A DNA stretch of 64,000 nucleotides from Dimorphilus gyrociliatus. Taxonomy: Eukaryota; Animalia; Annelida. The notes beneath the pieces were generated by a model, which saw only the letters and a program-made list of their open reading frames with translations, had not been told where the DNA came from and made no database searches. The stretch is from positions 1,666,916 through 1,730,915 of the forward strand of contig CAJFCJ010000020.1 in assembly GCA_904063045.1 (NCBI GenBank), read 5' to 3'. The position numbers and the translations under genes are program-made. Of this stretch, positions 1 to 64,000 are shown one piece after another (within the stretch, counting starts at the first letter, position 1; each line of letters begins with the position of its first letter).

Positions 1-1821
1 GAAGCTCTTGAATCAGACTTCGTCTCGGCTAACATACATCACTGGATAGACTTGATCTTTGGTTATAAACAACAAGGAGATGAAGCAGTTGAAGCAATGA
101 ATGTATTTCATCATCTTTTTTATGAAGGCGCTGTTGATATTGATACGATTGATGACCCTATGGAAAGAAACGCAGTTACGTCATTTATAAACAATTTCGG
201 GCAGATACCATCCCAACTGTTTAAACGGCCCCATCCTCAAAAGAAGTTTGCAGCTCCTCCCCGACCTCTATCAGAAGTTATTCCAGGAGCATCTTACCTA
301 ACTACGGCATCAGTTACCTTTACTGCAGGCCATTTGTACTATCATCATTTAGATAGTCTATTACCAAGTAATTATCCTGTTAAACAAGTAAAGACAGGAG
401 TGGGCCAAATCGTAGCTCTTGACAAAGGTCATGTTTTGGCTGTCGAACAGAATAAAATACTAATACCGCCAACTTTTACAAGATACGTTGCCTGGGGATT
501 TTCAGATAGATCTATTCGACTTGCGAATTATGATAGTGAGAGACCTATTGCTATTTGGGAAGATGTTGAAACGGGCGGTGGAGAAGTCCTTTGTGCGGCT
601 GCTCCAAACAACAAAACTCTCGTTACGGGTGGAACCAGTTGTGTCGTTTGCGTTTGGCATATGACAACTGGGAAGGACGCTCAATTAGCTCTAAAGAAGG
701 CTCTGTACGGTCATACAGAACCTATAACTTGTATTACGGCTTCGTCGTCGCATAATATAATAGCTAGTGGATCAAGAGACAGATCCGTTATGCTGTGGGA
801 TTTGAATAGATTAATATTTGTAAGACAATTGCGCAACCATGCTGCTCCAGTAGCGTCAGTTTGTATTAACGAGGCAACTGGAGATATAGCCACTTGCGCA
901 GGCACATATTTGTATTTGTGGTCAGTTAATGGTCAAATTTTAGCTTCCGTAAATACTGCTACAGGAAGAGGACAGCAAATATTATGCGTCGCGATTTCCA
1001 CTGCTAGAGAATGGGATACGAACAATGTAATTATGACAGGGAACAATGACGGTGTCGTTCGAATGTGGGCTCTAGAATATGCACAATTTCCGGACGATAG
1101 CCAATCCTCAAGTACAACTAATGCAACATCGAGTGTTCCTAAATACGAAAGTGGTGGTTTGCCTATGTCTGTCGATTCAGAACTATTAGACGCAGCCATA
1201 CCAATTAAATCACCTACTAACTCATTGACAGCGCATAGCTCTGAAGAGGACGATGGAGAGGAAGTTGAAGAATTGGCTGAAGAAGCCACTGAAGCGACAG
1301 ATAGTGGTAATATATCACCGGCAACTGCCGGGGATTTTGTTATTGTTGGTTCTAAACGACCGAAAGGCGAACTTAAGACTGGATTTAAATGGCAAAGGCA
1401 GTTAATATTCAAATCTAAATTGACAATGCATACAGCTTACGAAAGAAAAGATAATCAGCAACCAGCTGCAGTAACAGCTATTGCTGTTTCACGTGACCAC
1501 CGAACAATTTACGTGGGGGATTTAAGAGGCAGAGTTCACAGTTGGACTGTACCAAATGAAATAGGAAAAGGACCATCGGATCATTGGATTAAAGACGATC
1601 AAGCAGAAGCTTGCACTCAATGCAACGTAAAGTTTACGCTCTATGAAAGGCGACATCATTGCAGGAGTTGCGGTGCTATTTTTTGCGAAAACTGCAGCAA
1701 ACGTCGGATAGAGATACCAAAATTAAAAATATATAAACGAGTTCGAGTTTGTACCAAGTGTCACGATATGATCGTTAAGGAGAACGAACAGGAAACGGAT
1801 ACGCTTATGTACAATTCGTAG
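1..1821 (+). CDS. WDFY3: WDFY3/ALFY/blue cheese, 3' part (end of BEACH, WD40 repeats, C-terminal FYVE); 5' end lies outside the window
   Basis: Frame 1 is open from base 1 (EALESDFVSANIHHWIDLIFGYKQQG...FGQIPSQLFKRPHP, BEACH C-terminus). WD40 repeats follow (LYGHTEPITC...ASGSRDRSVMLWD), then a FYVE finger (WIKDD...CTQC...RRHHCRSCG...CENC...RVCTKC). BEACH-WD40-FYVE order is diagnostic. Confidence 0.95.
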   Translation, partial: EALESDFVSANIHHWIDLIFGYKQQGDEAVEAMNVFHHLFYEGAVDIDTIDDPMERNAVTSFINNFGQIPSQLFKRPHPQKKFAAPPRPLSEVIPGASYLTTASVTFTAGHLYYHHLDSLLPSNYPVKQVKTGVGQIVALDKGHVLAVEQNKILIPPTFTRYVAWGFSDRSIRLANYDSERPIAIWEDVETGGGEVLCAAAPNNKTLVTGGTSCVVCVWHMTTGKDAQLALKKALYGHTEPITCITASSSHNIIASGSRDRSVMLWDLNRLIFVRQLRNHAAPVASVCINEATGDIATCAGTYLYLWSVNGQILASVNTATGRGQQILCVAISTAREWDTNNVIMTGNNDGVVRMWALEYAQFPDDSQSSSTTNATSSVPKYESGGLPMSVDSELLDAAIPIKSPTNSLTAHSSEEDDGEEVEELAEEATEATDSGNISPATAGDFVIVGSKRPKGELKTGFKWQRQLIFKSKLTMHTAYERKDNQQPAAVTAIAVSRDHRTIYVGDLRGRVHSWTVPNEIGKGPSDHWIKDDQAEACTQCNVKFTLYERRHHCRSCGAIFCENCSKRRIEIPKLKIYKRVRVCTKCHDMIVKENEQETDTLMYNS

Positions 1822-3301
1822 TACTCTTTAAAATTATATATTTCAGTGTTAGTCTAGTCATGCTCGTTCGTGATTTTAACCATTGATTATCAGCTATAGT
1901 TCAGTTGCATCTGTTAAGTCCCTTTGCACAAAAACAAAACTTTTAATTTAATAATTGTTTATTCCTTTTCTTTATTTAATTTTTATAGAATCGTTTTATT
2001 TTAAATATCCAATGAAAATTTATATATGTATATATATACAGTATAAATTTATATATATATATGTAATTAATAGATTTATTCAATGAATAGTTAAAATATC
2101 GTTGTCAAAAATTATTCTATTAAACGGTGTAATAAGAGCACCGCAATTAAAAGTATTATAAATTGTATTGCCTTTAATTATCTTGCTTTGAAGAGAAATT
2201 TCCTGTTATTACATTCTTACAGGAGATTAATTTAGGGGATTAATTCATATTTCTTGGAATTTCTTAATTATATTACAATTTTATTTTATGTCGAATATAC
2301 TAACAATGGTAAATCATTTATATACAATATATTATACATATTAGTATATAGACAGTAGTATATCTACAAGACAATTGGCGCCACCAAATAATTACTCGTA
2401 ACTCCATTTAAAAAGAGGGAAGTCTTTTTGCTAAAGAGAAGAATTATGATTGAATTAGTATTATTATTATTCCCCCCCCCCGTTTTCTTTTTATTATATT
2501 TTTCTATAAACAAAAAATTTGTTATTCAATCTATCAAATTACTATTCGTCTCATACTTTAAATATAGCACGTAATTACGTGTCATTAGTGACTTCTTTGA
2601 ATAGATAATTTTATCTTTAAGCCTTACATCCAATCTCTACTAATAGAAAATGATGAATAAGGATATTCTATCCTTTCACCAATTGTCTATATAAACTATT
2701 CAAAACTACTTTCAACTATAAATAGCTATATAAATTCATGATTCACATACACTGTATATAAATTAGCATTGTGTGGTGTTAAGTAAATATTTAAGCTTAG
2801 GTTTATTACCTATTCCAGAAATTTTTTATTACAAACATCTTATTAATAATGATTTTTTTATTACCTTGAAAGAAAGAAAAGAAAGAGCAAGAGAGAGACA
2901 GAGACAGAGAGATATTCTATCTTCTATTCCTTCTACTCTTGAGAGTAACTTATAAAAAAGATAAATTTTATGTACAAATAATACATACTCTTCAATAATT
3001 ACAAATAACAATGTATAAATTGTATTGTTTTTAATAGTGATAAAGTAGTTTATAGCTACAATAATACAAATTAGGAATGCCAATACTGATTAGCATAAGA
3101 GAAGATCTTAAAAAAGGAAGAAAACAGAAAACTCTCAATACACAATTCTTAATAATTATCCCTTTTTTAGATAAGATCTTTTTCTTCTTTTTCTCTTCCT
3201 TTTTATTTTCTTGATATCATTTTTTTAATACTGAAATTTAAAAAAAAAAACAAACATTGCATTTTTTGATTTGTTTTTAGCTATTTCATTTAGGTAAATG
3301 C

Positions 3302-5450
<2,149 letters not shown>

Positions 5451-6498
5451 TTAACACTTAGCGCACGCAAGCAAACTAAATAATTTAATAGTAGAATAAT
5501 TGAGCTAAATTCCTGTTATACTTCTGATCGTATTCAGAAAAATTAACTCTTTTAGCCGAAAATTCAACCTATTCTGCTATAGAATGATTTGTATCAGATT
5601 ACGAAATCGATAGGGAAAATCTTGTTCTACATAAGTGTAGGAAGAACATTGTCAATTAAACAACTCGAACTAACCTGCCGATCATTGATCAGATTATTGC
5701 TTTAATCCTAATCAACATATACAGTCATTTGCAACAAAAGCCAATAGAATTGTTGATTCAATCAACGGTCATTCACACAAAAATATATAGCTTGCTGTAC
5801 GAAGTTTAAACTGAACTTTCCTATGTCTAAACACATTTATATAGAATATTATTCGTAACCATATACAATAAATGCTTCAGATTGGGAATAAACATACAAT
5901 ATATTATAAAAAAATGAAAGTACTTTTACTTAATACGCAGCGCAATTGAAAAATAATACCAACATTATTCCATCAATGACAAGGCGTTCAACAATTTGTG
6001 TATTCTAGATGATAGTTGTACACATCAGCCAAATAAACAAACAAACTTGCAAATCATACTAAAGCGACCGTCAATCAATCTATGCACTTGTGTCAACATG
6101 AAATAAGGCGCGAAACCGGATGTAATGATTGCGTCATGACAACACAGCAGCCGCGTTGTAACTGCTAAAAGTGAATTAATTTTTTTCTACATTATTATAA
6201 TTTTATTTTATAAGAAAAAAACAGTTATTTTTACTAACCTAAATAAAGGTACTTGGGAATAGTTTTTTAGCATCTTTAGATATTAGCTCCGCAGAAACGA
6301 CAAATTCTATGAATAGATTTTTTCATCTGGCCCCATCAGGAGGAAATATTTCATTTTCAAAAAAATTTTTTGTATCAATTTATTTTGTTGAAGTTTTTAA
6401 AAAAATTTCATTTTGAAAATTTCAAAAGAGCCGACTTTCAAGAAAATTTTCATTCGTCTTCGAGAAAAAAAGAGATATACGAAGATACCAAACGAAAA

Positions 6499-7533
6499 AT
6501 GGCAGGACAGAGAGGTGGTGTTACTAGGATTCTCAAAAAACTTGAAAGAAACATAGAGAATGGCAATTATTACGAAGCACATCAAATGTATAAAACACTG
6601 TCGTTCAGGTATTTGCCTTCAAATCTAATTTTTACCGTGTTTAATAAAGTATTATTTTCAGATACATTTCTCAAGAACGAGCCAGCGATGCAATCGAACT
6701 CCTATATAACGGTGCTAGCTTACTTCTCTCTAAAGACCAACAAGAGAGTGGTCTCGACCTCTCTTTATTATTAGTCAATACTTTGACGAATGAAAAAATC
6801 GCATTGGAGAACTGTATTATAGGTGTCTATTATTTGACTAATTTTTTACTCATATTAACTTTCTTTTATTGCATCCTCAGAAAAATTAGGAAACCTTCAC
6901 GACAAAATGAGCAAAGAAAATGTAGAACGCTTAAATTTTATGCAATTAGCACTCATTTGGACTACAGGTGGGAAAACGGATCAAAGAGGTGATCCTAGAC
7001 TACATAGATTGTTTGCAATGACATTGTGGCGAAAGGCGATTTATGATGAAGCACACCACCACTTCATACATGCAAGTGATTCAGGAAGGGATTGTGCGCA
7101 TATGTTAATTGAATTTCACTTAAAAAAAGGATATCGCTCTGAATGTGATCTATTCATTGCAAATGCTGTCCTTCAGTATCTATGCCTTAAAAATGAGACT
7201 TCAGCCATGGAAGTCTTGAAAACTTATACAACTAATCATCCATCAGTGGAAAAAGGCCCTCCATTTGTACGACCTCTCTTGAATTTTTGTTGGCTTCTAC
7301 TTTTGGCAGTTGAAAATCAGAAATTTTTAGCATTTTCAGTCTTGTTAAAAAAGTATGAACCATCAATAGTGCGTGATGCTTCTTATAAATGCTACCTAGA
7401 TAAAATTGGACAGAACTACTTTAATTTACCACCTCCGCAAAGAGTACCAGAAAACTCATTTATAGATTCTATTATGAGAATGTTCACTACTGAAGACGAT
7501 TTGTCTACACTAACGCACGACGACATAGAATAG
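6499..7533 (+). CDS. GET4: Golgi-to-ER traffic protein 4 (GET4/TRC35); 3 exons, about 6499-6608, 6662-6821 and 6881-7533
   Basis: N-terminal [32 protein letters not shown] and internal GDPRLH...[42 protein letters not shown] are typical GET4 motifs. Confidence 0.93.
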
Positions 7534-7601
7534 CGTTCAAAACGTTTTTGTCTTCGCTTTTCGAATTACATTTTTTATAAATGCAATTAAAATATCAATT
7601 C

Positions 7602-8264
7602 TCAATGGTCAATCGTTGATTTGCTGCAAATTTCTTCTTTAAAATTGCCTTTCTCCTCATTTCGAAAAAAAGATCCTGTTTTAAATAAGTTTTAAATAAA
7701 TTTAAATCACACAAGTTATGAACACTAACGTCTTTGCCTTTCAGTTAAGTTGCGCAATTCTTGGTGTAATTCACTTTCTTGTCTTGAAGCCTCTTGTGAC
7801 GATTCTTCTGGTCTAAGAGAATGAAAGACAAGAAATAATAAAAATTGATAAATCTAAATAAATATCCGTTCACTAACAATGATAAATCTTCCTTATTTTT
7901 GCCGCATTTTCCGCATTCCTCTCTTTCTTTAATACATTTGTCGCAGGAAATGAAATAAGCTCTTTTAACAGTCTTCTCATTACATCTCACGCTGAAAATG
8001 GCATCGAAGAAGAATCTTAGAATAAAACCATGTCGTAGCATTTTAAGCTTACCATTTCTTAGGTTGAGTGAGAGGTTTATACTTTTTATATTTAATTCTC
8101 CATTCTAATATTTCTTGGCATTTTTTACAGCATCCTGATATAGACATCGAATTTAACTCTTTTGTCTTTTTGGAAGTGTCATGCATAGAGTTTTTAAATG
8201 CCGTCTTATTCTGATGTTTTGGAGGTCCTGATTTCTTTAAATTTCCCTTTTGGGAGCTCATCAT
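7602..8264 (-). CDS. C9orf85: C9orf85 homolog (DUF2039 family), 4 exons
   Basis: MSSQKGN...PKHQNKTAFKN...CCKKCQEILEWRIKYKKYKPLTQPKKC|VRCNEKTVKRAYFISCDKC...CGKC; last exons give LTERQRRSFFR...TGA at 7604-7602. Confidence 0.88.
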
Positions 8265-8551
8265 GTACTATAAATATAACTTCAATAAACAACAACGCGC
8301 TTCACATGTGTGTTTTCATGTTGCAGACCCGCACTTAATTTTTTTATATATTTTTTCAACTAAATATTTTTTACGACAACTTAAACAACTACCCTCTTTA
8401 TACATATACATAAAAATATTACGGTAAAATATAGGAAAAAATGATATATTTTATTTCTATTTCCGGTGTGAAAAACATAACGAATTGCGCGTTTATATGA
8501 AAGAAGCACAAATTCAAAAATTCCAGAAACCCCTCGCACCTTCGTAAGACT

Positions 8552-10246
8552 ATGGCTAGAGTTAATCTATCGATAAAGAATAAAAATCAATCGAACTCGA
8601 ACTACTTTCAAAAATCTTTTCTGAAAGAGTGTTCATCAATCCACGGTTACCCTTGTTACGAAATTCGAGGAAAACAATTTCTTTTTGACACAGCTTGCGA
8701 AAAGTGTTCTAGGGAGGAATTTAATAAAGTAACGGAAATATTGGACATTAGGCACAAGTGTAAGAATGATGTACTCGTTGCGAACAAATTAAAGGGGAAA
8801 GAGAGGCGTTATTTAAATAAAATTAGAAACATTCCAAACGAAGTAACGAAAATTCAAGTTTGTCCATGGTCATTGAAGAATGAACCGTGTCCAATAATCA
8901 GGAGTGAGTGTGCTTTTACACATGCAGAAATAGAACACATTCTTTGGAAAGAAGAAATTGAGGGTAGAATGAAAATAAATGATTTCACAAACTTCATCGC
9001 ATATAAGACTGGTAGGATATTAAACTAGTAAATAATATAGGATTGATCTAATTTTCTTGTAATAAATACATGTTATAATATTATATAGGAAAGAAGGTTA
9101 ACAACGATCGAATAACTACTAATTCCAAAGGTTTATATTTAGAAATAAATAGAATACTAAATAAACATAAAAGATCGTTTAAACTTTTAAAATAGCTAAA
9201 TCTCTTTTATCGAACAATCGAAGAATTATTATTGATAATATGTCTTATATTTTGGATATTGGCTGTACTAAATGTGTACAAAAGAATACACATTGGAATA
9301 AAATAAAAATATCGAAATTACCTTTAGATCTTTGCTGTGAAAGAAATATTTTCTTCTTGCGTAATGAAGAAACAAATATTCTTGAGAACATTCGAATAGA
9401 AATACCACTCAAGAAGAGATTATTGAAATTATGTACAAATAGGACGAATAATTTAGAGTGTAATAGTCAATGTTTATTCGCTCATTCAAAAATTGAATTA
9501 GCAATCTGGGAAGAAGAAAGAAGGGGGAAAAATTTGATTATAAACTTCACATCGACTTTGAAAAGTAATTAATAGTGTGTGAAAGAGAAGAAGAAGAAAA
9601 TTCCTGTTTTATTACTTCTATATTATATTTTTTTCATACAGTAAAGAGTAATAAATCATCGGTTACTCTGGACAAGACATTCGCAGCTATTACCAGAGTT
9701 AATAATGAAAAAAACCAAAAATTTATAAACAGAAAAGAAAAAGATAAAGAAGATACACAAGTTAATACATTTGGCTTATTAATTCCATTGAATTGTTCTG
9801 ATTCACGAGAACCCCATCTTTCCTACTTAAACAGTTTAAAACTAGGTGAAAATATCTTTATTTGGTCTGTAGCCTGCGATAAGTGCTGGAGCGGTATTTA
9901 TAAATCTATAAAAGTTGATCATTTTTGCAAAAGAAATTGTCTTTTGGTAAAAAATTCACAAACAACGAAAGCAAGGTAAAGTAGATAAGATATTGAAAAA
10001 TTTCTTTTAAGACATAAGAGAATGAGCGAAAATATTCTATTACTATCTGTCTCCAGCTGGTGTCTTGTAAGGGAGAGACCTTCCGTTGTTGAAAGAAACT
10101 TGCCGACAAATATGTTATGTAAGCTTAACATCTTTAACGCCTGTGATAAGGGCGACAAATGTCAATATGCTCATGGTGACGTTGAAAGATTGTTTTGGGA
10201 GAAGGATATTTCAAGAGATATAAGTATTGAAGAATTTTTACGCTGA
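8552..10246 (+). CDS. Protein with three ZC3H7/HELZ2-type CxxC...CCCH zinc-finger modules; probably 5 exons, about 465 aa
   Basis: Three repeats of C-x2-C...(W)..(I/V)R..P...C-x7/8-C-x3/6-C-x-(F/Y)(A/T)H...E...W, in ORFs 8552-9028, 9240-9572 and 9575-10246. Joined by plausible GT-AG introns (about 9013-9088, 9130-9196, 9566-9640, 9976-10056). Confidence 0.7.
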
Positions 10247-10299
10247 AGCCGACAGATGGCATAGACATAGCCCATTTAAAAAGAATATTGGAAGAGGGG

Positions 10300-13200
10300 A
10301 TTCTACTCAATGCCTCCTCTTGTGAACGCTTATGTCTTCATTATGAATATTCATATAAAATATACAGACCTCTGTATCTAAATATATTTTTATATACGTA
10401 CATTTAGATAAGCAAATGTGTATGCATATATATTTACGTATATGGTTATGTAAATATCCATAAGCAACGTTGAGAGTTGAAAGAGTCGTGATAGATGCCG
10501 TCTAACACTTATCGCGCTCCATTTCACCTTTTCATACCTTGTTCCTGCGCCTCTAATGCAGTCGATATGATGCTTATTTGTACTTTATACGCGTTTAATG
10601 CATCATTTTGTATTATTTACGCGATTACTATAACGTCAAATTTGTGGTGATTTATCGCTATCTCATAAAGGAAATTTGATAGGAGGTTCGCAGGTGGGAA
10701 ATGAAACGCTGCAAAGCGTCCATTGCTTAAAACAAACGGTCAAAGCTTTGTTCTTATCGACCCGTTCATCTCTGCGTGAAAAAAAGCGTCAAACCATCAA
10801 ATCTTTTTATTTATATTTTTATTTATAAGCATAGTTTATATACATATACATACGCTTTGCAGTAGCATGACCGTCCCCCGCGGGCGTTACTATTGTGACG
10901 GGCCGTGAATGTTGTATGAATGTCTTTGTGAGTACGACGCGTATTTAACGTTCTTTTGTTTAATTGCTAATAGCGTAAATCAAATGGTAGTTCATCTAAT
11001 CCCTTTGTTATGTAATGAAACTTTTTCATTTTATGCCGTTAAATCGATTCGGACGTTTACGGCGTGCATGTCGTTCTATACAAAAGCAATTACTAACATT
11101 TTACTTTAATGAGAATAATATAGACAGAAGTCATGCGTGAAAACGGTGAAATTCTCGCATAAAGTTTACTTACTTATTCGAATCACGTTCGTGTCCACTT
11201 ATTTTGTATATACACAGACATTCTGTTCGAATTATAGAATATATCGTTTATTTTCCATACCGTCTTGTTATAAATATATACATATCCGACGTCGGTGCTA
11301 CATCTAAAAAGATAATGATAGAATGCCATAATACTGATTCTGCGGACGACCTGCAAGGAGAGTAGGCGGTGGGGCTAGTTTAGCCAAAAGATCGATATCG
11401 AAGATGCCTCTTTTTTTTTTCAAGATAAAAAAGAGCACTATTTGTGTTATCTTTTACAAGAATAAGAAATGTTCCTATTATTTATATAATAAATAAATAA
11501 ATAAACAGAAGAGCAGCAAAGAGAATCTTATAATTAAAAATGTACTGATTTTTCATTTATTCGTATATTTTTTAAATAAAGATTAACGATCTGTTTTTAT
11601 GCGGCTTATGTATTTATAATTAGACGCCTAATTAAGCAGATTATAATTTATAAAGAGTAGAAAAAATTTAACAATTGTAAGGTTATATACTTAAAGAGTT
11701 CAGTGACAGCGGGAGAGAAAGTGACGCCGAGAGACGCACGCTTTCTTCCAATCACCGTCAGAACACGGCTTGAATATTTTATGAGGAACACAGCCCTGAT
11801 TTGCGGCGAATGCTTTAAGTTGAGTCGACGCGTGTATGCACGCTTTCTAAGGCAGTTTATTTATTATTAACATATTACATTTTTTGTTAATATAGTATAC
11901 TATATTTGTATACAGTATAAGTGGAAAATCGACGCGCATCAAGATAAAAGCAACACGTGCAGTCGAACGAGAACGTGGCGTGCAAACATGGAAAACGGAA
12001 GTAGGCAAACTATAGAATGTTTGATTGTACGAACGATTTAGTGATGCAGATCATGATGATAGCCACACGCACCTGCGAAGCTAATTTAGCATTAAGTGAG
12101 CTTTATAAATTGAGTTTGCTTCGCGGTAACTGAGAGAAAATTTCAACCGACAACGAACGCATTACGATGTACAATAGGTAATGACAATGCAGATATTTGC
12201 CGTCACTTGCCATCAGTGGAACGGAAGCGACCGACGTCCGGGCGTCATTAGGCGTTACATTCGTGCATTAGGCCTACATTAGCTATCGCCGACGCCATCG
12301 TGTTATTTTCATTTAAGTTGATTGATCGAGCTGAGGCTATTTTGTAGCGAGAGATTACGTTCTAATTGTGCATAGGCATGTATTCTAATCAGCGTTGACA
12401 GTTTGCTTGCTTTCCTCATTCGAAGAGACGCCTTTATCTTGATAAGCACGACGTTGATGGACATTCGGAGCCCTGTTTCCGGTCATACGTCGCTAAGCGT
12501 CTAGGCGACCACCGTTAAATTTTTAATTAAAAGGCGTCTTTTACTCTTCGTCTGAAGCAGTCTGCTGACGTCAGGGAGTGTTTATTCTTTCAATCTCTGT
12601 ATTTTCACTTATAGTCACCATCTGAAGCTTTCGAATGGTTTACCCCTTAAAAGATAATGATATTGTCTGTGAGTGATACAAGTGTGCTTTGGTTATGAGA
12701 CATGTATGATAATCACGCTTACTCTATTGAACACCCTATAATTACACATGTTTAATTATATGTATATAGATAATATAAAAACGCCCGTGTGTAAATATAC
12801 ACGCGTATAAAATAGCGATTAAGGCGTTCACGAGAGCGTCCATCGTGAGTCAGGCTGGCGTTTAATGGCGTCTGCTTGATTGTATCATTTCAATAAAAGT
12901 CGCCGTCACGCGGTGCGGAGTTGCGTATATATGCATACGATACCGAAATTTAGTTTTTTGACTGATTGTCTTCGGGTGCAAGGGTCAATAACTTTGTTTT
13001 TAAATATAAGAGCAAATGTATAAGTGTCTTATGCATGCTAATTACTTGATGTAGAAAGACAAGAAGAATTTTATTATCTCCTTTTTATTGGACGAAATGA
13101 AATGAAGCAAAAAGTAGCGTATGGTGGGAATAAATGGCCTTGAATCGAAGCAATATAAGCCACTCTACGCCGATTATGCCTAGATGAGACGTTTCATTAC

Positions 13201-13572
13201 GGATATATTTAGACAATTTAGACTCATTTTGTTAAAGTACTCGCTCCCTAATAAAACATAATCAAACCATTCTTATGCGCGCAGTATGAGTCGACAGCTT
13301 CGTATTCTGACGCTTATGCGCTTTGACAGCGTCTTTTTAACGCCAGAAGACGTCACTTAAAAGAATAAGGGAGGTGAGCGAAATCAAATAAAGTTTCGCC
13401 TTGAATTATCGAGTCGGCGAGATAACTATTTAATATTCATAAGATACAGCTAAACGCTGATTGGTGTGACGCTTAGGCACCGCAGCCAATCATCGCTCAC
13501 TGCCCTTCATCAACCGGAGCCGTATATTTGGCTGATCAGGACTGCCGTGTACAATTGTGAATGTAAGTTGTC
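10300..13572. promoter_or_regulatory. Extended non-coding upstream regulatory region of otp
   Basis: About 3.3 kb with no credible spliced CDS. Locally CpG-rich patches, clustered TAAT/ATTA homeodomain motifs (three CATTAG at about 12245-12282) and two CCAAT boxes at about 13459-13492. Confidence 0.5.
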
Positions 13573-15824
13573 ATGGAGGTGGCTACGCATATGTTTGGCG
13601 GACGCCATGTTGAACCACTTCTACCCAACATTACTCCTTCTCTAACTATGACAAACGACGGTAAGTTTTTTTATCAACAGTCGTTGCTTTTTCCCATCGG
13701 GAACGTTCTTCCGTTTCAGTAACGCCTTTGAAAAGTGCTGCTCCGGCGAAGGAAGATCACGCCGACAACACGTCCAAGCAATGCGATCAAAGCAAGAACA
13801 ACTCAGACAGCGACAAAGCTGTAAAACAGAAACGTCATCGGACTAGATTTACACCGGCGCAATTAAACGAACTTGAAAGATGTTTTGCAAAGACTCATTA
13901 CCCAGATATTTTTATGAGAGAGGAGATTGCTCTAAGAATCGGTCTGACTGAATCGAGAGTTCAGGTTTGTACAGAATCACTATTTTATTAAAGAAAGAAA
14001 AAAAAGTAGGGCAAAGCAAAGTCGGTCTTTAATAATTAAATAGTTGTGTAAGGGAAAGAGTAACAGATTTTTATTTAAGAGAAATAACTGTGAGCATTTC
14101 TGAACCTTTCAACTTGAAAAATCGACCGAATTGCAGTAATATTTTCCATCGATGGAATATTGCGGATCGAGTGCGTGCCGTGCTGTGTGGTCTCATAATG
14201 TGCACTTTTCGTGCTGTTGGCGCCCCTGCGCCATTCACCGTGGGGCCAGCCGGTGATGGATGGTGCTCTTTCATTTGCTGCACTCATTATTCTAGCTTTC
14301 TCTTTCCCTGATATTTATTGTATATATACCGATATTATGCGTTGGCCCCCTCCCTTCCTTTATATAAGATTATTTAAATGCGGTCGGCTTTGGCAATATA
14401 TATTACATAAATTTTATATAAATATTTCTCGTTTATAAATAGTATTTATACTTGTTAATATATTTATGTATTGTTGTTAAAATACGGAAAGTAAGCCTAT
14501 TCGCTCATAGGGAAGATAAAAGAATAAGTGTTTGTATAAGCGCGTTTATTGTTGTAGATTTTTATGTAAATACGCCAAGGGTATAAAAGTCAAAAGACTT
14601 TAGTTGTTGAAAATGTGTACTAATTCCGTCTTAAACAAATGGAAGAACATTAACGCCAACGTTTGTGTACTCTCACTGTATTATCATGACGCTTGTGCGG
14701 ACGCGTTTAATTTCAAAGGATTGCTTATCGGCAGCGATGTATATGAGTGAAATGAAGAAGAGTATACTTGAAATCCCTACTGCGTCTGGCAGCAAATACA
14801 AAAGACGCGAGGGCCGTCCCTGCAATTGGCATATTCTCAGTTTTTGCGCCCAAACTTTGCCGTCGTGTCTGGCACGTGGCGTCCGCCTCGAAAAAAGGTA
14901 ATTAAGTAGGGAAGTGAGAAAGGGAGCGGGAGAAGGTATTTAATGCCGGCATTCCAATGAAGTTATCAACTCAAGGGACGCTTCCCTCGCATTCATGAGC
15001 TATTTAATGTGTATGCAAATCAGCTGTCAGCGACGGTTAATGGCTTCGCTTAATTCTTACGCTTTGTTTGTCTACGCACCACCTCTTCGTGTTTTTCAAC
15101 GCTTAAAATATTATCTTGTCAAATTAATCCCGCGTTCGACGTCCGAGGACGATCTGCAAATTTATGGCGCCCATTCCGCTAACGCCTTCAGATTGAAGTT
15201 TGATTGCCAAGCCTGATCCGCGTCGGCCATCATCTGACCCAGGGGATATTGGGGCGTTTTATATATTTTGTCTATCAACAGTTTTTCCATTTCTTCAGGT
15301 TTGGTTCCAGAATAGACGAGCTAAATGGAAGAAGCGCAAGAAGACAACCAACGTTTTTAGGACGCCTGGAGCTTTACTTCCTTCAGCCGGTCTCTCGCCT
15401 TTCTCGATGCACGATTCTATCTTTCCAGCTCCCCCACCACCAACCGATGCTCGGTGGGGTGCAGCTCCCTTTCAGACGACTTTACCACCGATGAATGGAA
15501 CCTGTGGTGGATCACCAATGCCTCCTCCACCTCCAACGGCTGTTTATAATCAATATCCGGTCGTCTCGCAATGTCCCGATTTGACGTCATGCGCATCACC
15601 CACTCAAGGCGTTCATTCCGATCCAACGTCGCTAGTGGTTAGTTTTGTTTTTCATTTTCGATTACAAGCTGAAAGCCAATTCGGTCGGTGATAAATCGCT
15701 AGATTTCATTTTTCTTTCTATTTCTTTTCTACAGTGCGACGCCTGGAGAGGCTCTAGTATCGCACAATTGCGCAGGAAAGCCTTGGAACATAGTGCATCG
15801 ATGGGTCACAGTGGATTTCGTTAG
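13573..15824 (+). CDS. otp: Orthopedia PRD-class homeobox; exons 13573-13660, 13720-13964, 15300-15637, 15735-15824
   Basis: Homeodomain [47 protein letters not shown]|[15 protein letters not shown], the Otp-specific [13 protein letters not shown], and a C-terminal OAR motif [15 protein letters not shown]. Confidence 0.97.
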
Positions 15825-15848
15825 TTGATGTAAAGAAAACAAGAATAA

Positions 15849-15902
15849 GAAAAGAAAAGAAAAGAAAAGAAAAGAAAAGAAAAGAAAAGAAAAGAAAAGA
15901 AA
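15849..15902 (+). repeat. (GAAAA)n pentanucleotide microsatellite, about 10-11 copies, in the otp 3' UTR
   Basis: Directly visible tandem GAAAA array. Confidence 0.95.
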
Positions 15903-16292
15903 GAAAAAGAAGATTATTCTTAAAAAAAAATTAACGGACTCTAAGTATTGTTTTGTCTCTAGTCGTGTTTTCCAATATATCTATAGGAGTTTAAAAAGAA
16001 AGAGTAATAAAGCTTTATTATGAAAGCATTTTGTATATAAAAGTATACAAAGGAAAGCTTGCCAGTTCTATATTTAAATAATTTATATGGAAAAAATATT
16101 CTTATTACATTAATACGTAGTGGAATAAAAGCAAATAATCAAGGATTAAATGGATACATTTAGAGATTAAGGATCTTGCCTTAACCTTTGACATATGCCA
16201 TTTTTTTTCGGTGGCATCTAAGCCGCTGTTGATTCTATATTGCTTAGATCGAGATTGAAAATGCTAACAAAAAAATATTCATTATACGCGTT

Positions 16293-16603
16293 CACACAGA
16301 TGGCGCGCCTTGAAGTAGAAGAAGAAGCATGATTTAAAGAAATGCGGGTAGAGGGGGACGAAAAATCCGTAAGATGGCGCTATTATATTAAATTACTTAT
16401 GGGGTAATAAAAATCTTTCATTTTTTAAGGACAATTAATAAATGGCACTTATAGTACTTTAATAATGAATTTTATCTATTTCCGCTATGATTTACGCTTC
16501 GCTTTACGTTCCGCCTTTTCAAATTTTGCTTTTTTTTTCTCGCTTTGTTAACTCTTACTTTGTTAAAGAGAAAAAAGTTGTAAAATCAGACGACATCTAT
16601 CGG
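16293..16603. promoter_or_regulatory. Cluster of three CTCF-like (or YY1-like) motifs between otp and the transportin-like gene
   Basis: CACACAGATGGCGC at 16293-16306 (+), CCGTAAGATGGCGC at 16367-16380 (+), CCGATAGATGTCGT at 16603-16590 (-). Compared by eye with CCASYAGRKGGCRS. Confidence 0.4.
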
Positions 16604-16663
16604 CCGTCGGCATAGTGATGTTGTCAACAATACTACACAAATAGTGCTATATGAAAATTCGAC

Positions 16664-18877
16664 ATGCCGGTAGCTTTAAGTACATTGAAGAATAAAGATT
16701 GGGAAGGCGCCGGTCCAATTCTCAAGGAATATTATGAAAATATACAGTCTGGAAGCAAATTGGAAGAAGACGATTTAGACGCTTGTGTCGACGCTACCAA
16801 GCATTATTCATTAGAAATTCGATCTCTGGCCCTCCGACTACTCTCTTATCAATACCAAAAGAATGTTAACGATGAACATGTGATTAAGAGCATTGTGAAG
16901 TCCCTAAGAGGACCAAATTTATTAGATCTGCGAATAGATACTCCAGAAAAGGAAAGTGAGGACAATAATCCTTACGTCCTGCTTCACAATAACTTGACAT
17001 TATCGATTGGATTATTGCAAGAACACGCAGCCGATCACTTAATGCCAATTTTCAAGCCAGTTGCTTTATATATTGCAAACAGCTTAAAGAGTAATATTCT
17101 TCAAATTCGCCTGGGTGCTGTCAACTATCTAAGGCAATTACAGAATCCTCCTGTACCTTCGCAGTGTTTGTCCCAATGGAGTAGTGCTTTTCTATCAGTT
17201 CTCGATCAAGTTATCCCATCATTGATAGACAACATAGCGTATGCCGATGATTTGGTTGAGTATACGATAAATTCTAATATTTCGTTAAATGATATTGAAC
17301 CGCCAAAAAACATCAATGACTTGAGTAATTTAAGGAATTGGTCAGCCCTAGCCTTCGAGAATTTAGCCAGTCTCTTGCAAACCGATGTAGCTTTAGCAGC
17401 CAAAGGTCCTATCTCTTCTGGACTAACGTCAAGAGATTGGAAGAAGACTGAAGCATCTCTTCTAGTGACGGCCGCTTTTTGCCAAAGTGTCTCTTCCCGC
17501 CAGCCACGAGTAATGAAAGACATCTACGATTTAGCTTTATCAACTGCTGGTCAAGCTTTAGCTTCTACCGATCCTCTATTAAAAGCAGGGTGTTGTTTTG
17601 CTCTCCAAACATTGCATTGTTGTAAGGCGGACCAAAAGACAAATAGTGAATGGTGGACCAAGTTAATGAAAGCATCACCAAGTTTATTGTCAGATCACTG
17701 TGCCGAAGTGAGGGAGAGTTCTTTACGAGCCTTAACTTCAGTGCTCGCATACGGTAATCGAGATATTAGTTCCTACGCTCAGAAATTGAGTAGTGGTCTT
17801 CGTAAATCTGAAAATTTATTTAACGGAAGTGGAAGATTCACATTTTTCGAATGCTGCGTTCATTTAGTCGCCAGATGCGGTATTCAATTCGATGATGAAG
17901 GATCGTCCTTGTTAAGGCCACTTGTCGATTATTTTCTATCTCTACAGCTCACTTCCGTACCGGTTGAAGAACTGTTATTAGTCGTTCAACCGATTTGTCT
18001 TGCTGCTATATTCAGTGGACCAGTTTTTAGCAACTATAGGGAAAGTATAGTCGTTAAAATTCAACGATTTCTGTGTCAAGATTTTAATGGTAATTGGACA
18101 AACCAAGAGGACGAAAATCGATTTATAGCAATTATCGATACAGTTAGTGCATGTCTGGAAAGCTCTACCGAACCTCTCCCATCCCTCATTACAGATAAAC
18201 TTAGTAATTGTATAATTAGAACGCTGAAGAAAGAAAATCCCGAAAATATACTCCAATCTTCCATTGCTTTTGTTGGAAATCTCTCAAGGACCAACTGGTC
18301 TGCCGTCAAGCAGCATAGTTCTGAATTAATAAAGTGTCTGGAGGACTTTTCATCAAGTTCAAATCAAGAAATTCGATCGAATTCTTATTGGACGCTTTTA
18401 TCCGTAGTAAACAATATCGACGAATGTTGCTTTGGAGAAGAATTCATTTCAAATCTGACCGAGAATATCAAAAAAAAAGAGGAAGATTTCTCATCTATGT
18501 CTCTATTGGTAACAATCTCTGAACGTTGGCCAAAAATGGGAAAAGCTCGTAGTCTTTTAACTACTCCTGATACTTTTCAAGTAATTTGTAAAAGTCTTAG
18601 AAGAGATTGGCCAAGGGAAGAAGATCGAATTCGATTAGTTGAAGGCCTATGCAAAATAATCGGTGGGAAGAATGTTAGGTGGATCAATAAAGATTGTTGG
18701 GAACATTTCTTAGTTGCTATGGCCACAATGGAAACCAAAAAAGAAACATCAGAGCGTATAAGGCAAACCCTACACGATGCCCGAGCGTCTCTAGGTAATG
18801 CGACCTGGAGTAGATTGATGCAACAGATGGGTACCAAAGGAGCATTTGCATTAAGAAAGAAATATCAATTATATTAG
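16664..18877 (+). CDS. Intronless, divergent transportin-1 (karyopherin beta-2)-like HEAT-repeat protein, 737 aa
   Basis: HEAT-like helices throughout. IPSLIDNIAY and NLRNWSALAFENLA...DWKKTEASLLVTAAFCQS align with recalled TNPO1 segments IPVLVNGMKY and NLRKCSAAALDVLA...EWVVKESGILVLGAIAEG. IRSNSYWTL resembles the importin-beta NNA(C/T)W-type motif. Confidence 0.7.
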   Translation: MPVALSTLKNKDWEGAGPILKEYYENIQSGSKLEEDDLDACVDATKHYSLEIRSLALRLLSYQYQKNVNDEHVIKSIVKSLRGPNLLDLRIDTPEKESEDNNPYVLLHNNLTLSIGLLQEHAADHLMPIFKPVALYIANSLKSNILQIRLGAVNYLRQLQNPPVPSQCLSQWSSAFLSVLDQVIPSLIDNIAYADDLVEYTINSNISLNDIEPPKNINDLSNLRNWSALAFENLASLLQTDVALAAKGPISSGLTSRDWKKTEASLLVTAAFCQSVSSRQPRVMKDIYDLALSTAGQALASTDPLLKAGCCFALQTLHCCKADQKTNSEWWTKLMKASPSLLSDHCAEVRESSLRALTSVLAYGNRDISSYAQKLSSGLRKSENLFNGSGRFTFFECCVHLVARCGIQFDDEGSSLLRPLVDYFLSLQLTSVPVEELLLVVQPICLAAIFSGPVFSNYRESIVVKIQRFLCQDFNGNWTNQEDENRFIAIIDTVSACLESSTEPLPSLITDKLSNCIIRTLKKENPENILQSSIAFVGNLSRTNWSAVKQHSSELIKCLEDFSSSSNQEIRSNSYWTLLSVVNNIDECCFGEEFISNLTENIKKKEEDFSSMSLLVTISERWPKMGKARSLLTTPDTFQVICKSLRRDWPREEDRIRLVEGLCKIIGGKNVRWINKDCWEHFLVAMATMETKKETSERIRQTLHDARASLGNATWSRLMQQMGTKGAFALRKKYQLY

Positions 18878-19229
18878 ATTGTGTTCAAATTGTTGAATAA
18901 TTTGAATAAAAGCATAAAAACTATTTATAAAACAGAAATAAATATGCATAGACTTGTAATATAGTCACAGCTGCCTACGTGATCAATGCCATGTTTGAAT
19001 GACTTATAGGCCATTTTATAGAAGGCTCATACCTTCTACTATTAGGTCTATCACTATGCATAGATAAGTGGAGTAGAAAACTACGTGCGGTCGTATTAAA
19101 AATATTTTCACTCCTCTATATCATTTATAATCTTTGGCCGATTAAGAGAAAGACTTAGTCAGACTGACCGATCGAACGACCTTTATCTTATCTCAATCTC
19201 TTTCACTCTGAAGTCTGAAATGTGCAGAA

Positions 19230-20977
19230 ATGTCCAAGCTTCTCTATGGTATCGTCTTCGCTCTCGCTTTTATCCTTGTGTCTGCTAACATAGGGTATGA
19301 GCTGATTGATGCTGTATCCACCTGGAATCTATCTAATTACATTAAAATATTCAAGTCATTTGGGAAGAGGATTGTCCAATTTGATATGTTTACCGTTTTA
19401 CTCACAGGAGGGATTATTGGAGTATTATATGTTGTTTTAAAATGGCTATACCAATTATTATTTGTACCGATGAATCGAGTTAGATTAATTGAAGAAGTCG
19501 GCTATATTAGGGAGGTAGATAGGATGTCCAAGAAGGATATGGCAAATCTTGTTCAAAAACGAAAAAATATGGGTAAACCACCACCAGTTTACCCGAATGG
19601 TTGGTTTGCCGTTGCCGAATCAAGAGATTTGAAGAAAGGGGAATCAAAAAGCTATTCCATCTTAGGTGATCTTTACGTAACAAATAAAAATCTTTATCTT
19701 ATCAGAGTGTCTTGGTAATTTCTTAACTAAAAGTTCTACTTTTTTTCTAGGTCTTGATTTAGCTGTATTCAGGGGAGCTGATGGACGTGCTCACGTAATT
19801 GATGCTTATTGCCCTCATCTAGGTGCTAACTTCGCAATTGGTGGAAGAGTATTCGATAATTGTATTGAATGTCCTTTTCACGGTTGGAGGTTTAGTGGAG
19901 ACGATGGTAAATGCAAAAAAATTCCCTATTCTTCGAAAAGTATGCTATTATTTACTATGAAAATGTACAGTATAGTTATAATCTCTTTGTGTTTAGTACC
20001 CGAAACTGCAAGAGTCAAGGCTTATAATACATTAGAGCTGAACGGTTTTATTTACGTTTGGTATCATGCTGAAGGAATTGAACCAACATGGCAACCACCA
20101 GAAATAGAAGAGATTACAAAAGGACAACTCGTATTTGGGGGTAGAAGTGAACATTACATCAATGCTCATATAGAAGTAAGTTATTGCGCAATATTTTTTA
20201 TCGTGTTTTCTTAGAGTTCCATTTAAACTTGGCCATTCATTAAGGCCACGAATACGAGATCTCATCTAATTTTAGAATATATTATGCTGAGTAGCCTAAA
20301 GAATTGCCCCAGTTGAGGCCCGTCCTTGGCCTAATATTAAGCAAATAGCAAGTGAAAATTCCTTTTCTGTACTTTCACATTTATTTCTATAGGAAGTTCC
20401 CGAAAATGGAGCGGACATTTCTCATCTTGCACAAGTTCATGGCCCGATTATGGCGGCAGGCGTTGATTTGAGAGATACGTATAATAGAATATGGGAATTT
20501 GGAAAGCACGAATGGGCTGGAGAATGGAAGCAGTTACCAGAAGGTCATATTGGTCAATTAAATTTGACCCATGGCCTTAAACTTTTCGGCGTCCACATCC
20601 CAGTTTTAGACATGAAAGTGCAAGCAAATCAAATAGGTCCTGGAATAGTCTATTTAACTTTTGAATCGTCCATATTTGGAAAAGGCTGCTACCTCCAATC
20701 CCTAGCCCCAGTAGAGCCAATGAAACAAAAAATTGTACATCAGGTTTATATGCATTGGAGTGTTCCAATGTGTATTCGTAAATTCTTCCTCCTCGGAGAA
20801 GCTATTCAAATTGAAAGAGATATTATGATTTGGAATAATAAAAAGTATGAGTCCAAGCCAGTTCTTACGGGTACAATGGAAGATCAAATGCTTGCCAAAC
20901 ATAGAAGATGGTATAAGCAGTTTTATTCAGAAAACAGTCCAACACTTCACCAATCAAAGAAAGACTTAAGCTGGTGA
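19230..20977 (+). CDS. nvd: Cholesterol 7-desaturase neverland/daf-36 (Rieske oxygenase); exons 19230-19665, 19751-19939, 19997-20175, 20393-20977
   Basis: N-terminal TM segment, PPVYPNGWF, Rieske motif [10 protein letters not shown]...[11 protein letters not shown], mononuclear Fe motif [16 protein letters not shown], and C-terminal [14 protein letters not shown]...[13 protein letters not shown]. Confidence 0.95.
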
Positions 20978-23293
20978 ATAAATATTTTATTATTATTCTT
21001 TTAACAATAAACTTTGCGTGCCAACTTTTATAAAATTCGTTATAAAATTAATATCGAAACGACTCAGGTGAAACTAGCGTCACTAATTCCCCAAATTCCG
21101 AACGAAAGCGACACGTGAAAAGCGTCAGCGACGCGTAAGGCTTATCTCGATATAATTTTTCTTAAGTTTCGTTGGACGAGGGCGTTACCGAAGCGTCTAT
21201 CTGATTGAAAGAAATACCCGTAATGAATAGTGGCCGTTCGTTAAAGGTAGCACGCGTTTCGCGCCAAGCACAGTGACGGGTTATTTTCCGAAAAATGAAC
21301 AGGGAATCCGATGGAGGAGTTGGGTTCCATACTAAAAATATGAATATGTAAAAAAAGAAAGGGTAGTTGTCAAAAGTTCAAACACATACTTTTCCATTTC
21401 GCATTCGACATTAGATGGATAAGAGAGAAAGGAAAAATGATGAAATGGACGGAAGAAATGTTAAAGCAAAAAGTTTGTGATGCTTTTCTAATTTTCTAAT
21501 TTTCACTTTTTAATCTGTTTTTATATAGAGAGAGGATAAATCTTTTCTCTCTTTTGACTAGAAAAGTTTTGTAGCCAACTTTTGTAAGAGGTTATAGGTT
21601 ATCTCATTTATTTACCTCAGTCAACTTCCGTCAATTGTGTCTGTAAAGGAAAGATTCTGAAAATAACTCTTTTCTTAACTATAGTAAACATTGTTCAATT
21701 CTCAATAACTGAACATTAAGAGAAAAGGGAAGCGGAAGTTCTCAACCACAGTATCCTTATAGGTTTATAATTAAAAATTGTCCACTTTATTGTATTTCTA
21801 GCCCGCCTTATCATAATGTGGGTTTACTATCGGAAGTCTTCGATTATTCCAATATGCTTCTACGCTTTCTATTTTCATTAAATAATCAGATCTATAAATA
21901 AAAGAAGCCTTAATAAAAGACTTGTTTTTCAACTTATTAAAGGATTTAAGATATTTAATTCTTAATCAAATATACATAACAAGAGATTAATAGATTAACT
22001 CTTTGTTACAGACTTATACCAGTTTATGGTACAATCTGTCATTGTAATTGTTTTATTGATGTAAACTTTAAATAAATGATCAGATGAGTTAAAAATACTA
22101 AATATTAATTAGGCTAAAGTTACAGATGGCGGTAGTAGTTTAAACAGTACGGCACGATCATTTATCTAAAGCGCGTAAAACGTTGCGATGATATACTTTT
22201 CAACACATTATCGTGCTCTTCTAAGGTCGTCTAGATTATATAAAAAAATTATATCACAATAAAGCATCTATCAGGAAATTGATCATAAATATCTCCAAGA
22301 AAAGTGTGTTCGATTATCACTAATAAATAACATATTGATAAAAAAGACTAAATAAGGAATTATCACCTAGATTGTTTCTCTACTGTAAAGGCTACTTCTA
22401 AAACTTGATTAAAAGATATATTACATAACAATAGATATAGGCCTACGAGATCCAGTCTATATCATTATTCACTATATCAGTAATGAAATATTGATTTAAT
22501 ATAATATATAAATTAATATATTTGAATACAAATGTATTCATTATACCTATTATATACGAAAATAATAAAAAGAATATTTTATAAAATCTTTGAAATCAAT
22601 AATAAAGATCTTTTACTGATTTCTATCATTTCTGTATTGTCAGCACTTCACAAAAACTTATGGCAGGTAGCCGACGTAATTATTTATTTATTAGCATTTA
22701 TTTTTTAATACCTGTTCCCTTATCCTTAACCCTTATGTGATTCTAACGATTGATGTGCAGAGACAAAGACCAAATAGAATAAAAGTACGTAAAAGTACAT
22801 AATACCCGCCCCATTAGCGATATTGCATAAGAGAGTGCGTCCTCTTGTATTTCGTGGCGAGAGAATCGTGAACGAAACATTTGAATAAGCGTAAATTAAG
22901 TGATTATGTAATTGCGTTAAATCATGTTCCCTTTTACGATTAAAAGTCCCACGCGACCGGCGTGTGCAAACATTAAGATGGAACGTTGAAGATAACACCT
23001 TAGGTTATCATCGTTTGACCTAGATTAAAAAAGGAAACTATATGTATGTAATAGGAAGTTCGACATATTTGTTTGGTCTTTTATAATTTAGTAATTCGAA
23101 AGTTCGATATTCGATAAGAGAAGATGACTATATCGCGTGTTAACACTTAAAGACGGCCTCCAGTACTTAGGAGGGAAGCTCTTACTTTGCAAATATAATT
23201 TATTTGCTCTCTCGACCTGTCTACATAATATAACAAGTATATTTCTATACCACTTCAAATAAAGTTTTACATCTTATAATTATATGCTAGCAC

Positions 23294-23391
23294 GGTCCAA
23301 TCAGCGTACAGCTATTAAAAGTCCCGTCCAATGAGGGTAATGGGCGTGGTTAACTGGTCGATTTCCGATCGGAAGCACTCCAAGTATAAAA
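23294..23391 (+). promoter_or_regulatory. Core promoter of gcm: two CCAAT boxes, a GC box and a TATA box
   Basis: CCAAT at about 23297 and 23327, GGGCGTGG at 23342-23349, TATAAAA at 23385-23391, about 45 bp before the ATG at 23435. Confidence 0.55.
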
Positions 23392-23434
23392 TGGAAAGGC
23401 AAATGCAACTCTTCTGGTAAACCGTAACGGAAAG

Positions 23435-25697
23435 ATGACTTTATCGGATGAAATTTGTAAACCTGTAACTAGTCCTAATACTATTCATCGAGAGGTTCTA
23501 AACTCTCGTCACCAATGGGATATTAATGATAATATTTTACCAACGGTAAGATAAATTGCTTAGTCTGTCAGCATAAATTAGCTATTACATAAAGATTCTT
23601 TAACGAGAAGCAGTTGAAAGGCGTATAAATATGTAAATTATATAAAGTTCACAGTGGCGGTTTTTGCGGTTTTTTAAAATTGAGTTTGATAATATTTGAA
23701 GAAAGAAATAATAAATATGCTAAAGGAGTTGCATTTACGAGTTATTTATCAATCGACGCCTCGATAAACACGTGACCCAAAACACGAACGTTGTCACCTC
23801 TTATCTTATCGAACTTCCGAAAAGTCAATAGAACGCCGTTATAAAACAAAGAAGACGTTTTTAATTTGGTTGAGCCTTCTAAGTAGCCAGTAAACAACTT
23901 TGCACCTGCCCCAATCTGGACGCTTTGTTTTTCAAAGTAGAATTGGACATTGGTATCTTCTTTTATTTGCATCTAATGCATAGCCAGGAGCGTGTTGACT
24001 TTTCATTATATCCGTATATGGACAGGGCTCTAATCGCCTGAATGTGTGGGTGAAAGGCGCGAAAGCATCGACTTAGGCGAGCGCGATACTATTAAGTTAA
24101 TGTTTTAACACCGCTTCGTGCGCCTTTGAAGCGTCTCGTGATGTAAGCTGGGAACTTGTAACAGGTGTCACGAGTCTCCGACCCCCAGACCTCTCCTTCT
24201 TCTCTCTCTGCTGGACGTAATACTGGCGAGTTAAACAATGCCGCGTTCCCTAAATTCTTTCTTAAATACAGCTTTTATACTTTAATCCCCATATCCTTTT
24301 CTTTTTTGTTTTTCAGATTTCGGAATTTGATTCTTTTCAAGAGTGGCCAAATGGACACGCTCGCTATGTCTATCCAGCCGATGTTGAAGACGCTAGGCGT
24401 CACACATCGGGATGGGCAATGCGAAATACCAATAATCATAATGTAAATATATTAAAAAAGAGTTGTCTTGGAGTTTTGGTTTGTTCTAAGCGTTGTGTAT
24501 TGGAGAATGATGAAAAAGTACACATGAGACCAGCCATATGCGATAAGGCAAGAAAGAAGCAGATAAGTGAGTATGAGTTTTAAATTTAGAGGAGTAGGCC
24601 TATTAGCTTGACGCATTCCATTCCGGCAATAAAAAGGAAAGGGTGAATGAATGGAGAAACACGCGAAAATTCAATTGACGCGTGATTTTTTTTGAGAAAA
24701 TCAATTAAAAAGACGGGTCTAGTCCGCCCAGCTACGACACTGATTGATTATTTGTATCTGTTTCTCTTCGAAAATAGACAAGACTTGCCCGAATCCTAGA
24801 TGTGGGGGTCGATTGGAGCTGATGGCCTGCCGAGGACATTGTGGTTATCCAGTAACACACTTTTGGAGACAATCAAATGGAATCATCTTCTTTCAAGCCA
24901 AAGGAATTCATGATCACCCACAGCCTGAGGCCAAGTCATCCGCCGAGGCACGTAGACATAGTTCATCGTGTTTGACAAAGGAGAATAGGCAACCTCGTCT
25001 GGTGATGGCTCTTTTTCTTTTCTATATTTCGATTTTATATTGTCTCGTTTCAATTTCTATAAAAAACCTTCCGAAGAGAGGAAATATAACTAATTATTCA
25101 TCGACTTAACAGGCTATTAGAAGGATGAATAGTCCAAAGAAAAGAGCGTCAACGGAGCCAATTCCACCACCAATCCCACCCACATCCCTCCCGCCGACTT
25201 TTGACTGTGTACCTCATAATACTGCTCGGTTCTTCGAGCCGACTTTTCCAGCCGATTTCGACGTTGCGAATCATACCTATCCAACATTACGACAATACGA
25301 AAATCCGCCTCAATATACGGAATACCAGCATCAAACTAATCATAACGTACCAGCAGAACAGTATTGTCCGCAAATTTTCAATCCAATTCAGGAAAATACC
25401 TACAATCCCCCTAACGGCTCGATTGATTTATGCTCCTTTAACGATCCATCAGAATTCATTCAATTCCCTAATAAGCGACCAAATGAAGATATGATGTCTT
25501 TTTGCCCAGCATATGCTCAGACCAACCTAAAAACTAGTCCGCCACCACAAAGTTCAAATTCATACGTGGAGCTGCAACCTCCCGTTACAACTAACCTTGA
25601 TCTGTTTGCCGCACCATATTCAACCCTTAGATACATATCCGGAGATGTTGGCGAATACAATCCCTTCCTTCCGACATTTGGATATGCAAATCAATAG
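23435..25697 (+). CDS. gcm: Glial cells missing transcription factor; exons 23435-23545, 24317-24566, 24778-25001, 25113-25697
   Basis: GCM domain: WDIND..LP|..[14 protein letters not shown]...[25 protein letters not shown]...[12 protein letters not shown]|..[23 protein letters not shown]...[17 protein letters not shown]. Pro/Gln-rich C-terminal activation region. Confidence 0.96.
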
Positions 25698-25932
25698 GAA
25701 AAGAGAAGATAGAGAAGAAGAACGGAGAACAAGAAAAAAGAACTATATTACAATTTCGCTACACTTGACTAAATTAATTTATTTGTTTCTCTTTTTCAAT
25801 AAGTGTCATTTATATGAAAAACATAGATAAATTCTTGTTTTTAGAGATATTGTTATCATATTTCTATATTTTTTCTCTATAAAAAATGGACCAGTAGTAG
25901 CCCTAAGGACTTTTCTTCGAGTTTCTAAATCG

Positions 25933-25940
25933 ACCCGCAT
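25933..25940 (+). promoter_or_regulatory. Perfect GCM-binding octamer ACCCGCAT 3' of gcm
   Basis: Exact match to the established (A/G)CCCGCAT GCM consensus, about 235 bp after the gcm stop codon. Confidence 0.35.
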
Positions 25941-27574
25941 AATAATAGAACTAGGCTATAAAAATCGACTTTTAACGTCTACAGCTACTTAGATATACAC
26001 AATTAGAAAAGAACGAGAAAGAAAAAAGATTTTTTGAAAGAGGGGAAGAGAAGGGGAGCGAATGTGATAGCTATATTTAAAAATAAGCTAGAAAATGTGA
26101 TTCAAACATTTCCCGCAGATTTTTTTATTATTAATGAATATATTAACACAATTATTATTATTGTAGTTTAATCCCCTGACTTTCTTTTTTCGCCAGCTGT
26201 CACATAGCGGTTTTAAACAGTAAACCCGTAAGTACTGCAGTCATGTCATCATTAACACCTGTTACACTGTATATATTAAATTATCCTGATCGAAATGTTA
26301 ATATGCTGTGTTATTTAAATCATGCTTTTATTATTATTTTTACAGTATAGGTGTTTATAAATATTCATAAGTAGTTATTTTTTACCGTCTAATGGGCATA
26401 ATTTAGACGAAAGAGAACAGAGAAAGGTATATATTGATAAAGAAAGAGAGAGGAGGAAAGTTACAATTGATATAAAAGGTTGTCGGTAGCTCTTTCACGG
26501 TAGCTCGGTAATAAAAAAAGACCTAAAATCGTAATGAAATAAAATTGTTATAGTATTATTCAAACACCCTTTTTATGTAAATTTATATATTTGTCTATTA
26601 ACTCTTTCAACCGTTTATAATTGCTCTTACCAAGTGATACGAAACAGTCGGTCTTATAAGGAGAAAAAAGGATAAAGAAAGGCAGTCGAGGCGAAACGAC
26701 ACATACTTCACATTAACGGCAAGTCAGATGGAAGATATCGTATAATTTCTTACTCATTTACCAATTGAAAAACTAACGTATATATTAACCGCGAAGAGGT
26801 CGACTTAGATAATTAATCAACTCTAAGGTCGACTAATAGTGACGTAATTATGACGTATGCTTCGTTCCCCTCCGTTTCACATTCACAAAAAAACGAGTGA
26901 GCATAGAAAAGCATAAGAAGAGCTAATAATAAAAGCGTCACAGGAAATTCTATAATAGAGTACCTCGTGTGTTTATTTCCCGCCATCAGCTCGGAGTAAA
27001 TAACTCAACGGAACGTTTGACTTGTGTAACGTGTAAAAAGAAATAAAGAAAAAAAAGAAAAGCTTTCAAGGCGTCGTCTGTTAGACGTCGTCGCAATGTA
27101 AGAAACAATAAAATAGTCGTGTTAGTTCCATAAAAGGTCATTCTTTAGATTGTAGTAAAACAGTGTCACGAGCGAGCTTTTTTTATTTCCTTCAATTCAA
27201 AGTTTTTGTTGTTTCTTTTTTATGAGAGCGAAATTGTAAAGTTTATCAATCGATTCAAGCAATGTCTGTATATTGAACTTTTCGCAGTGACATGCGAATA
27301 TCATAATGGAAAAAAAAAGAAGACAGAAAAGAGAAAGAGAAAGAAAGAAAGAGAGACGGAGAGAGAAAGAAACATAGATAGAGATAGATAGAGAGCTAAA
27401 AGCACACGAGCGTATAGGAAAATAAAAAATAACACTCCGATAACATCAGCCACACTCTATGCTGGAACGCATCTACTTTAGGAATATTAATGAGATTGTA
27501 GCCTATTCATACTAATCTATACTTTTAGCGGTTTTTGTTGTAATTTGAAAATGAATGCAGTACGTATGTATTAG

Positions 27575-27602
<28 letters not shown>
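27575..27602. repeat. (TA)14 microsatellite
   Basis: Directly visible. Confidence 0.95.
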
Positions 27603-27605
<3 letters not shown>

Positions 27606-30150
27606 TGTGCGTACTGTATAGTATATATACGGGTTGTCAGAAAGCTTCCGTGACTAAGTATTCTATATCAACGTTTTATCATTAATTCTACAATTCTATT
27701 CAACATAGAACCCAGGATTTCAAACTTTGAATATATATATCAAAATTTATATATATATATATATTGTATATATAAATTTATAGTTTAAACTCTTTTTTTA
27801 AACAAGTTCCCTCTTTTGACCAATATTCGATCACCGCCCATTCGTATCCGCCTCCCTTTCCTATCTCTACAACAGATCCTGTTCAAGAAGTTTTGTGGCT
27901 TTTGTTAAAAAACCAATATAATAGAGAGACTATACAACCGTTCGACTTTTGCAAAAGAAAATAAAGAAGTAAATTGAAAAGGCGGCGCGCACGCGCATTT
28001 AAATAGAAAAAGAATATATAAAAAAAAAGAATTATAAGATAAAAAACGATGGAAAGAAATAGTTTTTTTTTGTTATCTTTTGTCTATTTTTTGTTTTTTG
28101 GATAAATTTTTAATTCTGTTGAATTTAGAATAAAAAAATAACGGAAAATTAAATATTTTCCGAAAATTAGTATTTTTTTCAGCCTTTTCATTTTCTGCGG
28201 GCCGTATCTTTTTTATCTTTAATAATAAACATTATAAACAATTTATTATTATAATTATTATTATCGTACAATAAAGTTATTATCATTTTCTTTCTCTTTC
28301 AGTCTATCATTTCCCCTATATGGGATATTTGTCCAGGAAGTTAACGATTTCCGACTTCCGGCTGTTTGTAAGAGTTTTGAAATTATCTCTGTTGGGTATT
28401 CATATTTTCTAGGCGCGTGCCAACGGAGTATCCAAGAATAAGTAACGCCCACCGTCACCTGGCTTTTTATAAGGCGTTTAGTTAATCGCCATAAATACAC
28501 GCCTCCGTGACGTCTATTATTTACGTAGACAAAAGATAGATGGGCGTAAAGGGGAGGTGGGAAGGGAAAAGGGTAGCGGATGATGGGTGGGCCAGATGAG
28601 TTATTTTTGCAGTTTGGGCGTCAAAAAAAACATAACCATAAAGACTGTTTAAGGAGAGTGAATCTGATGAAGAGAAGAAGCCTTTGAAAAACAAAAAAAA
28701 AAACTCATCTCCATCGGATGGGAGGGCAGCTGCCGAAAACAAAGATCGCGCAGGTGCTTTTTTCGTCTGACTTTTTGTGACATTGGCACCTGGAAAACGG
28801 AAAAGCTGATAAATTACCGACTAACTTCGCTTTTTTTTTTGTAGAAGGACGCTCACGGACCATTTAACTCGGACGTCTGTCTTACGAAATTAAGATAGGT
28901 CATAGGGGTTGGGTCAATTTTCATATTCATTTCTACAGCTCAATCCTCACAATTTGTCACGTTGGAAAAAATGGAACCATTTTTTTACCTTCAATTTCAC
29001 TGTTGACAAAAAGGATTTCTTTAATAATTTTTTCCATATTGTCAGTTATTATGGTTTACAATTACTTAATCCTTTAATCTAATATTTGTGTTTCCACTCT
29101 TCCTTTTATCCCGACCATCTTCTTTTTTTATATAATCTATTCTACAGTAAAATACATAGGTTACAACGGAACCGGAATTCTTCTGTTATGCAGACACTTG
29201 TCATTTTAAGAGGATAAAAGCGGATATATAAAATTAGAAACCTGTTCATATACATTAAAAAATGTGTTTTCTTTTTATAGAAACTTCTCTCTATCTGATT
29301 CTAATAGTTAAAAATATAAAATAACGATAAAAATGTTTATAGATCTCATTTAAACATTTTCTCTTATTTTATTAAATGAATCAGACAGATCGTTAAATAA
29401 ATTTAAAAAAAAAGAGATGGCATAATTAGATAATCATCAAACAGACAGCTGGTATGGCAAAAACACAAAAAAAAGAGTAAAAAACGATTAATTTCTAATA
29501 ATAACACTTCTTTTCTCCTTCCACTTCCCTTGTTAACTTATTCACTGTCTAGTGTAATTTAGAAACTTTTCCCTATTCATTGTTACCTTAATACCTTCAT
29601 TATGACGTAAAGTTTACACAAAATTGTAACCTGATAGTTATATTAAAGACTTTCTTAAACGAGTTCAAAGTTTTCTTCTTTTATGAAAAGCAAGTATTCT
29701 TTTTTTCTTTTTTTTTTTTAATATGATTCATATTTTTATTGGTTAAATGCCTTAAATCTCGCATAAATTAAGCAAATGTACTGTTAATATATTGTATATA
29801 CTATGTTTTTTTTTTACAATATACAGAAGCTAAGTTTAAGAGTTTTTATGCAATAATTTTAACTGTCAAGACATCATTTTAGAGGTTTGTATCAATTTTT
29901 ATAGATATATACAATCAATTGAAAATTGGATACACCTTCTTTTCTTTACTTTGACATTTTAAAGATTAATTTTTGCTATTTGTAGTCTAAACCAATTATT
30001 CTATGTAAGGCAAAGAAATAATAAATAATCTAGATGGCATTAGTTGTTCTCAATATGTTATTGTATTTTTATTGAATAGTGAACTATCTTTTTTACATAT
30101 ATGTCTTTTTTCTAAACACTCGTTAGGACAGTTGATACAAAAGTGACAAA

Positions 30151-31190
30151 ATGACAGCGTGGAATGAAGAAGATGTCATCCTTGTAAAGGCTTCGGATAA
30201 ATGTAGCTTTACTGTTCATTTATATGGTGCAACTCTTATCTCATGGATGATCGATGGGAAAGAATTGATATTTGTGAGGTGAATGCTTTATTAAAACTGT
30301 TCAAGTTTCATTAATAGGTCATTGACTATTTTATAGCGAAAAATCATTATTTGACAACAAGAAGGCAATCAGAGGTGGAATACCGCTTGTATTTCGTTCG
30401 TATATGGTTTTTTCCATTCAAATAGAAAACGTTTACCATGCTATTGTCTTACAGCTAATTTCGGCCCCTGGGAAGCTGGACCTCAACACGGGTTCGCTAG
30501 AATAAATCGATGGACAGTTTCCGACAAACCTCGCAAAGTGAGATAACAAAAGAGTAATTTCAAACAATATTCAAATATTTCTACTTACCTTTGTTATCAA
30601 TCTATTTATAGGATGATGATGGTAATTATCGAGTCTCACTCATCTTGGAATCTAATGATGCGATTCGTTCCATGTGGGGTTATCCGTTTCGCTTGACGTA
30701 TACAATAATTCTCTCTGAAAAGGAGAGGTGTATAAGAACAGAATTTTCTATTGAAAATACCAGCGACAAAGAATTTCCTTGCACGTTTCTTCTTCATACC
30801 TATTTTAAAACTAACGATATCTCTTCCGTTGAGATATCCGGTTTAAAAGGCGCATCCTTCCTGGATAAGGTAGCCGGAGGCACTGGTGTAGAAAATAGAG
30901 ACGTAGTAACAATTGGGGAAAATGTTGACCGAGTTTATGAAAATGTACCTAATGAGACTCTAATTAAAACTTCCACTTATCAATTGAAGATGGTAAAGCA
31001 CAACCTACCAGATACGGTTATTTGGAACCCATGGTCGGAAAAGGCGAAGGCAATGTCAGATTTTGGCGATGAAGAATATCGCACGATGTTCTGCGTTGAA
31101 GCTGGTCATGTCTCAAAACCATTTATAGTTGATCCCGGAACTACACATAAAGCAGAACAATGTATTTCCGTTTTGCATTTAAGCAATTGA
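30151..31190 (+). CDS. Glucose-6-phosphate 1-epimerase-like (aldose 1-epimerase family, YMR099C/YeaD type); exons 30151-30278, 30337-30395, 30455-30537, 30612-31190
   Basis: YGATLISW...LIFVS|EKS.FD.KKAIRGGIPLVF|PNFG...QHGFAR, FLLHTYF, GENVDRVY, LPDTVIWNPW.EKAKAMSDFGDEEY..MFCVEAG. Confidence 0.92.
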
Positions 31191-31551
31191 AAATATATAA
31201 TATAACTCAGACTGTATTTGAAACTTATGCTAATTTATAAATTTAAGGATAATCCTTATTTCCTTCTATCCTTTTAAACTATTGAAGAACACTTGAAAAA
31301 CTGAGTACTCTTATATAAGTTAGCTAAATAAAATACAGCACACTTTAAATGAAAAATTTCTTACAACATGTTTGTTATTCGATTCCCAATTAATAGTTAC
31401 ATATAGGCCTATTAGCTATTTTTGGTTCAAATAAACGTAAATTTACAATATACTTATAATATTTCAAAAGTTTTAATTGATATAAAATGCGTTTATTTGG
31501 TATTTTGAAGTCATTGAATGTGCATACGTTTTGTCCAAATTGTGGTATAAT

Positions 31552-34173
31552 ATGACAAAGGTATATAGTAGTGTTCAAATAATTTTTCTATTGTCATTAT
31601 TCTCAACGCATCAACGAACTACTGGAGAACATACCTGCCTCTTTAATTTTTGTAAATGTTCTGGAGGAAGAGGAGGTAGACAGTAAAGATAGAATAAAAT
31701 TGAAATATTTAATGATTACTCTTTATTTATTTAGCATTTTCGATTGATTGCTCTAATCACGATTTCAAGAATTTGAACGCTTCTGATCTTTTAGAGCAAA
31801 ATTTAACTCCTCAGCAGTTAATATTAAGATCGACCAGTATAAAATCAATACCATCTTTATTAATCGAAAGAAATTTGCTCGAGCTCGTAAACGAATTAGA
31901 TGTAAGCAACAATTTCTTAACAATTATTCCCAACATTACATTAAGTAGGCTGAAGGAGCTAAATCTGAATAATAATCAGATTGGTTTATCTTGGAATGAA
32001 GAAACAAACTTTCGCCATATGGCTGGAATTTCTTGTATATCCCTTGCCAATAATTCAATTACAGCAATTTATGAAGATAATTTCAAAGGCATCAATGAAT
32101 TAAGAACTTTGATATTATCGCATAATCATATTACAAAAATTAGTTATATAGTGTTCAAAGATATTGGTACGTTATATGAAATAGGCCTATCACATAACAA
32201 ACTAAAGGAAATTGAAAACGGAAGTTTTACTCTACCCAGGCTAGAAAAATTGGATTTATCGTTTAATAAATTAAAAACTATCGGAAATATTTTTGGCAAA
32301 GTCGACAGAGTGAAAGAGTTTAATCTGAATAATAATCTCCTTACTTCCTTTACGGCAGCAACTCTGTTTGGTACAAAATTCATAACTAAGATTTTTTTAA
32401 ATAACAACCGATTAAAGAAAATTAATTTTCCAAAATTTAAATTCATTAGAGAATTACAAATTATGAATAATAAGCTAAAGACAATGAATTTAACGCATAT
32501 TTTACATAATCTACATCATCTTAAAGCTGACAATAATCCATTTGAATCAGTCAATAATTGGTTTGAATTACCGAAATTGAAGAGTCTATCCATGATAAAT
32601 TGCGGCCTCCAAGAAATACCGAAGAAATTGAATCAGTCGAATAACTTACTTCATCTTGATTTGTCTAGGAATGCTATTCGGATGATCTATAGTTGTGAAT
32701 TATCACCACTAAAGAAGATTAAGAAATTTGTTATTGATTTTAATCCGATTGAATGTAACTGTAGTTTAGAGTGGTTAAAAAATTGGAAAAGACAAATTGG
32801 CATAAAATTAAAGTGCTTTGAACCTAAATCATTAAGAAATCAGGAACTCTATGATGTACCTCATGAACTTCTTAAATGTCAGTCCGATGATGGTCCCTTT
32901 AAATGTCGTAATGAACATATTTCCACAACTACTCCCCAACCATCGACAACTTATCGATATCGTCCAAAATCTACAAAAATACCTCCTAAACCAACAATAA
33001 TGAATCCTGTAATTTTGAAAGTATACCTAAAGCTAGATACAATTAAACCTTATTTGACATCGGTGGATATAAAATGGCGAAGTTCATCGATGAATAAGGT
33101 AACAATTAATTAATATTTTACATATCTCTTCTGATTTATTCATTCTTCAATAGATATTTGCGTTCAGCATTAAGATTCAAGAAATTGAAGAGGGTTCGGT
33201 TAGTCTTTTACAAGTTCCAAAATATGTTACAAGTCATACCCTTATCGATTTGACTCCGAAAACTCAATATTCTATTTGTGTGGTTGCTCTCGACGATTTT
33301 AATCGTCTCATGGGCAAAGCGTGTACGATATTTAAAACCCTTCAAGAGCCGGAAAATGTAAAATTTACCACTCGAGATATAACAATTGTAGTCGTTATAT
33401 TATGTTGTGTTGTTTCAATATTTGTTGGACTAATATTATTCTATCGTTTTGGACGAAAACCTAAGCGAATAGAGGATGTTTATTCTCCGCAATTAAATTA
33501 TGATACGGAAAATCCTTCAGGTGATGCTCCTCCAAATTACGAGGAATTGAGCTTACAAGAAAGAATTCAACATTTCGACTCGTTGTTTACGGTTGAACTT
33601 TGTGGTTCAAGAAATAGCCAATTAAAACAGTACAAAGAATCACCTGTTAATCCACATAAAAGGTTTAATAATTAAAAATTTCATTAATCCATGTTGGTTA
33701 TCTATAGTCTATTTAATCAATTGTTTAATTTTAGTCATTATATATGCAACGATGAAGTTGGTAAGGAAGGAGAGTCAGAGAGTAGAGAAAACGAAGAAGA
33801 CGAAGAAAATTGTTTTGATTTTAAAGACAATACTTATATAGAGAAGGAGAGCACTGTCTCCAGCCACAAAGAGAGTAGCCCGGTTGAGGCAGAAGATAAA
33901 GAAATAGAGAACGCGAATAATCATGAAGTAGAAAGGAAGAAGAGAAGAAAGAAAAAAAAGAAAAAACAGGGAGATGAAATGGAATCGATAAATAAAGACA
34001 AGGAAGAGAAATTAGATGAGGATGAGGAAAAAGCCAAACAAGTTATTTCCTTGGAAAGTACTGAGCTTGAAGAATTTGAGGAGAAGATTATTGCAGAGAA
34101 GGACGATAGTAGATGTGACAATGTAATCGCTCTATCCCTGCACCAGAATTCAGATAGCGAATGCGACGCCTAG
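31552..34173 (+). CDS. Type I membrane protein: signal peptide, LRRNT, about 12 LRRs, LRRCT, FN3, TM and acidic/basic cytoplasmic tail; exons about 31552-31675, 31736-33099, 33154-33662, 33735-34173
   Basis: Hydrophobic N-terminus and C-x4-CKC cap, LxxLxLxxNxI repeats, NPIECNCSLEW LRRCT, LTPKTQYSICVVA FN3 strand, TM ITIVVVILCCVVSIFVGLILFY. A frame-preserving intron 33663-33734 joins the 33691 ORF as the last exon. Confidence 0.8.
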
Positions 34174-34364
34174 TTACAATCGCTTGAGGAAAGAATATAA
34201 CTATTTTCATTATTTCGTTTTTTTTAATAAAACTTTTAATATCGTTAAAATGAAAGTAAAATTGTCAAGACAATAAATTGGAGATATGTTATTATTTTTT
34301 GGACAGTCACTGAGATTAATAAGTTCTTGAGAGATAGACAGAATATGAGAAATGAAATAGTATT

Positions 34365-37138
34365 CTAACTTTCTTTTTCCATACCCAAGTTGTCTTCACC
34401 TGCTTTTTTATCTTGAATTTCAAACTTTATTTTCACTTCTTCTTGCTTTTTTAGTTTCAAGTCATCTGTTCTATTCACTCCAGCGTTTCCCTCCTTATGT
34501 TTAATTATTTCTGCCATTGATAGAATGACAGGAAGTACAACAAGGGCATGGAAAGCCCCGAAAAGGGCAACCAGTAACATGACTTTGAAGAAAGACCTTA
34601 AGACATACGTACTACTGGTTGCTAAGGGTATAACACAAAGTATAGTCGATAAGCAGCCTAATATAACTGCTTGACCAACAGCGTACAGAGCCGAAGCTGC
34701 TTTCGATTTATTCGAGTGGTTCGTCACATAAGCAAAAGCTAAATGTGCGCTAAAATCTACAGCAAAACCAACGCACATCACCCCTCCTACTGTAGCGACA
34801 ATGTCCATGTAGACATTCCACCACGACATAAATCCGATTACTCCAACACAGATAGAGCCTATTGACAGAGTAACGATGATACTGACAGTAAGATTTGGTA
34901 TGAAAAGAAGAGAAAAGACCAGCATCACACCAGCTGCAATACCCATATTTTGAAGGGCAACTCTACCAACAATCGCCCACTGCTCAGCCAGAGGAAATAT
35001 ATTTGAATAAACAAAAACATTGAGATCTTTGAAATCTGCAACTATATCTCTGGAAACTTGCATAAACTCTTTACGCGCTGTTCCATTTAATACTCCTTTC
35101 GATATAACAAACATTCTTGAAGCGCTAATGGCTCCAGATTCAGGTTTAAATTGTATATCTAAATTCAAAGGAACAACGTCAAGTATAGGTTTTGCAGTAG
35201 CTGAATTGAGCATGAATTGAAGTTGTATGTATAAACTTGCTTCTGAATTGGGCCATTCAAGTCCCTGAGCAGCAAGACCCAATTTAAGGAATCGAGTCCA
35301 TGAAATAGTGACATTTGCACCGTTGAAATATTCATTCGTTTCAAATCTATTAAGTAGCTCTTCAATTCTATTGTAAACTGATTGATTCCAATAAGGTAGT
35401 GGTTTGTCAAAAACTATAGCAACTGGGTGAGTGTAGTTACTATAGTGTTCTCTTAGAGACTGATAATAGCTAGCTACGTATGAGTTATCTGAAACAACAC
35501 GTTCAGCATCCAATCCCTCTTTTATCTTTTCTATTGAACCATAAATGGCTAGTGCAAGATAAGCCATAAACACAATTGTAACAACGACCATTGAAGGTTT
35601 TGACAGTAAAATCCTAGAGTATTGATCTCTCATAAATATCATAATTCCTGACGGGGTTTCACCTTCCAGAGATGGATCCTTGTAATTGTCGCTTATTTGA
35701 CATGTGATACTATTTCTATTCTCATTTTCCAAACGACCAGCTAAGACGAGACATGGACAGAAAAACAGAATTTGCAGAATATAAGCAAACAACAGGCCCA
35801 CTGCAGTGTAGAGGCAGAGTATTCGAACTGCTAGGAAGGGACTAATTGCCCCTAATTTATAAACAAATAGTTTTAGTCTTTTTTGCGGAAAAAACAAAGT
35901 AAACCATACCAATTGCTGTTGCAACAACATTTGTGACTGAAGTTAATGTTATTGCAACGCCAGCTTCTTCCATAGTTTTCATCATTCTTTCTTGAACGCT
36001 TTGCTCATTTATTGTTCTCCTCCAAGCTGTTGTTATAACGAAAGAATCTTGCACTCCAATACCTGGTAAGATGAGAAAAATAGTAAAAGTTATCAAATGC
36101 TTTTCCTATAAGAACTATTTAAAAAAAAACAAAACAATTACCAATTACAAGAAAGACTGATAAGAAAGACAGATCGGTGAACATTACATTGCAGTATCCA
36201 ATTAGGCCAAATGCAGATAGAGCACTTAATATCGACGTAATCAAGGCTGCAAGACCTAAATAGGGTTTAGCCACGACTATATCGGTACTTAGATTTGCTA
36301 TTATACACAAAATAGCAACTGCACCAATAACTATACAGAATTTTGGAATCATATGCTCTGTATTCTTCAACATTTCTTCTGGAATGGAAAGGGAGCAATA
36401 TCTTTGAATTTTAAAATTAGGATAATATTTTGTAAGATTCTCAACAATGTTGAGCATCTCTTTTTCCCAATCTCTTGTATATGTAACATTTTTTCTAAGG
36501 TAAAATAACATTTGAAAGGCTTCAGATGATACAATAGTACCATTTATAACATTACAACTGCCAAAAATATCAGCCATTGGTAAAGGTAAACCTTGACCTG
36601 GAGGTAGATTTGGAATGGGCTTCATATGAGCTGGATAAGATACTGGACCAAAATTGGCAGCATTCATGTTTAGTAAGGTTTCTAGATAAGCATTTACTAC
36701 GCAGTCGGTTTTCCATTTTGCACAAACATCTTTCCAACCATATTCTCCAGTTTTCGCATCTTTAATCGTCTTATAAATTTTTAGTATATCTTCTATTGTT
36801 TCTCTCTTGAATATATTTGAATCGTTAGTATTTGATTCAACAACGACGGAGCACAATTCTCCTATTTCAGAAGATCTAACAACATTAAACAGGCCATTTT
36901 CATCCTCTTTAAAGATCCTTCTCATTCTAGCCTTCTCGTCTAAGGCTTCACTGTTCTCAGGAGCGTAAAGCTGTTCGATGTCGTGCTTCTTACCAAAATC
37001 TAGTAAAGCAACACCTCCACTTAAAGCTCCACATATGATTATAACCAGAACGAGAAAATGTAGAGGCCATTTAGCTAAAACACAACCTATATGCCCAAAA
37101 GCTATAGTCAGATATTTATGAACAATATCAAATTTCAT
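34365..37138 (-). CDS. Patched domain-containing protein (PTCHD3/PTR/daf-6-like RND transporter), about 878 aa; exons 37138-36142, 36062-35910, 35851-34365
   Basis: WPLHFL N-terminal TM, LYAPENSEAL, sterol-sensing domain (SKP-like VVAKPYLG...FLVIG|IGVQDSFVI...EAGVAITLTS) and second half GFAVDFSAH...FFKVMLLVALFGAFHALVVLPVILS. Confidence 0.9.
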
Positions 37139-37584
37139 ATTTTCTATATCCTTTATGTTATTTACGGGTTTAAAATAAAAACTCTTGTCCTAAAATATTT
37201 TATTATTCCTTTAAGACTGCATCACACATATTATTCTTCAATATGAAATTATTGCTACTCAGTATTATAAAAACCTTACTGTTAGATTTTCGCTTCGATG
37301 AACATCTGTACAATTTACGACAAAAAACTGAACAAAAGTAAAATTTAGATATTAGGATAGCATTCGTTCATTACGAACAAATAGATTATTTTAATAGGAT
37401 AAGCTATTTTTATGTTTAGAGGAAAAAAACATGGAACAAAAAGAATCGTTTTTAACATTAAATCACTTTTCAAATATAAGACATTCTTTATGGATATTGT
37501 TTGTTCTAGGAGTCGTTTTCGACATCCTTGGCCCTATTGACAAAATAATTACCAATCTATTTAATTTTTAAGTTTTTGGAATCA

Positions 37585-39984
37585 ATGGGGCTGAAGCCGA
37601 AATACCAAAAAGGTTTGTATATATAATTATTTAATGTTTTACGATAAACCTGTGAAAATAGTCATTTATTTTTATTTTTATCGATATCACTCTATCATCG
37701 CTCAAAACAGGGGAAAAACTTCTTTGTTACCATGGTCAGCTACTATATGAAGCAAAAGTTAGTGTTTATTACATTGATCAATAGCATTAATATTAGAAAA
37801 TTCTCTATAACAGTGTTTAAAATTTGAAGCTAAAGATGGTAAAACTATACATTATTTTGTTCATTATAATGGGTGGAATAAGAGGTTTGTTTATAATATG
37901 GAAAAAATAATTTATCGTGTTAAGATTCAAGTTAATTTGAAAGCTGGGACGAGTGGGTGCCCGAAAGTCGTATTGTAAAGTATAATGAAGAAGGTTTAAA
38001 TAAACGAGAAGCCCTATTAAAGAATCAAGAGTTAGTAAAAGATACCAATCAAATACCAGATTTTATCATTGATTTATAAATTGTTAATAACTATTAGTAA
38101 TAAAAAGAGTGGATCATCGAGGAGTAGGAAACCAAAAGAGAAGCCTTCTGAGACCAAAGGTGACGAAATATAATTCATAATTGCGGCTTTTTAAAGAAGA
38201 AATAATTCTTGTCAGAAAAGAAAGTTGAGCCCCACGAGGAAGAGAAAGCCGTAACGGAAACGAGTCGGAAGAGACGAACGACGACTGCTATGCCTGATGT
38301 GATTATTTAATAGGGGCGCTTGTCAATTCTTGCAATGTCTTTTCTTTCATTAGGCCTCGAAAGAAGCGAAAAAGAAAAAGATTGAAGTTAAAATTAAGAA
38401 GAAACCGGTAAATAATTCTCTTTAAAGAAGTTTATTATAATTATACTAAATTTCTAATTACAAACCACCAGACGAAGAAGGAGGAGAAAGGAAAATTTCA
38501 TATCTCAATACCAGATAACTTAAAAGCAACACTAGCAGAGGAATATAAAATGATAGTGGAACAAAGCACGGTAAGAACATGTTCTTGTTTTCCCTATGGT
38601 TTTAATTACGCCAAATTAACTGGAAAAGGATTTAAAAAAAACAAGAAAATAACAATTGGAATAGATAATCATACGCTTAAGTTTTTTATGTTCATAATCA
38701 ATATTTTAGACAGTAATCTGATGGTCAATTTGTACTTTACTAAAAAAATCCATACTAGCTCATACAATTGGTGCTTTGTAATTAACCATTTGTTTACTAT
38801 CCTGTTAAATCTAATCTTTTGCAACATTTTGTATCAGTGAAAAAAGTAGTTTTTTTGAAGAGAAACCCACTGAAAAGCCTTTGAATTATTTTAGGATAAA
38901 AGTGATGTTAGAAAGAATCCAATTAATTCGTAAAGTGTGATTGCTTTCTGAGCCAAGAAAACAGTTCTTTTCTCTTATTGGCTCTGAAATGGGGCCTTAA
39001 AACTCTTTGGTTTGAGAAACATCCATTGTATCATACAATTCCTATATTGCTTTTACGTTTTTTAGTACAATGACTTCGTGTACAATTGCCTGACTACTGT
39101 TACAAATATCGCATGACTTCTCCATGTGCTGCTAATTCTGTGTTTTTATCTTTTTTATAAGAAAGTCCGACACCAAAAATTCTAACAATATCCTTCATTT
39201 GACCTTTTTTTGTATATTCTACCATAAGACGTGTGTCAGCAGATAGTGGTTTATATTTATTTAAAAAGAGCGCTTTTTTCATCTTTCAAGAGCCAAACCA
39301 ATTTCCCGTTGACGAGTTTCGTCATCAAGATTTAATTCGTGAGAGTTTCTAGTTAATATAGTTGGATTATTTTTAATTTACTCTGAATATATGTTCACAA
39401 AATGCTTTTTTTGTTTATAATTCAGTTAGGTAAACTTCCTGCCGTGAAATCTATTGATGACATATTTAGCATCTATCTCAACCATAAGGAGAACATTACA
39501 GACGAAAAAACATTGTAAGTTCATTTTATCTCTAATTTATCATACTCAAGTTCTCATTCTGTACCATTTCAGTGATAAATTAAAAGAAGTTACTGAGGGA
39601 TTAAAAGAATACTTCGAGAGTTTACTGCCAACCCATTTATTATATCAACAGGAACGAAAGCAACATGAGGAACTAATCTCTTCCAATCCCAATGTAAAGT
39701 TGACGCGATTGTACAGCATTGCTCACTTTTTGAGATTATTCGGTATGTTTCTATTAATATATTCGACTTCATACATCTATTTGTAGAACAAATAATCCAT
39801 GTATTAATAAAAATTCTCTAAAGTTAATGCATATTAAGTTCTTCAAACGCATTGTATTGTAGTAAAATTTGGAGACTTTTTGCCTTATGAATCTTACAAC
39901 GACGATAATGTGAAGAAGCTAAAGACATACGTTGAAGATTTACTCGACTACTTAAATAAAGAGGACAGTTTGACATGTTTCTGA
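37585..39984 (+). CDS. MORF4L1: MRG15/MORF4L1-like (chromo barrel plus MRG domain), about 11 exons
   Basis: KPKYQK|GEKLLCYHGQLLYEAK|...YFVHYNGWNKS|WDEWVPESRIVKY; MRG domain IPDNLK...|LGKLPA.KSIDDI...GLKEYF...LLYQQER...YSIAHFLRLF|VKFG; TGA at 39982-39984. The gene is mostly absent from the ORF track because its exons are short. Confidence 0.88.
38571..39350 (-). pseudogene. Decayed reading frame, antisense inside the 855-bp MRG15 intron; origin unknown
   Basis: Protein-like frames (ELNLDDETRQREIGLALER / MKKALF...ELAAH / MEKSCDICNSSQAIVHEVIVLK...) linked by apparent frameshifts and broken by scattered stops. No family recognised. Confidence 0.3.
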
Positions 39985-40083
39985 AGGGCCAGGGGAACAC
40001 TCCAATAGATTGTTAAATCTCTTAAAACTTACTTTTTTTTAAAATAAACTTAATTGAAACGATAAATGTTACAAAGTACAAAA

Positions 40084-42782
40084 CTAAGTTTTCTTTGAAT
40101 CGTCAACTCGACGAACTTCTTTAACGTTGTTCAATTCCATCTCTTTGGCGTATGGATTAGGTATTTTTAAATCAGTCACTGCATAATCATTTATAACACT
40201 CTCCTTCACATACCAACATCGATTCTTATAATCCGTTCGTTTATCATAAGCAGCAATCGCTTTGATTCGAATTTCTAATTGACGCTTCGAGATAACGGAA
40301 TTGGTTCCGCTCTCGTTTCCACCTTCTTGACTTTTTTTGGACCAAAATTGTCTAAATTCCCGAATGATAGCTTCACGGCTGTTCCAATTCCCATGAAGAA
40401 AGCGTATCAGATGTGGCATAGCTGTTTTAAATTAATAGATTGATTTATTCAATGATATACAGAATATCTAAATAAATTAATACCTTCTTTTGGTATAGGC
40501 TTAGTTAGAGCTGAACCCTTTCTAGAACTATCCCCACAATCCGACATGTCATGATGTGATGGTGTTGAGTGGCAGATATTTTCAAGTTGAATTGGGGTTT
40601 CGATTATAATTTCAACCTAGTTGATAATATTTAACAACATTTAATACGTTTCCTTGATGGAAGTGTTATTTAATATCCATACGGTATATTGCTTCAGAAT
40701 CTTTAGAAATTTTGCTTGTACTTTTTCTGCGCTGTTACTCCAGCAACATCCTACTATTAGCGGTCTCAGAGTTTTAGGTTGCTCCTTGATTTCCTCTTCA
40801 AACTTGCGAGCCATAGCCAGTTGGCGGGCCTTCAACTTTTCCGGATTGAGCTACGGTAAAAAGTGTTAACACCTCGGGTTCAATGAAATCTTTGACGCTA
40901 CCTTTTCATCAGCCTCATCTTCCTCACAACCTTCATCATCAGACAAATAGCCATGAGGCACAAAGAATCCGTCATCCTCATCATCATCACCCTCCTCGAC
41001 TTTCTCATCGTCATCTTCTCCTTCGCTATGCGAAATACTTTCACCTGGTTCTTCTTCCTCCCACTCTTCGTCACTATCAACAGTGTAATCTAAGTTCTGA
41101 AAAATTTTGCAATGTAAAAATTGATATTTCCTCAACTTTGACTTTAAACTAACGTCATCTTTTCCGAATGGTTGACGTGCAGTAACGATTATACTCTTTT
41201 TCTTAAATGTACCATAATAAGCTGGTCTATTATTTTCATGAAACTGAAATAGCTTAGCCTTTCTCCACGGTAACGTAGGTTTTTCATCAGCAACCAGTAC
41301 AACGTCGCCGTCTTTACTGTAAAATATTTAAGTAATTAATTTTCAATGAAATGAAAAGATTAAGAGTACTTAGTCCAGGTTGGCTCTGATTTTCCGATTT
41401 GATATGTGTCACTTTTCAGAGTTTTTAAATAATTATGTTTGCTATTCTGATGGGAGAGGAAGTAGTCCAATTCTGACAAACGTTCTTCTAAAAAACTAAT
41501 ATTTGTGCGATATATTGGAGCTAATTTTTGCTTTTTCCCAAGTTGAAATGGTAGAAATCTTTCATCTTTGTTAAACTTAGGCTGTAGATAAAAATGAATG
41601 TCAGGGGCACAAAAAATATTTAAATGATATTTACGGATGATTGCTCAGGTCTTTGAGCCTTCGAAAAAAAACCAAGGAAGGCAGCTTGACATTTTTGCTG
41701 GCGTTTTTTCTGGAATGAAAATTAATATATCAATACAGTCACAGTATGAGATGTATTAAATTTACTTTTTCGTTCTCAAGCTTTTTCTTTTCCTCCTCAA
41801 TTTGTCTCTTTTCTTCCTGCTTTTGCTTATTTTGTTCCTCTTTTTGGATTCGTGCTCGCTCTTTTGCCTCTTTTCTTTGGCGTTTTTCTTCTTCTTTCTC
41901 TTCTTTCTTTTGTCGTCTCTCGATGTCTTTCTCTTCTTTTTCTTTCAACTTCATTCGTTTTTCTTCCAGTTTCATTTCCTTCAGCTTAAGTCTTTCCTCC
42001 TCTTTTCTCTCCTTTTGAATAATAATTTTATTCGTTAGTCATAAAAAATACCAAATACCTTTAGCTCTTTTTTCATCCTTTGTTTTTCTGTTTTTTCTTT
42101 CAAACGAAGTTGCTTCTGTCTCTCTCTTTCTCCCTTTTCTGCATCCTATTGGAAGGAAAGAATATTAAAATTCTTAATAGCTTTTAGTTACTTTCTCGTT
42201 TTATAGCTTACCGTAAGCTTCGTTTTACGTTTTTTCATTTTTAAATCGTTTTTATCCCTTAATGGTGTCTATAAATATATATTTTTTAATTTTATCAGTT
42301 CAAAATTCTAATATACATTACGTCTGTGGATGTAGATGAAACTTCTTGAACTTCGGCGTTTGAATCAGTCCTTGAAATAAAAGATGGCTCCTCAGACAGT
42401 ATAGAAACATCGGCTTCATTGTCAAAGTTATCATTATCATTATCGCTCTCTTCAATTTCACTAGAACTCAAATCATCTGTCGGCTCGTTTTCACTTTTCA
42501 CAGTTACAGATGTTTTCGAGTTTTGACTCTGGGCTTTACCCTTTAAAAATTGATCAAGAAATTCAAGACCTGATTTTCGTCTTTTTGAATCAGACTTATT
42601 ATCGCCTTGATCATTTATATGCTTTCTCTTTTTTTCATTTTTTGTTGGGCTATTTAAAGATTGAAAAGGTAGCCGACCTAAAATAATAAATAAGTGAAAA
42701 AAATAAAAAGTTAGTTTGAAGACATAAACAAACTTTGTCGAATTGACGGTGAAGCACGATCTTTCTCCTGTTCTTCTGACAT
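40084..42782 (-). CDS. CHAF1A: Chromatin assembly factor 1 subunit A (p150), multi-exon
   Basis: N-terminal PIP-like QS|RLPF, KER coiled coil, WRKAKLFQFHENNRPAYYGT, LDYTVDSDEEWEEEEPGESISHSEG...DGFFVPHGYLSDDEG, and C-terminal winged-helix region LIRFLHGN...CWYV. Confidence 0.94.
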
Positions 42783-42871
42783 TTACAGTTATTAATTATA
42801 TTATCCCTTAAAATTGTTAGAAAAAATTGAAGTTTGGAATACGATTAGCGTAAGAATTTAACTAAATACAA

Positions 42872-42886
42872 TTGGCGGGAACGCGT
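42872..42886. promoter_or_regulatory. E2F site with adjacent ACGCGT in the CHAF1A promoter
   Basis: TTGGCGGGAA at 42872-42881 (E2F consensus), about 90 bp upstream of the ATG of an S-phase gene. Confidence 0.55.
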
Positions 42887-43283
42887 TTGATGTTCATTCT
42901 CTTCTTTTTGGCCTATAGTGTGGCGCCATGCTCCAATTTTGATTATTCTATTTGAAAAACATTGGACACTTGTAACCATACCATGTAGATGCGCAGCTAT
43001 TTTTACAAAAAATAAATTCAACGAAATTTCTTAAGCGTTTTGCTTCAAATTTTCTTATTGCTATCCTTATATATTAAATTATATGTGTATGCAAAAAAAT
43101 GCTTCGTGCGTTGAGTATAAACGACTTTCCGCCTGAGTTCGAAGGATTCAATGCTGATCAGTCGTGACGTCATCAAATCGAAGTAGTTATCGCGAGAGGC
43201 CAGAGAGCCTCGTTATTTTTTAAAGATAATTTGACTTCTACATTGAGATTTTCATCGGCAGTGTCTAAAATAAATTTATCAAA

Positions 43284-46200
43284 ATGTCGTTAGCAGGATT
43301 TAAGAAACAGATCAACAAGGCAAACCAGGTAATATCTCTATTAGTTATTAATACTACAGTCACATAATGTCAGTTGGCATTGTTAGCGTTCCCTATGTAG
43401 GCGTCCAATGGACGCCTCATATTTTACCATTTTACCCTAAATTACTTTTCTAAAAAAAAAACGTTTTTATTAACCCCGCTAATATCTTTGTTATCAATTA
43501 ATATTCCTTAATGCATAGTGTGTCTTTTGACAGTGAGTTAATTGATTGCCTTTCATTTTTTTAGTATATGAGCGAGAAGATTGGTGGTGCTAAAGGAACG
43601 GAGCTTGATTATGAATTTCAAGAAATGGAAAGGGTAAGCCTACTTTTACTATAGCTTATCAATAGTCACGATAAATTAGTCATTTTAATTGCGTCTCCTA
43701 ACGGGAAATTTTTGTTAGTCAAATTATCGATCCTCATCTCATGTAAGGAGTAGAAGAGAGAGGGTTAAGTTGATGGAAGCATGTTGTCTAGGATGATATT
43801 TGATTGCCTAACAAGGAAAACTATATTTTCAACATGAATATGTCTTCATAGCATTTATAAGACATTTTTGTATTTTCTGTAAACATTAACGAGTCTGAGT
43901 TTTTATATATATTTCAGAATTAGTCATTTTAGGCATAAACATGTGACTCATTTACAAATACTTTGACAATATCGTATTGAGGTTACCGATCTTCCTTGAA
44001 ATGGTTGTCCTAAAATACTTTGTAAAGCATAACTTGATACTCTAAGTCTGCCTACAGAGTTAATTCAGTAGAGTTAAGGGCAAATCGATATGTGAACGAT
44101 TGGCCATCAACTCAACACTTTTATAAGTAATAGGAAACGAGACAAACAATTTAAGCATCTAGATTGTAATTGTATTTTTTTATACTGTAAATTAAATATA
44201 TATGTATTTATCCGTATAGATAAAAATATCATTTACCTAATTTTAATAATTAATGAGTCTTTTTATTTACATGACTTAGTGAGTAACTTGTAGATTTATT
44301 CGCTGCTTTTAAATAAATAGGATAACCTTTTTATCGTAAATATCAGCACTATGGAATTATTGTTTGTACAATTACATGATTGTGCTTGAATTAGTTGGTC
44401 AATATGTATTGATTGCTCCTACAGAAAATAGATGTAATGGGAAAATTGGTGGATGAATTAATGTCAAGGACGCATGAATTATTGCAACCGAATCCAGGTA
44501 TTATTCTTTTAACTAACTAATTAACTTATTTGTTGTATTACTAATCATCTTAAAATGAAGGCTTGCTTGACGGCATAGGGAAACAAATGTAATTTTTTTT
44601 TGTAAAGTTCTGTGATTATCTTGTATTACATTTCCTACTCAGCAATATTGCCATTTGTTATTTTAAGTTCCATTTGATTTATTTAATTGATAACTTTACT
44701 AATTACTTTTAACAGCTTCAAGAGCAAAATTATCGGCTGTCAATTCGATATCTAAGCTTCGTGGAACAGCTAAGCACAATCCCTACCCTCAGCCTGAAGG
44801 TCAATTGGGTGATTGTATGACGAAGCATGGACGTGATTTGGGTGACGATTCACATTTCGGAAAAGTCCTTGTCGAAGTTGGCGATAGTTTAAGACAAATG
44901 GCTGATATTAAATACGCTCTAGACGACGCGGTTAAGCAGAATTTTATTGAGCCCCTGCATCATATGCAGACGAAAGATCTAAAGGAAGTGAACGTGAGTT
45001 TGACGGCGTGGGAACATTATCAATATGCCGAGTATGGCGGCGTCGTTTAGCTTGAGTCTGCTGAATTCGAGCGACGCATCGATCGATATGAAACGCCGCA
45101 CTTCCGCTATCTATAACGCTGATGCGGAATGGCGATCGACTTGCGTTAATCATATACATTTAATGTATAGCTATTTATAACTTACTTCCTTGTTTTTTAT
45201 TTTTAGCATCATCGCAAAAAGCTCTCTGGAAGACGATTGGATTACGACTGTAAGAAACGAAGGCAGGCGAAAGGTAATATTCCTTACTCTTAACACTTTT
45301 AAAAATTTACACAATTGAACTCTTCAAAGTTTATTTCGGCATTGAACTTGTATCTATCCACCAGGCGACTCGGAATTTCGCCTTATCATATTGACACAAA
45401 AGTAGGATGTGTGGTGATATGAAGTAAGATTTGCTGACAACAATATAATAACAAAAATAATATAATAACGCGCAAAATAAGATTGACATGCGAAATATGA
45501 CTATCTAAATAAGAAAATTATGTTTTAGTGAACTTTACGTATACAACGCCTGATTTGTGATTTTATTTTCAGGAGGTAAGACAATTGGACACAATCTATT
45601 TAAGTATTTTTACGGTGTAGCATGAAGGCTCCCACCTGTTGATAGAGTATTAAATAACGCTAATTAATGACCTACGCGGTGCTAATTTTTGTTCAATGTT
45701 AAGTTAATGTAGTGCGTTATCCGCTTGTTAAGAAGAATCGCATGATTTTTTTAAGCAGTAAAAAAATCTTTCTATTGCACTTCATTTAAGAAATAGCTTT
45801 GTGCTGATTGAAACTCAACTGACCTGTTCTCGCTATTATTAATTTTGATAACATTTTTTCAGAAATTTCATCAGGTATTATACATATATATAGAAATTGA
45901 TAATCATAAAAATGCATGATTATATGCATTGCGACTGAGTTGCCATATTGACACCAGAAGCATTAGAATGATTCAGACTAACATAAAAACTGCATTAATT
46001 GCAAAACTAAAAGACAAACTGAATTTCTTATCCCCATTTTTAAATGATTCGAAAATTGATTAGGCAAACAATAGGACTATATTAGCAAAAGACTAAAAGT
46101 ACAAAGTGATAGTTGTTTGTCTTAACAAACAAGTTCTGTGGAAGGCTTATTCCAATAGATAGTCAGAATTTAACAACGTTTTTATTTCATTTCTTGCAAC

Positions 46201-48582
46201 ATTCTTTTAGTTAATCAGTAAATATTTCATTCCTCATTGATAGGCCTTGATATTATCATTCATTTTCCTCGTTATCGTTCATAATTCATACGGTATGTAA
46301 TATATATATCATTTGACATGCTGGACATTCAGGCGATTCTTCCAGTCGTTCTAAATCGCCCATTCCGTTTGGTGAGTCCGAGCGCCGTCTGGTGGCTGTT
46401 TGCTTTTTTCCTTTCAACGTGCATAATTCTATTATTATTTATCATTCGTTACGTTCAACCAATTATCTTCTCTTTACCATACATTTTTAACGAAATTTGC
46501 TTATGCACTTGTTTTAATGGGTGTCGGGTTAATGAAAAAGTGCATGATATGATATGTTGCATGAACGACGAATGGACAGTCATTTTTCTGCACCCCTTTC
46601 TTACAAGAGCGTTAAATTTTATTTTATGAGAATAGTCTATCAGAAGTTCTTGTTGTTTAGATAGTGATTAATTACTGTTTATGAGTTGCATTTATTAGAA
46701 CCTTGTTTCCTATTACCCATCTCTTTTGCTAGGCTCGAACATCACCCAGGAAGAAATAACGCAAGCTGAGCAAAAATTTAGTGAATCAAAGGATTTAGCA
46801 GAAACCGCCATGTATAATATGTTGGAAAACGATGTAACTATTTCCTTACTAATATTATATAACTATTCTATTATAAACATTGGCTACGCTTTTTTATAGG
46901 TGGAGCATATATCACAACTGGGTGCATTCGTTGATGCTTATCTTTCATATCATAAGGATTCAGTTGAAATTTTAATGAATTTAAGCGAAACAGTTGAAAG
47001 GTTACGTAATGATGCTATGAGTAGACCTAGAAGTGAACATGTTCCAAAAAAGGTTTGCGTTAAAATTCTCTTTTTAAAAAGTTTGATATTTTAAATAATT
47101 AAATTTTATAGAATATGCTTGTAAGTATAAAGTGTTATAGACTTAGCTAAAATAGTAAAAGTACCGCACAAAATCCCATTCCTTTATAAGTCTAAATTTA
47201 AATGATCATTTGTATTTATTTAGGCTGTATCTGAAAATAACATTCAAAACTATGACAATGCCTTCGATGCCGTTGGTGAAAATAGTGGATACAGCTTATC
47301 ACCAGCTCCTCCGGCTTATAGCTCTGTTACTCCTACATCGCCATCTAAGAGTCCAGGTAAGAAGTAAAATAATGATTTAAGTAAATGATTGTCATTGTAA
47401 AACAAACATTATACAGTTGGTCAAGGACCACCAGCGCCAGGTACTTTATTCGTATTTTATGTAATATATATGGACTGTGCGCTAAAAAATTGTGGCAATA
47501 CTAAAATTTTGTATCTAATTTTTTTTTTACGCGATTTTAATAATATTTGTTCATAAATATATTTTAGTATTAGTAGTGATGAATATAGTAATGTGCGCAA
47601 AAGTCAAATAGCTCAAATTTTTTTCAAATGTTGGAAAAATAATTTTTCTTATATAACAACTGCAAAAAAAATGTGATGGCGGATATTTCTCTTCCTGAAA
47701 GCACATGTTTTAATATTAAACATAAGATAATCAGATCTATATATGGAACAACTTAATAACTATGAGTTCTTTTTCAACAATTGTCACTCTGTACTGACAT
47801 GGTCAGCGGAACAAAATTGATATTAGAAGAAAACAAAATAAGACGTCTTATCAGAAGAAGGCGGTCCTGCAAGAATTATTGCGATGATTATTAATGGCAC
47901 GACCTTCGTAAGGAAAAAAAGATATCTTCTAAGAAACCAGTGGTGGAAGCAGTGTGATGATATGAAGAAGAGTTTCCTATCATAAGGTTTGACTTCCCTT
48001 GCATTTGATTGACGGAGGATAAACGAAGAGGAGATAATTCAAGACTTTTTCATTCCATCTGTTTATGCTCTCTATGGTCTACACTGTATTCTGACGCAGG
48101 ATGGAGCAACTATGAATAGGGCTCGGTGCATTTTTTATATATCAAAGAAAAATCTTTGATCTAAAATTTTTTGAAAAAGTCTGATTCCTTAGAAATTTTG
48201 AAAATATTACTATATTCATCATCACTAACACTAGTACAATTGTCAACAAAATATTACCACTGCCACAATTATTTTGTGTACTGTATGTGGTTTAGTATTA
48301 GAGCATGCGATAGTTATTTGAGGGCTGATGCTATCTAGTGATGCCTAAAACTAGACTTTATATGGTCTTTATAATACAATCACGTTTTAATCTGTAGGAC
48401 GCCAGCCGTGTTGCCGAGCGATGTTCGATTTCGAGCCAGAAAATGAGGGAGAATTGGGCTTTAGGGAGGGCGATTTGATTACTCTCGTGCAGCGTATAGA
48501 CGAAAATTGGTATGAGGGAACGCTGAATGGAAAGACGGGCTTCTTCCCATGTAACTACGTTAAAGTCCTTGTTGACGTCTAG
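43284..48582 (+). CDS. SH3GL: Endophilin A (N-BAR plus SH3); core exons 43284-43328, 43565-43633, 44425-44497, 44716-44993, 45207-45273, 46733-46833, 46900-47052, 47224-47356, 47417-47440, 48398-48582
   Basis: [15 protein letters not shown]|[21 protein letters not shown]|[36 protein letters not shown], and SH3 [22 protein letters not shown]...IDENWYEG...[11 protein letters not shown]. Confidence 0.96.
45573..45575 (+). other. Candidate 3-nt microexon (GAG) of endophilin A
   Basis: cctgat...ttttattttcAG|GAG|GTAAGA: branch point, pyrimidine tract and consensus donor; preserves phase 1. Confidence 0.55.
45863..45874 (+). other. Candidate 12-nt microexon of endophilin A
   Basis: attttttcAG|AAATTTCATCAG|GTATTA; phase 1-1 and stop-free (E-I-S-S). 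The donor is identical to the constitutive exon 3 donor of the same gene. Confidence 0.5.
46333..46371 (+). other. Candidate 39-nt cassette exon of endophilin A
   Basis: ttgacaTGCtggacattcAG|GCGATT...GTTTG|GTGAGT; phase 1-1 and stop-free ([13 protein letters not shown]). Confidence 0.55.
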
Positions 48583-49159
48583 AAAGGACATAATAAAAAT
48601 ATATAAATATATATAAAACTATATATATACTTATATAAATATATTTAAATTGAACATATGCACTTGCATATGTATAGTTGTATATAAGCATGTAGACATC
48701 ATTTCTGCATGTTTATGTACACGCAGACATACATTTAATTATATATCTCTAGGTGACGAGGCAAATACGTATGCAAATCAGTGCCTCTCCACCTACAAGA
48801 AGTAGTGTGTCGGGTGTCTGTACAAGTTTCTCGCGCAATAATGCATTCCAGTCTTACATTGATGTTGTGACTCTTCGTTGTCCTTTCGTCGTAACTAAAT
48901 TGTACAAATGAATTTAGATTCCTCGCACGCTTTACGTGTTTTACTTTCTTTACATTGCATTACCAATCTTAAAGTTTAACGTTTTATTTTTGTGCTCAAA
49001 CATTCGAATACAGTCAGATTAAAATCTCTAACAAAAGTCTTTACTTTGAGAAAGAATTGAAAATTCTTCTGGTGAAATTTCGATTATTATACACAATCCT
49101 GCCTTAATAATTAATTCACAACGGCAGTTGCACACTTCACAATGCAGCACCTGTCATTC

Positions 49160-49462
49160 TTAGTAAAGTGTCTTCTCAGCTCTTTTTTGCTCTTCAAACA
49201 ATTCCCTCTCTCTCACAGTTTGCTCATGTTCTATTTCTTCCTCCTTTCTAATTCTAGCGATCTCCGCCATGGCCGGTCTTGTTACTGTGAAAGTAGCCCT
49301 ATTGTAATAAATGATTTCATGTGGAAAGATAACCTTACCGAAGTACCATTTAATTCCCCTGTAGCCCAAATATATTGAAGAGACTGCTGTAAATGCAATT
49401 GAAACGGAAACAGCCGACCTGTGCATTAAATCGTAAACTCTAGTTTTCGCGTATTTCTTCAT
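49160..49462 (-). CDS. COX14: COX14-like small single-TM mitochondrial complex IV assembly factor; exons 49462-49339 and 49284-49160
   Basis: DLMHRSAVSVSIAFTAVSSIYLGY..IKWYF resembles the COX14 family D..HR..V...I..T pattern, followed by a charged tail. Family call is from memory. Confidence 0.6.
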   Translation of the reverse strand: MKKYAKTRVYDLMHRSAVSVSIAFTAVSSIYLGYRGIKWYFGKVIFPHEIIYYNRATFTVTRPAMAEIARIRKEEEIEHEQTVRERELFEEQKRAEKTLY

Positions 49463-49614
49463 ATTAATAATTTTTCACGTTGATATTGATAAAAGTCAAA
49501 TAGTATCGGCCATCGAAAATAAAGTATACAACGATTGATTTTACTAAGATTTTCGTATTTACGAAAAAAACTACGGTTAAAACCTTGTTTCGTACACTTT
49601 TTTAAATTCGCTCC

Positions 49615-50394
49615 ATGGAATATGACGAAAAAGACGAAAGCAATTCCTTAATTAGCCTTGTTGATGAGCTAGCGGAGGATATATGCTTTGAATTAGTCTT
49701 TGAATTTGATGAACAACTCAGAACATCTCATAATCCTGAGGAGTTGATAGAGGCTGAGGAGATTGAACCGATTATTGACATCCGCCATCTTCGGTTTCGC
49801 TCCAGTAAAGACTTTTTAGGAAATGAAGTTGTAAATGCAAAGTATCCTGAAGTTTCTTGCCCGAACTGTGAACGAAACGTAATTGTAACTAAGCTATCAT
49901 GGCATATGAGCAGATGCATGTTTCCAAATTCTGGACGGGCTGCTGCCCTCAGGGCTAGAAAAGATGATCAAAACGAAGAGGATTCTGATTCTGGAAGTAG
50001 GAAAAAGGTGAAAACAGTTAAAAAATCCAAGCGGAAACTGCCTAATGAACTCCTCGTTGCTGGAACGACAACAAGGGCTCAACGTCGCAATGGCAGACGC
50101 GGAGATTTTCTATTAGACGACACAAGTATTGAAGATGTAAAACCAAAAACAGTAGAACCCTTAAAAATTCGAATCCCAAAAGAGGCTTTAGACACTCCAA
50201 AACAGTTAAAATCGCCTCTCAGCCCCAGAACAATTATACGAAAGCCAATTTATAAACCTTCTTACTTAAGATCATACTTGAAAAGTCATATGAAGCATAA
50301 ACGAATCAATTCCCAATTATCTCCAACCTATACCTTTCAAGTTCAGTCTGGCGAAGAACTACAAGAAATTGAAAGGGTAGCAGAAAACGATTAG
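49615..50394 (+). CDS. SGF11/ATXN7L3-like SAGA deubiquitinase-module subunit, divergent and intronless
   Basis: N-terminal helix LVDELAEDICFELVFE, then DFLG...CPNCERNV....L..H...C Sgf11 zinc finger followed by an Arg-rich helix (GRAAALRAR). Confidence 0.7.
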   Translation: MEYDEKDESNSLISLVDELAEDICFELVFEFDEQLRTSHNPEELIEAEEIEPIIDIRHLRFRSSKDFLGNEVVNAKYPEVSCPNCERNVIVTKLSWHMSRCMFPNSGRAAALRARKDDQNEEDSDSGSRKKVKTVKKSKRKLPNELLVAGTTTRAQRRNGRRGDFLLDDTSIEDVKPKTVEPLKIRIPKEALDTPKQLKSPLSPRTIIRKPIYKPSYLRSYLKSHMKHKRINSQLSPTYTFQVQSGEELQEIERVAEND

Positions 50395-51058
50395 GAAATA
50401 TTTGGAGCATATTTTTTTAAACTGTAGTATTATATCTCGGTCGAGAAATATATCAAACGTTCATCGTGCATATTTATTTTTTTTATTTGTTGTTTTTTAC
50501 TTATAAATCAGTCAGAAAAAACAAAAAAGAAGAGAACATCTGATAAGTTGTTAACAATCAAACTGTCATTAATATCGCTTATTACTTATGAGGCGATTGC
50601 ACTGTTTATGCATGCACTGGCTGAAATGATTAATTTGAAAATCAATTATTGTTTGTAAGATTTTCCTTTTGTTATCATGAAGTATTCTGCTATTTTTGCT
50701 ATACATATGTTTATTGCAGAAAAAATATAGTATTTCCCAATAGTTGACTGTAGCAACTGAAGACATCTAGTGTCAAAATTTTATAGAACATTAGATATTT
50801 GTAGATCATATATATTTCATTGAAAATATTTCTTCTCGGGAAAAATTAAATGATATCTTTTCCCCAAAAATAATATGTTAATACTTTAACAAGTCTTTGA
50901 AAAAAAAAGAGAAAATATCTTAAAAAAATAGGGTGGGTATTCCTTTTTATTATAATCGAACTAATATCTAGTATAAACCAAGTAACAGAGCAGACGACTT
51001 TCTCGAGTATAAGGTTGGTAAATCCTCAATTTTTATTTTCGGTTTGCAATTATTCGCA

Positions 51059-52994
51059 ATGCAGTTTTGGGATAATTTCTGCAAAATATGTTCTTATATC
51101 ACGAACAATTGGTTGTTTCGCTTAATTGCATCTTCTGGTGTAACAACGCATGTTGTAAGATCTGTGCGAGCTCTAGAAGCTTCAAGAGGTGGCTTTATAA
51201 ATACTAATACTTTAAAAATATTTCCAAAATTCTGGGAAAAACACAACACTAAAATCTTCTTTAACAAATAGGCAAAACAGACACGACGGACTATACAAAT
51301 ATGGAAAAGCGTAATAGCGAAAAAAAGAAAACCTATAAACAAAAGGACGAAATAGATAGATGGGAAACAAAAAATGAACTTTACAACCGAAAATTGGCTT
51401 TTTACACAGGAGATATAACGAAACTTGCTCTTGATGCTATTGTAAATGCGGCTAATAGTCAACTGGCAGGAGGAGGTTAACTGGTGATAAGTTATAAGAC
51501 AGTTGTTAAAATGATTAACTTTCTTTATAGGGGGTGTTGACGGAGCTATACACAGGGAAGTCGGTCATGGAGTATTACAAAAAGAATGTAGGAAACATAA
51601 GAGATGTGATCCAGGCAAAGCCGTAATAACCCAAGGATTTGACAGACCAGCAAAACGTAATTACAAAATTGCGTATTTGTTTTATTCTCTTTAATGGACA
51701 TTTCTTATAAAACTACTATATTTAGATATAATACATGCTGTTGGACCTATGGATGGAAATAGAAGTAAATTGGAGAGCTGTTACGAAACTTGCTTTAAAT
51801 TAGCAAAAGAGAATAATATTAAAACAATAGTAAATTTAATAATTTATCCCTCTCCCCCTTTTAAATACTAGTTTTTGCTTTACTCTTCCTCATTGTATTT
51901 TAAGGCTTTTCCCTGTATCGCAACTGGTATTTATGGATATCCGCATGAAGAAGCAGCGAGAATTGCATTATCATTATCAAAGAAACACTTGAAGGAAAAT
52001 AATGAGGTTTATTTCCTAAAATTTAACTACTAGATGTATTGTCAATTAATAATTATTATACCTTTATCTCCTGCACAGATAGAACTGATTACCTTCTGCC
52101 TTTTCAACTCAATTGATATTGAAATTTATGAAAACTTGAAACACATTTATTTTCCAGGTTAATTATTTAATAACCAAATATCAATAATTATCAGTACTTT
52201 TATTTTAATTCAATCAGGAAAAGATAGTCGAGGACGTACTCTAGATGAATTGAAAAAGTGGTCTGAGTCCTATCAAACAGTTCAGCCTACGGAGGATGTT
52301 GTAAAATATTCTGTTAATTCTAAATTAAATGAAAAGATATTTTACGATCAAAAAGAAAGTTATGATGTAATAGCCGATGCAATAATTAATTATGGAGATC
52401 ACGATAAAAATTTAAAACAAACTTGGAAATCCGAAAAAGTAGTAAGTTCGATGAAAGTTGATAAATCGAAAATAGACATCGAGTCTTCTTGTAAGTCTTT
52501 TTATTTTCGTATATACTGTACATTAATTATATGAATATTTTATAAGATATTATAAGAGTTAAGCCTGAAGAGGGGAAAAATGAAGAAAACGATTTTGGAA
52601 AATTATATGAAATATGCTTGAATAAAGCAGTTAAAAAATATTGGAAATCTTTAATTATTCCAATGTTTCATTCAGATGAATTTGGTTAGTTGTAAACAGT
52701 CTGTTTTTTAATTAAATAACAAATGCCTTCATTACAATTAGATGAAAAGATTTGCAAGAAGATTCTTGCAGCCATACGATCATGGATGGATCAAGATCAA
52801 AATACTGATAAGGTCCTTTAATAGAAATTCTTTATGAAGAAATTATTTACAAATTTAAGAGTTTTTTTCTGTTTTTTTTTCACCTTCTTCAGATAGAGAA
52901 TATCATATTTTCATTTGGAAAATGTCAAGATCCGGAGAAGTATTTGATGCTATATTTTCCACCGGAAGTGACGGAAATGACTGAAAATCAGTAA
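51059..52994 (+). CDS. MacroD-class ADP-ribosylhydrolase with a second, degenerate macrodomain; about 9 exons
   Basis: GDITKLALDAIVNAANSQLAGG|GGVDGAIH, YIIHAVGP, AFPCIATGIYGYP, CLFN...YFP. The second half (52218-52994) repeats the scaffold (LDELKKW...VNSKLNEKI...ADAIIN...LYFP) without NAAN or GGGG. Confidence 0.85.
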
Positions 52995-53236
52995 AAACTA
53001 TTCAAATAAACATTTTATATTTTATGAATTCTATAATATAAATATTGTGTAGTTTCATAAAAAACTTTGGTAATAAACAGTATTTGTATTTGGAAATAAT
53101 ATGAATTTTATGCATTCAATTCACGCAGATTACGTTCGCTCATTCTGTGTACAGATTAACGTCTTTTCTATTTATACGATTGTTGTAAATCTGTTTACAT
53201 TGAGTCGGCTTTACACCACTTTCCAAAATTCTACAA

Positions 53237-53827
53237 ATGGATTTTGTTCCGCAAATTGATCTGAAGCTGGAAATACCAGGTGCTTTGACTGTGAATAGAT
53301 CTCATAGACGAAATTTTCAAGTTGGAATGACACGTTACAATATCAGAAATGCCAAAGAAATGCCTATTAATCAGTTAAATCAAAAATTAGAATCAATTGA
53401 ACGAAGTCGAATAAAAAGTCAAATTGAATGGAAACAAGAGATGACAAGTCTACGAATTGAACTACAGAGATTGAAAGCTGAGAAGGAACAGAATAAGGAG
53501 GAGAAACGAAAGAAGAAAGAAAAAGCCAAAAAAGCTGAGACCGTCAAGCCTAAAATGTTTAATCCTTCAATTCCGGCTGTAGATGAAGCTGTTGTAAAAA
53601 AACCCATAGAAACTATAAATCATAGTCGATCTTCCCTCAATGATAAAGGATTTAGAATGATTATAGAAAACTATAGACGTAAGATAATTAATAAAGTCGA
53701 AAATAAACCGATTGTTACTGAAAATCCAAAAGTATCTACGACTTATTTTAAAATGACGGCTCCAAGCACTCCGTGCAGAAGAAAGTTAAAATTTCCATAC
53801 TCAAATCTACCTCCAATTTATGAATGA
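53237..53827 (+). CDS. Uncharacterised coiled-coil protein, 196 aa, intronless
   Basis: Clean ATG-TGA ORF with coding-like composition and a heptad/charged segment (QLNQKLESIERSRIKSQIEWKQEMTSLRIELQRLKAEKEQ). No family confidently recognised. Confidence 0.65.
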   Translation: MDFVPQIDLKLEIPGALTVNRSHRRNFQVGMTRYNIRNAKEMPINQLNQKLESIERSRIKSQIEWKQEMTSLRIELQRLKAEKEQNKEEKRKKKEKAKKAETVKPKMFNPSIPAVDEAVVKKPIETINHSRSSLNDKGFRMIIENYRRKIINKVENKPIVTENPKVSTTYFKMTAPSTPCRRKLKFPYSNLPPIYE

Positions 53828-55317
53828 AATGACGCCTCAAATAGCTTGAAATTGTAACAGGGATAAAAAGCTTGAAGTTGATTTTGTTCATTTAGAGTTC
53901 TCTGACCTCAAATGTCTATTTTTATTTGTTTGTATGTACAACTTATAAATTTTATGATATAATAATTTAATAATCTATTTATTAATCTTCGACTCTTTTC
54001 TCTTCCTTTCAAACTATCTATTTAATTCTTTAAAAGATTCACCGAAGCTTTCTTTCACCTTTTTAAAATGACAATATTGCTTTTAAACAGGAATATATTT
54101 AGGTAATTTTGTACATTAAACAAAAAAGAAGGCGTCTAAACGCTTCCTTAGTCTGCGAAAAAAGAGATGATATAAACAATATTTCTGCTTTAAAAGTAAT
54201 AGCTATTCTTTTATCTTATTGAAATCTTCTTTTTGACTTGTAAGAAAAAGAAGAATAAGCAAAATAAAAGATAATTTATTTATCCTTGAAGAACACTCAT
54301 TCTTTTCAATTCTTTTCCTTTTATCATCATGAATTATAATCGATATTTTACATTGTACATAGTTTTTCTATGTATAAAATATATATTAATAGCAGCAATA
54401 ACGGAGAAAAAAAGACGAAAGAGCTTTATGATAAAGGACGCTTTTGCTAAGATCTAATAAAGTAAAAAAATGAAATATCAATTTTTAGGATTTGCAGTAT
54501 ACTCTACGGACGTGGAAAAGCAGGAGGAGGGAGGGAGGGGGGAGGGAAAAATCATTTTCCCCAATAATATAATCTGTCAATATGATAAATAGATGTAATA
54601 ATGAAAATATTAAAATATTCATTATTTTATTATTAACTTATCAATTATAATCAAAGCAATTAGTACTTAAGTTTAATTATCCTGCCAATCTTGCAAATCA
54701 TTTCTAAGAATCATAAATATTTAACACATAATTAAACTTTCCATCGTATCTTGCGGTGTTCTATATGTAGTTTATGTTTCTTGGAAATTCAAGAGGGATA
54801 TGAGATGAAGATGAGATATTTTTTTTATCTTATTCTATGTAATGTATAAGTTAACACATCTTCTCATTTTATCTATTACAAGAACCATTAGCCGTTTCGT
54901 GCAACACTGACTCAGAGGAAATGAAAACTATTATATCTTAACTTTAAAATCCCAAATGCAGGAATTAGCTTAAGACCTCCTCCGCAAACTCACCCAAACA
55001 TTTATTATAATATTTCAAATATAGAATCAATCATTACGGTCCTAATGGATTGTGCTCATGTTTTTACCTTGGAAAGATGATTTTTCTATATCGAGTTTTT
55101 TTTATACTTTAATAATTTTCCGGTTACAATAGGTTACTTTATATTATCGGTTTGTTACAGTGCTGTTTGTACACTTAACAATTTCGTTTTTTTTCATCTT
55201 CCAGATGACCCTAATGATACGTTAGCGCCATCTGCCCTTTGGTAAGAGAAATATTTCACGCTATAGGATAGTTACGAAGCTGGTTATCTCTACTAAAGGC
55301 TTGTCTTCTAAATCCAA

Positions 55318-55331
55318 CCGGAAGCGGAAGT
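55318..55331 (+). promoter_or_regulatory. Tandem ETS/GABP sites in the DCTN5 promoter
   Basis: CCGGAAGCGGAAGT, about 60 bp upstream of the ATG. Confidence 0.5.
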
Positions 55332-55392
55332 CAACTCCGGTTCAAGCGATTCGTATTAATAAAAAAATAATAATAAAATTTTACCAAACATA

Positions 55393-55938
55393 ATGGAGCT
55401 TGAGCCCATCTTTCATAAAAAAGCAGAGTATATAGAAACAGCTTCTGGTAATAAGGTTAGCCGGCAGTCAGTTCTATGCGGGAGTCAGAATATTGTACTA
55501 AACGGAAAAACTATAGTAATGTCAGATTGTGTAGTTCGAGGTGATTTAGCTAATGTACGGATTGGAAGACACTGTGTAATAGGAAAAAATACTGTTGTTC
55601 GACCTCCATTCAAGAAGTATAATAAAGGCTTCGCTTTTTTTCCCCTCCATATCGGTGATTACGTTATGATCGAAGAGGACTGTGTTATAAACGCCGCTCA
55701 GATTGGTTCCTACGTACATATCGGAAAAAATTGTGTAATTGGAAGAAGATGCGTCCTAAAAGACTGCTGTGCAATAGCAGACAATACAATTTTACCGCCA
55801 GAAACAGTTGTTCCCCCCTTTACGCTCTTCTCCGGAAGTCCCGGAGTTTTTACAGATGAACTTCCAGAATGTACTCAAGATTTAATGATTGATGTCACAA
55901 GAAGCTTCTACAGTAATTTTAAACCCTTATCCAGCTGA
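55393..55938 (+). CDS. DCTN5: Dynactin subunit 5 (p25), intronless
   Basis: [51 protein letters not shown]...[46 protein letters not shown] (left-handed beta-helix). Confidence 0.98.
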
Positions 55939-57618
55939 TATACTTACTTTCTCCTCTGTTCTTGGTTTAGTCAATATTATTTATTTTCTTCCATAAATGG
56001 GAAAGGAAGTCTATAATCAATAATTAATACACTTAACTATACAATAAGAATCAATTTGGATATTATATCTCTCTGGACTTTGGGATGAGCGTTAGTTAGA
56101 AAACAATATTAAATATACTTTTTGATCTTGAAGAGAGAAGAATCAGTCTGTCAACTTTTCTCTATTTTTGTTTATTTTTCATTCTGTTTTGCTTAATAAT
56201 AAAGTTTTTGAACATCGGAAACAAATAATCAATATAATTTCGAAGTGTAAGCAAAATAATAGAAGAAACTTAAATGGGGAAGAGAAGGAGGAAAGGAGAG
56301 AATAAATGATAAATTATCACACTTGATAGATTATTTGAACATAATTTTTTACCTTATCTATGTTCAATCACTGATATAAACCAGCCTTTTATAAGTTGAC
56401 ATTCAACAGAAACTATTAGCGCACGTATTCGATCATTAGTTGAAAATTCTCTCTCTTGTGAAAACTAGTTAGTTATTTTCTTTTTTTTTTTATGAATTAA
56501 TCGACCTACATGTGTATTCCATTGTATGTAAGATATAAGAAAAGAATAATAAATTACGTACAGTAAATAGTAATAATTAATATTATAAAATATTAGTTAT
56601 ATACTGATAATTAGCATAAAAGGAAATACCTTATTGTAAAAGAGTTTGTTATATAGGACATTTCTTAATTTGTAGCTATTATAATATATTGTAACACGGC
56701 CAAAAAGAATGTACTTGTGCAGTTTATACACTATATAAACATGTAAGATGTAATCGTAATTTAATACGGTTTTAATATCTTAAGTAATTTATATGCATAG
56801 TCTGTAGAAACCATCTATAAGTTGGAATTAAACTACATTTAGAACGTTATTTACGTTCTAAACTATTCCCTAGTACCGAGCACAGATGGATAAATAGAGA
56901 GAGAGAGAGAGAAAAGTACACTAGTGGAAGAAGATAGATAAACATCTCTTTACTATCTAAAAGAAAATATACTAGTATCTTATATTTGATGTTAACTGTC
57001 ACTGATACATTATATATGCCTAAGGAATATCTACTAAAGGTAATGTTAATAGATAATGTCTTAATTATAATTGTTAAATAAGCTTAATCCGTTTGAAATT
57101 AATTCTACTAAAGAGAGAGGTTGAGATGTATGTCATCTCTCTCTCTCACATTCTTTCTCTCTCTGTCTCTCTTTAAATTTTATGCATATTTTATCCTATT
57201 GAATATTTCAATAAGGTGACAAGGATTTTTAGTGCGTAGTTTTAAATGGAGATAGCTATGCCTTTGAAATTCGATTGGCAATTGTGATTATGGGCGAAAG
57301 AGAATTTTAGAATACGATATACTATTTGTATTCATGTAAAAGAAATTTGTTGTTAAAAAGGAAGGAATGTACTTTTATGTTTTCCCCTCTGTCCGCTCCT
57401 TACCCTCTCCCTTCCTAAAGTAGTATTAAAATACTACTAATAAAGGAATTGCGTAACTTTATTTCTTAGGAATTCGTAAAAACATGTACAGTGAAAGTGT
57501 CCTATATATTTTAAGGTCTAACAGTCATTCGTGACTTTAAATTCGCCCAGGATAGGTTGCAAGTTTTGAAGATCAATAGTAATACGTGATATTATTTTCG
57601 AAGAGCGCATGCGCAAAT

Positions 57619-59873
57619 ATGACGGCACCAATATCGAACGAATATATCAATATAACTGCAGATAAAAGCAGTTCTACTAATAGTCGGAACGAAAAACTCA
57701 GGATGAGGAAAACTGTAAAAATAAACTCAGAAAGTAGCTTTGATTCCAAAAAGAGTTTGGAATCTCAAGAAGAAGAGGAGAAACCAAAGAGGTCTCTTTT
57801 GCAGATATTTCTGATACTATTCGCCTGTGTATGTGCAGGATTTGTGTTCGGATGGTGTTTGGAGAAAAGTAGAGGTAAATATTAATATATTTCCTAATAA
57901 GATAACAAAGATAAGAGTGTGAGCAACTTTCATAAACTGTGCCTCAGTGAAAGGGCGCTCCATAAAATGACATTTCAATACAAAAAAAGTTCAAGCGCTA
58001 TTACCGAGTAAAAGAACTTTTTTTTAAAAAAAAAAAAATTACAAGATTTATACAGAAAACAGAGAAATAAACTAAGCAAAGAGTTTCTTTTTCAATTCGA
58101 TAGCTGGTAAACAACTTTAAAGGAATGTATTAATAGCGTAAAGAGTCATTATAAATTACTTTATCCATTTATCTCTTTACTTAAAACGTTTATTTATTGG
58201 ATAAGATGCTACTCGTTAAATAATTAAATATCTAATAACTATTTCTATTTACTTATTATCCAAGGGTAATTAACATTCAAAGGCACATTTCAAGGTGAAA
58301 ATTAAGAAGGTTCTCTTTGACCTAGTCAATCGATAATATACAGTATAATTGAGTTTTTCTTCGTTTTTACAGTTTTCGAACCGAACAGCATTAGGCAGCA
58401 AATGATCTTTAAGAGATGGATAATGCTTAAAGTATTCCTAACAGCTGTTGCTGTTGGTAAGTTAATTATAAATTATCTAATATATTTATATACAATTTTC
58501 GGTAATAACTATCAACAAAATGCTTATTAAATCTAATTAAACAATAGGTCAAATAGTCTTAATCGTACTGTCATTGCTGCCGTGGACCAAAGATAAGTTT
58601 AGTACTGCTTTGAAAGCTTATTACTGCGGTTTTCAAAATAAAAGCATACTTACTAGTGCAATTGGGGCATTTGTTTTGGGTTCCGGTATGACAATATGCG
58701 GAGCTGTAAGTATACTAAAATTACTCTATAAATCAAATAAAACAATAACAATTGTCTTAAACTCTTGATTTAATAGATTTTGTTTGTTTATTTTTAAACT
58801 AGTGTCCAGGAATGGTTCTGTCACAAGTTGGAACATGGACTGGTAATGCATATATGACTCTTCTAGGAGCTTTAACAGGTGCTTTGATATATGGCCTATT
58901 CGCGCCTTGGATTGTAAAATTTACAAAACCAAAGAAACCACTGGAACATCACTTGTAAGTTTTGCAATTGAATATTATGCATTTAACATATCTGTATAAT
59001 TTTTTTTCTTTCTCTCTCTCTCTCTCTCACTCTTCCCCTCTACCTCTCGTTCTTCTTCCCTACCTACTCAGGATTCACGAACAATTTAATATAAACTACA
59101 TTGCTTTAGCTCTTCCAATGGCTATATTACTTGGAGTTGCCGTAGGTCTAATGGAGCATTTTATTCCTTGGAGAGAAGACTATTCCAGTGAAACAGTAAG
59201 TTGTTAGGAGATTACTAGAAAATTATTTTAAAGATAACAATGAAAATGTAATTTATTACATTACCAAACTTGTGTTGTTTTGATAAATTAATTATAGGCC
59301 TTTTTAGTTGTAAAGGTATCTATTATCTCATAAAATACATGTTTTCCTTTTCTTAAAAAATAGACTGAAGGCAAAAACATCTTTCAATATAAGATTTGGC
59401 CACCATACGTTTGTGGAATTCTTATAGGCTTATTACAAGCGATTTTGGTACTGTTTGTTAATGATACTATGGGAGGATCGAGCTCTTACGTTACGATAGT
59501 CTCGCAATGGGTAGTAACTGAAAATCTGCAAAAAAAATTTCCATATTTGGCATCAGCCAGATTAGGAGTTGCCAACTGGTGGCAAGTCTTGTACGTTTGC
59601 TCAGCAATTATTGGAGCTCTGTCTTCTGCAGCGGCTTCTGATACTCTTTCATCAACACCTGGTGTTCACAAAGCGGCCGCCTATTTTGGAGGTTTTATCA
59701 TGCTAATAGGAGCTCGATTCGCTAGTGGTTGTACAAGCGGACACGGACTTAGTGGTATGGGAGTTTTAGCTTGGTTGAGTTTCGTCGCTGTCCCATTTAT
59801 GTTTGGAGGAGGAATAGCGACCGCATTTATCTTTAAGAAATGTGATATACTTATTCCTACTGAATTGAATTAG
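57619..59873 (+). CDS. YeeE/YedE-family (TsuA-type) thiosulfate/sulfur-compound transporter, 427 aa; exons 57619-57874, 58373-58456, 58548-58705, 58803-58954, 59072-59195, 59364-59873
   Basis: Exon lengths 256+84+158+152+124+510 = 1284 nt with consistent phases. Motifs GFVFGWCLEKSR|VFEP..I..QM....MLKVFLTA, GSGMTICGA|CPG and GARFASGCTSGHGLSG; many TM helices. Confidence 0.9.
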
Positions 59874-60447
59874 CTTTTAAAAAAAGACTGTAAATAATTT
59901 GTAAGCATTATACATAGTATAAATATATCAGTTTAGTAATTTATACGTACTTTACATTTTCATATCAAAATATAAAGATAAACTATGAGATTAAACACAA
60001 AACAATGTTACTTAAACATTCTTTATTTATCATTTATCCTGAAATGATGTCAAGAAGCTTCTATACTATATACATTATACAGTAGAGCATAAAAAAACGT
60101 TTTTTCTGTTAATCATATTTCATATTGTATTTATTATATGAAAAAAAAACTATATAAAGTCTCTTAAGAGCTAGATATCAAACAGGAAGACACTTTTTTT
60201 TTACTTTTTATGTCAAAATTAGCATAGTTCTTTTGAAATTGAAAATAACAAATAGAAAGAAAGAAAATGAAATGTTAATTTGATCATAAAGCACAAAAAA
60301 AAGAAATAATATAAAAGTAGATATGGCAAAATATTCTTTTTGTTTTTTAGTAAAAGTACTAAATGATATACGAAATACAATTAGATTATATAAGTTTGCT
60401 TTCGTTTAGTGTGTGTGATAAATTGGATTATTTTTCACAATATTCTT

Positions 60448-62897
60448 CTAAATTAGGTCAGAAACTGAAGTTATAAACTTATTCTTTCTGCCGTCCCAAT
60501 CAGTTACAAATTGTTCGGGAATCGCTGTTTCTTTCTATAAAAAGTACATAAAATTAATTATATTGAAAATATAAAACTGGTAATAAAATCTTACATAATC
60601 GCCATTATTTTCCGGTATCGATACATTTACTTCACTAGATTTTGCTGTCACGATACGAGAGTTTTTGTAGTCGCTGCTAAGATACACTTGGCATCCATCA
60701 GTTTTATCAATATTCACCGTTGGTGCTTTAACTCTAATCTATAAATATACAGTATAAAAGTTATTTACAGTGTAAATATTAAATAATTACTTATATGCGA
60801 ACAATTAATGATTATAATCTTACCTGACTTTGGACACTTTGACAGTTAATTACGTCAAATGTTGCTATAATCTCATCAAAAACTATACCACACTTTTTCG
60901 AACTGTCCAAAACTACTGAGTTAACTTTTCCACTAATATCAATTTTACAATTGATACACCTATTAAAAAAGATTTAGATATATATTAAATGTATAAAAAA
61001 ATCGAAAAACTAGTGACATCTCGTGGACAAAATAAGAGTATTTACTTGTAAACATAGACGGATTGCTTTGGTTCCGTTTTGTCGATTACTATAGTCTCGT
61101 TTTCGAAATTCTCAATTATCCACTATAAAGTAACATTTGAAACGGTATTAGAGTAAATCAAAGTTTGAAGAATAATAATAAACAATAAACACCTTTTTGT
61201 TTTGTAAAGCTTTCAACGGAGGTTTTTTAGCTACTTCCTTTGGTTTGAACGCCGACGAAGTGTGTACGTTTGCTTTAACAACAGCTGGTCTATTTTTCAA
61301 ATTAGGATTCTTGTGCGTTTTCATATCATCAGTTACTTTTTTCAGTCCAGATGTTATGGCACTTCCCTTATTAATCTCGGCGAACAGTGCGCCTCTATTA
61401 GCTTCCGGATCTCCAGACGAAGATGCCTCAAGACTCATGGGAGGTGGAGGAGGCGGTGGTGGTGGTACCCCTACTGAGGGAGGAGGCGGTGGTGGAGCTG
61501 CATTATTAACGGCTGGACCGGCTTTTAGTATTGTAGTTGAATCACAACCCTAAATAAAAGCATTTCAACGTTAAATTAATCATACTTTATGTTAATATTC
61601 AAGATGACTAAAAACCTGAGCATTCCAAGTTAAACCGGTTGTGTAATTTTGCTTAATGTAAGCCTGAAGTGCACCTAGAATCTTTAGCCAAGCTTTAACC
61701 CAATCTACGTGAGTTGTATCTCTGTAAATATAGAATGTAAAAATCCATATTTCTTCAAGTTAAATTTTAAATATTCATACTTTTCTTTAAAATCTTTTAG
61801 AACCCGATTTAAATAAAATTGTCCAGCATCCGTCATTTCTTTAACATATGGAACAGGCGTTGGTTTAACAGTGACCCAACCTAGAGCAGCTACACTTTCC
61901 GCAATAGCCGATAAATGGCTGAAATGTTGCGATCTCCTATTCATATCCTTAAATGCAATAACGCCTTGAATCTTTTCAGACAAAGGCTTCATCACCTTAG
62001 CCAATCCATCTTGACTCGGCTCCTTCGACTTGCAAGCAATTTCTATAACATTTCTTTGCTCCCTAAAGGCATCGGCTACGCGCCTAGAAATTTGGTCAAC
62101 ATCTCCACCAATGGTACTACTTAAATCTTGATATTCTCTCAAAAGAGGAACAATTTCAGCATCATAGACTTGAACATTAACAGCAACAACAATTTCTTTC
62201 GCTGCTGTACAAAAAAGAGAAAAGTACAAAGTTCAAATTAAAAAGATTAAATAACAACTTTAGGCTTAATTCAATATAAAATTACGACCTTAAAAGGAGA
62301 TAATACTCTTTTAACACTTACTTATATGGAAAAATGGTATAATAAAGCGTAAAACTGCTATATTACCTATTTATACTACGACTTTCCCAAAAGGATAAAA
62401 ACTAGTGTTTAAAAGAATTACAATATATTAATAAATAATAAAAATAAACTCAATAAAATGTAAAATATGTTGTTTATACGCTTTTTTTTCTTAATATGCC
62501 TAATTGCTTAAAGCTATTACCGCCCCCACTCGATAGAAAGAAAGATATTATTACCTTCTTGAACAGATGAGCTTGCTGAGGGAAAATTTAATTTTTCTAA
62601 TCGATTCGTAACTTTTTCTAAACGATCAACTAAATCTTCTAGACGATTTGCCATTTCTTCGTTGTATTCCGATTCAAGAGCTGTAGAAGTACGATTTATT
62701 TCATTTATCAAATCTTTAGACTCTTTCAAATTGAGTTGAATTTTTTCAGCGGTAATTATCTCCTCTGTTTCTTTATTATCCAATTTTTTTACACTCTCAC
62801 AATTTTCAGCCACTTCCTTATTTACTTTTCCGTTTTTATGTGCTACTACTTCTTCTACAGGAGATGGCTGTCTTGGCCTATTACAGCAACAGGACAT
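60448..62897 (-). CDS. CAP1: Adenylyl cyclase-associated protein (CAP/Srv2/capulet); canonical start 62654, extended start 62897
   Basis: [17 protein letters not shown] motif, helical folded domain ([44 protein letters not shown]), polyproline, WH2 ([19 protein letters not shown]), CARP beta-sheet ([13 protein letters not shown]...AKSSEVNV), ETAIPEQF; TAG at 60450-60448. Confidence 0.95.
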
Positions 62898-63822
62898 AGC
62901 CAATTTTGGCAAGGCCTAACCGATCTGTACTGCCCAAAAATATCCTAAATTTTACTTTAATTTGTTTTAACTTATTTCTTTAGTAAAAAATTGTTAAGAT
63001 TGTTAAGAAATCGTTGCTAATTTCAACTATAAGAAGATGTAAGGATAAAGAAGAAAAATCTAAAAGAAAAACTACTAATCTATAAGAGCAATAGTAATAA
63101 AAAAGAAAAAATAAATAGTAGTAGGGATTGAAACAAAAACCCAGGGCAAAAACAGATTGCTTAGACCTCTTTCTTATGTCTAATAAGTAATTTGCACACG
63201 CACGCAAAACACATTCATACGCTTGTATTCTATGCATACGCACGCAAATATATATTGTATGTATAAAAAATATATAAGTGTATACAGCATAAAAACGCTG
63301 AAACCGTTAAAAAATAGAAAAGATGCAGATTAAAGGCCTATTAATTTCAAAATTAATCATGCAAAGGTAAATACTTGTATCTGACATAAAATTCTGTCAA
63401 TTATCATGCGAGTATGCTGTCTTAATCAAGTTTATCTCAAGGTTAGCGTATATTTTTGGTGATGATGTACGAATGACTCACTCTTCCTAAATAAGGGAAA
63501 ATCAATGAGTAGGAGGCTCTGAGTTTATGATTCATCCACTTTATATGAAGTAATCGTATAGAATTAATAAAGTTATTAAAATTTAAGTTCGCTCTTAGTG
63601 TCAGTAGGATAGTAAATTGTTTTACTATTTCCAACTAATAAGAGACGCAGTCAACCAAAGCAGGAAATTTATATGTATTTATGCTTTATTGTTCATTAAG
63701 TGTTGAAATGCTATATGTAGATGTTGAAAATTAGCAAATAGAGTATTTTACTTGATTAAAACAGCTTGTCTAACAGAAAGCGTTCTAAAAGCATGAAAAT
63801 TATTTTAAAATAATTATATTTA

Positions 63823-63950
63823 CCTCTTGGCTAGCTTTTTCACCACTCCCAATATAGCGCGATCACAGAGTAAATTCCGGATACGGAAGTCCTTTTTTTC
63901 CTTTTTGTAACGCGTTTATATACCGGTTTTCTAGCTGCGCTGCGCATGCG
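63823..63950 (-). promoter_or_regulatory. Probable CAP promoter and 5' UTR exon
   Basis: Minus-strand donor AG|GTAAAT at 63823, ETS-like ACGGAAGT at 63883-63890, NRF-1 palindrome TGCGCATGCG at 63941-63950. Confidence 0.45.
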
Positions 63951-64000
63951 TTGAGACAAACTAACAGAAAGTGACACGCGTTTGTTAGTCGTTGGTGCTC

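What the first reader, a model, noticed from the sequence alone, without database searches (positions are those of the whole stretch)
45274..46732. Combinatorial microexon cassette with RBFOX motifs at the endophilin A BAR-domain tip
Seen: the 1.46-kb phase-1 intron after ...DCKKRRQAK holds three frame-preserving, G-ending candidate exons (3, 12 and 39 nt). Each is followed by (T)GCATG (45620, 45740, 45913, 46541, 46558); three are full TGCATG versus about 0.2 expected by my rough estimate. Known: downstream UGCAUG is the RBFOX inclusion-enhancing position; the basic KKR..K cluster at the BAR tip contacts membranes; endophilin B1 has neuron-specific BAR inserts (recalled). Inference: up to 8 isoforms tuning membrane curvature or binding in neurons, all invisible to ORF-based annotation. 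This is my best candidate for an undescribed system here.
Basis: partly seen in the sequence, partly recalled or inferred. Interest (0 to 1): 0.8.

Follow-up and report, generated by a model that had tools for sequence, protein, structure and literature searches.

The report
Tiny exons at endophilin's membrane tip
One intron of a small marine worm's endophilin-A gene holds a real three-letter exon that is present in its mRNA, plus two conserved exon-like units next to splicing-control motifs; all three would change the membrane-touching tip of the protein, but only the three-letter exon is proven so far.

Summary
The gene is endophilin-A (BAR + SH3, 9 exons). The phase-1 intron is 45274-46732, and the three G-ending candidate exons and five GCATG motifs lie where stated.

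- **3-nt exon (GAG, 45573-45575): real.** RNA contigs from three studies and two lineages read exon 5 + GAG + exon 6.
- **12-nt and 39-nt candidates: no spliced support in these contigs.** In a related species each sits in an island 93-97% identical, against about 73% for the whole intron. The 39-nt unit is 39/39 identical. Four of the five GCATG are conserved.
- **New: RNA pairing.** Both splice sites of the 39-nt unit are complementary to conserved upstream boxes. Box A with box C gives -35.8 kcal/mol, reached by 0 of 3000 shuffles.
- **New: other phyla.** The homologous phase-1 intron holds an annotated alternative microexon in a sea star (6 nt) and in the rotifer relative Seison (9 nt). 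A beetle isoform has a 15-aa insert at the same site. The site is the loop at the BAR tip.

Verdict: a real microexon site that recurs across phyla, with one proven exon and two probable regulated ones. Eight isoforms, neuron specificity and RBFOX control remain untested. Earlier notes of this scan report similar tiny exons and intron pairings elsewhere in this genome.

The parts
45207..45273 (+). Exon 5 of endophilin-A ([22 protein letters not shown] plus first base of a Gly codon)
   Evidence: Contig joints 44993>45207 in X1, X2 and X5; aligns to human SH3GL2/3 BAR chains.
45274..46732 (+). Phase-1 intron (1459 nt) that hosts the microexon site
   Evidence: the homologous phase-1 intron is present in the sea star (L082) and Seison (L083).
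45357..45383 (+). Box A: conserved GC-rich box 84-110 nt into the intron. It is complementary to box C and, alternatively, to the 3' splice site and 5' half of the 39-nt unit
   Evidence: Duplex with box C is -35.8 kcal/mol, 0 of 3000 arm shuffles reach it, and box C is the best partner among 530 GC-rich windows. Duplex with 46330-46351 is -23.1, 0 of 2000 shuffles. Box A is identical in L076.
45573..45575 (+). 3-nt microexon GAG; with the flanking bases it adds one Gly (KGS becomes KGGS)
   Evidence: RNA contigs of X1 and X2, and a loose end of X5, read exon 5 + GAG + exon 6. It is the only AG|GAG|GT in the intron. The splice sites are conserved in L076.
45557..45695 (+). Conserved island around and downstream of the 3-nt exon, holding GCATG at 45620
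   Evidence: 95% identical to L076 over 139 nt, against 72.6% for the whole intron and 84-86% for exons 5 and 6.
45731..45746 (+). Box B: conserved box that contains GCATG (45740) and is complementary to the 3' splice site of the 39-nt unit
   Evidence: Duplex with 46328-46343 is -18.5 kcal/mol with 10 contiguous pairs; P 0.0005 against arm shuffles. Conserved in L076.
45863..45874 (+). 12-nt candidate microexon (would add EISS)
   Evidence: cag|...G|gtatta, in frame. It lies in the island 45832-45888, 93% identical to L076, with a conserved TGCATG 39 nt downstream. No spliced RNA was seen.
45913..45918 (+). TGCATG downstream of the 12-nt unit
   Evidence: conserved in L076.
46333..46371 (+). 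39-nt candidate exon (would add [13 protein letters not shown])
   Evidence: cag|...G|gtgagt, in frame. 39 of 39 identical in L076, within the island 46294-46415 at 96.7%. TGC lies 12-14 nt upstream of the AG. No spliced RNA was seen; an unspliced 250-nt contig covers it in X1.
46370..46396 (+). Box C: covers the 5' splice site of the 39-nt unit and the next 20 nt; complementary to box A
   Evidence: identical in L076.
46558..46563 (+). TGCATG 187 nt downstream of the 39-nt unit (conserved). The nearby copy at 46541-46546 is not conserved
46733..46833 (+). Exon 6 ([16 protein letters not shown]...)
   Evidence: Contig joints; PDB alignment; Pfam BAR.

Best explanation
The intron after exon 5 of endophilin-A is a microexon site in the loop at the tip of the BAR domain. 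Shown: a 3-nt exon (GAG) is spliced into the mRNA and appears to be the dominant or constitutive form, giving KGGS. A 3-nt exon is too short for exon definition, so it must be joined in two ordered steps, in the manner of a recursive splice site that leaves a 3-nt scar; this ordering is inferred. The 140-nt conserved stretch downstream, with a GCAUG at +45, is its likely intronic enhancer. Inferred: the 12-nt and 39-nt units are regulated cassette exons, silent in bulk RNA and included in some cell type or stage. They would add Ser-rich peptides (EISS; [13 protein letters not shown]) next to the basic KKRR..K membrane-binding cluster. The 39-nt unit looks clamped by RNA structure. Box B pairs with its 3' splice site, and box A pairs either with that site or with its 5' splice site (box C). 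Inclusion would then need the clamps opened. Two routes are plausible: a protein binding the GCAUG inside box B, or prior removal of the upstream intron piece that carries box A. Conserved downstream (U)GCAUG motifs suggest RBFOX-type enhancement.
For: - **3-nt exon in RNA.** X1 and X2 contigs join 45274 to 46731 with no letters between, which is exon 5 + GAG + exon 6. An X5 contig continues after 45274 with AGGCTCG.... These are three studies and two lineages.
- **Source of the GAG.** It is the only AG|GAG|GT in the intron.
- **Conservation in L076.** Islands are 93-97% identical, the whole intron 72.6%, exons 5 and 6 84-86%. The 39-nt unit is 39/39 identical, and 4 of 5 GCATG are conserved.
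- **Pairing A with C.** -35.8 kcal/mol. It is the best pair in the intron: 0 of 25 intron shuffles and 0 of 3000 arm shuffles reach it, and box C beats all 530 GC-rich windows of the 64 kb.
- **Other pairings.** Box B with the 3' splice site has P 0.0005; box A with the 3' splice site region has 0 of 2000 shuffles.
- **Same site in other animals.** Sea star: 6-nt microexon, isoforms with and without AG. Seison: 9-nt microexon, isoforms SGG and IGEGGG. Beetle: 15-aa insert.
- **Location.** Loop 172-178 between helices 103-171 and 179-248 in the sea-star model.
- **This intron is retained, others are not.** In X5 depth is 115 against 630-830 for exons, and the other introns are at 0.
Against: - No contig in four runs shows the 12-nt or 39-nt unit spliced in. 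Contigs drop rare forms, so this is weak evidence of absence.
- The 12-nt unit lies inside a roughly 400-nt block (45544-45950) that is conserved throughout. Its own conservation therefore does not separate 'exon' from 'enhancer of the 3-nt exon'.
- There is only one alignable relative and the boxes are identical in it, so no compensatory changes test the pairings.
- Conservation is not unique to these islands: intron 4 is 95% identical and exons 1-4 are 94-98%.
- The count of exon-like units is not unusual against the window's background rate.
- The sea-star intron shows only about 1.5-fold GCATG enrichment and no comparable pairing near its microexon.
- Alternative use of the 3-nt exon was not seen.
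Confidence: 0.55

Rival explanations
1. Only the 3-nt exon is real. The other conserved islands, the GCAUG motifs and the pairings are the extended intronic machinery needed to recognise and splice a 3-nt exon, and the 12-nt and 39-nt 'exons' are chance AG..GT frames inside that machinery. The gene makes one isoform at this site.
For: Only the +GAG form is seen. The 12-nt unit lies in a continuous conserved block downstream of the 3-nt exon. Frame-preserving AG..GT units are common: 38 in this intron and 0.95 per kb under the strict filter.
Against: The 39-nt island lies 720 nt from the 3-nt exon and is separated from it by unalignable sequence. It is centred on a unit with CAG and GTGAGT sites and an open frame, and it is 39/39 identical. 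Both of its splice sites, rather than those of the 3-nt exon, are the targets of the complementary boxes. Other phyla do splice alternatively at this site.
Confidence: 0.3
2. The conserved islands are not splicing elements. They would be an intron-hosted non-coding RNA or a transcriptional enhancer, and the discrete unspliced RNA over 46229-46477 is its product.
For: X1 holds a 250-nt unspliced contig over the 39-nt island at depth 7.6, similar to exon contigs, while the rest of the intron has none. A TATA-like run lies upstream and a T6 run downstream.
Against: There is no Rfam match at E of 1 or below. Local folding is no better than shuffles on either strand (z -0.1 and -0.5). The ORF over the island has no protein relatives apart from the same stretch in L076. 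In X5 the whole downstream intron is covered, as expected of slow splicing.
Confidence: 0.1
3. The extra GAG is not an exon. It would come from a non-canonical TA..CT splice, or from a 3-nt insertion in the sequenced strains.
For: The aligner wrote the joint as 45274>46731 with ends TA..CT.
Against: X2 matches the window with 0 mismatches across exons 4-7, so it is the same strain or species. The relative's genome (L076) also lacks GAG at either exon end, yet the closely related X5 mRNA has it. A perfect cag|GAG|gtaaga lies in the intron and is conserved.
Confidence: 0.03

Closest known systems
Annotated endophilin-A isoforms of Acanthaster planci (XP_022105874 vs XP_022105876), Seison nebaliae (KAI3382022 vs KAI3382023) and Dendroctonus ponderosae (isoforms X14, X15, X17)
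   Same: Same protein, same phase-1 intron after ...QAK, same loop. There is a 6-nt microexon CAGGTG in the sea star (L082:15664-15669) and a 9-nt microexon in Seison (L083:1064-1072), each with isoforms that include or lack it. The beetle has a 15-aa Ser/Pro-rich insert.
   Different: Those are single events found in gene models only, and I found no paper that describes them. Here the tiny exon is 3 nt and looks constitutive. Two further conserved units, GCAUG motifs and long-range pairings share the intron. The exon sequences are not alignable between phyla, so common descent versus repeated origin is open.
Endophilin-B (SH3GLB1/Bif-1, fly EndoB, worm erp-1) BAR-domain neural microexon
   Same: A paralogous N-BAR protein with a small alternative exon inside the BAR domain. 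The EndoB exon is eMIC/SRRM-dependent and lies at the same position in fly and mouse (PMC8797185; PMC6013970; erp-1 exon 6 in bioRxiv 10.64898/2026.09.14.751627).
   Different: It is a different paralog. I did not test whether the insertion point in the fold is the same. Regulation there is shown by experiment; here it is only inferred.
RBFOX-enhanced microexons (downstream UGCAUG; Li et al. 2015, cited in PMC8797185) and eMIC-type 3' splice sites (UGC near the AG)
   Same: A conserved (U)GCAUG lies downstream of each unit (+45, +39, +187). The 39-nt unit has UGC 12-14 nt before its AG. Earlier notes of this scan, not checked by me, report an Rbfox gene and an eMIC gene in this genome.
   Different: There are no binding or knock-down data. 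The 3-nt and 12-nt units lack a UGC within 40 nt upstream. One GCAUG lies inside a pairing box, so it may serve structure rather than protein binding.
Conserved long-range intron pairings that control splicing (RNA bridges, docking/selector systems; PMC8052449, PMC10790352), and the CASK intron pairings noted earlier in this genome
   Same: GC-rich complementary boxes about 1 kb apart in an AT-rich intron, conserved, overlapping splice sites, with alternative partners for one box.
   Different: No covariation is available, and the exon that would be controlled has not yet been seen in RNA.
Recursive splice sites and other 3-nt exons (for example the three 3-nt SOWAH exons noted earlier in this genome)
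   Same: A 3' splice site almost abutting a strong 5' splice site (cag|GAG|gtaaga). Splicing must run in two ordered steps.
   Different: It leaves 3 nt in the mRNA, unlike a zero-length ratchet point. The order of the two steps is not resolved by contigs.

Membership tests
Endophilin-A (SH3GL-type N-BAR + SH3 protein) | BAR domain with best similarity to SH3GL1-3 | tested here: met
   Exon 4 matches Pfam BAR at 1.7e-19. PDB best hits are SH3GL3 at 2.6e-29 and SH3GL2 at 1.2e-25. Exons 5-6 align to the same chains.
Endophilin-A (SH3GL-type N-BAR + SH3 protein) | C-terminal SH3 domain after a variable linker | tested here: met
   The last exon matches SH3_2, SH3_9 and SH3_1 at 6e-16 to 1e-14. 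The spliced model is 368 aa.
Microexon (cassette exon of 3-51 nt) | Canonical AG and GT flanks, frame kept | tested here: met
   All three units meet this.
Microexon (cassette exon of 3-51 nt) | Present in mature mRNA | tested here: inconclusive
   Met for the 3-nt exon (X1, X2, X5). Not seen for the 12-nt and 39-nt units, but only contigs of four runs were available, and contigs drop rare forms.
Microexon (cassette exon of 3-51 nt) | Alternative use (both forms observed) | tested here: not met
   Only the +GAG form was seen at this junction. Raw reads were not available. The gene's 24-nt exon at 47417-47440 does show both forms.
Microexon (cassette exon of 3-51 nt) | Exon and flanks more conserved than surrounding intron | tested here: met
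   Islands are 93-97% identical and the whole intron 72.6%, in one relative.
RBFOX-regulated exon | (U)GCAUG within a few hundred nt downstream, conserved | tested here: met
   Copies lie at +45, +39 and +187, and 4 of 5 are conserved. Enrichment has P about 0.01.
RBFOX-regulated exon | Inclusion depends on RBFOX | not testable with these tools
   Needs knock-down, motif mutation or CLIP.
eMIC (SRRM3/4)-dependent neural microexon | UGC close to the 3' splice site | tested here: inconclusive
   Present 12-14 nt before the AG of the 39-nt unit. Absent within 40 nt upstream of the 3-nt and 12-nt units. The motif rule is taken from PMC8797185.
eMIC (SRRM3/4)-dependent neural microexon | Neuron-restricted inclusion | not testable with these tools
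   No tissue-resolved reads were available.
Long-range RNA pairing that controls splicing | Complementarity beyond chance between distant intron boxes | tested here: met
   Box A with box C gives -35.8 kcal/mol. 0 of 25 intron shuffles and 0 of 3000 arm shuffles reach it, and it is the best of 530 GC-rich windows. Box B with the 3' splice site has P 0.0005.
Long-range RNA pairing that controls splicing | Conservation with compensatory changes | tested here: inconclusive
   Both boxes are identical in the only alignable relative, so they are conserved but give no covariation.
Long-range RNA pairing that controls splicing | Disruption and restoration change splicing | not testable with these tools
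   Needs minigene experiments.

The most novel reading that the evidence does not exclude
The endophilin-A BAR-tip loop is an old bilaterian microexon hot-spot, seen in an annelid, Seison, a sea star and a beetle. In this worm it has grown into a three-unit cassette of 3, 12 and 39 nt. The larger, Ser-rich inserts would be switched on in particular cells by RBFOX-type sites and by opening RNA clamps that mask both splice sites of the 39-nt exon. That would place phosphorylatable serines beside the basic membrane-binding cluster and so tune membrane binding.
Probability: 0.3. Interest if true: 0.75.

Novelty: new member of a known kind. Interest (0 to 1): 0.58.

Why it matters
Endophilin-A is a core endocytic and synaptic-vesicle protein, and its BAR tip carries basic residues that touch the membrane. 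The paper library I searched describes regulated BAR microexons for endophilin-B only. Here the same loop of endophilin-A is edited by tiny exons in at least three phyla, and in this worm by a 3-nt exon that ordinary gene models and aligners miss. If the two larger units are used, they offer a compact natural system of about 1.5 kb for studying two things: how RNA structure and GCAUG sites select very small exons, and how inserts at the BAR tip change membrane binding. In practice, the correct protein here reads KGGS rather than KGS.

Tried and rejected
- **Placozoan origin.** I guessed this from the AT-rich compact genome. I rejected it because the window's dynactin-5 is 83% identical to Capitella and only 72% to Trichoplax. 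Earlier notes name Dimorphilus gyrociliatus; I did not verify the species.
- **Metagenome scan for spliced forms.** A degenerate exon 5-gap-exon 6 / 39-nt pattern gave 74 loci. All are chance hits on GC-rich (median 60%) prokaryote-type contigs, with no similarity to the mRNA. Two carry 'human gut metagenome' in their names. I take them for bacterial and did nothing further with them.
- **The closest relative's contig.** P0001 is 98% identical, but its contig has no DNA on hand.
- **Word search with the intron ORF.** It found only L076, so there is one alignable relative; L076 to L079 are identical.
- **Other distant loci.**
  - The beetle and Pomacea loci are not on record.
  - The mite-like L081 has a 77-nt intron without a microexon.
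  - L080 ends before exon 5.
- **Rfam.** Nothing in the intron.
- **Local folds of the 39-nt island.** No better than shuffles.
- **Exon 5 pairing with the 39-nt unit.** Not significant (P 0.27).
- **Sea-star intron.** No comparable pairing near its microexon. An energy scan of it timed out.
- **Other protein clusters.** No further isoform differences at the site.


Full report
**What is there**

The window is AT-rich (about 32% G+C) and gene-dense. The finding lies in a 9-exon endophilin-A gene on the + strand, running from the ATG at 43284 to the stop at 48582. I rebuilt the model from contig joints and translation.
- Exon 4 matches Pfam BAR at 1.7e-19, and the last exon is an SH3 domain.
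- The best solved relatives are human SH3GL3 and SH3GL2.
- Exon 5 ends at 45273 in phase 1 after ...DCKKRRQAK, and exon 6 starts at 46733, so the intron is 1459 nt.

**Is it more than chance?**

- *GCATG.* The intron holds 5 of the 27 GCATG and 3 of the 9 TGCATG on the + strand of the whole 64 kb. Dinucleotide shuffles give P of about 0.01 and 0.017. No other 1459-nt stretch of the window on either strand has more.
- *Exon-like units.* Their number alone is not persuasive. There are 38 frame-preserving AG..GT units of 60 nt or less. With a stricter splice-site filter there are 4, against 0.57 in shuffles, but the window's own background is 0.95 per kb.

**RNA evidence**

One search and one laying of contigs were allowed. 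Only Logan contigs were available, not raw reads.

*The 3-nt exon.*
- Contigs of two metatranscriptomes cross the junction: X1, and X2, which has 0 mismatches to the window over exons 4-7.
- Both were written as a joint 45274>46731 that 'skips 1456, TA..CT' with no letters between.
- Read out, that is ...AAAG + G + AG + GCTCG..., which is exon 5 + GAG + exon 6.
- A third run, X5, comes from a lineage about 5% diverged. Its contig ends at 45274 and continues AGGCTCG..., which is the same three extra letters.
- The intron holds exactly one AG|GAG|GT, at 45573-45575. It has a 12-of-17 pyrimidine tract, CAG and GTAAGA.
- The genome of a relative (L076) lacks GAG at either exon end but keeps the intronic site.
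- The 3-nt microexon is therefore real.

*The 12-nt and 39-nt units.* No contig shows either one spliced in. Contigs drop minor forms, so this is not evidence of absence.

*Intron coverage.*
- In X5 the intron downstream of GAG is covered at depth 115, against 630-830 for exons, while every other intron of the gene has none.
- X1 holds an isolated unspliced 250-nt contig over 46229-46477.

**Comparison with a relative**

A word search with exon 4 and a full HMMER search led to a 47-kb Logan contig, L076. Its BAR domain is 98-100% identical at the protein level.

| Region | Nucleotide identity to L076 |
|---|---|
| Exons 5-8 | 84-88% |
| Intron, whole | 72.6%, with parts unalignable |
| 45557-45695 (GAG exon plus 120 nt downstream) | 95% |
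| 45832-45888 (12-nt unit) | 93% |
| 46294-46415 (39-nt unit, itself 39/39 identical) | 96.7% |
| Smaller conserved islands at 45350-45387, 45759-45813, 46051-46089, 46424-46463 and 46662-46692 | not itemised here |

Four of the five GCATG are conserved, and each unit has one downstream, at +45, +39 and +187. The copy at 46542 is lost.

Caveats:
- There is only one alignable relative; L076 to L079 are identical.
- The 12-nt unit lies in a block (45544-45950) that is conserved throughout.
- Intron 4 and exons 1-4 are also 94-98% identical.

- *Box A with box C.* Box A (45357-45383) is complementary to box C (46370-46396), which covers the 5' splice site of the 39-nt unit. The duplex is -35.8 kcal/mol.
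  - It is the strongest pair in the intron, and 0 of 25 dinucleotide shuffles of the intron reach it.
  - 0 of 3000 shuffles of either arm reach it.
  - Box C beats all 530 GC-rich windows of the 64 kb by about 9 kcal/mol.
- *Box A, alternative partner.* Box A can instead pair with the 3' splice site and 5' half of the same unit, at -23.1 kcal/mol with 0 of 2000 shuffles.
- *Box B.* Box B (45731-45746) contains the GCATG at 45740. It pairs with that 3' splice site at -18.5 kcal/mol, P 0.0005.
- *Conservation.* All the boxes are identical in L076, so they are conserved but give no covariation.
- *Local structure.* The 39-nt island folds no better than shuffles on either strand, and Rfam finds nothing. 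This argues against a self-contained structured RNA.

**Other animals**

Alternative isoforms differ at exactly this site in three other lineages.
- *Acanthaster planci.* Isoforms read ...KKQAK[AG]GSTISEEE with or without AG. The homologous phase-1 intron (5074 nt) holds cag|CAGGTG|gtatgt.
- *Seison nebaliae.* Isoforms read SGG or IGEGGG. They are explained by a 9-nt unit, cag|TTGGCGAGG|gtgaga, in a 253-nt phase-1 intron.
- *Dendroctonus ponderosae.* Isoforms X14, X15 and X17 carry a 15-aa Ser/Pro-rich insert that Onthophagus lacks.
- *Vertebrates.* Vertebrate endophilins have the shortest loop, 4 residues shorter than here.

An AlphaFold model of the sea-star protein (mean pLDDT 82) places the site in the 7-residue loop 172-178 between helices 103-171 and 179-248. 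That is the distal tip of the BAR.

I found no paper on endophilin-A microexons. The paralog endophilin-B has a documented microexon conserved between fly and mouse (PMC8797185), and an alternative BAR exon in C. elegans erp-1.

**How it most likely works**

*Shown.* GAG is spliced in and gives KGGS.

*Inferred.*
- A 3-nt exon cannot be defined across itself, so the two flanking introns must be removed in order.
- The long conserved downstream stretch with GCAUG at +45 is its enhancer.
- The retention of this intron alone fits slow two-step splicing.
- The 12-nt unit (EISS) and the 39-nt unit ([13 protein letters not shown]) are probably regulated cassette exons, silent in bulk RNA.
- The 39-nt unit is masked at both splice sites by boxes A and B.
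- Because box A lies in the upstream sub-intron, fast removal of that piece, or a protein on the GCAUG of box B, would unmask the unit.
- The Ser-rich inserts beside KKRR..K suggest charge or phospho-tuning of membrane binding. This last point is speculative.

*My odds.*

| Claim | Probability |
|---|---|
| 3-nt exon is real | about 0.95 |
| 39-nt unit is used somewhere | about 0.6 |
| 12-nt unit is used somewhere | about 0.45 |
| RNA clamps are functional | about 0.5 |
| RBFOX control | about 0.4 |

**Organism**

Earlier notes of this scan name the annelid Dimorphilus gyrociliatus and report eMIC and Rbfox genes, other 3-nt exons and a similar intron-pairing layout in CASK. I did not verify these. 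My only check is that the window's dynactin-5 is closest to Capitella, at 83%.

**Limits**

- Contigs only, and a single read-laying run.
- One relative.
- Run identities are coded.

Noticed in passing
window 47417-47440: A 24-nt alternative microexon in the BAR-SH3 linker, which adds VGQGPPAP. It is included in the X1 contig and skipped in the X2 and X5 contigs. Its peptide is conserved in L076. This is direct proof that the gene does use alternative microexons.
   Followed up: partly
window 44994-45206 (intron 4): A GC-rich 213-nt intron that is 94.9% identical to the relative, more than exons 5-8. Two of its segments (44981-45014 and 45105-45142) are complementary to the 39-nt unit and box C region, at -32.0 and -34.7 kcal/mol (P 0.007 and 0.017). 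There is no Rfam hit. It may be part of the same pairing network.
   Followed up: partly
window 46229-46477 and 45574-46760: Unspliced RNA contigs cover this intron only. X1 holds an isolated 250-nt piece over the 39-nt island at exon-like depth. X5 holds the whole stretch downstream of GAG at about 15% of exon depth, starting within a base of the microexon. All other introns of the gene have zero depth.
   Followed up: partly
window 46113-46131: A small conserved hairpin: an 8-bp stem (TTGTTTGT / ACAAACAA) whose stem is kept in L076 while the 4-nt loop differs. It lies in the conserved island between the 12-nt and 39-nt units.
   Followed up: no
window 48667-48738 (- strand): A weak mir-297-like Rfam match in the 3'UTR (38 bits against a gathering score of 90) on TA/CA-rich low-complexity sequence. 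Probably chance.
   Followed up: no
alignment A1 (P0028, P0169, P0170, P0064), exon 6/7 junction: Dendroctonus endophilin-A isoforms carry three extra residues (DVS) after ...NLLEND that Onthophagus isoform X7 lacks. This suggests a second small alternative exon at the next intron in insects.
   Followed up: no
window 55393-55935: An intronless dynactin subunit 5 gene (181 aa). It is 83% identical to Capitella teleta and 97% to a Logan protein of the same relative as L076.
   Followed up: partly
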